Source: Promethearchaeota archaeon
Lineage (GTDB): Archaea > Asgardarchaeota > Thorarchaeia > Thorarchaeales > Thorarchaeaceae
NCBI GenBank assembly: GCA_014728035.1
Contig: WJMJ01000079.1
Span: 108,827-172,826, forward strand
Direction: 5' to 3'
DNA length: 64,000 nucleotides
The translations under genes were made by a program, and so were the position numbers. The notes beneath the pieces were generated by a model. That model ran no database searches. It saw nothing but the letters and a program-made list of their open reading frames with translations, and had not been told where the DNA came from. Shown piece by piece: positions 1-64,000 of the stretch; position 1 is the stretch's first letter; every line of letters begins with the position of its first letter.

Positions 1-279
1 AAAGAAATTCTGTATAATTACCATAAACACTACTGAAGCTTGAAACGTAAAATGAAACATTGACCACATGATAACAAGAAATATTGGGATTCCAAGGTAT
101 TTATGGAGAAAAACTTTGTCCAACATATCACTTAGTGTCCATTTACCTTCTCCTGGTTGATATGTTTCACATAAGATATCCCCAATAATCCTGTATCTTT
201 CATCTGCCAAGATTATTTGATTATCCGAATCATCAATGAATTCTTCTTCAAGTTGTATCGTCTGATCGGAACCACTCAT
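1..279 (-). CDS. feoB: FeoB membrane (transporter) portion encoded as a separate ORF; runs off the window edge
   Basis: Not in the ORF track. Manual translation from ATG at 279 gives MSGSDQTIQLEEEF...ILADERYRIIGDIL...WTLSDMLDKVFLHKYLGIPIFLVIMWSMFHFTF, the FeoB 'D.RY...T.SD.LD.v.lh..lGipIF' region. ATGA overlap with the upstream stop and a GAGGTG SD. Confidence 0.88.
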   Translation of the reverse strand, partial: MSGSDQTIQLEEEFIDDSDNQIILADERYRIIGDILCETYQPGEGKWTLSDMLDKVFLHKYLGIPIFLVIMWSMFHFTFQASVVFMVIIQNFF

Positions 280-1085
280 AGCACCACCTCAAGAAGGCGA
301 TTCTTTAGTGCAGGGTCTTGAATCATAGAAAGAATATCTGGATCTCGTTCGAGAATTCTTAAGGCGAGCCACCTTGGTGGGAATCTATCTAAAATACTCC
401 TTTCTTCTTCCTCCAACATCGCAACTATTCTTTTGAGTTGTCTTTCTATCGATCGGTCATATTTGATTGCAGGTGGTCTAAGGCGTTCATATTCTCCATG
501 ATGATGGAATCGAGGATGGTAATGTAAGTGGTCATCGGGCTCATCCTCTCCCGGCGGATGCATAATTCCAGACCCGTCACGTTCTAAAACTTCCACAGGA
601 ACTGCTCGAAGAATTTCTTCCTTGAGCTCTTCCATTCCTTTCTTTTTTGTAGCAGTGGTTGATACAATTGGAGCTCTTAGGATTTCGGAGAGTTTATCTG
701 TGTCAATTCTATCTCCTTTTGCTCTCACCACATCTTGCATGTTTAATACAATAATCAGGTTCAGTTGATACTCTATCAATAATAATGTGAGATACAAGTT
801 TCTTTCAAGCTGCCCCGCATTTACAATATCCACCACTATATCTGGTCTGTGGTCTATTAGATACTCTCGTGCCACACGTTCATCATCTGAAAGTGCATTT
901 AGGCTATACACTCCGGGAAGGTCAACAACCTCGAACTCATATCCTTTGTAAGTATAATATCCTTCTTTTTTCTCAACCGTCTTTCCCGGCCAATTTCCTG
1001 TGTGCTGTCTTGAACCAGTTAAGTTATTGAAAATTACAGACTTCCCAACATTAGGATTGCCAATAAGTGCCACTTTAATTTTCAA
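276..1085 (-). CDS. feoB: FeoB N-terminal GTPase/GDI domain protein with His-rich insertion
   Basis: G1 GNPNVGKS, GNWPGKTVE, G3 DLPG, LERNLYL, G4 NMQD, 'PRWLALRILERD' GDI region; no TM helices. Confidence 0.93.
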   Translation of the reverse strand: MKIKVALIGNPNVGKSVIFNNLTGSRQHTGNWPGKTVEKKEGYYTYKGYEFEVVDLPGVYSLNALSDDERVAREYLIDHRPDIVVDIVNAGQLERNLYLTLLLIEYQLNLIIVLNMQDVVRAKGDRIDTDKLSEILRAPIVSTTATKKKGMEELKEEILRAVPVEVLERDGSGIMHPPGEDEPDDHLHYHPRFHHHGEYERLRPPAIKYDRSIERQLKRIVAMLEEEERSILDRFPPRWLALRILERDPDILSMIQDPALKNRLLEVVL

Positions 1086-1091
1086 GAATCT

Positions 1092-1457
1092 TCACCCCAC
1101 TTCCTTCACTAATAGACGCCTTGCAAGTCTTTGACCTAGTGCAATACGTGTTCCTCTAACTTCCACCAAGACTGGGCCTCTCGATCCTCCACTTATTACT
1201 TCAAATGAACATCCCTTGGTTAGTCCCAAATCAAGTAACCTCTGCATCATTTGACGGTCTTCTTGATCCAGATTGCTTTTGTGAGGACAATCTTTTTCTC
1301 TATGATGTTTTCTACCAATTCTTCTTTTTCTGCGATGATGACGAAATGGATGTCTTCTTCCTGGCCGATTCATTATACCCACTAACTGACATTTTTTTCC
1401 AGCTTGAATTTGACTTAATGGTGTACTTTGTGGTTTTGTTGTCCCTTTTTGATCCAT
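1092..1457 (-). CDS. feoA: FeoA ferrous iron transport protein with Arg/His-rich insertion
   Basis: RLLDLGLTKG...GPVLVEVRGTRIALGQRLARRLLV FeoA signature; directly upstream of feoB. Confidence 0.9.
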   Translation of the reverse strand: MDQKGTTKPQSTPLSQIQAGKKCQLVGIMNRPGRRHPFRHHRRKRRIGRKHHREKDCPHKSNLDQEDRQMMQRLLDLGLTKGCSFEVISGGSRGPVLVEVRGTRIALGQRLARRLLVKEVG

Positions 1458-1501
1458 CTCGAGACCTCCCTTTTTGGACTTGCGTGTGACTGACGCAAAA
1501 A

Positions 1502-1537
1502 GTTAGTCTTGTCTAACATTTGTTAGCTTTGTCTAAC
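1502..1537. promoter_or_regulatory. Tandem DtxR/SirR-type metal-repressor boxes upstream of feoAB
   Basis: GTTAGTCTTGTCTAAC (1502-1517) and GTTAGCTTTGTCTAAC (1522-1537), both GTTAG-N6-CTAAC palindromes, between a TATA-like TTATAAG (about 1538-1544) and feoA. Confidence 0.7.
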
Positions 1538-1674
1538 TTATAAGACTTGTTGCTTAGGCCAAGACCTTGATGCAGTACTGAATGTGAATTTAGGTGAGGT
1601 AGTCGTCATCTCATAAACAGACCAAACCGCAATTGTTACATATTCCCTGTTGTTCTGTTAAGGTAGGGAAAAGA

Positions 1675-3072
1675 ATGTCATACCATAAAACACCACTAAA
1701 GTATGGCAGTGTAGAGATTGATGAGTTCATTCCATCAAGCCTCACTGATGTAACCGTTTTGAAAATTGGTGAATTCAAGCCAGACTTCAATGATTTCATT
1801 ACAAAGCTGAACGAAGTCTTGGATAATCCAATTGACTCGAAGCCTTTTGACGAATTAGTCGCTGAAGTATACGAAAAAGGCAATACAATAATGATTATTG
1901 TAGACGATAACACTAGGCCAAATGTCCACACCCGAGCAATAATCCCTGTTTTGATGGAACGCCTTCTCTCGCTCGGTGTTGAAAAGGACGATATCAAAAT
2001 CATTGTTGCGAGTGGTTCTCATAAACCTCCAACACAAGACCAGATTCGTTCAAAGATTCTTGGTGATGATATCTACAATCGTTGGAAAGATAATGTGTTG
2101 ATCCATAGTTGCGATGAAGGAAATCTTGAGTTCGGAAAAACCAAAATGGGTACTCCTATTCACATTGACAAACGCGTGCTCGATGCAAGTTTGGTTATTC
2201 CCCTTAGTGATAGTGAATATCATTATTTTGCAGGACAAGCTGGCACCGTGAAATTATTTTGTCCTGGTGTGGCAGGTAGAGAAACTATACGTGTAAACCA
2301 TCCTAGAATGTTTGACCTTGAAAAGGGGTTTGTTGAGGGCTGTAGACTTGGGAATACAGATGGAAATCCTGTCATTCAGGACATGATTGAGATTGCTTCT
2401 CTAGTAAAAGAAGAACTACCTATGTTCTGCATTGACACAATCGTACACCATGGGGATATCGTCTACGTTCAGGCTGGAGACCTCATCTCCTGTCATGAAG
2501 CAGCTACAGAACCACTCAGAGAACTGCGTGTCGTTGATGTCGAAGAACCAGGTGACTTAGTATTCGTATCAGTTGGTGAATTAGGACTCAATCTATATCA
2601 AGCAGGAAAGGGAGTACATGCAGCTTGGAATGCGGTTCGTCATGACTTGAAAGGATGGATTGTCTTACTTGCTCCCTGTGAAGATGGAATTGGTAGTGCA
2701 GCTTACGCTGAGGCTATGGAAGCTGCAAAGGATATGATGGTGCGAGATGCCCTCCGATTTGTAATTAAGACATATGGTTCTGAGGAAGCCTTCAAAATTG
2801 GTAATCAAAAACCCCCAGACCTATTCAGAATTCTACTTGATGTGGCAGAGAAGAATATCAAAGTTGTCACTCAACTCAGTCCGGAAGAACTTGAGATCTA
2901 TAGAATGGAGGCATGCAATCCTAATTCTCCTGATGATAGCCAACGAGTTCTTAGAGAATTAGTCCAGCGATATATCGAAGAATCGGGAATTTCTGATCCA
3001 AAAATCTATGTTCTTGACGACCCGGGTCTTCTAATTAATGTCGAGAAACAAAAAGAGATAATAAACGTGTAA
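1675..3072 (+). CDS. LarA-family nickel-pincer-dependent racemase/epimerase (DUF2088)
   Basis: DDNTRP, VASGSH, HYFAGQAGTVKLFCPGVA, NLYQAGKG and LLAPCEDGIG motifs; ATG at 1675 preferred over TTG at 1633. Confidence 0.85.
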   Translation: MSYHKTPLKYGSVEIDEFIPSSLTDVTVLKIGEFKPDFNDFITKLNEVLDNPIDSKPFDELVAEVYEKGNTIMIIVDDNTRPNVHTRAIIPVLMERLLSLGVEKDDIKIIVASGSHKPPTQDQIRSKILGDDIYNRWKDNVLIHSCDEGNLEFGKTKMGTPIHIDKRVLDASLVIPLSDSEYHYFAGQAGTVKLFCPGVAGRETIRVNHPRMFDLEKGFVEGCRLGNTDGNPVIQDMIEIASLVKEELPMFCIDTIVHHGDIVYVQAGDLISCHEAATEPLRELRVVDVEEPGDLVFVSVGELGLNLYQAGKGVHAAWNAVRHDLKGWIVLLAPCEDGIGSAAYAEAMEAAKDMMVRDALRFVIKTYGSEEAFKIGNQKPPDLFRILLDVAEKNIKVVTQLSPEELEIYRMEACNPNSPDDSQRVLRELVQRYIEESGISDPKIYVLDDPGLLINVEKQKEIINV

Positions 3073-3092
3073 GTGGGCTATTACCCACCTAC
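3069..3092. terminator. Stem-loop between convergent larA-like gene and cysS
   Basis: GTGGG-CTATTA-CCCAC with flanking GTA/TAC. Confidence 0.45.
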
Positions 3093-3097
3093 CTCTC

Positions 3098-4534
3098 TTA
3101 TTTTATTTTCCATGTTGGTCCATCTTTTGTATCGTTAATTGTGACACCAAGCTCACCAAGTTGGTCTCGTATCATATCTGCAGTATCCCAATCTTTGGAT
3201 TCTCTAGCTTTTTCACGTAATTCGAGAAGCAACTCGATTGTCCCTTTTAATAGCTCCTTTGACTCGGATTTGTCAGCACCAGTACTCGTTTCACTGAGAT
3301 CAATTCCTAGAATGTTTACTAGTGAAATCATTGTTGCAAGAGCTTTTCGAACCACAACAGGTTTGCTTATCTTTGAGGTGTGGGTATTGACCACCTTAAT
3401 GAACGTGAAAAGTTCAGCCAGAGCTCCTGGTGTGTTGAAATCATCGTTCATCTCTCGTTCAAATCCCTCTCTAAGTGTATCTATTGCTTCTGACAGAATT
3501 GAGTCCGATTCGGTAGAATCCACCTGCCCTCTCTCCAAAATCAAAAGACGGCCGCGGAGTGTATCTACAGCATTCCTAATCCTCTCAACGGTTTGAGTCG
3601 CCTGATTCAAGGCATCTGTATTATAGTCAAGTGGTTGGCGATAATGTCCTGATACTAGGAATAGACGGACAGCTTGATGGTCGAAATTATCCAGAACCTC
3701 TCGAGCTGTGAAGAAGTTTCCCTCGGACTTGGACATTTTATCTTTATCAATTGTAAGAAATCCATTGTGTAACCAATATTTTACCGGGGTTTCTACACCG
3801 TATGCTCCTGCACTTTGAGCTATCTCGTTCTCATGATGAGGAAAGATCAGGTCTTGTCCACCTCCGTGTATGTCAAATGGAACTCCTAGGAAATGCTTTC
3901 CCATGGCTGAACATTCAGCATGCCACCCTGGCCTACCTTTTCCCCATGGGCTTTCCCAAGATGGTTCTCCTGGCTTCTCAGCTTTCCAAAGTGCAAAGTC
4001 TCGTGGATCTTGTTTCTTTGAATCCACCTCAACACGAGCACCAGATGAGAGCTCGTCTGGAGATATCCCTGAAAGAATTCCATAACTCTCATACTCGCTG
4101 ACATCAAAGTAGACATCACCATGTACTGCATATCCAAGTCCATTCTTGATGATCAGTTCAGTCATCTCAATCATATCATCGATATGTTCAGTAGCACGAG
4201 GATTGATGGTAGCAGGTTTCAGGTTTAATTCATTTGCTATCTTTCGGTATTCGGTGATGAATTTTGCAGCCAACTCGGGAACAGATATTCCCTCGCGATT
4301 TGCTCTGTCTATCATTTTGTCATCTACATCCGTGAAGTTTGTAATGTAGGTGACTCTATAACCTGAATATTCTAGATAACGTCGTATTGTATCAAATACC
4401 GCAAATGACCTTGCATTACCAATATGCGGATAATCATACACTGTTGGGCCACACACGTACATTCTTACATGATTTCCTTCCAGTGGCTCGAATTCTTCTT
4501 TCGATCTTGACAGTGTGTTGTATACCTTGAGCAT
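3098..4534 (-). CDS. cysS: Cysteine--tRNA ligase
   Basis: MYVCGPTVYD, HIGN, GRPGWHAECS, DIHGGGQDLIFPHHENE, KMSKS; start MLKVYNTLSR at 4534. Confidence 0.98.
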   Translation of the reverse strand: MLKVYNTLSRSKEEFEPLEGNHVRMYVCGPTVYDYPHIGNARSFAVFDTIRRYLEYSGYRVTYITNFTDVDDKMIDRANREGISVPELAAKFITEYRKIANELNLKPATINPRATEHIDDMIEMTELIIKNGLGYAVHGDVYFDVSEYESYGILSGISPDELSSGARVEVDSKKQDPRDFALWKAEKPGEPSWESPWGKGRPGWHAECSAMGKHFLGVPFDIHGGGQDLIFPHHENEIAQSAGAYGVETPVKYWLHNGFLTIDKDKMSKSEGNFFTAREVLDNFDHQAVRLFLVSGHYRQPLDYNTDALNQATQTVERIRNAVDTLRGRLLILERGQVDSTESDSILSEAIDTLREGFEREMNDDFNTPGALAELFTFIKVVNTHTSKISKPVVVRKALATMISLVNILGIDLSETSTGADKSESKELLKGTIELLLELREKARESKDWDTADMIRDQLGELGVTINDTKDGPTWKIK

Positions 4535-4709
4535 ATCATCTACCCATGTCCTCACAGGATTCTGTGCATAAAAAGGACTCTGCAAATATTGCCTTGATTA
4601 CTACTGTTTCCGGATTATTATTAGATAAATATTAAACCATATATACTAAAACAATATACTTTATATACGTATTATGTATATGTTTTTATTGTAACAAATA
4701 GGTGATATT

Positions 4710-5738
4710 ATGAAGACACTAGCAATAGATTGCATTGACTTGGAAAAGGTCTATGAGTCACGTAAATTACAGGGACTGATTCCTCCAAAATGGAAAACAA
4801 AAAGAGTGACTGCTCTGAATAGCCTCTCTCTACAGGTCAAACGTGGAGAAATTATGGGCTTACTAGGCCCAAACGGAGCGGGTAAAACAACTACCATTCA
4901 GATCTTAGCGGGTTTATTGGTACCTGATAACGGAGATGCTTACATCCATGGAATTAATGCAATAGCTGAACCAGAACGCGTGAAAAGAATTGTTGGTGTT
5001 GTAGCAGGTGGAGATACTCGACAATTATACAACAAGCTCAATGCGAGAGAGAACTTACGGTATTGGGGACATCTACATGGCATGGATGGTCCTTATCTTG
5101 AAGAACGCATTGATTTCCTCCTAGAATTAGTTGGTCTTCAAGATCGACAAGATGACGAGTTTGAGAAATTTAGTCTTGGAATGTCTCAACGGCTTGTTCT
5201 TGCTAGAGGTATGATTCATGACCCTGAGGTACTTCTTCTCGATGAGCCAACTCTTGGGTTGGATCCCAAAGCTAGCAGAGAGATGAGAAGCTTCATCAAA
5301 AAGAAGCTAGTGGAAGAACAGGAGAAAACAATTCTACTCACCACTCATGAAATGCATGTTGCAGAAGAGCTCTCGGATCGGATTGCTATAATCAATCGTG
5401 GGTCAATTGTCGCTCTAGATGAACCTTCAAAATTGCGAGAGATGGTTCCAAATGATTTTCGAATTCAGGTTGATATTAGGAACATAACTCCTCAGATACA
5501 ACAAGCACTTTCATACAATGGTCTAGTTGTTCAAGATCACAAATACCTTGAGCATGAGAATGTAGACCGATTTGTAATCAGTACTGATGATGAAGAGCGA
5601 GCAATCAAACGCGTAATTGATGCAGTTAGACTCTCTGAAGAAGCTCGATTAGTTGGAATAGACCTTAGAGAGGCAACTCTTGAGGATGCGTTTGTTTTTC
5701 TAACAGATGATAATTTGGAGGTTTCAGTCAATGCATAA
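4710..5738 (+). CDS. ABC-2 (DrrA-like) exporter ATP-binding subunit
   Basis: Walker A GPNGAGKTT, signature FSLGM, Walker B LLLDEPT, LTTH. Confidence 0.95.
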   Translation: MKTLAIDCIDLEKVYESRKLQGLIPPKWKTKRVTALNSLSLQVKRGEIMGLLGPNGAGKTTTIQILAGLLVPDNGDAYIHGINAIAEPERVKRIVGVVAGGDTRQLYNKLNARENLRYWGHLHGMDGPYLEERIDFLLELVGLQDRQDDEFEKFSLGMSQRLVLARGMIHDPEVLLLDEPTLGLDPKASREMRSFIKKKLVEEQEKTILLTTHEMHVAEELSDRIAIINRGSIVALDEPSKLREMVPNDFRIQVDIRNITPQIQQALSYNGLVVQDHKYLEHENVDRFVISTDDEERAIKRVIDAVRLSEEARLVGIDLREATLEDAFVFLTDDNLEVSVNA

Positions 5739-5786
5739 CTTGACCAAATTAAAACCTCAAAGATTTATTCGTAGGAGGACGGGTAA

Positions 5787-6614
5787 TTGATTTCACAGAG
5801 AAAAACCGGAATCAGTCATTGGATTCTTATCGCAAAGGGTACATTTGTGAAAGAGATTTTGATTCAGAAGCGATATACTGGGTGGCTAATTCAGAGTTTG
5901 ATTCAACCAATAATTTTCATGGTGCTATTTACTCAGATGGGTGCTGGTTTTGGTATTGGTGTTACCGATTCTGGATTTGATTTTACAAGCTTTCTCATAC
6001 TAGGCTCTGTACTCGTGATGCTTTTATCTCAAATGCTTTGGGGTTCTGGGAATGCTTTGAGAAGTGAGCAGTATCGTGGAACTTTGGAATCTACTCTTAT
6101 GACCCCTACAAAAATGTCTGCTATGCTTACCGGATATTCTTTTGTTGATGTTGTACAGTCTATCTATTTGATTTTCATGGGATTGTTTCTTGGAGTCTTT
6201 GTATTTGGATTTCAGATTCAAATCACAGATCCTGTCGCTTTGATTATTGCACTAGGAACAACAATGTATGGTGTAATGGGATTTGGTTTTATGTTCGCAT
6301 CTGTGACTCTTCTCATGAAGCAGTCAGGTCCTCTCATCAATATAATGCAGCCAATTTTGTATATCTTATGCGGAATATTCTTTCCATTGACTGCACTACC
6401 TCCTGCAGTTCAAGCATTCTCTATGTTAATCCCGCTAACTCAAGGCTTTCTAGCAGTACAAAATGTACTACTTGTTGGTGCTGGGCTTAATACGATCATA
6501 CCTTTGATTTTGGGTGCATTAACAGGTGGGACAATTTTAGCACTTTTCGGCATAGTTATGCTCAGAAGAACTATTGAACACGCAAGGAGAAGAGGTATTA
6601 TAGGTGCGTTTTAG
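5787..6614 (+). CDS. ABC-2 exporter permease
   Basis: About 6 TM helices, 'EQYRGTLESTLMTP' and 'GIFFPLTALP' ABC-2 motifs; follows the ATPase. Confidence 0.9.
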   Translation: MISQRKTGISHWILIAKGTFVKEILIQKRYTGWLIQSLIQPIIFMVLFTQMGAGFGIGVTDSGFDFTSFLILGSVLVMLLSQMLWGSGNALRSEQYRGTLESTLMTPTKMSAMLTGYSFVDVVQSIYLIFMGLFLGVFVFGFQIQITDPVALIIALGTTMYGVMGFGFMFASVTLLMKQSGPLINIMQPILYILCGIFFPLTALPPAVQAFSMLIPLTQGFLAVQNVLLVGAGLNTIIPLILGALTGGTILALFGIVMLRRTIEHARRRGIIGAF

Positions 6615-6648
6615 TGTACTATATAGGATACAACCTCAGGTGAACATC

Positions 6649-7011
6649 GTGACATCGAATGATGAGGAATCTTCAAAGGAGTTTGATAGGATTGAAACCC
6701 TAGAAGAGTTGGCTGATGCATTATCTCTTCTAGGAAATGAGACCCGTCTACGAGTGATTGGTGCCTTGAAAAAGAAGAAGATGTTCATCCAAGAGATAGC
6801 ACAGGAACTCAATCTCTCCTATCCTCTCCTTCATCTTCATCTGAAAAATCTTGAGAAGAACGGTGTTGTAAAATCTGAGTATAGTGTTGGTGAAGATAAA
6901 TCAACAAGATATGTAAAACGATATTTCGAGCTAGTCGACTTCAAGTTTGAAATCACTCCTGAACTTGTAGAAAGACTAGCAACACAATACGAGGCAAAAC
7001 AAAATGAGTAA
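6649..7011 (+). CDS. ArsR-family winged-helix transcriptional regulator
   Basis: LGNETRLRVIGAL...IQEIAQELNLSYPLLHLHLKNLEKNGVV; GTG at 6649 follows an AGGTGA SD (ORF track start 6604). Confidence 0.88.
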   Translation: MTSNDEESSKEFDRIETLEELADALSLLGNETRLRVIGALKKKKMFIQEIAQELNLSYPLLHLHLKNLEKNGVVKSEYSVGEDKSTRYVKRYFELVDFKFEITPELVERLATQYEAKQNE

Positions 7012-7324
7012 TGGATTCAATAAGTGGATAGCTGCCCTTGCAATAATTTTCATGGGCTTTGCATTTCCCGCTGTCTTAGTGTATCTCTCAGCCTTTTACG
7101 CTTTCAATATCTGGTTCACTGCTATTTTTTCATTTCTATCATTAGGTGGAGCTGTCGGAATCATTTCAATTGTGATGGTTGGAACTAATTATATGGGCGG
7201 CAGTGATTCTTCTACAGAAAAGCAAAAGATGCTTAGAGCGCAAATGATTGAAACATTGAAAGAAATGGATGAAGTAATCTTCTATCTCAGCGATATTCGT
7301 GACTTCTTGAAAACGGAGGAGTAA
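7004..7324 (+). CDS. Small two-TM membrane protein with C-terminal amphipathic helix
   Basis: Two hydrophobic segments; overlaps the regulator stop codon. Confidence 0.75.
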   Translation: MSNGFNKWIAALAIIFMGFAFPAVLVYLSAFYAFNIWFTAIFSFLSLGGAVGIISIVMVGTNYMGGSDSSTEKQKMLRAQMIETLKEMDEVIFYLSDIRDFLKTEE

Positions 7325-7326
7325 CC

Positions 7327-7461
7327 TTGGCAGTAAATACTGATTATGAAGAATTGAGTGATAAAGAGCTGATTAAAGAATCTATCCAGAAGATGGGTGA
7401 ATTGAAAAGTATCTTGAGAGAGATTCGCCGCTCATTGGGTCGAATAGAAGGATCTGAATAG
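7327..7461 (+). CDS. 44-aa microprotein (coiled-coil-like)
   Basis: Below the ORF-track cutoff. TTG start after a GGAGGAG SD; MAVNTDYEELSDKELIKESIQKMGELKSILREIRRSLGRIEGSE. Confidence 0.6.
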   Translation: MAVNTDYEELSDKELIKESIQKMGELKSILREIRRSLGRIEGSE

Positions 7462-7526
7462 TCGGAGTTGGTTGTATAACCGTTGCAATTGAGATTAGCC
7501 CAGCTAGCTCGTTTAGTGAGTTTGAA

Positions 7527-8459
7527 ATGATATGGCACAAGTCAATGCAGCATCTTTCTTGGTACTTGGATCCGAATCCAATGGACTACGATATGAAAGA
7601 AGAAATAACAGAATTAGCAGAGAGTTTTTCATCAAATAAACATTATTTTCTGATTGCCAAATCTAAAGGTGAGTCGGTTGGATGTATCACTTTTGAAACT
7701 CGTGATAAATTAGCCCGATTGGGAATAACCATGCCAGGTGTACCATTAAACAAGCGAGGAACAATGATTGGGAATAAGTTACTCAATGAATGCATTTCTA
7801 TTCTAAAATCAAAATCAATTTCCGTTCTCAATTGTACATACAAATATAGAACCAAGGAAGAAATTCAATGGCATCTTGACCTGGTTAAATCTCTGGGTTT
7901 TGTTTCTCAACCTGAGGGGACTCAATTAATGCGATCTGTTGCTGAAAGCAACAACACAGCTGATGATTCAAGCAACCAATTCAAGATTCTACATCGCGAA
8001 GATGTATCTCCTCAGTCACTTGCTGAATTAACTTATCAGTCTTTTTTGGGGACAGTCCAAGATCGAGCAATCCACGAAAATACTATGCCCATGACATTAG
8101 ATGGGATTCTGCAATCACATAATAGAATTGCATCAAATTCAATTTTCTTCTCTCCTGCAAATTTATGGTATATTGCTCAAGTAGATGATGATTTAGCAGG
8201 AGTGTTGATTGGTGGAGATATTGGGAAAAGAAATGATTACCGGATAGGAATAATTGGCGAGCTCTGCGTTAGTCCTTCTTTTCGTAGGAGAGGAATTGCA
8301 AGCAAACTAATCTCTAAGTTTCTTTCAGATTCACAGAAGATGAATTTTGACTATGTTTTCGTTGGAACTCCTAGTAGAAATATCCCTGGAATTAGATTAT
8401 ATGAAAAACATGGTTTCACTCCAACTAATTATACAATTAATCTTTCATTAGCTCTCTAG
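7527..8459 (+). CDS. Tandem GNAT-family N-acetyltransferase
   Basis: C-terminal LCVSPSFRRRGIASKL and NIPGIRLYEKHGF; degenerate N-terminal GNAT (VPLNKRGTMIG). Confidence 0.85.
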   Translation: MIWHKSMQHLSWYLDPNPMDYDMKEEITELAESFSSNKHYFLIAKSKGESVGCITFETRDKLARLGITMPGVPLNKRGTMIGNKLLNECISILKSKSISVLNCTYKYRTKEEIQWHLDLVKSLGFVSQPEGTQLMRSVAESNNTADDSSNQFKILHREDVSPQSLAELTYQSFLGTVQDRAIHENTMPMTLDGILQSHNRIASNSIFFSPANLWYIAQVDDDLAGVLIGGDIGKRNDYRIGIIGELCVSPSFRRRGIASKLISKFLSDSQKMNFDYVFVGTPSRNIPGIRLYEKHGFTPTNYTINLSLAL

Positions 8460-8490
8460 AATGATTCTTTCCATTGTTGAGTCGATCTAT

Positions 8491-9570
8491 TCATAGGAGT
8501 GTATCTGATTCTTCAATTCGAGGCCCTTCTACAATATCATCAATCCTAGGATGAATGACCCTTTTCCAGAGAGGCGGAATCAATGCAAGCCATATCATTC
8601 CTGCATACCCAGTTGGTAGCTGGGGACTTTTCTCATAGTGACGTAGAGTTTGATATCTTCGTCCAGGCTTATAGTGATGGTCCGCATGTCTTTGTAGGTT
8701 GAACAGAAACCAGTTAGTGAAACGATGACTAGAATTCCAAGAGTGTATGATTTTTACTCGTTCATATCCGTTATCAGTTTCTTTTCTTTCTAGACCATAA
8801 TGCTCAATGTAGTTGATGACCTCAAGCAAGGTGATTGCAACAAATGCTTGTAAAAGAAATAATAGTAACGAAGTCAATCCAAATATGAAGAAGATACCTA
8901 CTAGCAACCCGAGCGTATAGAGAAGATGTCTAAGAGTTCTGTTGTGTGGGCTGTATGCTGATTTTTCCTCTCTACCTAATCTATTTGCTTCGAATTGAAA
9001 TGCTGACCTTATTGTCCCAAATACCGTCTGTGGCCAAAATCTATAGAACGATTGGTTTCTTTTTGCGGTAGCTGGATCTTCTGGTGTTGCAACATGTCTG
9101 TGATGGCCTACAACATGTTCGAGACCCCAGTGCAGATACCCTGTTGGCCAGAGAATCAGTCTTGACAAAGCCATCTCATATTTGCTCTGTATTCTATGTC
9201 CTAATTCGTGGCCTACATTGATTCCCATTACACCGCTATTAATACCAATAGAAATCCCGAGTCCAATGAAAGCATGTATTGAAAGATTTACCACTGAAAC
9301 TATGTATATCCCCCAAAAAACAATACCCAGCACAGTAGGAACACACAACCAAGTGATAATCCTGAATGATTTACTGTTCTTCAGCTCTTCTTCTTGATTA
9401 TCTGGTGGATTTGTTTTGTCTACTCCAATAATCTCGTCAAGGATTGGAACAATGACGAAGACAAAGATGGGAGTTAAATAATTCCACCACTCTCCTAGAA
9501 CATACCCTATAATGATAAGAGCTGGCAATATGAACACAAGCGAATATGGGATGGACCGCATAGTGGACAT
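8491..9570 (-). CDS. alkB: Alkane 1-monooxygenase (AlkB family, membrane non-heme diiron)
   Basis: All His boxes present: HELGH, EHVVGHH, NYIEHYG, LQRHADHH; also ATPEDPATA, HSWNS, PQLPTGY; multiple TM helices. Confidence 0.93.
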   Translation of the reverse strand: MSTMRSIPYSLVFILPALIIIGYVLGEWWNYLTPIFVFVIVPILDEIIGVDKTNPPDNQEEELKNSKSFRIITWLCVPTVLGIVFWGIYIVSVVNLSIHAFIGLGISIGINSGVMGINVGHELGHRIQSKYEMALSRLILWPTGYLHWGLEHVVGHHRHVATPEDPATAKRNQSFYRFWPQTVFGTIRSAFQFEANRLGREEKSAYSPHNRTLRHLLYTLGLLVGIFFIFGLTSLLLFLLQAFVAITLLEVINYIEHYGLERKETDNGYERVKIIHSWNSSHRFTNWFLFNLQRHADHHYKPGRRYQTLRHYEKSPQLPTGYAGMIWLALIPPLWKRVIHPRIDDIVEGPRIEESDTLL

Positions 9571-9630
9571 TTAGTATAAATACAGTATAAGTTTGTCCTT
9601 TAGGAAAAACCGATACTTGTAAATTCAAAG

Positions 9631-10413
9631 TTGTATGTAGTAAAGATAATGACATCCAGTATCGAAGCTATTCAGGAACAGATTCTATCTCTGCTTGCAA
9701 TTGATGAAGATGAAGAAGCAGAAGAATTACTCCATCCAGCTCTTTCAGAAAATCCTGAAAATCCAAAACTACTAACTCTAGAGGCAATCCTAATCCTACG
9801 AAAAGGAAAAGAAAATCTCGCAGAATCCAAACTTCAAAAGATTATAAAACAAGATTCAAGTAATGAATTAGCTGTTTACACTTTAGGACGTATTCTAAAT
9901 AGTCAGTTACGAGTTGAAGAAGTTGAATCTCTCTACAAGAATACACTAGAGAAGCATCCTGATAGTCATCAGGTGTTAGATGACTTGTGTAGATTCCTTT
10001 ATGAAGAAGATAGAGCTGAAGAAGCCTTCAAACTTGCAACAAAGCATTACAAAAAGTTTCCCAGAGTCTATGAAGCATATGATGCGATTCGTTTTCTAAA
10101 TCATAGCGTTGAAGATTCTCTAATATCTGATGTTGAGGATACAGATGGGGATGTGGGCTATCTCAAGATGCTGATTTCCAACCAGTTGGACCAATTTGAC
10201 CTTCTTATCAGAATGGAGGAACAAGTTGGTAGAGAAAAACTCGAATCTCTGGAGGTAGCTTGGGAAGTTGATGAAGACCTCATACGATTAGCTGGTGAAC
10301 TTGAGCATTATAGACAAGTCGCTAAAGAGGTTGGACTAACACTTCCAGCAAACCTTGATAAGAGAATTGATGAAGTAATTGAGAATGGGCGATCTCGAAG
10401 TGATCTTATCTGA
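9631..10413 (+). CDS. Tetratricopeptide-repeat protein
   Basis: TPR-like helical repeats ending in 'ENPEN', 'QDSSN', 'KHPDS', 'KFPR'; likely start at ATG 9649. Confidence 0.7.
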   Translation: MYVVKIMTSSIEAIQEQILSLLAIDEDEEAEELLHPALSENPENPKLLTLEAILILRKGKENLAESKLQKIIKQDSSNELAVYTLGRILNSQLRVEEVESLYKNTLEKHPDSHQVLDDLCRFLYEEDRAEEAFKLATKHYKKFPRVYEAYDAIRFLNHSVEDSLISDVEDTDGDVGYLKMLISNQLDQFDLLIRMEEQVGREKLESLEVAWEVDEDLIRLAGELEHYRQVAKEVGLTLPANLDKRIDEVIENGRSRSDLI

Positions 10414-10414
10414 A

Positions 10415-10699
10415 TCACTGCCATTGATACCCTTTGTCTTCTTCTGGTAGTTCTTCTTTTCTACTGAAATATATTACATGTTGGTCTCCTTCTTTCCATA
10501 ACCAGATGTGGTAATCACTGCTCTCTAAAGTTGTTAACATATTCCCGCGGTCGCTTTTTTCCATTCCCATCACTTTTAGAAGACTGAATGTGTTTACCAA
10601 TCGGTCAATATTCTTCTCTATAGCAGCGAAGATTCTTTTCTTTGAGCCTTCTTCCATTTGAAGAATATCCGAATCTCGAAGAACGGTTTTAATTCTCAT
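10415..10699 (-). CDS. Hypothetical protein
   Basis: 94-aa ORF filling the gap between neighbours, with normal composition. Confidence 0.65.
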   Translation of the reverse strand: MRIKTVLRDSDILQMEEGSKKRIFAAIEKNIDRLVNTFSLLKVMGMEKSDRGNMLTTLESSDYHIWLWKEGDQHVIYFSRKEELPEEDKGYQWQ

Positions 10700-10752
10700 T
10701 TCCTATCAATCATGAATTGTTTTAGCGAGTTCATAAGCATATTGCTATCTGT

Positions 10753-11652
10753 TTATGAAATTAATATCGCAAAAATAGTTGGGTTGATGCTTTTCAAAGA
10801 GAGAATCCAACCATGAGCCTGGATTATTCTAGATGCTATTGATAGACCAAATCCAGTATTTTTCTCACTGGTTGTAAATCCTCGCTCAAATACTCTATCT
10901 CTGATAGATTCATCAATTGGTACTCCATCGTTCTGTATGAGAATTTCTATTCTCCCTTCATCATTGATTGCTTTTTCTATGACTATTTCAGAAGCATCTC
11001 CGTGGATAATTGCATTAAGAATGATATTCTGTATTGCCTGGGTCAGTTTTGTAGCATCACAATGGACTTTTGGCAAGTCTTTGGAAATCACCCGAATCTC
11101 ATCTGGTACAACGATTGATGCTTCATCAATTATGTCTTCAAATTCTATTTCATCGGTTACTTCTATTAATTTCCCAGCATCCGCAAGCGTTACAGATCGT
11201 GATAACAATGTTTCAATATTATGAACATGCTCTTCAATATCATCTACAATTTGCTCTCTGTAATCTAATCTTAGAACATCACAACAAGTCAAGATAACAT
11301 GAAGATGTCCCCGTACATCGTGAGAGAGAGTATGAGCTAATGTGCTCAATTCATCAGAACGTTTTAGAATCATTGCTTGCATTTCTTCCTTTCTTGTGAA
11401 AATCATTCTGAGTCCAAGAGCAAGTACTGTTAGTGTGATTACTGCAAAAATTCGTATAAGATTTGATTCAAGATTATTTCCAAATAATGCTAGAGACAAT
11501 TCATTTTCTTTTTGAAATACAAAGAAATCCAGAAACGTGTCAGTTATCCATATCGAAAGACCAAATATCATTATCAGTATGAAGATTCCATTTGGTGAAA
11601 TCTTGATTCCCTTGAGAGAATTTCGAAATGACACCACATTTCTCTCCTCCAT
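10753..11652 (-). CDS. Membrane-bound sensor histidine kinase
   Basis: 2 TM helices, H-box LSHDVRGHL, N-box NIILNAIIHG, NDG, FERGFTT, GFGL. Confidence 0.9.
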   Translation of the reverse strand: MEERNVVSFRNSLKGIKISPNGIFILIMIFGLSIWITDTFLDFFVFQKENELSLALFGNNLESNLIRIFAVITLTVLALGLRMIFTRKEEMQAMILKRSDELSTLAHTLSHDVRGHLHVILTCCDVLRLDYREQIVDDIEEHVHNIETLLSRSVTLADAGKLIEVTDEIEFEDIIDEASIVVPDEIRVISKDLPKVHCDATKLTQAIQNIILNAIIHGDASEIVIEKAINDEGRIEILIQNDGVPIDESIRDRVFERGFTTSEKNTGFGLSIASRIIQAHGWILSLKSINPTIFAILIS

Positions 11653-11807
11653 ACTAAACGCTGCCCCGTCACGAAATTTACTATCTTTAATATATTTCTA
11701 TTGAACTATATAAAGGACCATCAATTTATTCAAAAAAATGAGTATGAATAAATTCCTGTTGCATTTGTTTCATAGTATTAAAATGAGATTATTATTCTTC
11801 TTCAACC

Positions 11808-12926
11808 ATGGATGATTACGATAAGTTTCTTAGAGCCATTTCGTTTGTAAAAGGAATGGAACTTTCATCATGTCTATTTCAGCAAGCTGTCCGACCTATT
11901 CTGGATAATGTTTTCCCTAACCTTTCTTATTCTGCTGCTAGATTGGGATATGGGTCAGATGTTTTGGGATTCGATACAACTCAATCGCGCGACCACCATT
12001 GGGGACCTCGGTTAACCATTTTCATATCAGAAGACTCTCTTGACCAAAAGGAAGCTATTGAAGAAACATTAAGCAATAAATTACCTCAAAAGATTCTGGG
12101 CTATCCTACAGCTTTCCGAGACCTAGATGATTCAGGTGGTTTCATGGATCCATCTCAGAGAGGTGATTTGGTGCATCAAGTCATTATTACAACAGTTAAC
12201 AAATTCTTTTCAGATTATATTGGGCTTGATCCATCGGAGCCAGTATCGGTTCTTGATTGGCTAGTAATTCCCCAACAACGTCTAGCGACAATATCTCGTG
12301 GAAAATGTTTCTTTGATGGATTAGGTGTTATTGAAGAGATTCGTAAGAAACTTGCATGGTATCCTCATGATGTATGGTTGTATCTATTAGCAGGACAATG
12401 GACACGAATAGCTCAAGAAGAACCATTTCTGGGACGTACAGGTGACGTAGGGGATGAATTAGGGTCTCGAATAATTGCAACTAGATTGGTACATGACATC
12501 ATGCAGTTATGTTACTTGATGGAAAGAAAATACATTCCATATTCGAAATGGTTTGGCACAGCTTTCAAGGAATTAAGCTCCTCCGTGTTTTTGACTCCTA
12601 TTTTTCATGAGATATTCAATAGTAAGAAATGGAAGGAGCGGCAAAAGCATTTTGTTAAGATTCTGGAGTATGCAGCAGATTTGCATAACCAATTGGGGAT
12701 AACAAAACATCTTGATCCCAAGACTCGCTTATTTCATACTCGCCCCTATGAAGTGATTGGTGGTGAGAGATTTGCGGAAAGTCTCTATGAAGTCATTTCT
12801 GATGAAACGGTTAGACAGTTACCTCGTGGACTTGGATCTGTTGACCAAATGGTGAAATCGATTGACGTACTTGAGAATATATCCCGATGTAGGACTCTGA
12901 AGAAGCTGTTATTGGATGTGAAATAA
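11808..12926 (+). CDS. DUF4037 domain protein (nucleotidyltransferase-like)
   Basis: LGYGSDVLGFD..SRDHHWGPR, LAWYPHDVW, YIPYSKW motifs. Confidence 0.8.
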   Translation: MDDYDKFLRAISFVKGMELSSCLFQQAVRPILDNVFPNLSYSAARLGYGSDVLGFDTTQSRDHHWGPRLTIFISEDSLDQKEAIEETLSNKLPQKILGYPTAFRDLDDSGGFMDPSQRGDLVHQVIITTVNKFFSDYIGLDPSEPVSVLDWLVIPQQRLATISRGKCFFDGLGVIEEIRKKLAWYPHDVWLYLLAGQWTRIAQEEPFLGRTGDVGDELGSRIIATRLVHDIMQLCYLMERKYIPYSKWFGTAFKELSSSVFLTPIFHEIFNSKKWKERQKHFVKILEYAADLHNQLGITKHLDPKTRLFHTRPYEVIGGERFAESLYEVISDETVRQLPRGLGSVDQMVKSIDVLENISRCRTLKKLLLDVK

Positions 12927-13307
12927 CTCCAAACTAAGGTGAGAGAAACAGAATGCGGATAGGTTCTAATCTCTCAGCATGAAAAAGCACTGTTAAACGA
13001 GAGTCCAAATAATTTCCTTTTTCACCTTTGAAATTCTCTTAGAAATTATGCCTTCTTTATCCAAGCTCTTCAAGGCTTTAGGAATACGGATTTAATATGT
13101 TTCTTACATAAAGCGGTCTTGAGAGTTATTTTCCCATGTCCTTCACCGAATTTTGCTTTATATTATTCGTAATCAGAATAACGAATCCCTAGAAGATTTC
13201 TAGCAATATTTTTTGTTTCATTAGTATACTTCTCGAAATCGCAACGCTTGCAACCCCACCGAAAAATTAAATATAGTTAATTCATTATAATAATGGAGGT
13301 ATTTACA

Positions 13308-13949
13308 ATGACTACAGAAAATATCCCATCAGGTGGAGAAACTGAAGATGGTCAGTTATTCAAAATGGTTGGACATAGTTATGATAAGATGGGAGAAAGA
13401 TATCATCGATTTAGAAATAATGAGAAGTTTATTGGTGAACTAGAACAATTTGTGGGATTACTTCCTCCCTCGGGAGATGTACTTGATGCTGGATGTGGTG
13501 TTGGGAAACCGACTTCTGAGTATCTAGCTAAGCAAGGTTTCAAAGTAACAGGTGTGGATATTTCCGGAAGGATGATTGAATTAGCAAAACAAAATGTACC
13601 CGATGTCAAATTTCATCAGAAAAATATCCTTGAGTTGGACTTTCCCAATAATGCCTTCGATGGAATCATATGCGTATACACACTCTGGCATATACCTCGA
13701 GAACATCATGCAAATATCATAGAGAACTTTCATAGGATGTTGAAAGATGATGGGATTCTAGTACTAAATACAGGAGTCTACGAGTCTGATGGTATGAGCA
13801 GGTTCTTTGGTGAACCAATGCTTTGGAGCACTAACGATCCAAAGAAAACGCTTGGTGTGGTGAAGAGTCTTGGATTTGAAATACTGCAGGAGGGAATTCT
13901 GAATCTAGGTGGAGAACGTCAATATTGGATTTTTGCCAAGAAAAAGTGA
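13308..13949 (+). CDS. Class I SAM-dependent methyltransferase
   Basis: VLDAGCGVG, GVDIS, FDGI; ATG at 13308 follows a GGAGGT SD. Confidence 0.92.
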   Translation: MTTENIPSGGETEDGQLFKMVGHSYDKMGERYHRFRNNEKFIGELEQFVGLLPPSGDVLDAGCGVGKPTSEYLAKQGFKVTGVDISGRMIELAKQNVPDVKFHQKNILELDFPNNAFDGIICVYTLWHIPREHHANIIENFHRMLKDDGILVLNTGVYESDGMSRFFGEPMLWSTNDPKKTLGVVKSLGFEILQEGILNLGGERQYWIFAKKK

Positions 13950-13962
13950 AGCCATTCTAGAA

Positions 13963-14275
13963 TCACTCTTGAGCTGATTCAGCCATTTTACATTTGGAAA
14001 GTAGAATTACCTGTGCATCTTTCAGATATTCAATAATCTCAATACTTTGTGAACCTTTTTCAATGGAGTTTCTACATTCAACACATTCGGTCGTATCCTT
14101 TCCTTGTTCCCATTCTAGCAATTGCGAGAGCCCTCTCTCCAGCATAATTGGTTATATCATAGCAGTGCTCTTATCTTCGTATAGTTGCTTGTTGATTCCA
14201 TAATAGAGGTAGATGTCTATATATTCCCTGTAAAGTCTTTCAAGCTGTTGACCTAGATATCTCCCAAAATCTTCT
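13963..14275 (-). pseudogene. Decayed aldo/keto reductase with 4Fe-4S dicluster tail (two fragments)
   Basis: Manual translation gives EDFGRYLGQQLERLYREYIDIYLYYGIN (AKR 'SL.RL.tDyiDlyllH' motif), then a stop, then TECVECRNSIEKGSQSIEIIEYLKDA (eroded CxxCxxC...CPQ.I.I...Lk). Confidence 0.6.
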
Positions 14276-14277
14276 AT

Positions 14278-14862
14278 TCAATCGCTATCGGTGTAAGCCA
14301 TCACATAGAGTGTGTTGGTGTGGAGGTTAAGCACGAATATCAGATCATCCCATGCAGTCAAGTAAAACCACTGTGATATGGATTTCAATTCGAGCGTTTC
14401 GTCAGGGATACCAAACCCGCCACTCATATCCATTCCGCGAACATCTTCGATGATAGTATCAAAGATATAGTAGTCTTCTGAATCTCTCTTGAATTCTGTA
14501 TCATACTTTGACACAATTTCTAACGCTTCAGTTTCTTGATATGGGGCCCCATCATCCTCACCATATGCTCCTCCAGTCCTTAATATGTGAAATATACCTT
14601 TCAAGAAATCGGTTGATTCCCGATACGGGAATATACTGAAGTCCCATTCCAGAGTTGTCTTCAATTTCCATGCTTCGTTTTCGCTCTCTGCAAATTGCTT
14701 GAAGAATTCTCTATACTTTTTTCTATCGTGGAAATCATACTCTTTCAATGAAACATCTGAATCAATATGATACTGTGCGAATTCTGTTGAAACAAAACCT
14801 AGAACTCTCTCTAATTCTAAGAAGAATCCGTCTTTTTCGACCTCTATGAACTTGAATGACAT
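14278..14862 (-). CDS. Hypothetical acidic protein
   Basis: 194-aa ORF with no recognised motif. Confidence 0.7.
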   Translation of the reverse strand: MSFKFIEVEKDGFFLELERVLGFVSTEFAQYHIDSDVSLKEYDFHDRKKYREFFKQFAESENEAWKLKTTLEWDFSIFPYRESTDFLKGIFHILRTGGAYGEDDGAPYQETEALEIVSKYDTEFKRDSEDYYIFDTIIEDVRGMDMSGGFGIPDETLELKSISQWFYLTAWDDLIFVLNLHTNTLYVMAYTDSD

Positions 14863-14981
14863 ACTGATTTCTATATGAATTATCTAATAAATTCTCCAAA
14901 TATTCCTGGTGTATTACTTAACCTTAGAATCTCAGCTAGATTTTTATCCATTCGTTCAAACGCTTTATGACAGGTGTTTTT

Positions 14982-15464
14982 ATGAAAAGACCAAAACTTG
15001 CCGCGCTAGCAGTAGTTCTTGTTCTAATCGGAGCAGGTTCTGCATTTGCCGCATATATCATACTGTCTAATACATATGATTACGATGTGACTGTTGAGGG
15101 AGAATACATTACCATCACTGAGGTGTCTGCACCTTCAGGTACACTTGCCAAAGGTACGAATTACACATATCGAATCACGGCTACTGTGAACTCAGGTTCT
15201 TGGGATGCCTCTCTGTGGTTCAATATTACTTCAAGTGCTATAGAAGATAACACCCATTTATCCGATTATATCATTTACGTAAATGGAACAGGCTTAACGA
15301 GAATGCACAATCAAGCTATTCCTAATAGATATCAATCACAATATCTTATTGGTACATTTTCAGAAGGTCAGACGCTTACCTTTGATTGGACAATCAATTT
15401 CGATTATGGCTGGCCATCGGGTACATTCAATATTCTTCTATATATCGATGGTCAAGCAAATTAG
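14982..15464 (+). CDS. Secreted/surface beta-rich protein
   Basis: MKRPK plus hydrophobic signal, several N-x-S/T sequons; ATG at 14982 after an AGGTG SD. Confidence 0.75.
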   Translation: MKRPKLAALAVVLVLIGAGSAFAAYIILSNTYDYDVTVEGEYITITEVSAPSGTLAKGTNYTYRITATVNSGSWDASLWFNITSSAIEDNTHLSDYIIYVNGTGLTRMHNQAIPNRYQSQYLIGTFSEGQTLTFDWTINFDYGWPSGTFNILLYIDGQAN

Positions 15465-15520
15465 TATTCCAATTTCAGACAAGGTCACTTCATTGACATG
15501 AAGAAATACTATCATCAAAC

Positions 15521-15549
15521 AGAGGAATACTCCATTCCTCTACTTTTTT
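15521..15549 (+). terminator. Hairpin plus T-tract terminator
   Basis: AGAGGAAT-ACTCC-ATTCCTCT followed by ACTTTTTT. Confidence 0.6.
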
Positions 15550-15671
15550 CTATATCTGCATTTAGGTTTGATTCTATTAGCACGATATCATCATATGATT
15601 GAAGGATTTCAGTGTCTACATTCCATATAAAAAAGAATAGAGAGCAATCATATCGATTGCTCATGAGAATT

Positions 15672-16028
15672 TCACTTGTAAGGTGCTCTTATCGGTGGAA
15701 GTATCATTATGAAGATGATCAAAACAGCGAACGTGATGGGAAATGCTTGTAACACTAAAGTTGGTATAATGAATATCGCCATTGGAATGGAAATTATATT
15801 CAGTACTAATGCATAGAGCCATCCTTCTTTCTTCACTGGTTTGAGATAAAACCATGAAATTAACATCAATGCTAGTCCCAGAGCTAGACCGATAGCTGCT
15901 TCAATCATTACGAGTATCAAGCCGTACAATGAGAACATCATAAGGAACGCACCGTAGCCAATGTTCAGACCGAATACGATCTTATCGGCTATGTTAGCAA
16001 ATTCTGCAGAAAATTCTGATTCAGACAA
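15672..16028 (-). CDS. Small 4-TM membrane protein
   Basis: Four hydrophobic segments; GGAGA SD before the TTG start. Confidence 0.7.
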   Translation of the reverse strand: MSESEFSAEFANIADKIVFGLNIGYGAFLMMFSLYGLILVMIEAAIGLALGLALMLISWFYLKPVKKEGWLYALVLNIISIPMAIFIIPTLVLQAFPITFAVLIIFIMILPPIRAPYK

Positions 16029-16194
16029 TATCTATATCTCCTGTTAAAATCTCCACGCATGATTTGTAAGCGTGCAGATTTACACCAATTTTCTATGCAT
16101 TCCGGCTTTTAACAATACAGTTTTATTTGTATATTCAAAAATTTTGTAAATCATAATGTTTTTCTTCACGTTTTGCGATTCATTTTCGAGAACT

Positions 16195-16650
16195 ATGACT
16201 CAGACCTGTGATATCTGCGGTGCAAAATATTCTTCTGAACTCTGGAAACACAGTACAAAAAATATCTGTACATATTGTGTTCAGATTCAACTTCTTGAGG
16301 AATCCTATGCTGTTTTCTCTCAAGATGCTAGAGAAGCTCTCCAACACATTACAAAGGAAATCGAACGGTTACTTGATAAACAACAGGAAGAACATACTCT
16401 TCCATTAATTAAAAAGGGACTTTCTTTCCTTAATGGTTTTCTGATTCGCGAAGCTGATTTTCGCCTTCTAGAAGAAGGAATATACTGGTACAATGATTTC
16501 CTAAAGAAGGAAGGACGTTTAGAATCAACACGATTTGTGGTGGATCGGACCCATCTTGTTGGAAGTACTAGATTCATTGTTGTGTTATATCTAAAAGATG
16601 GGCATGAGCCAGAGACCTGGAAGTTCTTTACTGGAATGCGGAAGGTCTGA
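16195..16650 (+). CDS. Hypothetical protein with N-terminal C4 zinc finger
   Basis: CDIC...CTYC; likely start at 16195 (track start 16156). Confidence 0.7.
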   Translation: MTQTCDICGAKYSSELWKHSTKNICTYCVQIQLLEESYAVFSQDAREALQHITKEIERLLDKQQEEHTLPLIKKGLSFLNGFLIREADFRLLEEGIYWYNDFLKKEGRLESTRFVVDRTHLVGSTRFIVVLYLKDGHEPETWKFFTGMRKV

Positions 16651-16768
16651 ATGAATATTGTTAGGTTTTGCAACACAGGTAGTTCATGTCGGATTGGAGA
16701 GAATATCGCTTAACTAGAATTACTTTTTCGATCTTAATTTTGAAATGTAACAATTATTTGTACAACCT

Positions 16769-17239
16769 TTAACTCTGGAAGAATTCCTCTAAGGTCCGAG
16801 CAAATTTCTCCGCATTACTCAGGTCCTCCTCATTAGGTCTGCCCTTATTCATTCCACCAAAGAATCTCATGAAACTGTTAGTATTGAAGCCCTTACACTG
16901 GAATTCATCTATGATTGTGTATCCCTTCTCTTCCAGTTTCTCCCTCAGAAGAGCATGGTCGTTGTTCATTTTCTTTTTACTTGTCATCGCACCTGTAGAA
17001 AATAGAAACGTATTTCCTCCATTTACTACAGGAATTTGCTCAGCAAGGTCAATGAGCGATTCATGATGTCTAGCGCTGTAAATCCCTGATCCCCATCCTA
17101 TCAGATCGTAATCCTGCAATTCCTCAGGATTCATTACTTGTGGTGTTGTGACCTCTGCATTTAGAACGCTTGCAATCCTTTTAGCTATCTTTTCTGTGTT
17201 CTTGTGATGAAACGAGTAGACGATTATAAGACATCTCAC
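16769..17239 (-). CDS. Flavodoxin-family protein
   Basis: YSFHHKNTEKIA, YDLIGWGSGIY, GRPNEEDL; GTG at 17239 follows a GAGGAGG SD (track start 17314). Confidence 0.88.
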   Translation of the reverse strand: MRCLIIVYSFHHKNTEKIAKRIASVLNAEVTTPQVMNPEELQDYDLIGWGSGIYSARHHESLIDLAEQIPVVNGGNTFLFSTGAMTSKKKMNNDHALLREKLEEKGYTIIDEFQCKGFNTNSFMRFFGGMNKGRPNEEDLSNAEKFARTLEEFFQS

Positions 17240-17340
17240 TGAGAAATCCTCCTCTTCTGCAATCATTTCTTTCGTTTGATCATCTGAATGAGTTTTACTT
17301 GCTTTTCTCATCATAATTCAAACGAAATCGTTGTATACAT

Positions 17341-17886
17341 CTAGATCGTTGTCAGTTCGGTTATCCATGCACGAATTTGATCCCAATTGCGAAAGTCCAT
17401 CACATCAGGAACCTCTTCTCCTTCATTCAGGGATTTTTTCACAATTCCTTTAACCATACGTCTAACGACAAAGTTGTATTTTTTGAAATCGAACATACCA
17501 CCAAACAAACCCGTCGAAACTGGTATAATCTCAGGATATTGAGCTGCGATATTGTCGAGGTACATTTCTTGTGCCTCATCACATTTAGCTGGGTCTCCAG
17601 CGTCTCCACAGACAACAAATAATGCTACTTTCTTTGTTGATAGAATAGATGCATTCTCTTCAATGAATTTTAAGGGCTCCTTTGCCCATTTCCCAACCTG
17701 AATTCCACTTCCAATTGCTATAAGGTCGTAGTCTTCAAGAGGTGCAGGGAGGTTTCCTTCCTTCAAATCTGCTGCATCAATGGACACTCCAGCTTCTTGT
17801 GCGGTTTTTACCATCTCTTGAACAATCTCGGTTGTTGTTCCATAACGTGAGCGATAGCATATTCCGATTCGGTTCATCACAATCAA
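17341..17886 (-). CDS. HemG-like flavodoxin-domain protein
   Basis: YRSRYGTTTEI, YDLIAIGSGI, KKVALFVVC, DFRNWDQIRAW. Confidence 0.85.
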   Translation of the reverse strand: MIVMNRIGICYRSRYGTTTEIVQEMVKTAQEAGVSIDAADLKEGNLPAPLEDYDLIAIGSGIQVGKWAKEPLKFIEENASILSTKKVALFVVCGDAGDPAKCDEAQEMYLDNIAAQYPEIIPVSTGLFGGMFDFKKYNFVVRRMVKGIVKKSLNEGEEVPDVMDFRNWDQIRAWITELTTI

Positions 17887-17987
17887 TATGCGACATAGGT
17901 ATTCCTTTAAAAATTGATTTATTCAATGTGACACATTGTATTTACTTGTTACAATATCTAACTAGAAATTTTCAACAATATAGAATT

Positions 17988-19105
17988 TTATCGACTCTTA
18001 CAATATGCCTCAACTACTAAGCGATAAATTTCATCGAACATCGTTGGGGTTTCAGTTTCTTTGTATTTGCCATATCTTTGTACCGCAAGAAGGTATGCAG
18101 GTTCAGGATTAGCATAATATTCCAACAGAATTTTTATAATTTCATAAAGGTCGGATAAGTTTCTTTCAATTAACATACAATCGGAGATCATGAAAATGAC
18201 CAAGCCTAGGGGGCTTGTCGGTTGTATAATCGACTGGTCAACTTTTGACACTAAACCGTGTGTCCATGTGTGATTTGAGTCTGCTCCATCACGAAGCCAT
18301 CTTTGTACTTCTACGTCAAGTGCTTTTATCGCTCTGATAAGTGTTTGATTGATACCCTGTTGCTTAGAGAAATCTCTAACTAATTCTGTAGGAGGTGCAG
18401 CAAAGATATCATCAAGGACTCCGTGAAATATTCCCATTTGGTAATCTAGGCTAAATCTACAACATAATAGATTTTCCAACTTCTCTCTATGTTCTGGAGT
18501 CAAATGTTTCAGCATCGATTCCAAATAATTTTGCAGGTTTCCTACTGTTTCAAAAGGTAGCTCTTTGAGTGTATCCTTGAATTTCTCAAAGAGAGGAAAC
18601 TTCTCATACGAATCTGGAATACCAATCGTGAATAGTGTTTCATCTGCTTCGATGTTTATCTCTTCTAATGTGGACAAAAGAAGTAGTGGTGTGATATCGA
18701 CTGTTGATTCTGTTATCTGCATCTCTCTCAGGGCTGTGCATCCACAAGAGGACGAAAATCTGGTGTGTAGATGGTCTCGTTAAGAACTAGGCAGGTCAAG
18801 TTGGGAATCAGTGACAGGGGTGATAGATCAAGGGTTTCAAAACCACAATCAGAAATTGCTAGTGTTTCAAGGGAAGTGCAATTTGCTAATGGACTCAAAT
18901 CGATTGAAGAAAGGTAGTGACGTTCAACGAAAATCAGTTCCTGCATTTGCTCAAGCTTGTACAGATTTGATAGGTCTACAGATCCTAGATACATTGTATC
19001 CTCTTTACTGGGAAATTCTCTGAGGTGACAGAATTGCACTCTTGTTTCCAGCTTGCTAAAGGCAAGAGTATCTTGTGCAGATTGCCTGGGTTTACCTTTT
19101 GTCAT
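17988..19105 (-). pseudogene. Leucine-rich-repeat protein split by a single-base frameshift near 18742
   Basis: LRRs IDLSPLANCTSLETL and LDLSPLSLIPNL. Adding one base in GTGGATGC restores PDFRPLVGCTALREMQI and joins ORFs 18728-19105 and 17988-18722. Confidence 0.75.
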
Positions 19106-19510
19106 GCCCTATATCCATTCAATAGGTATTAGGATGAAATTTTCGTTGTCAGTGTTTTCCTCCTTCACGGTCATCCTGTCCTAACCTAACTTCTACCTTC
19201 TATATTCTAGTTATAAAGAATCATGCATTGCTCTCTGTCTTGGATATCGTTTAGGGTTAAATAGCATATCAGTGGAATCGATTAATTGATAGATACTACC
19301 AAGATACTTTGATGGAGACCGCACCTCTTCGTTTTGAATATGAGCTAAAAGAACTTGGAAAAGGCTTGAATAGGATGCTTTACGAAAAGGCGATGTTCGC
19401 AATCAAGTTTGGACTTATCGATAGAAACTATCACTATTTCAGAGGTAGAAATCTCGAAGAAGCATTTGGAAATACAAACAAATCAAGATGAATCAAAAGG
19501 ATGTGTTTCA

Positions 19511-19954
19511 ATGACTGATGCACACAAAAGCCCGTGCGTTGCAAGACAGTTAATGGAGGGAATGAAAGCAACCTGTTCCCAGGCAATCCTATCCACCTTT
19601 GGTCCATACATGAACACAGAACTTGATACTGAAACTTGTATGAAGATTGCATCTGCATTCAGTGGTGGTATTAACAATACTGGAAATGTCTGCGGAGCTA
19701 TTACAGGAGCTCTAATGGCAATTGGTCTTGAATTTAGTAACGGAACCCCAATGGATCCTAAAGTGGCTGAGGTTTCTACGAAATTCCTCTGGGAATTCAA
19801 GGCTATGCATGGGTCGATTCTCTGTCGGGATTTGCTCCAGATTGATGCATCCGAAGAGATGGGACTGCAAGCCGCTTTTGAGAGTGGAGCCTTCAACAAG
19901 TGTATGCAAATTGCCCAAGATGTAGCTGAGTTAATGAAATCCTATCTTGAATGA
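19511..19954 (+). CDS. C_GCAxxG_C_C family putative redox-active protein
   Basis: CSQAI, FSGGI..TGNVCGAITGA, HGSILCRDL, NKC; ATG at 19511 preferred. Confidence 0.88.
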   Translation: MTDAHKSPCVARQLMEGMKATCSQAILSTFGPYMNTELDTETCMKIASAFSGGINNTGNVCGAITGALMAIGLEFSNGTPMDPKVAEVSTKFLWEFKAMHGSILCRDLLQIDASEEMGLQAAFESGAFNKCMQIAQDVAELMKSYLE

Positions 19955-20168
19955 AATTCCTGTTGAAAAGGAAGGGACGAACAGATTACTAATGTTATTT
20001 GTAATCTTCAATTCTTTCCTTGTCAGAATTCTTTTCTCTACTACATAGTGAATTAGTAAAAACAAACGTGACTTGATTCTCCATATTTTCTTGGATGTAT
20101 ATATAAGAGTTACAAGCTTAATGTGAATAAAATTGAATTACCAGAATTATCATTTGAGGAAGCAATAA

Positions 20169-20597
20169 ATGCATAAGCTGAAAGAACTTACACTGATTGG
20201 GGGAATCGCGTTCTGGTTGACTACCTTTGTAATTTCTCTAACACCAATTGCTGCTGATTATAGAGCTGCTTTTTCTATTAATTGGGCTTCGATGATTCTT
20301 GTTGAATCTGTGATTGCTGGTATGATTATCGCTGGGATTATCAGCTATGCTTTGATTCGGTATTTTGATAAGATTCCAACAAAAAAACCAGTTTTGAAAT
20401 CACTTTTACTAAGTTTTACTGTCTTTAGTTTTGCTACTATCATGATTCAAGCTGGTTCAGGACTTCTTGTTGATGATTCATTGTATTATGGTATCATTGG
20501 TGTTATTATCAATATCCCTCGATTTTTATTGCTTGGATTAGGGATTGGCTATCAATATACCCGGTTGAACAAACCTGAAGGTTTAGTGACGAAATGA
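20169..20597 (+). CDS. 4-TM membrane protein
   Basis: Four hydrophobic helices; GAGG SD. Confidence 0.75.
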   Translation: MHKLKELTLIGGIAFWLTTFVISLTPIAADYRAAFSINWASMILVESVIAGMIIAGIISYALIRYFDKIPTKKPVLKSLLLSFTVFSFATIMIQAGSGLLVDDSLYYGIIGVIINIPRFLLLGLGIGYQYTRLNKPEGLVTK

Positions 20598-20871
20598 TTT
20601 CTGGGATAAAAGAATTGGTGAGTATTTTCCTATAATGACTAAAAACCACTCCGACCTATTGCGGACGTGCAAATACTCGTAAAATCTTCAGAGTGACATA
20701 AGTTGATCTAGGCAATATTTGCAGATTTCTTTATTACATTCTTTCTATCTATTTGAATTGGTCTTGTATACGAATTCAATATCTTTATCGAACTTATTAG
20801 ATACATGCAGAAACCATTAAAAGACCAACAGGACAAGACTCTCTTGTTCACGTCCAAGATGTGAAAATCAA

Positions 20872-20947
20872 GCCGGTCTGGCGGAGAAGCTTACGCAACA
20901 GACTGCAAATCTGTACCACTTGGGTGCAAATCCCAAGGCCGGCTCCA
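20872..20947 (+). tRNA. tRNA-Cys(GCA), intronless, CCA encoded
   Basis: Acceptor GCCGGTC/GGCCGGC, anticodon arm ACAGA-CTGCAAA-TCTGT, T arm TTGGG-TGCAAAT-CCCAA, U73 discriminator, CCA, downstream pyrimidine tract. Confidence 0.93.
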
Positions 20948-21076
20948 TTCTTTCTTCTCTACCTCTGAATTATAATAATGTGGTGGATGATTATATCAAA
21001 CAATAATGCGAATGATTCAACCATAGTATATTTATACATATTATGATATATTATATCATACTTGAGGATGGACTAG

Positions 21077-21670
21077 TTGACAGAAGCGGCTTTTATCTAC
21101 AAAATATGTGTTATTGGAAATGGAGGAGTAGGTAAAACCAGCGCTGTGAAACGCTATTCTCAAGATGTGTTTTCTGAAGACTATCAAGTAACTGTAGGCG
21201 TTCAGCATTCTTCACAGACAATTGAGATTGATGGAGAAGATGGACCTATGAAAGTCAAGACCATCGTGTGGGACCTAGGAGGACAAGATAAGTTCAAGTT
21301 TGTTCGTCCAATGTTCTATAGAGCAGCTCGAGGACTAGTTCTGATGTTTGACATTACTGATAAGAAGTCTTTTGAAGACCTGCCAAAATGGATCAAAGAA
21401 GCTGAATCAAATATTGGCCAATCGGTTCCTATTATCCTAGTTGCGAATAAGATAGATTTGGATAATCATGCGATTGAAATACATGAAATTGAAAGATATG
21501 CTGATTTTATTGGAGCACAATATATTCTCGCCTCGGTTAAGACTGGTGAGAATGTAGATAATGTATTCAAGAAGATTGGAGAAGCGTTATACAACAATCG
21601 TGAACCGAATGTTCAAAATGGCACTGAAAATGTCACATCTATGTCAACAGTTGGACGTGCATCAATCTAG
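21077..21670 (+). CDS. Rab-like small GTPase (eukaryotic signature protein)
   Basis: G1 GNGGVGKT, G2 TVGV, G3 WDLGGQ, FYRAARG, G4 NKID, G5 SVK; no C-terminal prenylation Cys. Confidence 0.93.
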   Translation: MTEAAFIYKICVIGNGGVGKTSAVKRYSQDVFSEDYQVTVGVQHSSQTIEIDGEDGPMKVKTIVWDLGGQDKFKFVRPMFYRAARGLVLMFDITDKKSFEDLPKWIKEAESNIGQSVPIILVANKIDLDNHAIEIHEIERYADFIGAQYILASVKTGENVDNVFKKIGEALYNNREPNVQNGTENVTSMSTVGRASI

Positions 21671-21723
21671 TCTGTCTTCAGTAGATTTTTACTTGATTAT
21701 TTCTGAAGACATATTGTATTCCC

Positions 21724-23925
21724 TTGAGCTACGAGATTGAGGATATTGCAAAATCCATTCTAAAAGAGATAGGCGAACCAGTTATTGATGAAATAGTTGT
21801 AGAAAGGAATGTAAATAGAGTAACAACAGAATCTATCCGAATTGCTGCCCTTATTCAGTCATTCTCCAAGTTTACTGGAATAAATTCTGTCAAAATACTG
21901 GAATCGTCCCGATGTCCGTTCTTATCTCTGTCTTATCCTGCTGAACAAAACGATATATCATTGGCCCAAGTCAAATCTCTCGTCAGAGATTTAGTGCAAC
22001 AGGAAGATGATTTTGGTTTTCCTATTTCGACTATGACTACCACTGGATATATTGATTTGATGCATCAAATTCACTCGATTGGTGTATTTAATCCACTAAT
22101 GAGTCATCATGTGAAAAAGAGACGACAAACGGGTGCAATCTATACTCCATTTGTCATGGCTCATTATATCACTAAGAAAGCTCTTACTCCTGTTCTGAAA
22201 GAACACAATAGACATCAGGATGTTGAAAAACTCCTATCCTTCAAGATGGTGGACCCTGCTGCTGGACCTGGAGTTTTCCTTATTGCTCTACTTTCAGAGA
22301 TGGTGTCTCATATAGAATCTGTAACCAATAATGCAGAATTGGAAACGGATTATGATATGGTTGCGATAAGAAAAAGAATTGCAGAAAATATCTATGGAGT
22401 TGACTTGGATAGAGCTGCTCTAGATATTGCGGACATCTCTATCAGTCTCTTAAGTGACGAAGATTTTCTAGGGCCTCCCAAATTCCTTGGTGTGACTTTG
22501 AAACAGGGTAATTCTCTTATTTCGTTAAAAGGTATGAGTGGAAAAGAGGACCATCAGCAATTTTTTTCGAATCCTGAAATACGACTACCTTTTGAATGGA
22601 GAATTGAATTTCCAGAAGTATTTCAAACCGAGCATCCCGGTTTTGATTGTGTTGTGATGAACCCTCCATATAATCGGCTAAAACCAAATCTTGCAGAATT
22701 TCTTCGAGAACGATTAGTAGAAGGTGATCGTGAGATTCGTATGAGCAGCTTTGACGAACATAAAGAAAGACTTTCAGAAGATGTTTCTTATTTCCGGAAA
22801 TCCGGAGAGTATCAGCTAGCCAATAGTTATACTATTGACACATATCGATTATTTATCGAGCGTGCTATCCAATTAGCAAATTCAGAAGGTAGACTTGGTT
22901 TTATTGTCCCATCAACACTACTTGGTGATTTATCAGCTAGGAACCTTCGTGAATACTTGCTGAAAGAATCTGCGATTGAAGGCGTAGAGGTATATACTGA
23001 ACAGGCGTATCTGTTTGATGGTGTTACACAATCTGTATGCATCGTTACAACAAAACTTGGTCTTGAGAGTGATGATATTGATTTCAGGTTTGGTGGAACG
23101 GGATTAGGAGCTTTCTCCCCCAACAAATCACTCACATTACAAAAATCTGAACTAGAACAGGTATCTGGGTCTTCGATAGTATTCCCACAAGTTACCCGAC
23201 GTGGTCTTGATATTTTGCAAAAGCTTCATAGGCATTCTACTCTCAGCTCAATGGATTGGTTAGTCATTTATCGGGGAGAATTGGACCTAACACAGAATTC
23301 ATCATTCATTCAAGATGATAGAAAACATGCGTTACTTATTCGTGGTGCAAACATAAGACGATTTAGAATTGAGAAGTCATCCATTCAGCAATCAGTTCCT
23401 CTTGAGAAATTCATAGAGCATCTGAGCAGTTCTCGAAGGCAACCACATATCATGCAAAATCGGATTGCGTGCCAACAAATATCGAACAGGTCTCAAAGAT
23501 GGAGATTGAAATTTACTAGGATTGCTCCTAATACTATATTGGCTAATTCATGCAATTATATTGCAATTTCAAATTCTCATTCTGATATATACCTTGATTA
23601 TTTGTTAGGTGTTCTTAATTCAAGTCTTCTAAATTGGAGATTTTCACTCACAAACACGAATAATCACGTTTCAAATCGCGAATTAGCAAGTCTTCCAATT
23701 GTTGATCCGGATATTGCAAAATATGAACAGAAGCAGGTAATTCAGAATATAATCAACATTGTACAGAATCTCTCTTTGAACGATTACAATACAATTCCTC
23801 TTGATATTGAGGTTTTCAGGTTATTCGGATTTGATGCTTCTGAGGCTAGAGAAGTGTTATTCCAGCAAAAGGCGGAGGCGTTTGAGATCAGTGAAATATG
23901 TTCTGCTTTGGACTATAACTCATAG
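21724..23925 (+). CDS. N6-adenine DNA methyltransferase, Alw26I/Eco31I/Esp3I-type (gamma class)
   Basis: GAIYTP, VDPAAGPGVFL, NIYGVDLD, VMNPPY, C-terminal TRD with RIACQQISN...RLKF and LGVLNSSLLNWRF...NNHVSNREL. Confidence 0.88.
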   Translation: MSYEIEDIAKSILKEIGEPVIDEIVVERNVNRVTTESIRIAALIQSFSKFTGINSVKILESSRCPFLSLSYPAEQNDISLAQVKSLVRDLVQQEDDFGFPISTMTTTGYIDLMHQIHSIGVFNPLMSHHVKKRRQTGAIYTPFVMAHYITKKALTPVLKEHNRHQDVEKLLSFKMVDPAAGPGVFLIALLSEMVSHIESVTNNAELETDYDMVAIRKRIAENIYGVDLDRAALDIADISISLLSDEDFLGPPKFLGVTLKQGNSLISLKGMSGKEDHQQFFSNPEIRLPFEWRIEFPEVFQTEHPGFDCVVMNPPYNRLKPNLAEFLRERLVEGDREIRMSSFDEHKERLSEDVSYFRKSGEYQLANSYTIDTYRLFIERAIQLANSEGRLGFIVPSTLLGDLSARNLREYLLKESAIEGVEVYTEQAYLFDGVTQSVCIVTTKLGLESDDIDFRFGGTGLGAFSPNKSLTLQKSELEQVSGSSIVFPQVTRRGLDILQKLHRHSTLSSMDWLVIYRGELDLTQNSSFIQDDRKHALLIRGANIRRFRIEKSSIQQSVPLEKFIEHLSSSRRQPHIMQNRIACQQISNRSQRWRLKFTRIAPNTILANSCNYIAISNSHSDIYLDYLLGVLNSSLLNWRFSLTNTNNHVSNRELASLPIVDPDIAKYEQKQVIQNIINIVQNLSLNDYNTIPLDIEVFRLFGFDASEAREVLFQQKAEAFEISEICSALDYNS

Positions 23926-23978
23926 ACTAATTACATGAACATAACCTTTTCATAGAGTAAAATCTACTATTGCTTTGA

Positions 23979-25208
23979 ATGGGTATGGTCCTGGTTCAAG
24001 CGGAACAGGTGCGTCCACATGTTTCAGTGGATTCACTATTCAATCATGTATCAGCAACTCTTAGTCAGTTGGATATGGAAATGGTATATTCTGTTCCCCC
24101 CGGAGGGAACTGGCAAGACATTCCCCTTGAAGTGGCGAAGAAATCAAAACGATTAATGCAAATCAGAGAATCTGGTGGTCGAACCACATACTATGGCCGT
24201 ATGCATCCTAACCATCCAAGTTATACAATAAGCACATATTTTAATCGTCCGGGAAATGGTACTTTTATCCATCCATTTCAAGATAGACTCATCTCCCTTC
24301 GTGAAGGCGCTCGTCTTCAGTCCTTCTCCGATTCTTATAGGTTCCTTGGCTCTCAATCTTCAATGTATAAACAGATTGGAAATGCAGTCCCTCCATTACT
24401 AGCAAGATCTATCGGAAATAGTATTCCTAGGGGATTAGTTGTAGACGTATTTGCGGGAGCAGGGGGTCTCTCAGAAGGATTAGTTCAATCTGGTCATCAA
24501 GTGATTGTTGCTGGAGACAATAATCGAAATATGTGTATGACATATGCATATAATCATCCAGAAACAAAGACATCTCTATCAGACCTAACAAACCCCGAAG
24601 AATTTCAATCTTTTTGCAAGCTAGTTGAAGATGAATTGCATGGCCGAACACTGCAACTAATCGTGGGTGGACCGCCTTGTCAAGGATTTTCTACTGCAGG
24701 AAAGTGGGATAGTACTGATTCTAGAAACTCATTAGTTGTTCCTATGCTCAGAATGATTCAAAGATTTCTACCTGAATATGTTTTGATTGAAAATGTTTTG
24801 GGTTTGAAATGGATGAAAAATGGAGATATTCTTGAAAGAATTATAGCAATTCTTGAAAATATAGGGTATAACACTAGCTGGTTTAAAATCAAAGCTGAAT
24901 CTTATGGTGTACCTCAACGAAGAAGAAGGATATTTGTTATTGGCTCAAGGTCAGATCAATATGATTTTCCAGAACCACAATTTGCTTCAATAAAAACGTC
25001 AAGAAATAGATCCATAGTCACATATTCTAGTAGTTGTCTTCCAGTTCCCATCTCGGTCGGTTCGGCAATCTTTGATTTACCTGAAATAGAACCTGGTACT
25101 AGCTCACATATACAATCATATGACATGAAAAACATTGATTCGATGTATCAGAAGTATATGCGGGGAAAGACATCTTATGAAACTTTTCTCAAATCTCATA
25201 ATTCGTGA
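23979..25208 (+). CDS. Circularly permuted C5-cytosine DNA methyltransferase (M.Alw26I/M2.Eco31I-type)
   Basis: TRD and motifs IX/X (REGARLQSF, KQIGNAVPP) come before motif I (DVFAGAGG), IV (GGPPCQGFS), VI (IENV) and VIII (YGVPQRRRR); family N-terminus NHVSATLSQLDMEMVYSVPPGGNWQDIP. Confidence 0.92.
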   Translation: MGMVLVQAEQVRPHVSVDSLFNHVSATLSQLDMEMVYSVPPGGNWQDIPLEVAKKSKRLMQIRESGGRTTYYGRMHPNHPSYTISTYFNRPGNGTFIHPFQDRLISLREGARLQSFSDSYRFLGSQSSMYKQIGNAVPPLLARSIGNSIPRGLVVDVFAGAGGLSEGLVQSGHQVIVAGDNNRNMCMTYAYNHPETKTSLSDLTNPEEFQSFCKLVEDELHGRTLQLIVGGPPCQGFSTAGKWDSTDSRNSLVVPMLRMIQRFLPEYVLIENVLGLKWMKNGDILERIIAILENIGYNTSWFKIKAESYGVPQRRRRIFVIGSRSDQYDFPEPQFASIKTSRNRSIVTYSSSCLPVPISVGSAIFDLPEIEPGTSSHIQSYDMKNIDSMYQKYMRGKTSYETFLKSHNS

Positions 25209-25278
25209 TTTGCGGATAGTTTTTCCATAGAAGTCTTTTACCTTATCACCTTTGAATTTACACGATGGAGTAATAATC

Positions 25279-26967
25279 TTGATAGCGTATGCGGCTTTGG
25301 TCGATTTGCTTGGTGGTCGAGTTATCTGTGAACTCAATCTTGTTGGAGATGATACACAACAAGAACAAATTGACATGGCTGTCGATAGCTATTTCGCATT
25401 ATTACAAGCAGGTCTAAAAAATGAATGTAATCCAGCTGAAATTTCAGGAAAGGCAACTGCACTCTGTAAGATTAATGATATCACCCTACTTGTATGCTTT
25501 GGCGAGAGTATTTCATTTGAACCGGAAGAGTTTGGAAAGATTGAATCTTTGATGTCTGAAATTAAATCAAGACTTGGAGAAAAATCAGCTAGAAATGTTC
25601 GTGGGATTTTTCCTGACATTGCACTTAAACACCTTCAACAATCTGTGAATGTGTTCTTCATTTCTCATAATAAACCTAGAAGAGATAATTCTTCTGGAAA
25701 AGCAATAGTGAAGATATTTCAAAGCAGAATTGACAAAGATAAAGGTTCTATTCATGTTGGTCCTTTTCTTATTTTCACTAACAAGGCATCAGCTGAAGAG
25801 ATTGATGTAGAGGAAATAGAGAATATTGAGAATTATGATATCTTTGTGTTTGTTATATCTTCACCGATTTGGCCCGAGTCACTAATTAAAAATTTGATAA
25901 ACGATATCCGTAAATCAACAGGTGCGAGAATTCTTGTGGTTCCTGGATCTGATGAGTATCTTGAAATCGCACGGAAGTACGAAGAAAAATACGAGATTTT
26001 GCTTTGCGATTCTGTTTCGTCTGATCCTCAGCAATTACTTGTAGCAGTTTTGGCCTATAGTGGTTTTTCCCATATTCAACCAGAAATCGCTTTGGAAAAT
26101 TGGACTATTGATGTTATTGAACAGCCCAGTGAATCGGATGAAGACGAATTGGAAGAAGTAGAATCCTTGGGTCATCAAGCATTTTTTGTTGTGGATAAAC
26201 TGACTGGTAATCCTGTATATACTTATTTTTATGACCAGCAATCTGTGCTTCTTGATAGAATCCCTAATGTCGTAGCTGCTATTTCTGCACTTTCTGTCGA
26301 TCCAACTGCTAGTACTACAACATCTGTTGTGCGAACAGGAAATCTAAATTATGCAATTATTGAACGAAATGACCTGATTTTCACACTAATAACCGGTGTT
26401 AGTGAGGATGCAGATGCTATCAGGTCTAAATTTGCATTTCTACCGGACTTGTATTTTGATGAGGCTCCTGAAGGAATAATTGAGCATTCCTCTCCCTATT
26501 CTAGTCCTCCTTTCACATTAAAACTACTTGCAACACTTCCCCCTGATAATCTACCTGGTAGACTTATTCCTGTGAGAAAAAATGAACCAAAATGGGAGAA
26601 ATTCAAGGAGGAATCAGTAAAGGATTTCATCCATGCTATTTGGAATACGATTGATGGCTCAAATCAAATTTCTAGAATGGCAGTAGGAGAAGGACCTTTA
26701 CTTGTTATAGGTGCATTGCATCTTCTGAAATCTTTGGATGCTATTGATTTCAAAGTGAAGATTGAACAAGGAGATATTCCCATCCTTAAAACACGAGACC
26801 TTACTGGTATTCAATTACCTTATTCCAATATCAATTCAGTATTGGATTTTATTGATGGGTCAACATCTCTAGGTGAGATTAGTGAGAGCACAAAAATTGA
26901 TGTTGCTGTTCTTAGGACAGTTTTTCGAACACTCTATATGAAAGGAGTAATTGAATTCGTTCGGTAG
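25279..26967 (+). CDS. Longin / degenerate G-domain / longin / 2x winged-helix protein (pseudo-GTPase paralog of the next gene)
   Basis: Colinear similarity to 27129-28997; wHTH repeats IDGSNQISRM...GALHLLKSLDAIDF and IDGSTSLGEI...FRTLYMKGVIEF; TTG at 25279 after GGAG aligns the N-termini (track start 25252). Confidence 0.7.
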   Translation: MIAYAALVDLLGGRVICELNLVGDDTQQEQIDMAVDSYFALLQAGLKNECNPAEISGKATALCKINDITLLVCFGESISFEPEEFGKIESLMSEIKSRLGEKSARNVRGIFPDIALKHLQQSVNVFFISHNKPRRDNSSGKAIVKIFQSRIDKDKGSIHVGPFLIFTNKASAEEIDVEEIENIENYDIFVFVISSPIWPESLIKNLINDIRKSTGARILVVPGSDEYLEIARKYEEKYEILLCDSVSSDPQQLLVAVLAYSGFSHIQPEIALENWTIDVIEQPSESDEDELEEVESLGHQAFFVVDKLTGNPVYTYFYDQQSVLLDRIPNVVAAISALSVDPTASTTTSVVRTGNLNYAIIERNDLIFTLITGVSEDADAIRSKFAFLPDLYFDEAPEGIIEHSSPYSSPPFTLKLLATLPPDNLPGRLIPVRKNEPKWEKFKEESVKDFIHAIWNTIDGSNQISRMAVGEGPLLVIGALHLLKSLDAIDFKVKIEQGDIPILKTRDLTGIQLPYSNINSVLDFIDGSTSLGEISESTKIDVAVLRTVFRTLYMKGVIEFVR

Positions 26968-27128
26968 TGTATATAATTATGGAGATACTGACTGACCTAG
27001 ATGATCATGATTCTACTGTTTGTCTTGTATGTTATAGATACTTTATTCAAGCAATTATACAAAAACAAGACGTGAATGATATACAATTGAGTTTATGTCG
27101 CACTTTATCCCATGGAGGTTTCAGCTAA

Positions 27129-28997
27129 TTGATTCATAATGTTCTATTGGTGAAAAAAACAGATGGTGAAGTCGTCACCCGTACGCGATTTTGGCGAATT
27201 GATTTCACCGAATCAGATATTCAGGATTTCATAATTGGTTATCGTGATGTACTGAATACTGAAGGTCTGGCACCAGACACACCTGTTTTTGTTGGGACTC
27301 ATAAAATCTTCCATGGTGATGTTGATGATGATATGATTCTCATGTTTGTCACTGATGGACGTGATGAGGACCGTACAATTAAGACAAAAGTTCGTAAAGG
27401 TGCAAAGGAGATATCTACTGCACGACGAGGTAATTCTATTGGTTATATCCGTGATAATTTAGAAGACATTCTTGGCGATCTTATCTTCACACGTTTCAAA
27501 GTATCCTTTGTAGGAAGTGGTGGTGTTGGAAAAAGCACACTTCTCAGACTTCTATTTGGTAAAGAACCTGCTCCTGGTGGCTATACACCCACTATCAATG
27601 TTGCTGTGGATAGTAGTGAAACAGTGCAGTTTGGTACTTTCTTAATTACGCTATGGGATTTTGCAGGACAGGCTGTTTTCCAAGATTTATGGGAGTTTTA
27701 TTTCTCAGGAACTGACGTAATATTTCTCATCTGTGATAGTAGCTTCCGAAATGTCATGCAGACGAAGACTTTGCTCAGGAATATTAGAAAAGAAGCTCCT
27801 GGTGTTCCATTGTATATTATTGCTAACAAACAAGACCTACCAGAATCTATGCGTGCTGATAAGATTCAGAGGTTATTGGGTGCTTCAACCTTTCCAATGA
27901 TAGCAGTAGACAAAGAGCGGAGATTACAATTTATCCGGTTCATGTTAGAAGTGACGACAAAGACTGTCGGTGTTGAACTTCCAGATAGACCTGTGTCTGA
28001 AATGATTACAGTTCGGCGAGAAACTGAACCAGAGCACGAACCTCCGGGACCCGATAAAAAGAAAGACCAAAAAGATCCTAAAACTACAACAGACAAAACT
28101 TCTGATGAAAAAGAAGAAGACATTCCTGATGTTCCTACCAAAATACTGCAGCTATTGTTCATTGTACAGAATCAAAATATGTACGAAATATCAATCCATC
28201 TGAATTATACTCAGGAAGAGGTTGATCCAAGTTCAATTACATCATTGATTAATGCACTTGATATGTTTAAGGGGATGGGGGATGAGGGTTTAGACCCATC
28301 AAAACAAACTGATGCTCTAAAAACAATTGAACATGATGGAAAAGCAGGTAATCATACTTGGGTAGAAAAGACAGATCATTTTATCCTAGCTGCCATAGTA
28401 GATAGTAAACGAGATGAGGACGAAATTCGAGTTATTATGAGGGCACTTCTATCTGAAGCAGAATCACGTTTCGAACAAGAATTGAATACAAGAAACGAAA
28501 GTGAACCTCTAGATATCTCCATGTTTGAACCACTAGTCTTTGAAATCTTAACACACTATCCGCTAAGAAAGCTGGGCTTGAACTACTTGGTTAGAACTAG
28601 AGAGGTTGGAAAACCCCTTCCATTTGATAATCGCGAAGTGGGACATGCGGTCGTCGCAGTGAAATCCGCCATTGATGGGACAACTACGGTAGGAGGTCTC
28701 GTAAGATCTCTTGACCTACCAAGAGAAAAAGTCATGGGTGCTTTGCAAATCATGGAAAAGTATGGATGGATTGATTTCAAGGTTGATATTGGGCCAGACT
28801 CCGTTCTACTGAAAATTGCAGAACCCGATCCTGAAATCGGAGACATTTATGGTCCTGTGATGCTTGAACTGATCAATCGTTGTGATGGAAAAACGGCTCT
28901 AAAGGATATCGTCAAACAATTGAAGATTTCTTTGCCCCCAGTGATTTTCGTAGTAACCAAACTCGTTCTTGATGGAGTTCTTGAAGTAGTGGCATGA
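27129..28997 (+). CDS. Multidomain Arf-like GTPase: longin / GTPase / longin / 2x winged helix
   Basis: G1 GSGGVGKS, G2 PTI, G3 WDFAGQ, LWEFYF, G4 NKQD; charged linker; longin-like VDPSSITSLINALDMF; two DG-led wHTH repeats. Confidence 0.85.
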   Translation: MIHNVLLVKKTDGEVVTRTRFWRIDFTESDIQDFIIGYRDVLNTEGLAPDTPVFVGTHKIFHGDVDDDMILMFVTDGRDEDRTIKTKVRKGAKEISTARRGNSIGYIRDNLEDILGDLIFTRFKVSFVGSGGVGKSTLLRLLFGKEPAPGGYTPTINVAVDSSETVQFGTFLITLWDFAGQAVFQDLWEFYFSGTDVIFLICDSSFRNVMQTKTLLRNIRKEAPGVPLYIIANKQDLPESMRADKIQRLLGASTFPMIAVDKERRLQFIRFMLEVTTKTVGVELPDRPVSEMITVRRETEPEHEPPGPDKKKDQKDPKTTTDKTSDEKEEDIPDVPTKILQLLFIVQNQNMYEISIHLNYTQEEVDPSSITSLINALDMFKGMGDEGLDPSKQTDALKTIEHDGKAGNHTWVEKTDHFILAAIVDSKRDEDEIRVIMRALLSEAESRFEQELNTRNESEPLDISMFEPLVFEILTHYPLRKLGLNYLVRTREVGKPLPFDNREVGHAVVAVKSAIDGTTTVGGLVRSLDLPREKVMGALQIMEKYGWIDFKVDIGPDSVLLKIAEPDPEIGDIYGPVMLELINRCDGKTALKDIVKQLKISLPPVIFVVTKLVLDGVLEVVA

Positions 28998-31136
28998 TTA
29001 CTTCACAGGTAGAACAATACGTTCTCTGTAGTTTGGAATTTTCACCCCATCTATATTGCTTTCAAATGGAGTATGGACCATGATACGTTTTCCAGTACAT
29101 GACCTAATGTATGTTTCAAGATTTGAAGCAGAAGAGTGTGCACTCAATCTAGCATACTCTACTTTGCATTCATGAGGTTCATATCCATTGATTAAATTCC
29201 AACCTGGTGTTCGTGTTGCTAAATATCCACACATGATAATTGCTGCATTTGGATTATTTCTATGTTCATTGAAGTGATGCCTTGCTAAACCTCCTGACAT
29301 CATTCCTCCACCAGCAACAAGGATATCATCTTGCTCAAGGTACACCTTATTCTTCTTCATACTTTCCCATTTCCCTGTATAGCCTGTAAGTTTTGTAATT
29401 TTTTCAGCTAATCCAGCAACCATGACGTTTTTACTCTCGGTGATTCCTGTATTTTCAAGAAGCATCAGCATCTCCTGTGTTCTTCCGACCGCAAAGCTTG
29501 GAATGACTATGGGCCCATATGAGCCTGTTATGTTTAGAATTTGATTTGTAACAATATCGCGGCTGAAATCCTCTCGTCCCCAATAAGTGCCATCAAATAT
29601 TACCGCATCGCAATCCGTGGGCAGATTTGCACCTTCAAAGAGAACAGACTTGTCAATATTGAAGTCTCCCGTGTAGAGGATTTTTACTCCTTCGATGTCA
29701 ATGATATATGCTGCACTACCAGGGATATGACAAGCATCAATTGGTGTAGTAAGAATTCCTGGACCAATTTCTTGAGTCTTACCATACTCCAGAATAACAT
29801 GGTTCTTGAAAACACTTTCAATATTTTTCTGAGTGAATTTCGATATCAAGTCATGTTTGTCGTACTTTCGAGGTGGAAGGGGCGTTCCTACATGCATTGC
29901 GTCCTCCAATAAGAATTTTCCAATTCCTCCGGTTATTCCCACTGAACACCATTTTCCATCAAACGAGTCATAAAGGATGGGAAGCCCACCAAGATGGTCA
30001 AGATGAGAATGGCTAACTAAAACCGTATCAATCATTTCAAGTTCAGGTATCCATTCCGGAATCCTCTGATTTGCAACCGACATACCAAAATCAAGAAGGA
30101 TTCCTCCGGTATCAGTCTTAATCAATATCCCACTTCTTCCTATTCGTGGCCCTCCTAAAAAGATGATTTCAACTGTCTTTGTAGTTTTGGAATATGCTAC
30201 GGAAGGGAGAAGTTTCTTTCTCATTTTTTCAGGAATAAGTTCGAAAATTACAGGATCGATTGCTTCAGGGGGTGGAGGAGATGGAAGTTCATGAACTCTG
30301 ATTGGTAATTGGTACTTTCCATTAGTGAATCCAGTTGTTTGAAAGAATTCTTTGAGGATATCAAAAGCAGAATCTACAGACATAGTGGATTCAATTCTCT
30401 CTTGTGCATTCTCATAAGCAGTTGCCTTCAAAATCTTAAATGACTGCACCATCATTCCATCAGGTAGCCAATCATGTGATTCTTTGATTACCTCACTAAG
30501 AGTTCTATGTTGCAAAGCTTCTTTGAGATACTGTGGGTGTCGAACTACAGAATCAACAAATCGCATTCCATCGGTTTCTATGACCGATTCAATACTCTCT
30601 CCAAATTCTTCAATTATTTGTACAAAATCCCGGTGCTTCCATAGCGGTGAGCCAAGGAATCTGATCCATTCTCTGATCTGTTCCAATAATGCATCCTTGT
30701 GATAATCGTTTGCTAATACAATTACAACTATTGCTTTTTTCAGCCATGTATTAATTGGTTTTTGATCTCTGATATTGTATAGTGAATACCTGTATGCATA
30801 TCGAAATTCTTCATCGTTGTGTATTCCTAAGATAAATTTGTATAGAAGTAAAGTCATTGCTTCAAGATATTCATCTGTCTTAATTTTCAAATGAGTATCT
30901 CTAAGTATTCCATCCATTGTTTTGGCAACTTGTTTCGCATGTTCCAGATTTTCAGGTTCGATACCTGAAGCTTTTATCATTGCCCATACTATCAACTCGG
31001 GATTTTCATCAAATAGATCCTTTTTGGCAGAAATAGACTTTCCTTTGATTGTTTCCTTTGCATCTTCGAGACCGCTTTCAAAGAAATCGGACAAAATTTT
31101 GTTTGTGGTTTTTGGAACTTCTGTACTTATTTTCAT
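28998..31136 (-). CDS. MBL/beta-CASP ribonuclease (aCPSF2-like) with about 320-aa N-terminal extension
   Basis: LLDFG, SHSHLDH, CHIPGS, YTGD, DGTY, PSFAVGRTQE, SAH and VH motifs in the C-terminal part. Confidence 0.85.
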   Translation of the reverse strand: MKISTEVPKTTNKILSDFFESGLEDAKETIKGKSISAKKDLFDENPELIVWAMIKASGIEPENLEHAKQVAKTMDGILRDTHLKIKTDEYLEAMTLLLYKFILGIHNDEEFRYAYRYSLYNIRDQKPINTWLKKAIVVIVLANDYHKDALLEQIREWIRFLGSPLWKHRDFVQIIEEFGESIESVIETDGMRFVDSVVRHPQYLKEALQHRTLSEVIKESHDWLPDGMMVQSFKILKATAYENAQERIESTMSVDSAFDILKEFFQTTGFTNGKYQLPIRVHELPSPPPPEAIDPVIFELIPEKMRKKLLPSVAYSKTTKTVEIIFLGGPRIGRSGILIKTDTGGILLDFGMSVANQRIPEWIPELEMIDTVLVSHSHLDHLGGLPILYDSFDGKWCSVGITGGIGKFLLEDAMHVGTPLPPRKYDKHDLISKFTQKNIESVFKNHVILEYGKTQEIGPGILTTPIDACHIPGSAAYIIDIEGVKILYTGDFNIDKSVLFEGANLPTDCDAVIFDGTYWGREDFSRDIVTNQILNITGSYGPIVIPSFAVGRTQEMLMLLENTGITESKNVMVAGLAEKITKLTGYTGKWESMKKNKVYLEQDDILVAGGGMMSGGLARHHFNEHRNNPNAAIIMCGYLATRTPGWNLINGYEPHECKVEYARLSAHSSASNLETYIRSCTGKRIMVHTPFESNIDGVKIPNYRERIVLPVK

Positions 31137-31141
31137 CTTTT

Positions 31142-32236
31142 CTACCTCTTTTCACTTTGTTCGTTTACTCGATATATTCCCTGTCTACTATCTCTCAGTG
31201 ATATTCTCTTTGTTACCAAACCTTCCGATATTAAAATTGAGAGGGCATATCGTGCGGTTCGAGGTGGAAGTATTGACTCTGTTATTATTTCCTTTTGAGT
31301 TAGTGGTCCCTTGTATTCAAGTACTTTTAGGACTAGTTTTGCACTTGGAGGTAAATCTTGTGCTAAATCATCGAATTCTTCTGTCTTTCTGGAAAGCTTT
31401 CCTCTAAGGTCAGCAATTTTCTCTTTACTAAGTTGGACAAAAATAACATCATTTTCAGCCTTTTTTATCGTAATTGTGCCTTGTTTGACTTTTTTCCGTA
31501 ATTGCCCGTCAAGAATGGCTTCAACAGTTACTGAACAACTAATGTTTCGAATTTCAATCTCTGTGTCATTAGATACTATCGTTGGGCGATTAGCTGGATT
31601 AATGCTGTTTACTGGAATGATTGATATTACTGCGGCTGGACTTAATACTACTGGGCCTCCCACACTCAGTGAGTAAGCAGTACTACCTGTGGGCGTTGAA
31701 ACAATAATTCCATCACTTCCGTCTTTCAAAAACTGTTCTCCATTAAGGAATAAAGAATATCTGATTAGGGTAGCACTTTTTCTAGCGAAAATACCTACGT
31801 CGTTTAATGCTGTCGGGCCTTTTTGCCCATCAATTTCTATGCTAAGTCGTGATCGGGGCTCTCTACCCCAATTACCTGAAATTATGTCTTCAATTAAATA
31901 ATCGAAGTCTGAAACCGTTATATCAAATAGAAAATCTGGTTGGCCTTTTGACGCTATGGGAAGTATTGGAGTATCGGTATCTTCGAATTCAAGAAGTCTA
32001 GATAGAAGAGATTTATCTGATCCTATCACCATTAGGATATCTGCGTCTACGTTTTTTATAGAACGATATTTCCACTTGAGGGATTTAGCTGTTTCATCCT
32101 CCAGGTAGACATCAACTCCTGCATTTTGTAATATTTGAATAATTTCTTTTGTGTCTTCAAGAACTGATACCTCTGAACTAGCTGAGAGAAATATCTTCAT
32201 AATCTGTTCCTCACTGAGGGATTTCAATTTGTACAC
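31142..32236 (-). CDS. NAD-kinase-like domain fused to C-terminal winged-helix HTH
   Basis: ALND, DGIIVSTPTGSTAYSLSVGGP, LDGQ; GGDG replaced by GSDK; C-terminal LPPSAKLVLKVLEYKGPLTQKEI...RTARYALSILISEGLV...DSRQGIY. Confidence 0.88.
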   Translation of the reverse strand: MYKLKSLSEEQIMKIFLSASSEVSVLEDTKEIIQILQNAGVDVYLEDETAKSLKWKYRSIKNVDADILMVIGSDKSLLSRLLEFEDTDTPILPIASKGQPDFLFDITVSDFDYLIEDIISGNWGREPRSRLSIEIDGQKGPTALNDVGIFARKSATLIRYSLFLNGEQFLKDGSDGIIVSTPTGSTAYSLSVGGPVVLSPAAVISIIPVNSINPANRPTIVSNDTEIEIRNISCSVTVEAILDGQLRKKVKQGTITIKKAENDVIFVQLSKEKIADLRGKLSRKTEEFDDLAQDLPPSAKLVLKVLEYKGPLTQKEIITESILPPRTARYALSILISEGLVTKRISLRDSRQGIYRVNEQSEKR

Positions 32237-32291
32237 TGTTATGTAACTCTTAAATAGAGCTGATACTCGTTTTAACTCTCGAATCCGAGGT

Positions 32292-32336
32292 AGGCAATAC
32301 TTGCCTTTGGAGGTATTCTTCGGAAAACATTGCCGA
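32292..32336. promoter_or_regulatory. Two GGCAA-N3-TTGCC palindromes in the divergent NADK-HTH/nadA intergenic region
   Basis: AGGCAATACTTGCCT (32292-32306) and TCGGAAAACATTGCCGA (32320-32336). Confidence 0.55.
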
Positions 32337-32377
32337 TTGTGATTCTGTTAATAAGCCATTGACAAATTGATATGTAG

Positions 32378-33349
32378 GTGAACCTAGTGGAGAATGAACT
32401 CACCGACCTTCAAAAAAGAGTACTTGAGTTAAAAAAAGAACGTAACGCATTAATTTTAGCTCATAATTACCAAACCATGGATATCCAAGAGGTTGCTGAT
32501 TTCGTTGGTGACTCTTTGGAATTAGCAAGGAAATCCGCTGAAGTAGAAGGATACGACTTGGTTATTTTTGCTGGTGTCAAATTTATGGCCGAAATGGCAG
32601 CAGTTTTGTCTAAAGATATTCCGGTCTACATTCCAGCACCAAAAGCACTTTGCCCCCTAGCTGCTTTTGTAGATAGTGAAAAGGTACTTGAGATGAAGAA
32701 ACAACATCCTGATACCCCTGTTATTGTGTATGTAAATACTACTGCTGACACAAAATCCGAATCCGATATGCTCTGTACCTCCGGTAATGCTCCAGAAATT
32801 GTCGAATCATTAGGTGTCGACAAGGTTCTTTTCGGACCTGATAGTAACCTTGCTGAATATGTTCGTAGAAGAACAGGTATTGAGATTATTGACATTGAAC
32901 CACGAGGGCATTGTTATGTTCATAATCAATTTGATATAGCTCAAATTGAACTACTTCGTGAAGAACATCCTGATGCTGTTGTAATCGCTCACCCAGAATG
33001 TCCTCCTGAGGTTCAGGATGCTGCAGATATGGTTGGATCTACTAGTATGATGGCTAGAACAGTTGCAAATTCACCCAAGAAGAAGTTCATAATTGCTACA
33101 GAAATGGGTTTGGTTCACCAGATGCAGAAACGAAATCCGGAGAAGATTGTTATCCCTGCTTATGAAGGAGCAGTTTGCAGACAGATGAAAAAGAATACTC
33201 TAGAAAAAATTCTATACATTCTTGAAGATTTACCAGAAGACCATTTAGTAACCGTACCCGAGCATATGGTTGCTCATGTTCGAAAAATTCTTGAACAGAT
33301 GAACAAAGCACCATCAACTGTTGAAGTCTTGGTCGCAAAAACATCTTGA
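32378..33349 (+). CDS. nadA: Quinolinate synthase
   Basis: ILAHNYQ, FVGDSL, GVKFMAE, YVNT, CTSGNA, CYVH, AHPEC, GST, TEMG, CRQMK. Confidence 0.97.
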   Translation: MNLVENELTDLQKRVLELKKERNALILAHNYQTMDIQEVADFVGDSLELARKSAEVEGYDLVIFAGVKFMAEMAAVLSKDIPVYIPAPKALCPLAAFVDSEKVLEMKKQHPDTPVIVYVNTTADTKSESDMLCTSGNAPEIVESLGVDKVLFGPDSNLAEYVRRRTGIEIIDIEPRGHCYVHNQFDIAQIELLREEHPDAVVIAHPECPPEVQDAADMVGSTSMMARTVANSPKKKFIIATEMGLVHQMQKRNPEKIVIPAYEGAVCRQMKKNTLEKILYILEDLPEDHLVTVPEHMVAHVRKILEQMNKAPSTVEVLVAKTS

Positions 33350-33368
33350 CATTAGAGATTATTACGAG

Positions 33369-33980
33369 TCAGACGAAGTAGATTACACTTCGTCCCTCTA
33401 TTTTTCTTCCTGCTTTTCCCATCACTACAAGCTGTTCAAGAAGATTACTTGCACTCTTGACACTTATCCCCAACTCCCTTGCACCCTTTTGTGCAGTCAT
33501 TTGCCGTTCTCTTACAAGAAGCATTGCGATATCTTTCAATTTTTTTGGTAATTCTACAATTGCTAACGCATCAAGAGGCAATCTTGGTTTAACACTGTCA
33601 GTATATTGCAAGTCTTTTGGAATAATTTTGTCAAGTACCTCTGTAAACTTGTCAAAGATTGGGAGATTCTGTCTTCCTTCTTGGATATCTTTTCCATATC
33701 TACTGATGAAATTCAGCCCGATATAATCAATCAGATTTGCAGTTACCTCTGTTGGTCCATCTGCAATTACTACCGTTGTTACCTGCTTATGGTCCGCGAC
33801 AAAAATGAATCTTCCATCAGATTCAATTCCACGCAGGTCATCACCCATTGCTTCTTTGCTAAAACTTGACATAGCTGATACAAAGCTACTGAGAAGATAT
33901 GGGTCTGCTAGTTCGGGATCGTAGGACCTACTAAAAACACATACTCCTCCAGAAACAAGCACATAAACAGCTCGAATCAT
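33369..33980 (-). CDS. Longin-like domain plus C-terminal winged-helix protein
   Basis: MIRAVYVLVSGGVCVFSRSY...DPYLLSSFVSAMSSFS Asgard longin pattern; HTH TAQKGARELGISVKSASNLLEQLV; ATG at 33980 abuts the ATPase stop. Confidence 0.78.
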   Translation of the reverse strand: MIRAVYVLVSGGVCVFSRSYDPELADPYLLSSFVSAMSSFSKEAMGDDLRGIESDGRFIFVADHKQVTTVVIADGPTEVTANLIDYIGLNFISRYGKDIQEGRQNLPIFDKFTEVLDKIIPKDLQYTDSVKPRLPLDALAIVELPKKLKDIAMLLVRERQMTAQKGARELGISVKSASNLLEQLVVMGKAGRKIEGRSVIYFV

Positions 33981-33981
33981 T

Positions 33982-34770
33982 CTATTCACCTGGAAATTCA
34001 GCATTTTCGATTTTCTGTTCAATCTCTGAGAGCTGTTTTATGAACGGTAAATCTGGTTGAGTTAATGCTAACACTTCGCTTCCCATGCCTAATGGCACAT
34101 TGCAATAACATGGTAGAAATCCTAAGAGTTGGGTTTTATTTTCGAACATTTCCTTCACCATATCAATCATACCAGAGGAGGAAGAAGACTCTAGAAGATT
34201 TGGAACTACTTTGTTAAATAGTAGCATGGTGTTTTTGTTAAGTGGTCCATAAAGCTCATCTAGTAGGTGTGCTGTTCCATCGAAATCGAAATTGTCGATT
34301 TTGGCAACTATGATTGTAAAATCTGAAACCACAATGGTGTTTACACTGCTATAGTGTACACCTGGCGCAGAATCAAGAATAAAATAATCAAATCCTTCTT
34401 TCTCTAACTTTTGCTTCAGTACAAGTAATTGCGAGATAGCTTGCATGTGCCATTTTCTATCTTTAGCTAGTTGCTCACGGATAGCTTCTACATTCGGATC
34501 TGAGAATCCAACAAGTAATTGACCACTTAAATCAAATGACGAACCTATGTCCGTAAGAATCTCTGTGTGTTTGACTTTTTCACTGAGAAAATCATTGATA
34601 TATGCAGACCTAGCTGCTATCCCAAAAAGTGTATGAAGGCTTGGTGCCTGAAAATCTGTATCAAGAATTGCTACATCATGTCCTTTCTTTGCCATGATTG
34701 CAGCTAAATTAGCAGCAAGTGTGGTTTTTCCTGTTCCTCCTTTGTAAGAATGAATGGCAAAGGTCCGCAT
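33982..34770 (-). CDS. MinD/ParA-family ATPase
   Basis: Deviant Walker A SYKGGTGKTT, LDTDFQAPSL, DYFILDSAPG, FNKV. Confidence 0.92.
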   Translation of the reverse strand: MRTFAIHSYKGGTGKTTLAANLAAIMAKKGHDVAILDTDFQAPSLHTLFGIAARSAYINDFLSEKVKHTEILTDIGSSFDLSGQLLVGFSDPNVEAIREQLAKDRKWHMQAISQLLVLKQKLEKEGFDYFILDSAPGVHYSSVNTIVVSDFTIIVAKIDNFDFDGTAHLLDELYGPLNKNTMLLFNKVVPNLLESSSSSGMIDMVKEMFENKTQLLGFLPCYCNVPLGMGSEVLALTQPDLPFIKQLSEIEQKIENAEFPGE

Positions 34771-34842
34771 CTATTTCTCCTCTCAATTGTCCTTAATCTG
34801 TCACAATCTTCTTGTAAACAATCTCACAATTATACCTTGATA

Positions 34843-35502
34843 TTATGTATACTTGGGTTTCAATAGGGGTGGTATCTGTTTAAGACTATCTACAAGATAC
34901 CCTTTATGTCCCTCTTTCCTGAAAGCTTCTTCATTAAACATTCCTAGGATTCCAATGAAATGGCAGAAACCTATGGAGCGTTCGTAATCCTTTAACGAAT
35001 CACCCACAAATACAGCATAGTGCATATTCTGATTATGCTTTTTAGCAACATAATTGAAATGATCTGCCCCTTTCTCAAATCCTGGTCTATACCCTAGAAT
35101 TTCACTGAAATAATGTGTCAGGTTTCTCCTGTCAAAATATTCTTTGATAGTTGATTGAAATGTTGAAGATGATACATAGATGTCTAGACCCATCTTATCC
35201 AGGATTTCCAAAGTTTCAACAGTATCTGGAAACAATTCTTGTTCAAATATCCTCTCAATCTTAAGGGATTCGAATTCTTCTATTGCTTCTTCGTTTTTGG
35301 GGTTTTCTGGAAAATTCATCTTAATCTGATGCTCGTATGGTAGTCCTGTAGTAGACTGATATCGCTGCCGGGCATCGTCCTCCGGCACATTGTAATATTT
35401 CATCATAATCTCAATACCAATCTTTGCTAGAAATGGCATACTGTCTGCCAGAGTTCCATCGAAATCAAAAATTATTGCACTGCACTCTATATTTTCGGTC
35501 AT
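34843..35502 (-). CDS. HAD-family hydrolase
   Basis: FDFDGTLADS, VSS, FVGDSLKD. Confidence 0.9.
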   Translation of the reverse strand: MTENIECSAIIFDFDGTLADSMPFLAKIGIEIMMKYYNVPEDDARQRYQSTTGLPYEHQIKMNFPENPKNEEAIEEFESLKIERIFEQELFPDTVETLEILDKMGLDIYVSSSTFQSTIKEYFDRRNLTHYFSEILGYRPGFEKGADHFNYVAKKHNQNMHYAVFVGDSLKDYERSIGFCHFIGILGMFNEEAFRKEGHKGYLVDSLKQIPPLLKPKYT

Positions 35503-35566
35503 GGAGCTTCACTTAACCTTGTCCCTATTCTTGTCGAAGTTCAGCTCCTTTAGATGCTTTTGGTCT

Positions 35567-35992
35567 TTAGATTGTTATTCGATAACATTTCTCTGATGCG
35601 ACTTTTTCTTCTACAATGTGATCTGTTCTAATCAATTGGCCAAGAATTTCAATTAGTCGATTTTCTTTAAAACCTGTATCGTCAAGAAGAGTGTCAAAAG
35701 ATATTGATTCCTTTCTCCCGATGAGAGAAAATACATATTGTACCTCAGGAGAGAGTACCTTTACTGGTTTCTCACGTGGGTATACAGGATTTCCGGTCAT
35801 GAAACCAGTTAATGCGATTATTGGATTACCTATTTCAACTCCTTCTTTGGATATCTCAAATTTCCGAATAATTTTACTGTGAAATGAACCTCTGGATTTC
35901 AGAACGTTAATTGCTCTTCCAATAGCTCCCGCATATTCAATGTAGCGTAGTAGTATAAGATTATCAGCAATGAAAGATACCTTATTGCTCAT
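35567..35992 (-). pseudogene. C-terminal fragment of a KaiC-like ATPase with winged-helix tail
   Basis: SFIADNLILLRY...RAINVLKSRGSFHSK.IR.FEI is the KaiC domain C-end; no Walker A/B; in-frame TAG just upstream of VTGID. Confidence 0.6.
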
Positions 35993-36079
35993 ATCAATCC
36001 CTGTAACCTAAATCGCTTTTTGTTTGATTTGTGTAAGTTCCAATAATAAAAACTTCCAGCATTGACTCTCATAACATCT

Positions 36080-39000
36080 CTATGTATCTATATATTTTTG
36101 AATGAGTTTGCCAATTCTCGATAATCTAAGAGGTTTTTGTGCCCAAGATACTAGTCCAAGGCCCTTTAATTCTTCAATTTTTGACCCAAGGGGATATCCA
36201 GTCATAAGGATAACTTTAGCTGAAGGATTGATTACCGCTAGCTGTTTTACAAGCTCTATTCCATCCATATCTGGCATCATCATATCTGTCAAAATTATAT
36301 CGATATTATCTCTCTCTTTTTGGTAGATCTCCAGTGCTTTCCTTCCATTAGTTGCAGTATATGTTCTACAACCCAAACGTTCAAGCATTCTTGAAAGCGC
36401 TTCTAGAACAATGGGTTCATCATCAACTACCAATATAGAAACTCCATCATAGTCTGTTGTCTTGGTGGAAACGACCTTTTTCTCAACAGTTTCTTTATGA
36501 TGGACGGGTAGGTAAATGGTGAAATTAGTTCCTTTTCCGAGTTCAGTTTTCACTGTTATTGTACCATTATGCTGCTGTACAATCCCATAGACCTGAGCTA
36601 GTCCAAGCCCAGACCCTTCTGTTCTGTCTTTAGTCGTGAAAAACGGCTCGAAAATGTGTGGAAGCACAGAATCCTCAATCCCTGTTCCAGTATCAATAAT
36701 TTCCAATTGAATCCATTCATCTGCCGTGTGATTGGTTTCTTCCGGATTTTGCTCACTATTACTGAGTCTGATTATTAATTTTCCACCATCTAACATGGCA
36801 TCTCTTGCGTTTATTGAAAGATTCATGAGAATTTGATGTATCTGTGTTGGATCTGCTAAGACTTGATAATTTCCGACTTCAAATTCAGTTAGTACTCTGA
36901 TATTACTGGGAATCGATGTCTTTAGCAAATTCAATATTTCGTCAACTACTTCTCGCAGGTTAACTATTCGTTTTTCTGAAACCGATTGTCTACTGAAGTC
37001 AAGTAGTTGCTTCGTTAAGTCAGAACCCTTTTCTGCAAGTGATTGAATTGACGAGAGATCTTTCGTTATGGGTTCAGATAGAGATTGATTCATTTGTAGC
37101 AATTCAGCAAATCCCATAATACCTTGGAGTATATTTGAGAAATCGTGAGCTAGTCCCGCAGCTAATTGCCCTACAGAAGCAAGACGTTCTTGAGTATTTA
37201 CTCTTTCTTGAATTTCTCGCATAATAGTTACATCTTCAATTACTAAAGCCCATCCTCCCTTTTGTGGTCCTGTCTTAATTGATGTAGCTACTACTTCGAA
37301 TATCTTTTCAGAATCTGGTTTCTTAATTTCGATTATTCTATCATCATTAAAACTGAGAATGTCTTGAATTGGAGTTTCACCAAGTGCTGATAGTGAACTA
37401 TCTTCTCTAATTGTGCCAATATCATCAAGGTATTCTCTTGCAGTATTATTTTGGACTAGTATTCTTTCATCTGCGTCTATTAGGATAACGCCTTCAGGAA
37501 GATGTTCGATTAAACTTGCTAAACGTTCTTTTTCTGCAGTTCTTAAAGCCTGAAGCTTCTGCAAAACCATTGAGGTCTGGTTCATGCTTGTAAATAGTAA
37601 TCGAATATCCTCTTCAGAAAATTTACCTTTTTGTTCAGCTGCTAGAAGAACTAATCCAATAACATCTCTTGACTCTGGAAATATTATTGGACTACTGATG
37701 AGTGAACGTAAATCCGATATTGTTTCTTTTTTCTCAAATAGTGGAGGATTCATACGAATATGGGCAAATGGTTTCTCTGGAAGTTCTTCACCAATTTCAT
37801 CTCGAAATTTCAGATAGTTCTCTCTGAGAATTCTTTTTATTTTCTGTTCCACTTCTGATGATATAGGGTGAATTGGATTTATCATCATGAATTGTTGATC
37901 TTCGAGAATAAACAAAGATGCTGATATATCATGTGGAAATGCTCGATTTATATGTCTATGAACAATAGGCATTACCTCATCATAGCTTACTGTTTTACTC
38001 ACTTCTTGAGAGAGACTGTATAACATTTGCAATTCAGAAGATCTTCTTTGCAGTGATTTGTTGGTTTTTTCCAAAGCATTCAATGTTTTCATTCGCTCTA
38101 ACGCAATTGCTGCTAAATTAGCGAAAGTTAATCCCTTCTCAACATCATCTTTTGTAAACTCTCCTGGTTTATTACCTAGTGCTATAATTCCTTGGGTTTC
38201 ACCCTCGAGGATAACAGGGATAATTAGTACGTTTTCCAATTCTGCACATTTAACAAGAAATGATTCATTGTATTCTGAATTTTGGAGGTTGTTTTCATAG
38301 ATTGCTTCTTGTTGAATGTATAATTTCTTCCTGACTTTTTCTATTTTGATGAATTTCTCAAAAGATATAATGGATGTATTCTCACCTCTCCGAACAAGGT
38401 ATCTATCTTTTTTCATCGATTCCTCTACAGATAACATAACATTTCCCAACATTGCACCAGTTACTACTTTGCATGCTTCAAATATTACCTGTGCAATTGA
38501 TTCGAAATCAGAATGTTCAAGAACACTGTTTGCTGCCAGGAAAAGTTGATCAGAAAATAACTTCTTCTCTTTCAGTTCATCATCAGCTTTCTTCCGATCT
38601 GTAATGTTTCTTGCAATTCCCTCTATTCCGATTAGATTTCCAGATTCATCATAAATTGGAGAATTATTTTGTTCAATCCAAATGACCTTTCCATTTTTAT
38701 GAATCCATCTGATAATTAATGGATCAAAGGGAACCTCTTTTGCGAGTCTTTCAAGTTTATCTCTATCTTCAGGATGTACTATTTCCATCCCAAGCATTGG
38801 ATTATCGTAATGGTCTTGAGGTGTGTATCCAACCATTTCTGTTGATGATGGACTTACATATTCAAATTTCATCTCTGGGACTAGTCTAATACGATAAATG
38901 AGATCCTGTGCATTTTCAGCGATGAGTTGTAATTGACTCTCTGATTCTTGCAAGGCATCTTGACTTCTACGAATCTCTCTTCTTGAGTTTAATATTGGTG

Positions 39001-39808
39001 CAATCATATCTGCGAACTTTGTGAGTAAATGAATGTCATATTCTGAATAGTCCGTAGATTTGTTAGCTACGGTGATTTGTCCAATTACCTCATCATGGAA
39101 TATTATTGGAACCGCAACAGAACGCTTCATAGGAAGGTGCCCATCTGGAATTGAATTCTCCTCATTCTTCACTATAACTTTCTTTTCAAGCAGTGAATCT
39201 TTCCAAATTCCTCCCCACTGTTCTTGATGAAAAATTATTTTCTTATCTGGCACCTCACATCTATTCCAGATGTTTCTTGTCATTGAGGGACAAACTAGCG
39301 ACCCATCGTCATCAATATACCCGAAATATCCAAACTCGCTGTTAGTAGTACTTAGAATGATATCGAGCACATCTGCAAATACTTCTTCCTCATTCTCTTC
39401 TTTTGTAAGAAAAACTTGTAAAATTTGATTTCTTTTCTCAATCTCAAAAAATGATTTCTCTGAATCTATCACATCTGTTTTCCTTTCAAATTCAGGAATA
39501 CAATCAATAGTAATCGTTTCAGTTTTTTCTGTTGGTGATTTATTTACAAGAATAAGAAATGATTCATACCTTCCGTTTGCATGTAGTAACCTTATTGAAG
39601 TCCCAGTAGGTCTTTCATCTAGTGAATTAAGAAATCGTTCCACTCTATGCTTCTCGGACAACGGAATCATCAATTCTGAAAATTTCTGACCCTTGACATC
39701 TTCCAGTTTATATCCAAGATGAGAGAGAACTTTGTCATTGATTCCGACAATGAAACCACTATCGATATCAATCTCAAAGCTTAGAAAACTTTCAGTACTC
39801 TCTCTCAT
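36080..39808 (-). CDS. Cytoplasmic hybrid sensor kinase (PAS-GAF-PAS-GAF-GAF-PAS-HisKA-HATPase-REC)
   Basis: GQLAAGLAHDFSNIL, QILMNLSINARDAM, DTGTGI, FEPFFTTK, GSGLGL; REC ILVVDDE...DMMMP...MTGY...QKP. Confidence 0.95.
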   Translation of the reverse strand: MRESTESFLSFEIDIDSGFIVGINDKVLSHLGYKLEDVKGQKFSELMIPLSEKHRVERFLNSLDERPTGTSIRLLHANGRYESFLILVNKSPTEKTETITIDCIPEFERKTDVIDSEKSFFEIEKRNQILQVFLTKEENEEEVFADVLDIILSTTNSEFGYFGYIDDDGSLVCPSMTRNIWNRCEVPDKKIIFHQEQWGGIWKDSLLEKKVIVKNEENSIPDGHLPMKRSVAVPIIFHDEVIGQITVANKSTDYSEYDIHLLTKFADMIAPILNSRREIRRSQDALQESESQLQLIAENAQDLIYRIRLVPEMKFEYVSPSSTEMVGYTPQDHYDNPMLGMEIVHPEDRDKLERLAKEVPFDPLIIRWIHKNGKVIWIEQNNSPIYDESGNLIGIEGIARNITDRKKADDELKEKKLFSDQLFLAANSVLEHSDFESIAQVIFEACKVVTGAMLGNVMLSVEESMKKDRYLVRRGENTSIISFEKFIKIEKVRKKLYIQQEAIYENNLQNSEYNESFLVKCAELENVLIIPVILEGETQGIIALGNKPGEFTKDDVEKGLTFANLAAIALERMKTLNALEKTNKSLQRRSSELQMLYSLSQEVSKTVSYDEVMPIVHRHINRAFPHDISASLFILEDQQFMMINPIHPISSEVEQKIKRILRENYLKFRDEIGEELPEKPFAHIRMNPPLFEKKETISDLRSLISSPIIFPESRDVIGLVLLAAEQKGKFSEEDIRLLFTSMNQTSMVLQKLQALRTAEKERLASLIEHLPEGVILIDADERILVQNNTAREYLDDIGTIREDSSLSALGETPIQDILSFNDDRIIEIKKPDSEKIFEVVATSIKTGPQKGGWALVIEDVTIMREIQERVNTQERLASVGQLAAGLAHDFSNILQGIMGFAELLQMNQSLSEPITKDLSSIQSLAEKGSDLTKQLLDFSRQSVSEKRIVNLREVVDEILNLLKTSIPSNIRVLTEFEVGNYQVLADPTQIHQILMNLSINARDAMLDGGKLIIRLSNSEQNPEETNHTADEWIQLEIIDTGTGIEDSVLPHIFEPFFTTKDRTEGSGLGLAQVYGIVQQHNGTITVKTELGKGTNFTIYLPVHHKETVEKKVVSTKTTDYDGVSILVVDDEPIVLEALSRMLERLGCRTYTATNGRKALEIYQKERDNIDIILTDMMMPDMDGIELVKQLAVINPSAKVILMTGYPLGSKIEELKGLGLVSWAQKPLRLSRIGKLIQKYIDT

Positions 39809-39910
39809 ACTGTGACACCTTTTGAGTTCTCTTATGTAACAACTTTAGTGTCACGGGATTGTATAAAATATCCATTGTGTGTGTATTGTTTGCTGAAAAT
39901 CTGTAGCTTC

Positions 39911-40438
39911 TCATTCATCTAACTGGTTCTCATAATCATTCATACATCTCTTGATTGTCTGATATGCATCGGCTAATTCCCTAAAGCGTTTGATTTCAGT
40001 GTGACCCCCTTCTTGGATCTTATATGTGTCGTAAAAATGCTTCAATTCTTCAATCTGACTTCGGGGAATGTCTACAATACTTTTGACATCACGGTAGTAC
40101 GGTTCTTTAATTGGAACCGCAATGATTTTGTCATCGATATGTCCCATATCATCCATTTCCATAATTCCTATGGGTCTTGCATGAACCAAACAAGAAGTGA
40201 ATGTAGGTTGATTGATCATAAGAATAACATCCAAGGGGTCACCATCAGCATCTAGCGTTCGTGGAATAAACCCATAATCAAAAGGAGCAAACGTATAGAG
40301 AACCCTATCTAATTTGAATACATTGAATTCTGTATCATACTCGTACTTATTCTTGCTAGCTCTAGTTAGCTCGATTATGACATATATTTCACTTGGTGGA
40401 TTCGGACCAGCAGGTATGTCATGGAGGTAATTCGTCAT
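39911..40438 (-). CDS. ppa: Inorganic pyrophosphatase (family I)
   Basis: KNKYEYD, LDRVL, YGFIPRT, DGDPLD, DDKII. Confidence 0.96.
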   Translation of the reverse strand: MTNYLHDIPAGPNPPSEIYVIIELTRASKNKYEYDTEFNVFKLDRVLYTFAPFDYGFIPRTLDADGDPLDVILMINQPTFTSCLVHARPIGIMEMDDMGHIDDKIIAVPIKEPYYRDVKSIVDIPRSQIEELKHFYDTYKIQEGGHTEIKRFRELADAYQTIKRCMNDYENQLDE

Positions 40439-40574
40439 GTGTTTAACTCCTATTCGAAAAATAAATGAAGTTCCTATAGAGTTTTCCTAATAGTTACATA
40501 TTGAACCGACAAGCATTTCTTTATGAGCTGCTTTCATTAGTATGCGTCTAAAGTAAAATTGAGAGGATATTGGA

Positions 40575-41153
40575 ATGAGTCCCGACAGTACTGAATCGAC
40601 AAGTGATATAGCTAAAGAAGAGCCCTTTGATGTTGGTGGACTCTTTCGTGGAACAGCGACATTCACCTTTGTAATTGAGATAATAAGCATGATTATGATA
40701 CTGGGTTCTGGGGTCGCTTACATTTTGAGTAGATCTGGTACTATTGAAAACTTAAATCCCGATTTCGCAATTCTGTTATTATTAGCTGGTGCCATGATAA
40801 CTCTCTTTTTCTTTATGGGCACTATCAGTTTCTTTATCCGATTTAACCGGAGAATTACCAATCTCGTTATTGGGGTAGGAATCGGAGAAGTAGATTTGAA
40901 TCGTGGAAGAGTGAAATCTGTAATTTTTCTCTATGTGCTTGCCATCGGTCTTATCCTAATAATGGGGATGTACAGCTATTGGCTCGTCTTCAGATATTAC
41001 TTGATTGACTTTGTAGCTAACTCTCTTAGTGCATTTGGGTTGGTTTTATCTTTCGGAATATTTCTGTTAGCCTTCTTACTCCAAGTAGTAGTTATTGCTT
41101 TAGGAAGAACTGCAACTAAAGTTGTTAAAGCTGTATTAGATGAGGATGTCTAA
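40575..41153 (+). CDS. 4-TM membrane protein
   Basis: Four hydrophobic helices; GAGG SD. Confidence 0.75.
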   Translation: MSPDSTESTSDIAKEEPFDVGGLFRGTATFTFVIEIISMIMILGSGVAYILSRSGTIENLNPDFAILLLLAGAMITLFFFMGTISFFIRFNRRITNLVIGVGIGEVDLNRGRVKSVIFLYVLAIGLILIMGMYSYWLVFRYYLIDFVANSLSAFGLVLSFGIFLLAFLLQVVVIALGRTATKVVKAVLDEDV

Positions 41154-41215
41154 TATCGTAATAACTAGAGTGCACTAGATGGATAATTGACATTCACATC
41201 TGTATTGATGTATCA

Positions 41216-41434
41216 CTATATGATTTCTATTTTCATTATATATTGGATAATGAAATAGGAGTCAGGATTTTCGTTATTAGCTGTAGATAGAGCAACAATA
41301 CCATTTCCTACAAAAACGATTTTTCCTTCTATAGGAGGATTTCCGTATATTCCAGATATGCGTATTCTTTCTCCCTTCTCGGCAATTTTGAGAAGGATTG
41401 TTCGAATGGTTTCTGTTTTCTCAAAATCGGACAT
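41216..41434 (-). CDS. Small protein, possible Sm/LSm-like beta-barrel
   Basis: Helix followed by G.RIRI...IEGKIVFVG.GIVAL...YFI..YIMKI strand pattern. Confidence 0.5.
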   Translation of the reverse strand: MSDFEKTETIRTILLKIAEKGERIRISGIYGNPPIEGKIVFVGNGIVALSTANNENPDSYFIIQYIMKIEII

Positions 41435-41551
41435 GTATTAACAATAAGTATTCATATGAAATAAGGTTTGGCACAAATTAATTGAGCTGAACAAATACAT
41501 ATCCAGCAGATTTAATTATCTTGAGGAAAAGCAAATCCGAGAGGCAAAGCA

Positions 41552-42718
41552 ATGAAATTGAAACTCTGGCAAATCTCATATGGTGTCGGTCTTAGTATTG
41601 TCTTGAGTCTTTTTGGACTTGATGCTATTGGACTCCATTTGGCTGAGAATGTTGTTGCATGGGTCGAATTAATTGGTGGCGTACTGCTTATTGCAGGTTC
41701 ATGTGAAGCATTTGTTCTTTCTGTTGAAGGTATATCACATAACATGAATATGACCGATTACGTTTCAGGAATCTATGCTAGTCTTGCTAGTCTCATTCCT
41801 GAATTATGTGTCATTGTATTTCTCCTTCTTGATGGAGATTATGAAATGGCTTGGGTACTAGCTCTAGCAACAATTTTCATGAATTCTTTAGTCTTTGCTA
41901 TCTATACACTTGTATTGCCAAAAGACAAGGAGGGCAACTTCAAATTACCGGATGCTATCATGTGGGTAGGTTCGGACCTTCTTAGCATGGGCTCTATGAT
42001 TAGTGTTTCAGTTGGACTCTCAATGTTTATGGTCTTTGTTTTCTCTCTCGAGAATCCATTACTACCCAGATACCTTGATGCAAGAGAGCTGTTTGTCTTT
42101 GGAGGTGCACTCATTGGAGTGTTCATTGCATATCTCTATTGGATAACCAAATATTATGGCAAATGTGACCCAGAAGCCGATGATCCGCATATGTCTTGTG
42201 AAATTCGTCATGAAACCCTTTCGATGCAGAAACTTGGTATATACTTGTTCTTTGCTTCACTTGGTGCTCTTCTCGGTGGAGAAGCCCTTTCAGGTTTCGC
42301 TAATTTTGCTACTGAAACATTGCATCTAAGTTTCATTCATGCTGCTCTCTTACTAGTAATATTCGGTGGTACACCTGAATACATAATTGTTGCAAGTAGT
42401 CATAGAAAGAAAGAGCTTGAGATTGCATTATCAAACGCATTTGGAGGAATTGTGCAGGTATTCTTTGTAATATTCGGCTTTACTCTAATTTGTGCAGGAT
42501 TAATTTCAACGAGTTATGGTGTCATGAATGTTATTCCAATTGACCTCTTTTCAGTACTATTGGTGTTCTTTGCGTTTCCATCAATGTTCATCTTAAGAAT
42601 AATGATAGCAGATGACCAGAAGGTTAACGCATTAGAGAGTGTCGCGATGATTGCAGTATTCATCATGATGTTGTACATTCTTCTTGCTTATGGTGTATAT
42701 CCTCTTGTACCTCCCTAG
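41552..42718 (+). CDS. Ca2+/cation antiporter (CaCA) family protein
   Basis: About 10-11 TM helices; alpha repeats ASLIPEL and GGTPEY...ALSNAFG. Confidence 0.85.
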   Translation: MKLKLWQISYGVGLSIVLSLFGLDAIGLHLAENVVAWVELIGGVLLIAGSCEAFVLSVEGISHNMNMTDYVSGIYASLASLIPELCVIVFLLLDGDYEMAWVLALATIFMNSLVFAIYTLVLPKDKEGNFKLPDAIMWVGSDLLSMGSMISVSVGLSMFMVFVFSLENPLLPRYLDARELFVFGGALIGVFIAYLYWITKYYGKCDPEADDPHMSCEIRHETLSMQKLGIYLFFASLGALLGGEALSGFANFATETLHLSFIHAALLLVIFGGTPEYIIVASSHRKKELEIALSNAFGGIVQVFFVIFGFTLICAGLISTSYGVMNVIPIDLFSVLLVFFAFPSMFILRIMIADDQKVNALESVAMIAVFIMMLYILLAYGVYPLVPP

Positions 42719-42720
42719 TG

Positions 42721-42822
42721 TCTGAAGGGGAATTTGTTTTCCCCTTCTCAGACTTCTTTATTCTGAATAATAAGCTAAAATAAAAACAGAAAGTCCTCCA
42801 GAGCTTGAAAAGCTCCAGAGGA
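42721..42822. terminator. Two stem-loops between convergent CaCA and kbl genes
   Basis: GAAGGGGAA...TTCCCCTTC (42724-42747) and TCCTC-CA-GAGCT-TGAAA-AGCTC-CA-GAGGA (42794-42822). Confidence 0.6.
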
Positions 42823-42836
42823 GAACATCTTTAGAA

Positions 42837-44027
42837 CTAGATAATATCTAGCTTTTTACCTACCTTTTCGTAGGCCGATAGAGCAACATCTAGTTGTTCT
42901 TTGGAAAGACCAGAATTCATCATATTTCTGATTCTTGCCTTATCACGAGCTACCATTGGGAATACAATTGGCAGAGCGAGGATACCTTCTTCGTAGAGGC
43001 CTTCACTGAGAGCTACTGCTTTCGAACTCTCTCCGCACATTGCTGGAATAATTGGAGTTTGACTGTTGCCAGTATCAAAACCCATGTCTTCAAGCCCTTT
43101 GATGAAATACTCTCTGTTGTCCCAAAGATTGTTGACATGCTCTTCCTCAGTTTCAAGAACATCAATAGCTGCAATACATGCTGCTGCAGTTGCTGGTGGG
43201 TGTGATGCACTAAGGAGCCAAGAGCGACTCTTATTGTATGCATAATTGACCATATCTCGAGAGCCTGATACATGACCTCCCATTACACCAAATGCTTTGC
43301 TAAACGTACCCATTTCAAAGTGCACATCATCATGAGTTAGATCGAAGTGTGATACGATTCCACGGCCTCCTTTTCCAAGCACGGCTTCTCCGTGAGCATC
43401 ATCAACGTAAATCATAGCACCATGTTCTTTTCCAAGCTTGACAATCTCGTCGAGAGGAGCAATATCTCCATCCATGCTAAATACACCATCAGTGATGATG
43501 AGTATTTTTCCTGGTTCGTCTTTTTCAGCCTCTTTAAGCACTCTTTCGAGGTCTGCCATGTCACTGTGTTTGTAAACAAAGCGGGTTGCTTTGGTCAATC
43601 TAACCCCATCAATGATACTTCCATGGTTCAACTCATCTGAAATGATTGCGTCACCTCTACCTACAAGCTGAGGAATAAGACCCTCATTTGTAGTGAATCC
43701 AGCACTGTATGTTAGAGCTGCTTCAGCTCCTTTGAATTTAGCTAGTCTTCGCTCAAGTTCAAGATGTACATCCATTGTTCCTGCAATGGCACGAACAGAG
43801 CCAGAGCCAGCACCGTGTGTTTTAATTGCTTCAATAGCTGCTTCTTTCAGTTTTGGGTGATTGCTAAGGTTCAGATAGTTGTTACTACAGAGCATAATAA
43901 CCTCGTCACCATCAACTGTGGCTTTAGGGGTACTTGGTCCCTGTAACTCGCGAATTTTCCAATCAAGATTCTGTTCAACGAGCTTCTGATATTCTTCTTT
44001 CATCCATCCAATTGGGTCTCGTTTCAT
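42837..44027 (-). CDS. kbl: Glycine C-acetyltransferase / AONS-family PLP enzyme
   Basis: CSNNYL, GSVRAIAGT, SDELNHGSIIDG, DGVFSMDG, DDAHG, GTFSKAFG. Confidence 0.85.
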   Translation of the reverse strand: MKRDPIGWMKEEYQKLVEQNLDWKIRELQGPSTPKATVDGDEVIMLCSNNYLNLSNHPKLKEAAIEAIKTHGAGSGSVRAIAGTMDVHLELERRLAKFKGAEAALTYSAGFTTNEGLIPQLVGRGDAIISDELNHGSIIDGVRLTKATRFVYKHSDMADLERVLKEAEKDEPGKILIITDGVFSMDGDIAPLDEIVKLGKEHGAMIYVDDAHGEAVLGKGGRGIVSHFDLTHDDVHFEMGTFSKAFGVMGGHVSGSRDMVNYAYNKSRSWLLSASHPPATAAACIAAIDVLETEEEHVNNLWDNREYFIKGLEDMGFDTGNSQTPIIPAMCGESSKAVALSEGLYEEGILALPIVFPMVARDKARIRNMMNSGLSKEQLDVALSAYEKVGKKLDII

Positions 44028-44142
44028 AACTTTTCACCGAAATTATCGTACGCTCAAAGGCTAAGATATCGTACGGGGTGGCCAGAAAAAATGAGGTATA
44101 TATGGGCTTCGCTCACGGATATATATTTCAAAATAAAGATAG

Positions 44143-44169
44143 AAGAGGTTCTTAAAAGAAGAACCTCTT
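44143..44169. terminator. Perfect 11-bp hairpin downstream of the DUF4332 gene
   Basis: AAGAGGTTCTT-AAAAG-AAGAACCTCTT. Confidence 0.6.
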
Positions 44170-44177
44170 AATTCAAG

Positions 44178-44828
44178 TTACTTAGTGTGACTCTTGGCCT
44201 CTTCAATCCATTTCTTTACCATTTCTAGATTGAATGTATAGCCCCGTGGTACTTGTACATGGCCAAGGTCTACTGCTCGTTTGATATCTTCAAGCAATTC
44301 TTCAGGGTTGGCAATTGCTAATTCGCCAAGTCCTAGGATTCCTCCACCATAGACGATTGCTTCAGCATCTTCCTCTGAAACTGATTTAAGCCATGCAAAT
44401 TTACTCATTGCAATCCAACGAGATGCAACATCAATCCCCACATCGCAAATCTTAGCCACATCTTCTGCATTTGATTTCATCAGATCATAGACAGTACTAA
44501 TTCCAGCGTTTCTCAAATCTTCACCATAAGCTTTTCCAATTCCTTCAATGGTTTCAATTGGCAATGATTCAAGAACTGCATCTGGAATCTCTACTTCGGG
44601 TACATATTCTTCAATAGGATGAACTTCCTTCTTAGCTACTGCTCTGGACTCTACTATTTCTCCAGCTGTTGAATCCTTGCTACATACAACACCAATTAGT
44701 CCTGTAGCAGAAATCATCAATAATGTAACTACTGAAAAAGTATTACTTGATGCAATTAGCAATAAAAGAGCAATTCCTGAGAACACAATAGTTCCTACTA
44801 CTGCTCCTTTTTTCTCCACGCTATTCAT
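44178..44828 (-). CDS. Membrane-anchored DUF4332 (helix-hairpin-helix) protein
   Basis: 2 N-terminal TM helices; IETIEGIGKAYGEDLRNAGISTVYDL; VKKWIEEAK. Confidence 0.78.
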   Translation of the reverse strand: MNSVEKKGAVVGTIVFSGIALLLLIASSNTFSVVTLLMISATGLIGVVCSKDSTAGEIVESRAVAKKEVHPIEEYVPEVEIPDAVLESLPIETIEGIGKAYGEDLRNAGISTVYDLMKSNAEDVAKICDVGIDVASRWIAMSKFAWLKSVSEEDAEAIVYGGGILGLGELAIANPEELLEDIKRAVDLGHVQVPRGYTFNLEMVKKWIEEAKSHTK

Positions 44829-44894
44829 ATAATCAAAATCCTAATACACTTACACAAATTACTTGGATACTTCCATTTTGAATCTTTTCTACAT

Positions 44895-47003
44895 TTAAGT
44901 GCCATCGATTATTGTTATGTACAATGAATGCCAATTGAAGTCTTTAATTGAAAATGAACTTATACGATTTGCTTGGTTTGTGAGCAAATTAGTATGATAT
45001 ATGTGATTTTTCAATTCTAGGTAGTAATTGCCATAATCATCAATAACTCCGCAGTTTCTTGGATCTTCTTTTCCATTAGAGTAATATCCATTATGCCATT
45101 TGAACCAATGCGCTCCTACTGTGAATGGAAGAGCGAATAATTGACTTATGAGGTTTTGATATGCAATCCCTCTCTGTATCTGGGTATTGACAGTTTTTTG
45201 CCTCCATCTCTCGATAGGTACATCTGTGTCAGCAGCAGCTACACCAAATTCGCCAATTATTATTGGGCGCTTAGTGGTTTTGTAAAATGTGTCTTCTAGG
45301 TCCAGAAGGTATTCTCTGATGTAATGCGTTCTCATTCTGTTATAGTCTGGATATGCATTAATACCGATAATATCAAAATCTGAAAAGAGATCCATCACTC
45401 GTTTTAGGCACTTGGAGTAATAACCTGGTCCATCGTATGCAATACGATTTGATATAATCAGCTTGTGTGGAGTGTTATGTGCATCTTCTGCAGTTTTGAC
45501 TGCATGAATCACATGATAGCAGTATGCTCGATAGATCTCTCGTTCGAATGCATACATGTCCTGCATAACTCTAGTATCGTTCCATCCGCGGATTCGAACC
45601 GGATCATTTCTTGATTGAAGGTTCTGCCAAGAAGAATACGAGTATGTGTGCCAATTGCTAGACCATGCTAAATTCAATTCCCCAATCGTTTCATATACTC
45701 CATTTGGTGGTATTTTTGCCCCACTTACTAGACTGGTTAAATTTCCCTGTAACCATTCTGTTAGGACTCTACTACACGCTTCGCTGTAGACATATTTGTA
45801 AACTGGGCCATATGCCATTTCATTGTCGGTCCAATATCCCAGAAAGTCTTCTCTCTCAAGTAACCACTCAGGCATGCTATTATTTGCTAATTGATAAACA
45901 TAGTCTTGCCAAGCTGCATCAAATGGGTCTGGAAATTGATGAGCTCCATTAGCACCGAATGTAGTACCGATATGGTCTTGTAGAACCCAATTTGGTGTTT
46001 CTTCTTCAATAGTAACTTCAGTTCCGAAGTTCAGCCATTGGATATAGTTACGTGTTGGACCATTCACAGTATCGCGATATCCCGTATTACAGGCTAAATC
46101 CTTCTTGAGCATGAGTCTTGCTAAACCACGATAGGTTTCAATCTCCTGACTATTTGGCTCACCTAGATTTTCCCATAGGTATGGATTTGATTCTGGATTC
46201 AGTCCTGCACTAACAACACTTGTAGACCAAAAACAATGTCCTGTTTTATTTACTAGCCACCACGAACCAGCAATCTTCTCAAGATGAGTTGTTTCTCCTG
46301 ATGAACCAGTTGGTTTATCCCCCCCTAGACTTGGAGGTTCAAAACGACCTAAGGTTGATACACTGTTGTATTGTGTGTCAGATAGTTCTACGAGAAATAT
46401 ATCATCAAACCAAACCGTTCCCGGTGAATTATCTAATTGTATGTCAACTCTAATTGATGTGGTCCCGGACGGAATAGTTTCAATGACAAATGAGTTAGGT
46501 ATCCACGCAGTTTCATTTGAACAACGGAATAAATCAATATCCAATGTTTCTTCTAGACTGTTATATTTCACTTTTGTTTCAATTGATCCGAAATCTACGT
46601 TTTCTGATTTTGTATACAGATGCAATAGAAATCTTCTCTCTTCTACATTTGAACTAGAGAATTGGACATTAGTATATAGAATTGGTCGATTCTCCCAGCC
46701 TTCTTCATTCCATGAATTACTTAGCATTAAACAACGATTTCCAGAATGAGCTATTTGTTCATCATGGATCCATGAGTATTCAGCGTTTCCAGCGTCATAA
46801 TGCCATTCTTCAGGCACACCATCATCTGAATATACACCTTCTTCAAAACTTGGATTCCTAATAAGATTCTCTAAATTTGAAATATTAAGTACATTTCCGT
46901 TAATTGAATCATGTGGAGATTCATAGAAAGTGATAAAGAGCAACGTCCCCAACAATCCGATGATAGCAAGAGAAATTATCATTTTGCCTTTTCGTGATGG
47001 CAT
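44895..47003 (-). CDS. Secreted GH50 (beta-agarase-like, clan GH-A) glycoside hydrolase with N-terminal CBM-like domain
   Basis: Signal anchor; NLIRNPSFEEG jelly-roll domain; WWLVN..G..FWS, FPDPFD..W, LGYWTDNE, RPIIIGEFG, QRG.AY, VGAHWF, NCG. Confidence 0.78.
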   Translation of the reverse strand: MPSRKGKMIISLAIIGLLGTLLFITFYESPHDSINGNVLNISNLENLIRNPSFEEGVYSDDGVPEEWHYDAGNAEYSWIHDEQIAHSGNRCLMLSNSWNEEGWENRPILYTNVQFSSSNVEERRFLLHLYTKSENVDFGSIETKVKYNSLEETLDIDLFRCSNETAWIPNSFVIETIPSGTTSIRVDIQLDNSPGTVWFDDIFLVELSDTQYNSVSTLGRFEPPSLGGDKPTGSSGETTHLEKIAGSWWLVNKTGHCFWSTSVVSAGLNPESNPYLWENLGEPNSQEIETYRGLARLMLKKDLACNTGYRDTVNGPTRNYIQWLNFGTEVTIEEETPNWVLQDHIGTTFGANGAHQFPDPFDAAWQDYVYQLANNSMPEWLLEREDFLGYWTDNEMAYGPVYKYVYSEACSRVLTEWLQGNLTSLVSGAKIPPNGVYETIGELNLAWSSNWHTYSYSSWQNLQSRNDPVRIRGWNDTRVMQDMYAFEREIYRAYCYHVIHAVKTAEDAHNTPHKLIISNRIAYDGPGYYSKCLKRVMDLFSDFDIIGINAYPDYNRMRTHYIREYLLDLEDTFYKTTKRPIIIGEFGVAAADTDVPIERWRQKTVNTQIQRGIAYQNLISQLFALPFTVGAHWFKWHNGYYSNGKEDPRNCGVIDDYGNYYLELKNHIYHTNLLTNQANRISSFSIKDFNWHSLYITIIDGT

Positions 47004-47039
47004 GATTTATCGTCATTGAATCTGCTCCAAAAAGGATTA

Positions 47040-48374
47040 TTATGATAGCTCCGTTGATTCTGACAATTCTCGTTGTCTTTTTCTTTCTTCTACAATTTGT
47101 TTATTTCTTCTAACAGCTAAATACATGGGAATTACACAGAACGGATACAGCATGAAAGCAATTGGGAAGAAGAACCTTCCAAATGGCACAATCCCACCCA
47201 TTATACCGATTCCCAAAAGATATGAAGTAAGAAGCGTTCCTGTTTGTCTTGGAAAGGTCCACATGACTCTTGTGAGCGCGAGAGACCTCGCTCTACGCTC
47301 AGAGGAAATTTCGCCCATGAACAGTGAATTTGATGCAGGTCTCGCCATATTTGCAACTGCCATTCTTACAACATAGAATCCGACCATCACAAGAAAAATC
47401 GGAATGTACACCATTCCTATTGTCAGTAAGGGTGTCATCAGATACAATAGAAGAATCATTTTGATTTTTCCCACCCGTTCACTCTGAAGTCCTACAAATA
47501 GAGTTCCAGATGCCAAAGTAAGATTTGCTACTGCTGGCACAGATCCGAGAATAACTGGGTCTGGTGTATATGCTGCATTTATCCAGGGAATCAGATAAGG
47601 AACTACCATTCCACTGCTAATTCCCATCATTGCTTGACTAATCCCAAATAGAATAGCAGTGATCAAGTCATCACGAGATTCACCATTGAGTTCCTGTGAA
47701 TCCTCCTCCTCCTTTTCGATTTCTTCTTCTATAGCAGGTGTGATGTCTGGATTTGCGTGAAGCCATCTTTCTGTGAAGAATCCAAAGATACCTGCAGATA
47801 ATCGAGCTCCTCCCATGATATAGAATAGAATTGCGTATCTGAATAACGGATCTCCAGCTAATGGAAATGCTACAGGGTCGATAATGAATCCTGCTAGAAA
47901 CGGACCTGATGCTGCGGCAAGCGTTGCAACTGCAATTGTGATTCCGTATGATTTGGTACGTTCATCTCCCTTTTTTGTGTGATCTGCAATCAGAGAATCT
48001 AGTGATGTTCTGGTGAACCCAGAACCGATTCCAGTAAGTGCATATACGAGGATTATCATTAGCGAGTCTGTTACAAATGGAAGATAGAATAAACAAGCAC
48101 CATTAATAATTCCACCAAATAGGATTGCTGAACCTCTACCTTTTCTGTCGCTTAGAGTACCTGCTGGAAATAAGGCAATTGCTTGAACATATCCCGCTGC
48201 AGCTACCATTACTCCATAAAATGCTTCATCCTGACCAATGGCGAGAGCGAATAATGGGAGTGCGATTGAATTGAGCGCAAAACCAAAACGGTTGAAAAGA
48301 CTTAGCAAAGATAGTCTTGCAATCTTCTCAGTCTTTTTGTCTTTAGCACGTGATGTTAAGCTCTCTACACCCAT
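47040..48374 (-). CDS. MFS transporter
   Basis: About 12 TM helices; motif A GTLSDRKGR. Confidence 0.9.
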   Translation of the reverse strand: MGVESLTSRAKDKKTEKIARLSLLSLFNRFGFALNSIALPLFALAIGQDEAFYGVMVAAAGYVQAIALFPAGTLSDRKGRGSAILFGGIINGACLFYLPFVTDSLMIILVYALTGIGSGFTRTSLDSLIADHTKKGDERTKSYGITIAVATLAAASGPFLAGFIIDPVAFPLAGDPLFRYAILFYIMGGARLSAGIFGFFTERWLHANPDITPAIEEEIEKEEEDSQELNGESRDDLITAILFGISQAMMGISSGMVVPYLIPWINAAYTPDPVILGSVPAVANLTLASGTLFVGLQSERVGKIKMILLLYLMTPLLTIGMVYIPIFLVMVGFYVVRMAVANMARPASNSLFMGEISSERRARSLALTRVMWTFPRQTGTLLTSYLLGIGIMGGIVPFGRFFFPIAFMLYPFCVIPMYLAVRRNKQIVEERKRQRELSESTELS

Positions 48375-48562
48375 GTAAATCTCTCTTAACTCGTTCTAAG
48401 ATGGTGGTTCTAGATTTGTCTGGCTATTGGCAAAATAAATGAATCCAATGCGGATATTGATTTGTCCATCAATGTACAATCAGCGCCCTATTATAATATC
48501 TACTCAACATTCATAATGGATTGAGTTCATGAAAATACAAGAATTCCAAGGGGACTAGATTA

Positions 48563-50170
48563 ATGGATAATGATGATATATTTGAAGAAGATTTTGACGA
48601 AGGCATGTATCTTGAGATACTTCGTGATAATCCCCCATTGAAACGATATGTGTCTCGTGGTGACACTCCAGATGATGTGGATATTTCAGGTCCACACGAA
48701 GATGCTGACGCTGCAATATCTAGGGTTATACGCTTTACAAAGAGTGATGGCACCCCACGTTTCCTCCCGGTTTTGGGTAGTGCTGGTATGGGGAAGACAC
48801 ATCTTTTCTGGGTAACTAAAGATCGAGAAGAATACATGACACCTGGGCCTTTTCTTACGGTTTATGTGCCCTCACCACCCTCACCCATTCGAGTCCCTTT
48901 ACATTTCTACGCATGTCTGGTAGACGAGGCTGGTGACAACATTTTCAAAACCACTGCAAGAATGCTATTAGAAAAATTTGGTGAGAAGAAGGGAGTATTC
49001 AGACAGCATTACGATTTTACTGATGTTATGAATGAAGCAGCTAGGGAATATCCTGGACTTGCGGCTGACGTAGTAAAGGTGATTCTTAGATATGAGCTAG
49101 ATGAAAAGAAGCGACCATTGGCTAGAAGGTGGTTATTGGCAGACGCTCTCAGTGATGAAGAGCTTGATGAATTAGATGTTCGAACTATTCTTGAAGAAGA
49201 CGATATAGTCATTATCGCCTTCAAATTGCTAGCTGAAGGTTCTGAGAGGCCTCTTGTACTGTTTGTTGATGAAATGGAAGGACCTTACAATACACATGGA
49301 GAAGAAGGCGAAAGGCAATTCTTGGAGGTAATCAAGAGACTCTACAATGAATGTCAGAACTTGGTACTTATTGCATCTTGTCTTAGCGAAATTTGGGCAA
49401 GGGTCTATGATATTGCAGATGCTCCGATGAAATCTAGAATGGAAACACCTGTTCAACTACGACATTTCACTCGTGATGATGTAGAAGAGTTCGTCAAAGA
49501 AACAATGATTCGTTATTGGGAAGAACAGAATATCGATTCACCAACTGAAGGAATCTTTCCAATGAATGCAGAAGATATTGATGCAGCGTTCAAAGCCTCT
49601 AATGGTGTTCCACGGGAAGCTATTCGCCAGGTCATTACCCGCCTTGATTCCATATTATTTGGAACGAAAGCAGAACCAGAACTACCTGTACAAGATGACT
49701 ATGTCGTTAAGCTAACAGCGAATGTGGTTGTTGGAGCTATCATCAAGGGTCTAAAACTTGCTGCTACTTCAAAAGGAGTTGAAGTAAACCTTCATGTTGC
49801 AAGTGGTAATGTTGGAAAACAAGCTACTGCTATTGTTGTTGTTAAACAAGGCGATACAGAACATTTCATTGGTATCGATGTACCAAATGTTAAGGATTGG
49901 AATAGAAGTGGTGGTGTTGGTGCATACTATTCTGCAAAACGGTTGAAAGATTTGATTGCTAGTGGAGACTGTGAAAAGGCAATTATGGCCGTTCCAGAAG
50001 AAACATCCGGAGCAAAATTCGAATCTCTGAGTGAGGAGTTAGGTGAAGACCTCTTTACACTTTTGTTGGATGAAGAGTCTGCTACTGCTCTGGTGAAGAT
50101 TACTAATATGGACCAACTCACTCCAAACCTTGAGAAATTCTTCAGTCACATTGTCGATAAACTCTTCTAA
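48563..50170 (+). CDS. AAA+-type P-loop ATPase with uncharacterised C-terminal domain
   Basis: Walker A GSAGMGKT, Walker B LFVDEME, KSRM, SNGVPREAIR. Confidence 0.8.
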   Translation: MDNDDIFEEDFDEGMYLEILRDNPPLKRYVSRGDTPDDVDISGPHEDADAAISRVIRFTKSDGTPRFLPVLGSAGMGKTHLFWVTKDREEYMTPGPFLTVYVPSPPSPIRVPLHFYACLVDEAGDNIFKTTARMLLEKFGEKKGVFRQHYDFTDVMNEAAREYPGLAADVVKVILRYELDEKKRPLARRWLLADALSDEELDELDVRTILEEDDIVIIAFKLLAEGSERPLVLFVDEMEGPYNTHGEEGERQFLEVIKRLYNECQNLVLIASCLSEIWARVYDIADAPMKSRMETPVQLRHFTRDDVEEFVKETMIRYWEEQNIDSPTEGIFPMNAEDIDAAFKASNGVPREAIRQVITRLDSILFGTKAEPELPVQDDYVVKLTANVVVGAIIKGLKLAATSKGVEVNLHVASGNVGKQATAIVVVKQGDTEHFIGIDVPNVKDWNRSGGVGAYYSAKRLKDLIASGDCEKAIMAVPEETSGAKFESLSEELGEDLFTLLLDEESATALVKITNMDQLTPNLEKFFSHIVDKLF

Positions 50171-50177
50171 AAATCTA

Positions 50178-50210
50178 ATACACCCGTTTCGTGACGGGTG
50201 TATGCTTTTT
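50178..50210. terminator. 10-bp hairpin between convergent genes with T-tract
   Basis: ATACACCCGT-TTCGTG-ACGGGTGTAT-GCTTTTT. Confidence 0.7.
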
Positions 50211-51323
50211 CTAGTAATATCTGCGTTTCAAGTAAAACAAGGTGAATATACCGCCAGCACCTGCAGCACCAATTCCTAACCACATCATGGTCACGTTGCG
50301 ATTCAATCTGTTGAATTCCACCCATGGATCTTCCAAGGAATACCGTATCGATATTTGTCCATCAGGATTCTCTGCAAACAGATCGTTATTGTAGTTAAGA
50401 GAACTCTCTCCCAGTGTATCAAATATAATGAATAGATCTGGAACTTCAGTAAGAGAACCTCTATCTATCCAGAGTGAATATCGATGGTCTTTTTCACAGG
50501 TGAATGTGGTGTAGACTGAATCGTTTGAGATGGTATATAGATAGGTTGCTTTGTTATTGTCCCCATAGTCTTCAAAATCGATGATGTAAGCTGTAACATA
50601 AGGATGGTCATCGTAGTATGGAATGCCAAGTAGTCCAATTAGAAGCTCACATGTTTCACCTTTGTTGTATATGAAAAAGTAAGCTTCTTCTTCCTCTAAC
50701 ATTCCTATCCATTCGATCCAAATTCGACTCTCAGAACCAGATTGTCGAAATATGTAGGGATTTGCTTCACTAAAATAAGTGATGGATATAGTGTTAGCAT
50801 CCTGATAATCAATGTCTAGTTCATAAGATTCAGTATATTGAAAATCAATATCTTCAGGAGAATGTATTGATAGATTGTAAACAGCATCATCAAGTGGGTC
50901 TCTATTTGTAACGGCAATAGTATACAATGATGCAGCTTCTGCGTTAAATTGACATCTACAGGTGTAGTTCTCAAAATTATTACAAGTCGCTATTGCATTC
51001 TCTGAATAATTCCAGTTCTCAAACTCATAAATCGCAATTCCTAATTGAGGCCATCCAGTAGAACCCACGAACTCTAATACAGTGGCATTGACTGTGATTG
51101 GATAATCAGTCGCCCCTCTAACCCAGAGAACAAAAAATTGTGTGGTGTCTGCTTTAATTCCTTCATGTTCATAGTCTATAATATCGATTCCAGATGCATC
51201 ACTCTGAACGGGAAAAAGAATAATGATTCCACTACATAAGAGAATGCAAAGGAGTAAGACACTGAATGTTGATTCCCCAACTTTTCTCATGTACAGTGTA
51301 TCAATTCTTCTTCTTTTATTCAT
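50211..51323 (-). CDS. Secreted, C-terminally anchored acidic beta-rich surface protein
   Basis: N-terminal hydrophobic signal, C-terminal TM plus KRR; overlaps the sec11 stop. Confidence 0.75.
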   Translation of the reverse strand: MNKRRRIDTLYMRKVGESTFSVLLLCILLCSGIIILFPVQSDASGIDIIDYEHEGIKADTTQFFVLWVRGATDYPITVNATVLEFVGSTGWPQLGIAIYEFENWNYSENAIATCNNFENYTCRCQFNAEAASLYTIAVTNRDPLDDAVYNLSIHSPEDIDFQYTESYELDIDYQDANTISITYFSEANPYIFRQSGSESRIWIEWIGMLEEEEAYFFIYNKGETCELLIGLLGIPYYDDHPYVTAYIIDFEDYGDNNKATYLYTISNDSVYTTFTCEKDHRYSLWIDRGSLTEVPDLFIIFDTLGESSLNYNNDLFAENPDGQISIRYSLEDPWVEFNRLNRNVTMMWLGIGAAGAGGIFTLFYLKRRYY

Positions 51324-51900
51324 TCACTGTATCATCTGATATTGTTTCAGACTCTTCAAGCTCGTCTTCCTTGAAATACTCGTATATTTCCGGTCCGAAT
51401 AACAATATGATGAATACTATAATAACGGGGATGTATCCTCCACTTCTCATCCAAAGGCTGATATTTCCTACACCTGGTGCCGTATGGATGACCACCCCCA
51501 TAATCTCATCAATAGTCCTAAAATTAGGGTCTTGATTTGAGTTATTATCTCCTTTAGTGTAGAAGTGTTTGGTTCCATCTGGTTGCTCTTGAATCTCGAT
51601 TATTCGATGAACGATAGGTGAGGCATCGTACCAATCTGCAACGAACACGATAATGTCTCCGACCTGAATATCATCTTGTGCATGTGCTTGGATTACTAGT
51701 AGGTCTCCACGATAGAGTGTTGGTTCCATTGATCCACTTGTGACGACTACGAGAGGACTAGTAGTACCCATAGCGACCATGAATATCCCGTATCCTCCAA
51801 AAGTTCCACCAACGACAATGGCAAGAAGGAAGATGGTTTTAGCAGTTTCTGAGCGTGTATCCCATTTCAAGGCACTTTTTATTCGCTGCATCCTGTCCAC
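51316..51900 (-). CDS. sec11: Signal peptidase I (archaeal/ER-type Sec11)
   Basis: VVVTSGSMEP, GDIIVF, IVHRI, TKGDNN...D. Confidence 0.93.
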   Translation of the reverse strand: MDRMQRIKSALKWDTRSETAKTIFLLAIVVGGTFGGYGIFMVAMGTTSPLVVVTSGSMEPTLYRGDLLVIQAHAQDDIQVGDIIVFVADWYDASPIVHRIIEIQEQPDGTKHFYTKGDNNSNQDPNFRTIDEIMGVVIHTAPGVGNISLWMRSGGYIPVIIVFIILLFGPEIYEYFKEDELEESETISDDTVNE

Positions 51901-52011
51901 ATTGTCGGGATATTTTCATCAACTATTAAACCCTACGAAGAAATCACAATACCTCATACACAATGTATAACTATTGACTGAAGGATACGAACATGCCTTG
52001 AGGATAAGAAC

Positions 52012-53145
52012 ATGAGCAGTATATGGAATAAGGTATGGAAAAGCACTCCAAAAATAGATTGTAATCTCTGTGGATTTATGACTTGTGCGAATTTTTCAAG
52101 AAATGTTGTAGCTGGAAATGTTACTCCGTTAGCTTGTCCCGTTCTTACTCTACCTCAGTTCACTGAACAGATTGAGGAAATATCCAAAGTAACAGCTTCA
52201 CGTCGTTCTATTCCTCCAAAAGTAGCTGCAGAAATTCCTGAAGGTGGTGTTCTTCTTACTAAGCCTTGTCGAGACACAACAGAACGAGTAATGGCCGAAC
52301 TAAGAATATCAAATGGTCTTAATCCCGGAGACAAAGTTCGTTTTTCTGTTTTTGATTCAGAACTTCTTTGTGAATTAATCGAGTGTATCAAAGATAAATT
52401 CGAATCTCTAAAATGTAGTACTGATCTTGGATATGGTAGAGCAGATACAGGCGAGCTTAGTATCACTCTTTTACACGATGGTAGAATCAATATGCGTCGT
52501 GTATTAGATAAGGAATCCGTTATCCAATTGTTTAGAGAAATTGAACATGCGATTTTTGGTGCGATGATTTGTAATTGTTGTGGGTCCGATTTTCTCTCTA
52601 TTCTAACTGGAAGAATTGAACCCCAGCTGGCAGCAACTCACACTGTATTTGATGCAGGTACTACTTTCTCATTTGAGATTGATTTTGTACCTGCTTTTTC
52701 AGCAAAATCCATCCATGAGCACGCAAGTGAACAGGCAGAATTCTTGCTGAAAACTATACAATCTGGACTTGATTTGTTAGATGATCTAGTTGATGGGTTA
52801 TCCAACGAACAAAACACTGCAAATCACTCATTACAAATCGAACAACTGAAATCCAAGGTTGTTTCTTCACTTGTAGAATCTGACAACTTCGGCTCTGAAC
52901 TTGGATTTCTAATCACACTAAGTTGTTTGAAACTTATTGGTAATGCAATGACCGGTCTAATTATAGTTCAAGAGAAGTTGCAAGGTTCAGGCCATGAAGG
53001 TTTTATTCAAAAATTAATTCGAGCTGCTAATCAAGGTGAATCTTTGGGCGAATTTCCAGAAGATTCTGAACAAGCTTGGCTATATGCTCAGCTATCCCGT
53101 CTTCAAATCACAAGAACTCTAATGAACCCATTTTTTAGTAGCTGA
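52012..53145 (+). CDS. Putative Fe-S cluster-binding protein
   Basis: PKIDCNLCGFMTC.NF...ACP putative Fe-S domain at the N-terminus; later ICNCCG. Confidence 0.75.
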   Translation: MSSIWNKVWKSTPKIDCNLCGFMTCANFSRNVVAGNVTPLACPVLTLPQFTEQIEEISKVTASRRSIPPKVAAEIPEGGVLLTKPCRDTTERVMAELRISNGLNPGDKVRFSVFDSELLCELIECIKDKFESLKCSTDLGYGRADTGELSITLLHDGRINMRRVLDKESVIQLFREIEHAIFGAMICNCCGSDFLSILTGRIEPQLAATHTVFDAGTTFSFEIDFVPAFSAKSIHEHASEQAEFLLKTIQSGLDLLDDLVDGLSNEQNTANHSLQIEQLKSKVVSSLVESDNFGSELGFLITLSCLKLIGNAMTGLIIVQEKLQGSGHEGFIQKLIRAANQGESLGEFPEDSEQAWLYAQLSRLQITRTLMNPFFSS

Positions 53146-53595
53146 TGTAATTAAGCCCAGAATCTTGTCTGCATCAGCTCTTTTATCAGGTTTCCATTCT
53201 GTAACATCTTCTGTTTCAATTCCCTGGTCTCTCTCGAAAAATTCCCTGACCATTCGGAGTCTTCTTTCTTCGGCCTTCCCTGCTCGCATAGCATCTTTTG
53301 TGGTTGGAAATCCTGATGGAGGTATTTCTGAAGTACTTATTATATACCATAAGTCTTCCCATATTTTAATGGCAACAATTTCTGCAGGGAACAAGTCAAT
53401 ATCTTCTCTGAATATGATAGTGTCTCCAGTCTGAACATGTCCAATAACGGGACCTCTTTGTCCATCTCTTTTTTCAAGAATCTCCTCGTACTCAAACAAT
53501 ACTTTTTCAGCTGCTTTTCTGAGATGTTCTAATTCAGCTCTTACAATTATTCCTTCTTCGTTCCTTGTAGATCTGGTATTGGGCTGACTTGACAT
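53119..53595 (-). CDS. Hypothetical protein
   Basis: 158-aa ORF convergent with and overlapping the neighbour's 3' end. Confidence 0.7.
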   Translation of the reverse strand: MSSQPNTRSTRNEEGIIVRAELEHLRKAAEKVLFEYEEILEKRDGQRGPVIGHVQTGDTIIFREDIDLFPAEIVAIKIWEDLWYIISTSEIPPSGFPTTKDAMRAGKAEERRLRMVREFFERDQGIETEDVTEWKPDKRADADKILGLITSATKKWVH

Positions 53596-53733
53596 GAGAG
53601 TTCAGTGAAACAATTGGATTTCAAGCCTTAACCTTTACTCTACCGGATTAAATACGAATATATTAACTATATTTATGTTGTACCTGACTGCTTAAATGGT
53701 GTTAGTATCTTTTGTTATAGCTGTGTATCTGGT

Positions 53734-55104
53734 ATGAAGATTACAACAATAAAACAAGATGGACTTGCTCATCTTTCGTATTTCGTTAGCAGCGATGATG
53801 AGGCGATCGTTATTGATCCTCGACGTGATGCTCAAATCTACATAGATTTGGCGAACAAGCACCAAGTCGAGATTAAATATGTATTTGAAACTCATCGAAA
53901 TGAAGATTACGTTATTGGGTCTTTGGAATTACAGAATCGTTATCCCTCGCTAAAAATTGGGCATTCAAAAGAAACCAAGTTCAAATATGGAGAGATAAAG
54001 CTTGGAGATGAGGATGAGTTCAAAGTTGGATCTGTGAAAGTTGTTGCAATGCATACTCCCGGACATACCAATGATAGTATGTGTTACATGTTAATTGACA
54101 GTTCGGTGAGTAATGATCCGATTGTGATATTTACGGGTGATACTTTATTCTCAAATGAAGTTGGAAGAACTGACCTCGTGGATATTAAACTTCATGAAGA
54201 GCAGTCAGAGAAGTTGTATCATAGTCTAACTGAAAAGGTGATGAAGCTACCAGATGGTGTTATTGTTTATCCCGCACATGGTGCTGGCTCAGTATGTGGA
54301 GGAGATATCGCTGATCGTGACTTTACCACTATTGGTTATGAACGAGTCAACAATGTCTGGTTAGATATGGATGAATCTGAATTCATCGAGGCAAAATTGA
54401 ATCAAGGTCTCATCTTATCTCCTTATTTCAAGAGATGCGAACATCTCAATACAGTAGGTCCAGAACTGATATCAAACCTTCCTTGCACTGAAGCTTTTAC
54501 AGTAGATCGACTTGAGGAATTTCTCAAAGGATCTGAAAATACTGTTATCGATACCCACAATATTGAGTATTTCATGAGAGAGCATATTCCTAAGACTGTA
54601 AGCTTGTCTATGGATAGTATTGGATTACTTGCCGGGTGGGCCCTTCAAGAAAAGCATAGTTTTGTCTTTGTTCTTGATGATTTAGAGAATCTTGACGAAG
54701 CAAGAGCTTCACTTCTTAGAGTTGGACTTGATAATATTGTTGGTTATCTTCAAACTGGAGTGAGTGGCTGGAAAAAGTCGGGACGCAATACGGAATCCAT
54801 GAAGAACTATGGACTGAAAGAACTCAAAGAACTTGCAGAAGCGGGTGATATTGAAATAATTGATGTTAGGCAACCTCACGAATTTGAGAGTGGCCATATT
54901 GAGAGCTCGTTTAATGCACCTCTTACTCATATTCGGGAGAAAATGCCAAAGATTGACAAAAGTACTCCAAAAGCTGCAATTTGTGGGGTGGGATTAAGAA
55001 GTACCACAGCTGCGAGTATTCTCAAGAAGAATGGTTTCATGAATATTGGAGTGCCATTGGATGGATTAAAGGGTTGGATGAAGAAGGGATACTCTCTAGA
55101 GTAA
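53734..55104 (+). CDS. MBL-fold hydrolase with tandem rhodanese domains
   Basis: IDPRRD, ETHRNEDY, HTPGHT, FTGDTLF, GRTDL, YPAHGAGSVCG; rhodanese IDVR..EF..GHI, CGVGLRS. Confidence 0.9.
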   Translation: MKITTIKQDGLAHLSYFVSSDDEAIVIDPRRDAQIYIDLANKHQVEIKYVFETHRNEDYVIGSLELQNRYPSLKIGHSKETKFKYGEIKLGDEDEFKVGSVKVVAMHTPGHTNDSMCYMLIDSSVSNDPIVIFTGDTLFSNEVGRTDLVDIKLHEEQSEKLYHSLTEKVMKLPDGVIVYPAHGAGSVCGGDIADRDFTTIGYERVNNVWLDMDESEFIEAKLNQGLILSPYFKRCEHLNTVGPELISNLPCTEAFTVDRLEEFLKGSENTVIDTHNIEYFMREHIPKTVSLSMDSIGLLAGWALQEKHSFVFVLDDLENLDEARASLLRVGLDNIVGYLQTGVSGWKKSGRNTESMKNYGLKELKELAEAGDIEIIDVRQPHEFESGHIESSFNAPLTHIREKMPKIDKSTPKAAICGVGLRSTTAASILKKNGFMNIGVPLDGLKGWMKKGYSLE

Positions 55105-55119
55105 TTTTGAGGTAGTACT

Positions 55120-56706
55120 ATGTATTGGAGACGTTCGACTGGAAGGTCTAATGTTCTAGCAAAACGCGGAATGATTGCAACGTCTCAACCTCTTGCTGCT
55201 CAGGCTGGATTATTTATTCTACATAGTGGTGGTAATGCGATTGATGCAGCCATAGCAACAGCAGCTGTTTTGGATGTAGTGGAACCTTTCAGTACCGGTT
55301 GTGGGGGAGACGCTTTCGCTCTAATTCATCTGCCCGGTAAATCTAGACCTATTAGTTTCAATGGATCTGGTCGGTCAGGGTCACTCGTTACTCTAGAAGG
55401 TATCAAAAAGAAAGGTTGGAAAAGTATGCCCACGCGAGGAGGGCCAACTGTAACCGTTCCAGGAGCTATGCACCTCTGGTGGTACTTGGTGGATAATTAT
55501 GGTTCTATGGACCTCAAGGATGTATTAGCACCAGCAATTCACTATGCTCGAAATGGATTTCCTGTATCTCACATCATCTCAGAACAGTGGAAGATTGTAG
55601 CACCCGCTCTTCGCAATGCAGAAGCGAAAAGACTTTTCACAATAAATGGAAAACCTCCGGTTTTCGGTCAGACCATGGAGAATCCCGATTTAGCTGATAC
55701 TTTCGAGTCTGTTTGCACGGATGGGATTGATCAATATTACAAAGGTCACATTGCAAAGAAGATTGTAGAAACCGTTCAGGAAGATGGAGGATTTCTTACA
55801 GTAGAGGATTTAGCACTACATCAGACCGTAGAGACCAAGCCAATATCTACTAACTATCAAGGATTTGATGTCTTTGAACACCCTCCAAATGGGCAAGGAT
55901 TTGCTGCATTGTCTATGCTTAATATTATGCAGGAGTTTGATTTTCAGTCATTTCCACCCCTTAGCAAAGAAAGGTATCATATCATGATTGAAGCTAAGAA
56001 ACTAGCTTATGCAGATTTATACGCTCATAATTCAGATCCAACCCAGAATGATATTCCAATCAATCGTATCTTATCGAAGGAATACTCCAGAGAAAGAGCT
56101 GCTAAAATTGAATTTAGTAGTGTTATCGAAGATGTATCTCCTGGTATCAAACTAGGAGATGACACAGTCTATCTTGTAACAGCTGATAATGAAGGACGGG
56201 CAGTTTCTTTCATTAATAGTCTATACATGGGATTTGGCAGCGGTCTCGTTGTGCCGGAAACCGGTATCAAGTTACAAAATCGTGGACATCTGTTTAGTCT
56301 TGATCCAAATCATCCAAATTGTCTTGCTCCCCGAAAACTACCATTTCATACAATAATTCCCGGAGCGGTCTATCACGATAATGGACTATTCGGAGTATTC
56401 GGAATCATGGGTGGTGCTCATCAAGCCCAAGCACATGGACAGGTGGTTAGCAATCTGATTGACTATTCTATGACTCCTCAACAAGCACTTGATTTTCCCC
56501 GATTTCATCACGATCAGAAAACCAATACTGTTTCACTTGAGAATGGTATTCCTGCGGACATTCAAGGATCTCTTAGAAAGATTGGTCACAAGCTAACTCA
56601 TGAAACTATGTCTAACTTTGGAGGTGGACAGGCTATACTTCGGAAGGAAGGGTTCTGGATAGCTGGATCAGATTATCGAAAAGATGGACTGGCGATTGGA
56701 TACTGA
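55120..56706 (+). CDS. ggt: Gamma-glutamyltransferase family protein
   Basis: GGNAIDAAIA, TVPG, PPNGQG, DTVYL nucleophile Thr, SFINS.Y.GFGS, PFHT, GSDYRKDG. Confidence 0.93.
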   Translation: MYWRRSTGRSNVLAKRGMIATSQPLAAQAGLFILHSGGNAIDAAIATAAVLDVVEPFSTGCGGDAFALIHLPGKSRPISFNGSGRSGSLVTLEGIKKKGWKSMPTRGGPTVTVPGAMHLWWYLVDNYGSMDLKDVLAPAIHYARNGFPVSHIISEQWKIVAPALRNAEAKRLFTINGKPPVFGQTMENPDLADTFESVCTDGIDQYYKGHIAKKIVETVQEDGGFLTVEDLALHQTVETKPISTNYQGFDVFEHPPNGQGFAALSMLNIMQEFDFQSFPPLSKERYHIMIEAKKLAYADLYAHNSDPTQNDIPINRILSKEYSRERAAKIEFSSVIEDVSPGIKLGDDTVYLVTADNEGRAVSFINSLYMGFGSGLVVPETGIKLQNRGHLFSLDPNHPNCLAPRKLPFHTIIPGAVYHDNGLFGVFGIMGGAHQAQAHGQVVSNLIDYSMTPQQALDFPRFHHDQKTNTVSLENGIPADIQGSLRKIGHKLTHETMSNFGGGQAILRKEGFWIAGSDYRKDGLAIGY

Positions 56707-56833
56707 GTGATATCATCTACCGATCTTACTTGTGATTGTAAAATAGTAGTAGATAAACAAAGAACATATAGGATTAGCCTCTTTGGTAAGTATTGTGTAC
56801 TATCTATAAGTCTGAGTTAGTACTTGATGTGAT

Positions 56834-58345
56834 TTGATGTTGAAAGAATCCGAGGAATATCGAGAAGAGAGTGATTTGCTTGGAATTCGGAAAGTCCCAA
56901 AAAACGCTTACTGGGGTGTACAGTCATTACGAGCAATGGAGAACTTTGGCGTATCTCTAGTCAAACTATCTAATTATTCTACATTAGTAGAGTCTATTGC
57001 CATGGTAAAGAAAGCCTGTGCATTAGCCAATAAACAACTTGGACACCTCGCTGAAAACTTTGCAGATGCCATTATTCAAGCATGTGATGAAATCATTGCT
57101 GGAGAACTGGTCGAAGAGTTCATTGTTGACATGATGCAGGGTGGCGCTGGTACAAGTACTAATATGAACGCAAATGAAGTGATAGCTTCTCGTGCTAATG
57201 AGATTCTTGGGCATGAAAGAAATTCCATTTCTCCGGTTGGGGCTAATGACCATGTTAACATGTCCCAAAGCACGAACGATGTCTATCCAACAGCAATCAA
57301 GATTGCTACAATTTTTGGCCTTCGTGATCTATCAACAGCTATTGAAAACTTATGCTTAGAATTAGATGCTAAAGCAACAGAATACAAAGATATCCTAAAA
57401 CTTGGTAGAACCGAAATGCAGGATGCTATTCCCATTACTCTTGGTCAGGAATTCTCAGCTTGGTCTGCTTGTCTGAAACGAGACCTTCTACGTATTGGAT
57501 TAGCTATGGATGTATTGAAGACTCACAATATAGGCGCTACGGCAATTGGCACATCACTTAATGCTGACCCTGAATACATCAAGCTTGCTGAAAAACATCT
57601 TCGTGAAGTCACAGGACTACAGAGCTTGAGAACTGCAGAGAACTTGATTGATGATACTCAGAACTCGGATGAATTTGTACATGTTTCTGGATTATTACGT
57701 GTGCTTGCAACAAACCTTGCAAAGATTTGTGGAGACCTTATCCTACTCTCTTCTGGTCCTGTTGGGGGATTTCATGAGATAACTTTGCCAGCAGTACAAC
57801 CCGGTTCATCGATTATGCCTGGAAAAATCAATCCAGTCATTCCTGAGATGGTTATGCAATGTGCCTTTCAAGTGATTGGGCACGATAACACAATATCTAT
57901 TGCAGCACAGTCTGGTCAACTTGAGCTGAATGCTTATGAGCCAGTTATCGCCTACAATTTCTTTCAGGCTTTGAAAGTATTGAAGAATTCAATTCCTATC
58001 TTTGCTGAAAAATGCGTGAAGGGAATCAAACCAAATAAAGAGGGTTTGGATGTCGTTTACAGAAGTGTGGGTCTCGTAACTGCATTGAATCCAATAATTG
58101 GCTACAAAGCTTCAACAAAGATAGCCAAAAAAGCTTTGGATACAAAGAAGACAATCAGAGAAATAGTTCTGGATGAAGGAATGATGGATGAAAAATGGCT
58201 AGATCTAGTTCTTTCTCCTGAGAGAATGACTCAACCAGGAGTTCCAGGACATGAACATAAGAGTATTCAGAAACTGCTTGAGAAGAACTCAGATGACAGA
58301 AAGAGGTTTGTGTTAAGCGATGAAGATGAAGAAGAATCTGCTTAA
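56834..58345 (+). CDS. aspA: Aspartate ammonia-lyase
   Basis: QGGAGTSTNMNANEV, SQSTNDVYPT, GRTEMQDA, GSSIMPGKINP. Confidence 0.93.
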   Translation: MMLKESEEYREESDLLGIRKVPKNAYWGVQSLRAMENFGVSLVKLSNYSTLVESIAMVKKACALANKQLGHLAENFADAIIQACDEIIAGELVEEFIVDMMQGGAGTSTNMNANEVIASRANEILGHERNSISPVGANDHVNMSQSTNDVYPTAIKIATIFGLRDLSTAIENLCLELDAKATEYKDILKLGRTEMQDAIPITLGQEFSAWSACLKRDLLRIGLAMDVLKTHNIGATAIGTSLNADPEYIKLAEKHLREVTGLQSLRTAENLIDDTQNSDEFVHVSGLLRVLATNLAKICGDLILLSSGPVGGFHEITLPAVQPGSSIMPGKINPVIPEMVMQCAFQVIGHDNTISIAAQSGQLELNAYEPVIAYNFFQALKVLKNSIPIFAEKCVKGIKPNKEGLDVVYRSVGLVTALNPIIGYKASTKIAKKALDTKKTIREIVLDEGMMDEKWLDLVLSPERMTQPGVPGHEHKSIQKLLEKNSDDRKRFVLSDEDEEESA

Positions 58346-58766
58346 ATTAGTGAGCGAATTGTTTGATTCGCAATTAGTTGCAGTACTTAGCACTACAAAA
58401 GATGACAAACCGTACTCGTGTCTTGTGTCGTATGTGGTTGATGAAGAAATCGGTAATGTAATATTTTCAACTCGCAGAAAGCGTTTGAAGTATAGAAATA
58501 TGAGATCAAATCCTTTTGTATGTTTAATGGTAGATAATAGACAAAATGAACCAAGTGATATACACAGGGCTACTTCTGTTACGATAATTGGAGAAGCTTT
58601 TGACACGGAAGGAAACGAGCGAGAGAAGTGCATGAAATTGCTCCTTGGTCGCCATTCGAATCTTACAGAATTCGTTAATCATCCTGATACTGCAGTCATT
58701 AAAGTAGCGATTGAAAAGATGTATGTAGTTTCCGATTTTGAATCTGTCAATGTTATTGAGGTATGA
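58320..58766 (+). CDS. Pyridoxamine 5'-phosphate oxidase-like (split-barrel flavin-binding) protein
   Basis: VAVLST...PYSCLV, FST...KYRNMRSNPFVCLMVDNR. Confidence 0.85.
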   Translation: MKMKKNLLKLVSELFDSQLVAVLSTTKDDKPYSCLVSYVVDEEIGNVIFSTRRKRLKYRNMRSNPFVCLMVDNRQNEPSDIHRATSVTIIGEAFDTEGNEREKCMKLLLGRHSNLTEFVNHPDTAVIKVAIEKMYVVSDFESVNVIEV

Positions 58767-59743
58767 CTCAAGAGATGTCCGGTGAACATGTAACGGTGAA
58801 AGACATCCTTGAAGCGAAAGATAGGATTTCTTCTCATATTCGAGAAACTCCTCTTATCCAATCAGAATTTCTTAGTGACTATTGTGGGGGAGAGGTTCTC
58901 CTCAAGCTCGAAAATCAACAAAAGACGGGCTCATTCAAGATTCGTGGAGCTTTAAACAAACTGCTGCAGCTAACAGAAGCTGAATTGGAGAGAGGTGTGA
59001 TAACCGCCTCCACTGGGAATCATGCTCAAGGTGTGGGATTTGCTGCACAACTTGTTGGCACCAAGGCGAGTGTAGTAGTTCCTAAATCAATCTCTTCGAA
59101 GAAATTACAAAGTATTCAGCAATACAATATGGAAGTTATTAAAACTATAAGAGCAGAGGATATCGAATATGATGCCATACAGCTGGCACAGGTGAAGGAA
59201 TTGGTCTATGTAAGCCCATATAATGAACCTGCAATCATTGCTGGTCAAGGAACAATTGGTTTAGAGTTGTTAGATCAGACTAGTGATTTTGATACCGTCA
59301 TTATTCCAGTAGGTGGAGGCGGTCTTATCTCAGGCATTTCCTTAGCATTGAAGTCAAGAAATCCAGCTATCTCCGTCCATGGAGTTCAGTCGAAGGCTGC
59401 AACAGCTATGTACTCCTCTCTAAAAAAAGGAGAAGTTGTAGCGGTTCAAGAGGACGAGTCACTTGCAGAGGCTCTTCTTGGTGGCCTGATTAAAGAAGCT
59501 ATGACTCTAGAACTTATGCAGGATTTGGTGGACTGGATGCAATTGGTTTCTGAGAAGTCAATCCGAGACGCAATTCGTGTCCTTTGGACCATGGATAGTC
59601 AAGTTGTTGAGGGGGCGGGGGCTGTTCCAGTTGCCTATATTCTTGAGAATGCTGACTTATTCAAAGACATGACAACCGTGGCAATCATTAGTGGTGGGAA
59701 TATTTCTGACGAGCTACTTAAAGACATAATCAAAACTAACTGA
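58763..59743 (+). CDS. ilvA: Threonine/serine dehydratase (no regulatory domain)
   Basis: KLENQQKTGSFKIRGA, ASTGNHAQG, AGQGTIGLE, PVGGGGLISG, SGGN. Confidence 0.88.
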   Translation: MTQEMSGEHVTVKDILEAKDRISSHIRETPLIQSEFLSDYCGGEVLLKLENQQKTGSFKIRGALNKLLQLTEAELERGVITASTGNHAQGVGFAAQLVGTKASVVVPKSISSKKLQSIQQYNMEVIKTIRAEDIEYDAIQLAQVKELVYVSPYNEPAIIAGQGTIGLELLDQTSDFDTVIIPVGGGGLISGISLALKSRNPAISVHGVQSKAATAMYSSLKKGEVVAVQEDESLAEALLGGLIKEAMTLELMQDLVDWMQLVSEKSIRDAIRVLWTMDSQVVEGAGAVPVAYILENADLFKDMTTVAIISGGNISDELLKDIIKTN

Positions 59744-59750
59744 AAATAAA

Positions 59751-59899
59751 TTTGGGAAACACTGGTCGGTCGCCCGTTAATAAAATATAACCAGTTCCCC
59801 AAAGAACAGTTTCTAACCGACCAGTGTTTGGACCGCACCTCCTTCCAGCAGTTGTGATTTCAGTTGAGGCTTATCAAAGTTCTATTGTGCGGTCACAAT
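59751..59899. ncRNA. Candidate structured non-coding element with two long stems and alternative pairings
   Basis: AAACACTGGTCGGT (59757-59770) pairs perfectly with ACCGACCAGTGTTT (59816-59829); GACCGCAC (59831-59838) pairs with GTGCGGTC (59887-59894), followed by ACA. Confidence 0.45.
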
Positions 59900-60007
59900 T
59901 CTCTCATTAAATATTATAGTGAAACAAGGAAATGAATCATCTTGTGTATATCAAAACACTATCAAATGTGAAAAAATGAATATGAGAGGAACGAATCCCC
60001 TCTTTTT

Positions 60008-62479
60008 CTATCTTCTTTTTGCCAGACAAATTAAGACTATTAGTCCTATGATTGCAATTGATACAATAATCATTGGATCCTCATACCAGTTACCTGGTTC
60101 TGTGATTGTAGATGTAGTCGTTACATCCATAACTGTGACAATGACAGTATCTGTAACAGAGTTACCTGATATATCAGTTAGTACAAGAGTATAGTTGTAT
60201 GTTGCAATTGACAAACCATCCAGAGAAATCGTAATGCTCTCTGAGCTTGAGTTCCAACTGCCCTCTATTAGTACTGTTCCATTTCTCAATATTTGATATG
60301 CTTCAGGAAAGTCGTCATTAGGATGCCAAGTTATTGATTGACCAGTTTCACCGATTTCGATTATTACATCAGATGGACTATCTACACTTGGATCGGTTGT
60401 TTCCGCATAGAATAAACTATCAGTGGTTATGGAGTTTAACGCTTGGTCATAGACCTTCACAAACAATTCTATTTCAGCAGAATCTGCTGACCACAACACT
60501 TCGCCTACATATAGTGAACCATTTCTTTGCAATTCACTAATCATCTCTGTACCATTATGGAGTATCATATGAGCATAGACTTCGCCTATACCATTTGCAT
60601 CAGTCACATTGGCATAGATACTAATACTATCTCCTGGTTGTGGTGAGGTGTCAGCATTCCCCCATTCGTTTACCACAGGTGGTGTGTTATCTTCTACCGA
60701 TAGTGTCATTCGTTTGGTCCAATTCTCAGCCGCCAATAGGCTCTCATACGAACCCATGAAATCTCCATTATCGAATGAGATATCTGACTGCTCGAAAGCT
60801 TTCTCCGCTTTCTCCTTTGCATCCAGTGTTTTCTGCTGCCAAGGTCCTGGTATATTATCCCAAGCATTGAGAAAGCGGGGATATAACGTATCTCTAAAAC
60901 CATCTAGATATGAGGCTTGTAACCATGTATATTCGAATGTTGAGAAGCTATCATTTCTTCCAAAATAACCCATCACACCAAATTGAAAGTCTGCTGCATA
61001 TTTAGAAGGACTGAATGTATGTTGCAGTCCTAATGCATGACCAAGCTCATGAATCTGAGTTGCTGTGGTTCCTGCTTTGCGGGTTTCGCCATCCGATCTA
61101 TAATATCGTTCATAGCTTTTCCATATGACAGTCTGATTGAGACCACCAAGTGCAGTGTAATTATAGCCTGCGTATTGCATAACCATGTTTTCTTTAACAA
61201 ATACTGCTCCAAAGACTGAAGTATCATAACCTTCTGTTAGACTATACACTGGTTTTAGATTAAAATAGATATCATAGAACATATTGAGACCATCGACAAT
61301 TGCCTCACCATTTACTAAGTTTGTATTATCATAAAATGTCTGGTTCCAATCTGTGTAGTTGTCAATGTGCAAGAAATCAACTTGTACGTACCATTCTGCA
61401 AAGGGAAGCGCTTCTTCGAGTGCATCTAATATTATATCTTCGCTATCAATCCATTCAATACTATCAGTAGTGATGTTATCCATTGCAAAAACCATCACTC
61501 GAAAACTTCCTTTCTGTGTTGGAGTGGTATATCCATGATGAGTTGGAAATAGGAGGTTATCCACGATGTCCAAGCTGTAATTTGCTAGATAATCAGTTGC
61601 ATTATTCTGGTCCTCTACCACCGACAAATCCCAATCCGCACCATATGTGTCGAAATCATATCTGATATGCGGACCTTCTGAATCATCATAGGTTTCATGC
61701 CACCAGAGTTGAGCCCAATTTGTATACCATTGGTCTGCAGTCACATCCAGAATATAGACTTGATTTCTTCCACCAACTCCCGCATACTGATATTTAATAT
61801 CAGGATTGAGATCATTATCCCACTCTAGACGGAACCAGTCCATTTTTTGACCAGAATCTGGATCAGTTGGATTATAGTCAAACCAGTGTTCTAGAGAATG
61901 ATCTGCATTATCAATCTCAGAATAATTTGTTAAGTAAAACGTCCATCCCAACTCAGGAGTCCTAACAGCTGGATTCTCAATCAACCAATCTTCAACTAAT
62001 GTTCCATTGATAGACCTACCATCTCTTGGATAAAAGCAAGTTCTGGGAATTTCGTCAACGGTCATTTCAAGTAGGGCTGTTTCATTCAATTTTGTGCCTG
62101 TATCAGTACCATTGATAGAATTGGTATACATGAAGGTCTTTAGATTTGACTCGTAACTTTCATTCACCCAGACAATATTATACGTTATATTCCACGTATA
62201 TGTGATATTATCATAAACATAAGTTCGATTTTTTGGCATATATGATATATATCGACTCTCGTTAATCACGTCTTGGTCAAATCCGAGAAAAACAAGGTTG
62301 AGTTTCCAGTCCCTAGTTATTGAAAAACTGATATCCTGTAACTCATGGATTGGTAACAAATTGACTTCAGATTTGTTTTCACTTCTATAATCAACTCTTT
62401 CTTGAAGTGGAAATCCATAAGGTAACATTCCTATTAGGAAAAATATAGATAGAAGGATGGCAACTGATTTACGGTTCAT
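60008..62479 (-). CDS. Membrane-anchored extracellular metzincin-type zinc metalloprotease with Ig-like domains
   Basis: Signal peptide, HELGHALGLQH, Met-turn GVMGY, DNTPPV and YNYTLVLTD..GN Ig-like repeats, Thr-rich linker, C-terminal TM plus KRR. Confidence 0.82.
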   Translation of the reverse strand: MNRKSVAILLSIFFLIGMLPYGFPLQERVDYRSENKSEVNLLPIHELQDISFSITRDWKLNLVFLGFDQDVINESRYISYMPKNRTYVYDNITYTWNITYNIVWVNESYESNLKTFMYTNSINGTDTGTKLNETALLEMTVDEIPRTCFYPRDGRSINGTLVEDWLIENPAVRTPELGWTFYLTNYSEIDNADHSLEHWFDYNPTDPDSGQKMDWFRLEWDNDLNPDIKYQYAGVGGRNQVYILDVTADQWYTNWAQLWWHETYDDSEGPHIRYDFDTYGADWDLSVVEDQNNATDYLANYSLDIVDNLLFPTHHGYTTPTQKGSFRVMVFAMDNITTDSIEWIDSEDIILDALEEALPFAEWYVQVDFLHIDNYTDWNQTFYDNTNLVNGEAIVDGLNMFYDIYFNLKPVYSLTEGYDTSVFGAVFVKENMVMQYAGYNYTALGGLNQTVIWKSYERYYRSDGETRKAGTTATQIHELGHALGLQHTFSPSKYAADFQFGVMGYFGRNDSFSTFEYTWLQASYLDGFRDTLYPRFLNAWDNIPGPWQQKTLDAKEKAEKAFEQSDISFDNGDFMGSYESLLAAENWTKRMTLSVEDNTPPVVNEWGNADTSPQPGDSISIYANVTDANGIGEVYAHMILHNGTEMISELQRNGSLYVGEVLWSADSAEIELFVKVYDQALNSITTDSLFYAETTDPSVDSPSDVIIEIGETGQSITWHPNDDFPEAYQILRNGTVLIEGSWNSSSESITISLDGLSIATYNYTLVLTDISGNSVTDTVIVTVMDVTTTSTITEPGNWYEDPMIIVSIAIIGLIVLICLAKRR

Positions 62480-62536
62480 CCAATCAACTCCAATAAAATT
62501 ACGATTTCACAAATCTATTTTAATTATAGCATCTTT

Positions 62537-62574
62537 ATAGAAGGGATTCTCGATCGATACGAGTATCCCTCTAT
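62537..62574 (-). terminator. Imperfect stem-loop downstream of the NIF3-like gene
   Basis: ATAGAAGGGATTCTCG...CGAGTATCCCTCTAT. Confidence 0.5.
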
Positions 62575-62614
62575 CACCAACCTAGGTTAGTTTCAATGTT
62601 CTAATATCATACTC

Positions 62615-63568
62615 CTAGGTACGTTTATGTCTGAAGAATCCAGAACAAGCATGAACTTCAACACCTTGTTTCTCGATTTCGTCAAGGATGAGATTCATAC
62701 CGATGGAATCAGACGAGTCATGACCTGCTATCACAACATAGATACCTTCGCTTTCACATTCTTTCTTTAGTGCATCTGTCATGTGCATCGTGATAATGGT
62801 GCTAATACCAGCTCTGGCAAGTACTTTGATAGCTTTTGGCCCTGGTGAGGTGCCACCAGTGAAGAAAACGAATTTGTCACCGCATGTCCCTTTTGAACTC
62901 CCTACAAGGATTTCAGGTCCTGCACCAACCTTTTCTGCTTCTTGGTACTCTGGTATTTCCAGAAGCACCTCACAGAGGTCTCCAAGTGTGTATGGGTTCT
63001 TTTCTTCTAGATACTCCTTCAAGAATTGATACCCAACAGAATCTGCAGGGGTGTGAGCACACATAAATGGCATGTCAATGAGTTTCGCTGCATCTCTGGT
63101 CTGTGTATGATTCCTTGGTTTAGTGGCAAAGTGCACTTCCTTTAATCGAGCAGCCATTGCGGATTCGGCCTGTGCTATAGGCACACCAAATTTAGCCCAT
63201 TGTTCAGGTTGGAGTTTCATAACAAAATCCAGATTAGAAGCTCCAATACCATGTGGATGATGAGCCAGTACAAGATCTATTTTCTTTCCCTTGTCTTCCA
63301 TTCGGTCTGCAAGTACAATTTCTCCCGGAGTGATGTCGATTCCTGCGAGTAGACTAGAAATCTCACGATCTTCTTCTCCGTAGAGTATTCTACAATCTGT
63401 GTATGGATTCCATGTTACATCTTTATCCGCAAGTTCTTTCTTTATTCCATCTAGCTTATCAAGTGCTTTTTTAGAGTCTTCAAGGATTGCTTCAATTCGT
63501 TCTTTACCTCGAGGATCTGCTTCAATCCCTTTTTGAACGAAGGTCCGATAAATCTCTCCTAATTTCAT
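62615..63568 (-). CDS. NIF3/YbgI-like dinuclear metal-centre protein
   Basis: GIEADPRG, NPYTDCRIL, AHHP, HTPAD, TGGT, MHM, AGHDSSDSIGMN. Confidence 0.85.
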   Translation of the reverse strand: MKLGEIYRTFVQKGIEADPRGKERIEAILEDSKKALDKLDGIKKELADKDVTWNPYTDCRILYGEEDREISSLLAGIDITPGEIVLADRMEDKGKKIDLVLAHHPHGIGASNLDFVMKLQPEQWAKFGVPIAQAESAMAARLKEVHFATKPRNHTQTRDAAKLIDMPFMCAHTPADSVGYQFLKEYLEEKNPYTLGDLCEVLLEIPEYQEAEKVGAGPEILVGSSKGTCGDKFVFFTGGTSPGPKAIKVLARAGISTIITMHMTDALKKECESEGIYVVIAGHDSSDSIGMNLILDEIEKQGVEVHACSGFFRHKRT

Positions 63569-63694
63569 AAATTTACGACAGAACGTTCAAGTTTGAAGCT
63601 TTCGGATTCTGCCATCATAGCTTTGTGACTATTAGTTAATTGCTCCCAAAGTTTTTATTCTTCCGAGGTGTACGAATTAAGGAGGTGCGCCCCT

Positions 63695-64000
63695 TTGTCC
63701 CAATATGGGAGGAAAGTAAGCCTATCACTATTCGCGATGGTATTATTATTTGGTAGTCTCCTGTTACCTGTAGTAAGTGCAGCTTATACTGCTCCAGAAA
63801 CAGAGACAACAACGCAAACACTTGAAACTGCAAGTAATGGACATTTCTATCTTTACGAAGATAGAACTCCGACTTCATTATTCACTCATGAATATCTATC
63901 TCATGATGAGGATATCAACTGGAAAAAGTATGATTATTCCCATTCTTCTTGGTCTACAGAAGTTGGTTCAGCCGATGGTCCCGCTAGACGTTCATTTGAA
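63695..64000 (+). CDS. Secreted protein, N-terminal part (runs off the window edge)
   Basis: Not in the ORF track. GGAGGTG SD, then TTG: MSQYGRKVSLSLFAMVLLFGSLLLPVVSAAYTAPETETTTQ..., open to the window end. Confidence 0.8.
   Translation, partial: MSQYGRKVSLSLFAMVLLFGSLLLPVVSAAYTAPETETTTQTLETASNGHFYLYEDRTPTSLFTHEYLSHDEDINWKKYDYSHSSWSTEVGSADGPARRSFE

Follow-up and report, generated by a model that had tools for sequence, protein, structure and literature searches.

To our knowledge, the known regulators of NAD metabolism (NadR, NiaR, NrtR and NadQ) are all bacterial. Enterobacterial NadR (HTH-NMNAT-RNK), in which domains of NAD enzymes are coupled to a helix-turn-helix, and NiaR both control de novo synthesis genes of the nadA/nadB type according to NAD or niacin. 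NrtR, a repressor that is often encoded beside NAD genes, combines a Nudix-fold effector domain sensing the NAD-related nucleotide ADP-ribose with a C-terminal domain of the winged-helix type (PMC2330246). The closest analogue is the archaeal RbkR, a cofactor-pathway regulator in which a small-molecule kinase domain of the pathway concerned is joined to a MarR-like winged helix; its palindromic operators are situated immediately upstream of promoter elements, both at biosynthesis genes and at the gene of the regulator itself (Rodionova et al. 2017, PMC5397151). RbkR has kinase activity, is the sole RibK of its genome, and was considered a likely activator that binds DNA less well in the presence of the pathway product (PMC5397151). 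In the openly accessible full-text literature, neither an NAD kinase (NADK)-like transcription factor nor an archaeal regulator of NAD synthesis was found, nor any report of the protein family described here.

The window analysed in this study (the whole stretch of DNA, 64,000 nucleotides, from an Asgard archaeon of the Thorarchaeia) contains a gene encoding an NADK-like protein with a winged helix-turn-helix (wHTH) at its C-terminus, which lies head-to-head with nadA. We consider it likely that this fusion is a transcription factor of nadA, derived from a duplicated NAD kinase that was turned into an NAD(P)-binding sensor and carries the wHTH at its C-terminus. The features of the locus are as follows:

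28998..31136, minus strand: beta-CASP/metallo-beta-lactamase gene (Pfam Lactamase_B and Beta-Casp), 5 nt downstream of the regulator gene
31142..32200, minus strand: NADK-like/wHTH fusion gene, product P0001, 352 aa (open reading frame and translation, Pfam, AlphaFold2, starts of homologues)
31166..31354, minus strand: C-terminal wHTH, residues about 283-345 (AlphaFold2 model, weak profile matches, conserved motifs)
31652..31714, minus strand: conserved region II, DGIIVSTPTGSTAYSLSVGGP, residues 163-183, the NAD-binding loop (invariant residues)
31799..31804, minus strand: short NE/D motif, N133-D134, which contacts NAD in NAD kinases (across 49 homologues, N133 is invariant and D134 reaches a conservation of at least 90%)
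32012..32023, minus strand: motif I, GSDK in place of GGDG, residues 60-63 (aligned to the GGDG of solved NADKs and of the genome's own canonical NADK)
32247..32255, minus strand: TATA-like element ATTTAAGAG, putative promoter of the regulator/beta-CASP unit (conservation)
32293..32305, no strand: box 1, GGCAATACTTGCC (GGCAA-TAC-TTGCC), a perfect palindrome and the predicted primary operator (conservation)
32322..32334, no strand: box 2, GGAAAACATTGCC (GGAAA-ACA-TTGCC), one mismatch, a weaker second predicted site (conservation)
32335..32347, plus strand: 13-nt element GATTGTGATTCTG, conserved, which separates box 2 from the TATA-like box of nadA (consensus G[AT]TTG[AT]GATT, high information content)
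32348..32355, plus strand: TATA-like box of nadA, TTAATAAG, a putative promoter element (fixed distance to box 2)
32387..33349, plus strand: nadA, quinolinate synthase (GTG at 32387 after GGTGA, alternative in-frame GTG at 32378; Pfam NadA, 1.5e-104)

The open reading frame of the fusion gene extends over 31142..32236 (minus strand), and the GTG at 32236 was rejected as its start in favour of the ATG at 32200, which is the likely start since it is preceded 7 nt upstream by the Shine-Dalgarno sequence GAGGAA and homologues begin there, and because the GTG is situated downstream of the gene's own TATA-like element but ahead of the point where transcription is expected to start. In silico analysis of the product identified a two-domain NADK fold: the Pfam NAD_kinase_C profile (PF20143) matched at 6.4e-20 with 71.6 bits, above its cut-off of 23.7, and NAD kinases were the top PDB matches (E=4e-26, TM about 0.8) in a Foldseek search with the AlphaFold2 model (pLDDT 84). 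The N-terminal NAD_kinase profile (PF01513) reached 21.4 bits, under its cut-off of 25.5, and all NCBIfam NADK equivalogs were far under theirs, the best scoring 148 against 326. Nudix, NMNAT/RNK and 3H effector domains were not detected by Pfam, which returned NADK and wHTH matches only, and no sequence relationship to NrtR was seen in Pfam or PDB searches. The fusion resembles NrtR in joining an enzyme fold to a C-terminal winged-helix-type domain beside an NAD gene and resembles NadR in the coupling of an NAD-enzyme domain to a helix-turn-helix, but differs from NadR and NiaR, which are repressors and to which Pfam revealed no homology, in its folds and DNA motif. Its NADK fold is unrelated to that of the CTP-dependent RibK on which RbkR is built, and its wHTH is C-terminal, whereas that of RbkR is N-terminal.

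Comparison with canonical NADKs (NadK/PpnK; PDB entries 7qvs, 1u0r and 1suw), with which the fusion shares the NE/D and GSTAY motifs and the Asp of motif I, confirmed an observation of the first-pass annotation, namely that the NAD-binding motifs are kept while the phosphoryl-donor/catalytic motif GGDG(T) is absent and GSDK stands in its place. The N-domain loop G-x-L-G-F-L is likewise replaced, by SKGQPDFLF, and a linker of roughly 95 residues plus the wHTH are additional to the canonical enzyme. Motif I reads G-S-D-[K/R] in 37 of the 40 Thorarchaeia orthologues, so that two of its three glycines are swapped (position 2 for Ser, position 4 for Lys/Arg); the fifth residue is variable, its Thr not being conserved, and the catalytic Asp (D62) is invariant, so that some residual kinase activity is possible. 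N133-D134 and T174/Y176 are conserved family-wide, and within region II residues D163, G164, T169, T171, G172, S173, T174, A175, Y176, G181, G182 and P183 are invariant. The counterparts of D62, N133, D134, T174 and Y176 bind NAD in NADKs (PMC9763689). Of 127 archaeal NADKs, 124 have GGDGT, the Thr of which matters for activity (PMC3769651).

A second, canonical NADK, for which it had been proposed to search the genome, was indeed found on another contig (P0002, G000:C44; 315 aa, GGDGT), to which the fusion is 23% identical. Furthermore, a canonical NADK-type match was obtained in each of the 87 Thorarchaeia genomes searched, fusion carriers included, and the fusion would therefore not be needed for NADP supply. 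In the phylogenetic tree, the fusions constitute one clade apart from the canonical NADKs (support 93/94). Among the cluster representatives, the NE/D and GSTAY motifs are kept both with and without a wHTH, and GGDG is kept in 18 of the 84 that bear a wHTH versus 55 of the 64 that do not. These 18 distant members, which include that of family f5, a Micrarchaeota cluster and others, would be expected if the protein were a bifunctional 'trigger enzyme' in the manner of RbkR, BirA and NadR, i.e. if it still phosphorylated NAD (or NADH) and regulated nadA as well. The same holds for the retained catalytic Asp and NAD-contact residues and for the fact that three of the five f26 genomes (only 87-91% complete) show no other NADK. 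We regard such a dual role as quite improbable for the Thorarchaeia protein, given the replacement of the motif I glycines at positions 2 and 4, the unconserved fifth Thr that is important in NADKs (PMC3769651) and the ubiquity of a canonical NADK beside it, whereas RbkR and RibK never co-occur (PMC5397151). Additionally, the motif I Asp has been lost altogether in other lineages, namely in f30 (GGAA) and in Kariarchaeaceae-type members (SDS/SDH).

The AlphaFold2 model of the C-terminal domain shows three helices followed by a two-stranded wing (H-H-H-strand-strand). The appended domain had originally been described as a MarR-like wHTH; the model agrees with a winged helix, and the likeness to MarR is weak: its profile matches the MarR-family structure 3oop (E=1e-3), and all Pfam matches are under threshold (MarR_2 with 20.3 bits against a cut-off of 27, MarR with 17.5 bits, and HTH_24). 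Moreover, the N- and C-terminal helices that flank the wHTH of MarR and form its dimer interface are absent from the model, in which the domain comprises about 65 residues and the protein ends with the wing. Family-wide, no other part of the protein is as strongly conserved as the wHTH, its putative recognition helix PRTVRYAL included, and distant fusions also share the pattern LPPSAKLVLKVLEY...PRTVRYAL...LRDSRQ.

The identity of nadA is supported by an NCBIfam match (NF006878) of 362.9 bits, which exceeds the cut-off, and by conservation in relatives of the pattern GGTG-N6-9-start at its beginning. The spacer between the divergent genes had been put at roughly 140 bp and measures 141 bp with the start codons assumed at that time and 186 bp with those preferred here. 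The head-to-head arrangement with nadA recurs in 38 of 40 Thorarchaeia loci, with fusions down to 43% identity, and in 39 of 40 the beta-CASP gene directly follows the fusion gene at its 3' end; it is probably co-transcribed with the regulator. Both palindromic boxes that had been reported for the spacer were located at 32293-32305 (perfect) and 32322-32334 (one mismatch). Box 1 (GGCAA-N3-TTGCC) is present with at most one mismatch in all 38 loci in which the fusion faces nadA, its N3 centre and flanks being variable, and box 2 follows at an offset of 29 bp in 35 of these loci and 30 bp in the other three. The right half of box 2 (TTGCC) is invariant in these loci, while among 34 loci scored its left half agrees with GGCAA at four of five positions in 20 and at three of five in seven; box 2 is largely a half-site. 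The TATA-like box of nadA starts 13 nt beyond box 2 in 37 of the 38 loci and 14 nt beyond it in one. On the opposite strand, C[AT]CTTAAAT is found 38-56 nt upstream of the regulator start in 35 of 38 loci, at a variable distance (5-41 nt) from box 1. As in RbkR, a kinase domain is combined with a wHTH and a conserved operator candidate co-occurs with the regulator; what sets the fusion apart is its altered motif I and that it is not the sole copy of the enzyme.

Across the 4.3-Mb genome, the perfect motif GGCAA-N3-TTGCC occurs twice versus 2.2 times expected, i.e. without excess over chance, and the significance of the boxes thus rests on their conservation in relatives and not on genome counts. 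The second perfect copy (C152:9968) was dismissed as an operator, since it lies inside a Cys-rich open reading frame and is attributed to chance. Non-coding sites with at most one mismatch number 12 in this genome, none of them near NAD genes. A scan of the pathway had been suggested, and it was productive upstream of nadA, where the sites recur at fixed spacing in 38 loci; upstream of nadC and of the nadB-like genes of this genome nothing above background was detected, which would leave nadA as the only pathway gene under control. A search of this genome for aspartate dehydrogenase gave no match.

Seven genomes belonging to at least four genera lack the fusion, and in these box 1 has decayed, with 2-8 mismatches at the same position. 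The left half of box 2 decays as well where the fusion is lost, whereas its TTGCC and the next 13 nt persist. The 13-nt element is thus independent of the regulator, because it is kept in genomes without it, and box 2 may in part be a promoter element with another role. An open reading frame in one such genome (G024) was considered as a stand-alone wHTH regulator and rejected, as it is truncated and lacks helix 1; this wHTH remnant, the only part of the fusion which that genome keeps, is a deletion relic. The persistence of TTGCC and the 13 nt, the chance-level motif count and the sub-threshold Pfam scores of the wHTH could all be accommodated if the palindromes were the operator of another factor, or a structural feature of the promoter, and the fusion were an NADK paralogue using its winged helix for some other purpose. 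This is scarcely credible, as all 38 loci with the fusion have an intact box 1 and all seven without it a decayed one, across several independent losses, the wHTH with its putative recognition helix is the part of the protein under the strongest conservation, and different NAD genes adjoin the fusion in different lineages. Asgard fusions elsewhere are indeed neighbours of nadA-nadC, of nicotinate phosphoribosyltransferase-like (NAPRTase-like) genes and of isochorismatase (PncA-like, nicotinamidase-like) genes. The proposal of the first-pass annotation that an NADK fold was repurposed as the sensor of a regulator is supported by the canonical paralogue, by the conserved boxes and by the conserved G-S-D-[K/R] together with the invariant NAD contacts.

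In the mechanism that we favour, the regulator would bind as an oligomer to the box 1 palindrome and, at an offset of 29 bp, to the weaker box 2; the two boxes lie at fixed distance upstream of the BRE/TATA of nadA, and from there the regulator would tune transcription of quinolinate synthase to the NAD(P) pool of the cell; its own operon with the beta-CASP gene would probably be tuned likewise. NAD kinases themselves are known to form oligomers. The position of the boxes upstream of the core promoter makes nucleotide-relieved activation somewhat likelier than repression. A nucleotide-loaded repressor of nadA, oligomerising from boxes 1 and 2 over the conserved 13 nt and the BRE/TATA, would have precedent in that all characterised NAD regulators repress (NadR, NiaR and NrtR acting on bacterial NAD genes). 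The regulator is evidently dispensable, since it was lost in several lineages without obvious change of the promoter, and this agrees no less with a repressor than with an activator: repeated loss with an unchanged nadA promoter is the harmless outcome expected of the former. The placement of box 1 only 5 nt from the regulator's own TATA-like element in some species would moreover suit autorepression. We nonetheless hold repression to be the less likely mode, because both boxes lie wholly upstream of the TATA-like box, box 2 ending 13 nt short of it, because archaeal activators usually have their sites upstream of BRE/TATA, and because RbkR, whose sites precede promoter elements by 1-12 nt, was considered a likely activator on these same grounds (PMC5397151).

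A more far-reaching reading, which is possible and put forward tentatively, is that the fusions constitute an undescribed, archaea-wide family of transcription factors of NAD metabolism, the first known in Archaea, in which an NADK that had first become a bifunctional enzyme/regulator repeatedly lost its donor site, ending as a pure sensor of NAD(P). The Lys/Arg at the position of the last Gly of GGDG might then read the 2'-phosphate, such that NADP(H) and not NAD would be sensed, and the protein might act as an activator, a tetramer bridging the two operators upstream of the nadA promoter. The DPANN and some Asgard members that keep GGDG would represent the bifunctional stage. If the nadA regulator proposed here is real, it would close an archaeal gap, offering a protein that can be tested along with a 13-bp operator and a target promoter that are both defined, and the NAD kinase fold would be added to the few enzyme folds that have been reused as sensors. 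A family containing both catalytically intact-looking and dead-looking members would further offer a natural series leading from trigger enzyme to pseudoenzyme sensor. Several hundred database entries now annotated as 'NAD kinase' or 'sugar kinase' probably represent regulators, and reconstructions of metabolism in Asgard and other archaea would be wrong in counting them as NADK. With regard to the reach of the motif itself, perfect sites in further Asgard families whose recognition helix is almost the same are all intragenic (G091, G101 and G394) or absent (G376 and G377), and the motif is therefore not transferable beyond Thorarchaeia and family f6. In family f8, just a variant of it, GGCAATTTTTGCT, is present near nadA.

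The genome under study is a 4.3-Mb Thorarchaeia MAG (completeness 98%, contamination 8.5%), in which the gene for P0001, an NAD kinase (NADK)-like protein fused to a winged helix-turn-helix (wHTH), lies head-to-head with nadA. The window covers positions 108827–172826 of contig C45, and the features of the locus within it are as follows:

28998–31136, minus strand: beta-CASP/metallo-beta-lactamase gene, starting 5 nt past the regulator stop
31142–32200, minus strand: P0001 gene, 352-aa product
32293–32305: box 1, GGCAA-N3-TTGCC palindrome
32322–32334: box 2, a weaker site
32330–32347: TTGCC of box 2 and a 13-nt element, immediately upstream of the nadA TATA box
32378/32387–33349, plus strand: nadA, identified unambiguously

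The default start of P0001 (GTG 32236) was rejected in favour of ATG 32200, as the latter is preceded by GAGGAA and is where all orthologues begin, while the GTG falls between the gene's own TATA-like element (32247–32255) and the expected transcription start. In Pfam, P0001 matched NAD_kinase_C above the cut-off, and the N-terminal NADK domain and MarR_2/HTH_24 below it; its score was far under the cut-off for every NADK equivalog model of NCBIfam. An AlphaFold2 model (49 homologues as input; mean pLDDT 84) displays the two-domain NADK fold (best PDB matches 7qvs, 1u0r and 1suw, TM ~0.8), after which come a poorly defined linker (residues 267–274) and, at residues 285–345, three helices with a two-stranded wing. 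The first-pass annotation had described a MarR-like wHTH; in the model the domain has the layout of a winged helix, and its resemblance to MarR is weak, the profile of the C-terminal domain matching a MarR-family structure at E=1e-3 and the MarR dimerisation helices being absent. Since the defining GGDG test also fails, P0001 is best filed under neither the NAD kinases nor the MarR family. We call it a putative new variant of the 'enzyme-derived metabolite-sensing transcription factor' kind, for which DNA binding is predicted.

P0001 is not the cell's NAD kinase. A second, canonical enzyme, the presence of which the first-pass annotation had left to be checked, is encoded on another contig (P0002, contig C44, 315 aa), with GGDGT, NE and TPTGSTAY motifs and only 23% identity to P0001. 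All 87 Thorarchaeia species genomes searched contain a match to P0001; the fusion is also present in approximately 55 of these, and in the genomes without it the best match is a canonical NADK of ~300 aa. Among 40 Thorarchaeia orthologues, motif I, where NADKs have GGDG, is G-S-D-[K/R] apart from one instance each of GSDH, GNDK and GGDR, and the residue after it varies; GGDGT is found in 124 of 127 archaeal NADKs, the activity of which requires that Thr (PMC3769651). In NADKs, the contacts to NAD are made by Asp of motif I, both residues of NE/D, and a Thr and a Tyr in conserved region II (PMC9763689). The counterparts in P0001 are D62, N133, D134, T174 and Y176, all invariant family-wide except D134, which is at least 90% conserved. 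Retention of these residues argues that the pocket is under selection, while the phosphoryl-donor loop is not of the NADK type. More speculatively, the conserved Lys/Arg beside the Asp that faces the 2'-position may read the 2'-phosphate of NADP(H).

In 38 of the 40 Thorarchaeia loci, the fusion and nadA are divergently oriented, at protein identities down to 43% and in a second family also; the two exceptions are cut by a contig end or lack the upstream flank. Conservation across the 38 intergenic regions is restricted to few elements. Both boxes were found where first annotated, and the expectation that GGCAA-N3-TTGCC would recur upstream of nadA in relatives held in all 38 loci, box 1 having no mismatch in most and one in the others, with variable N3 centre and flanks. 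Box 2, with an invariant right half (TTGCC) and a GGCAA-like left half, sits 29 bp downstream of box 1 in 35 loci and 30 bp downstream in the other three, and the nadA TATA box starts 13 nt past box 2 in 37 loci (14 nt in one), the interval being occupied by the 13-nt element (consensus G[AT]TTG[AT]GATT). The regulator's own TATA-like element on the opposite strand is likewise conserved; however, its distance to box 1 varies from 5 to 41 nt, and thus the box pair is positioned relative to the nadA promoter, not that of the regulator. The beta-CASP gene directly follows the regulator in 39 of 40 loci and probably shares its transcript and its regulation; the N-terminal region of its product (~320 aa) has no domain assignment. 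On the minus strand beyond the 3' end of nadA (33369–34770), a MinD/ParA-type ATPase gene overlaps the 5' end of a gene for a protein of 217 aa, which has a weak longin-domain match and an HTH-like C-terminal tail.

Eight Thorarchaeia genomes of five genera lack the full fusion and possess nadA. The beta-CASP gene in six of these faces nadA directly and is preceded by the same TATA-like element, indicating that the regulator was deleted. Seven of the eight have 2–8 mismatches at the position of box 1 and a decayed left half of box 2, while the box 2 TTGCC, the 13-nt element and the TATA box are kept. Box 1, intact where the fusion is present, therefore tracks the fusion gene, while the promoter-nearest part does not; its retention in genomes that lost the regulator suggests that TTGCC and the 13-nt element form a regulator-independent promoter element or another factor's site. 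The eighth genome (G024) retains box 1 with one mismatch (TGCAATCGTTGCC) and a truncated wHTH fragment between nadA and the beta-CASP gene (L054:2627-2794, contig C17), which is 55% identical to P0001 residues 295–350 and has neither helix 1 nor any of the NADK domain. This looks like regulator loss in progress; nadA was not seen in two other genomes of the genus (G022 and G025).

Palindromic box 1 would fit binding by a dimer and box 2, some three helical turns away, a dimer-of-dimers, an arrangement commonly formed by NADKs. Placing the centre of the TATA box at about −26 puts box 2 at approximately −56 to −44 and box 1 at approximately −85 to −73. Each lies upstream of BRE/TATA, which is the usual position of archaeal activator sites. 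By the same reasoning, RbkR was termed a 'likely activator' by its authors (PMC5397151). In the simplest logic, the nucleotide-free form would bind DNA when NAD(P) is scarce and help to recruit TBP/TFB, and NAD(P) binding would weaken DNA binding. Alternatively, the regulator could repress nadA by spreading over the adjacent conserved element, with which its repeated, apparently harmless loss fits well.

RbkR, an archaeal kinase-wHTH fusion that acts at sites immediately preceding promoters to control the cofactor pathway to which it belongs, is the closest known system. However, its fold is unrelated to that of P0001, its domain order is opposite, and it is catalytically active and never occurs together with free RibK, whereas the genome encoding P0001 also encodes P0002. 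NrtR is closest in concept, being an NAD regulator whose sensor is an NAD-nucleotide-binding enzyme fold, but it is bacterial and Nudix-based. Searches of the openly available full-text literature turned up no description of an NADK-wHTH regulator.

Among 400 sampled Asgard genomes, six further families have full-length fusions complete with the wHTH, and one family of 135 genomes has none. NAD genes again neighbour the fusions, albeit of different kinds: a divergent nadA in f6, with two boxes (GGAAATTTTTGCC, then TTGAAATTTTGCC 30 bp downstream); a divergent nadA-nadC operon in f8; a NAPRTase-like phosphoribosyltransferase gene directly downstream in f26; and NAPRTase-like and isochorismatase (PncA-like) genes in f30. 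Motif I reads GRDR/GRDG in f26, GD[ST]G in f8, GGAA (Asp lost) in f30 and GGDG in f5. The f5 member (L061:2065-3108, G091:C38) keeps canonical GGDG and GxLGFL and is divergent from an NfnAB-like pair (Fer4_20/Pyr_redox_2 and DHODB_Fe-S_bind subunits), not NAD-synthesis genes; this member could be bifunctional and act on another target. In a maximum-likelihood tree the fusions group in one clade (support 93/94), separate from the canonical NADKs that these genomes encode; the placement of one long-branch paralogue is uncertain. When 1.84 billion cluster representatives were searched exhaustively with HMMER, 84 proteins reached E<=1e-30. Counted separately, 84 of the 150 best matches carry the wHTH; GGDG is kept in only 18 of these 84 versus 55 of 64 without it, while both groups retain NE/D and GSTAY-type motifs. 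Three full-length NADK-wHTH representatives (P0149, P0168 and P0207), all annotated as plain NAD kinase, come from sources outside Asgard by name, namely Micrarchaeota (Ca. Norongarragalina), 'Methanobacteriota archaeon' and Kariarchaeaceae; motif I is not recognisable in Kariarchaeaceae-type members.

The predicted regulon in the source genome seems to comprise nadA and the regulator/beta-CASP unit only. The window holds six GGCAA-N3-TTGCC-like sites against 1.0 expected (six reached in 0 of 100 shuffles); those outside the spacer, each with one mismatch, lie at 4581–4593, 20711–20723, 47916–47928 and 49978–49990, the first being located between cysS and an ABC-transporter ATPase gene.
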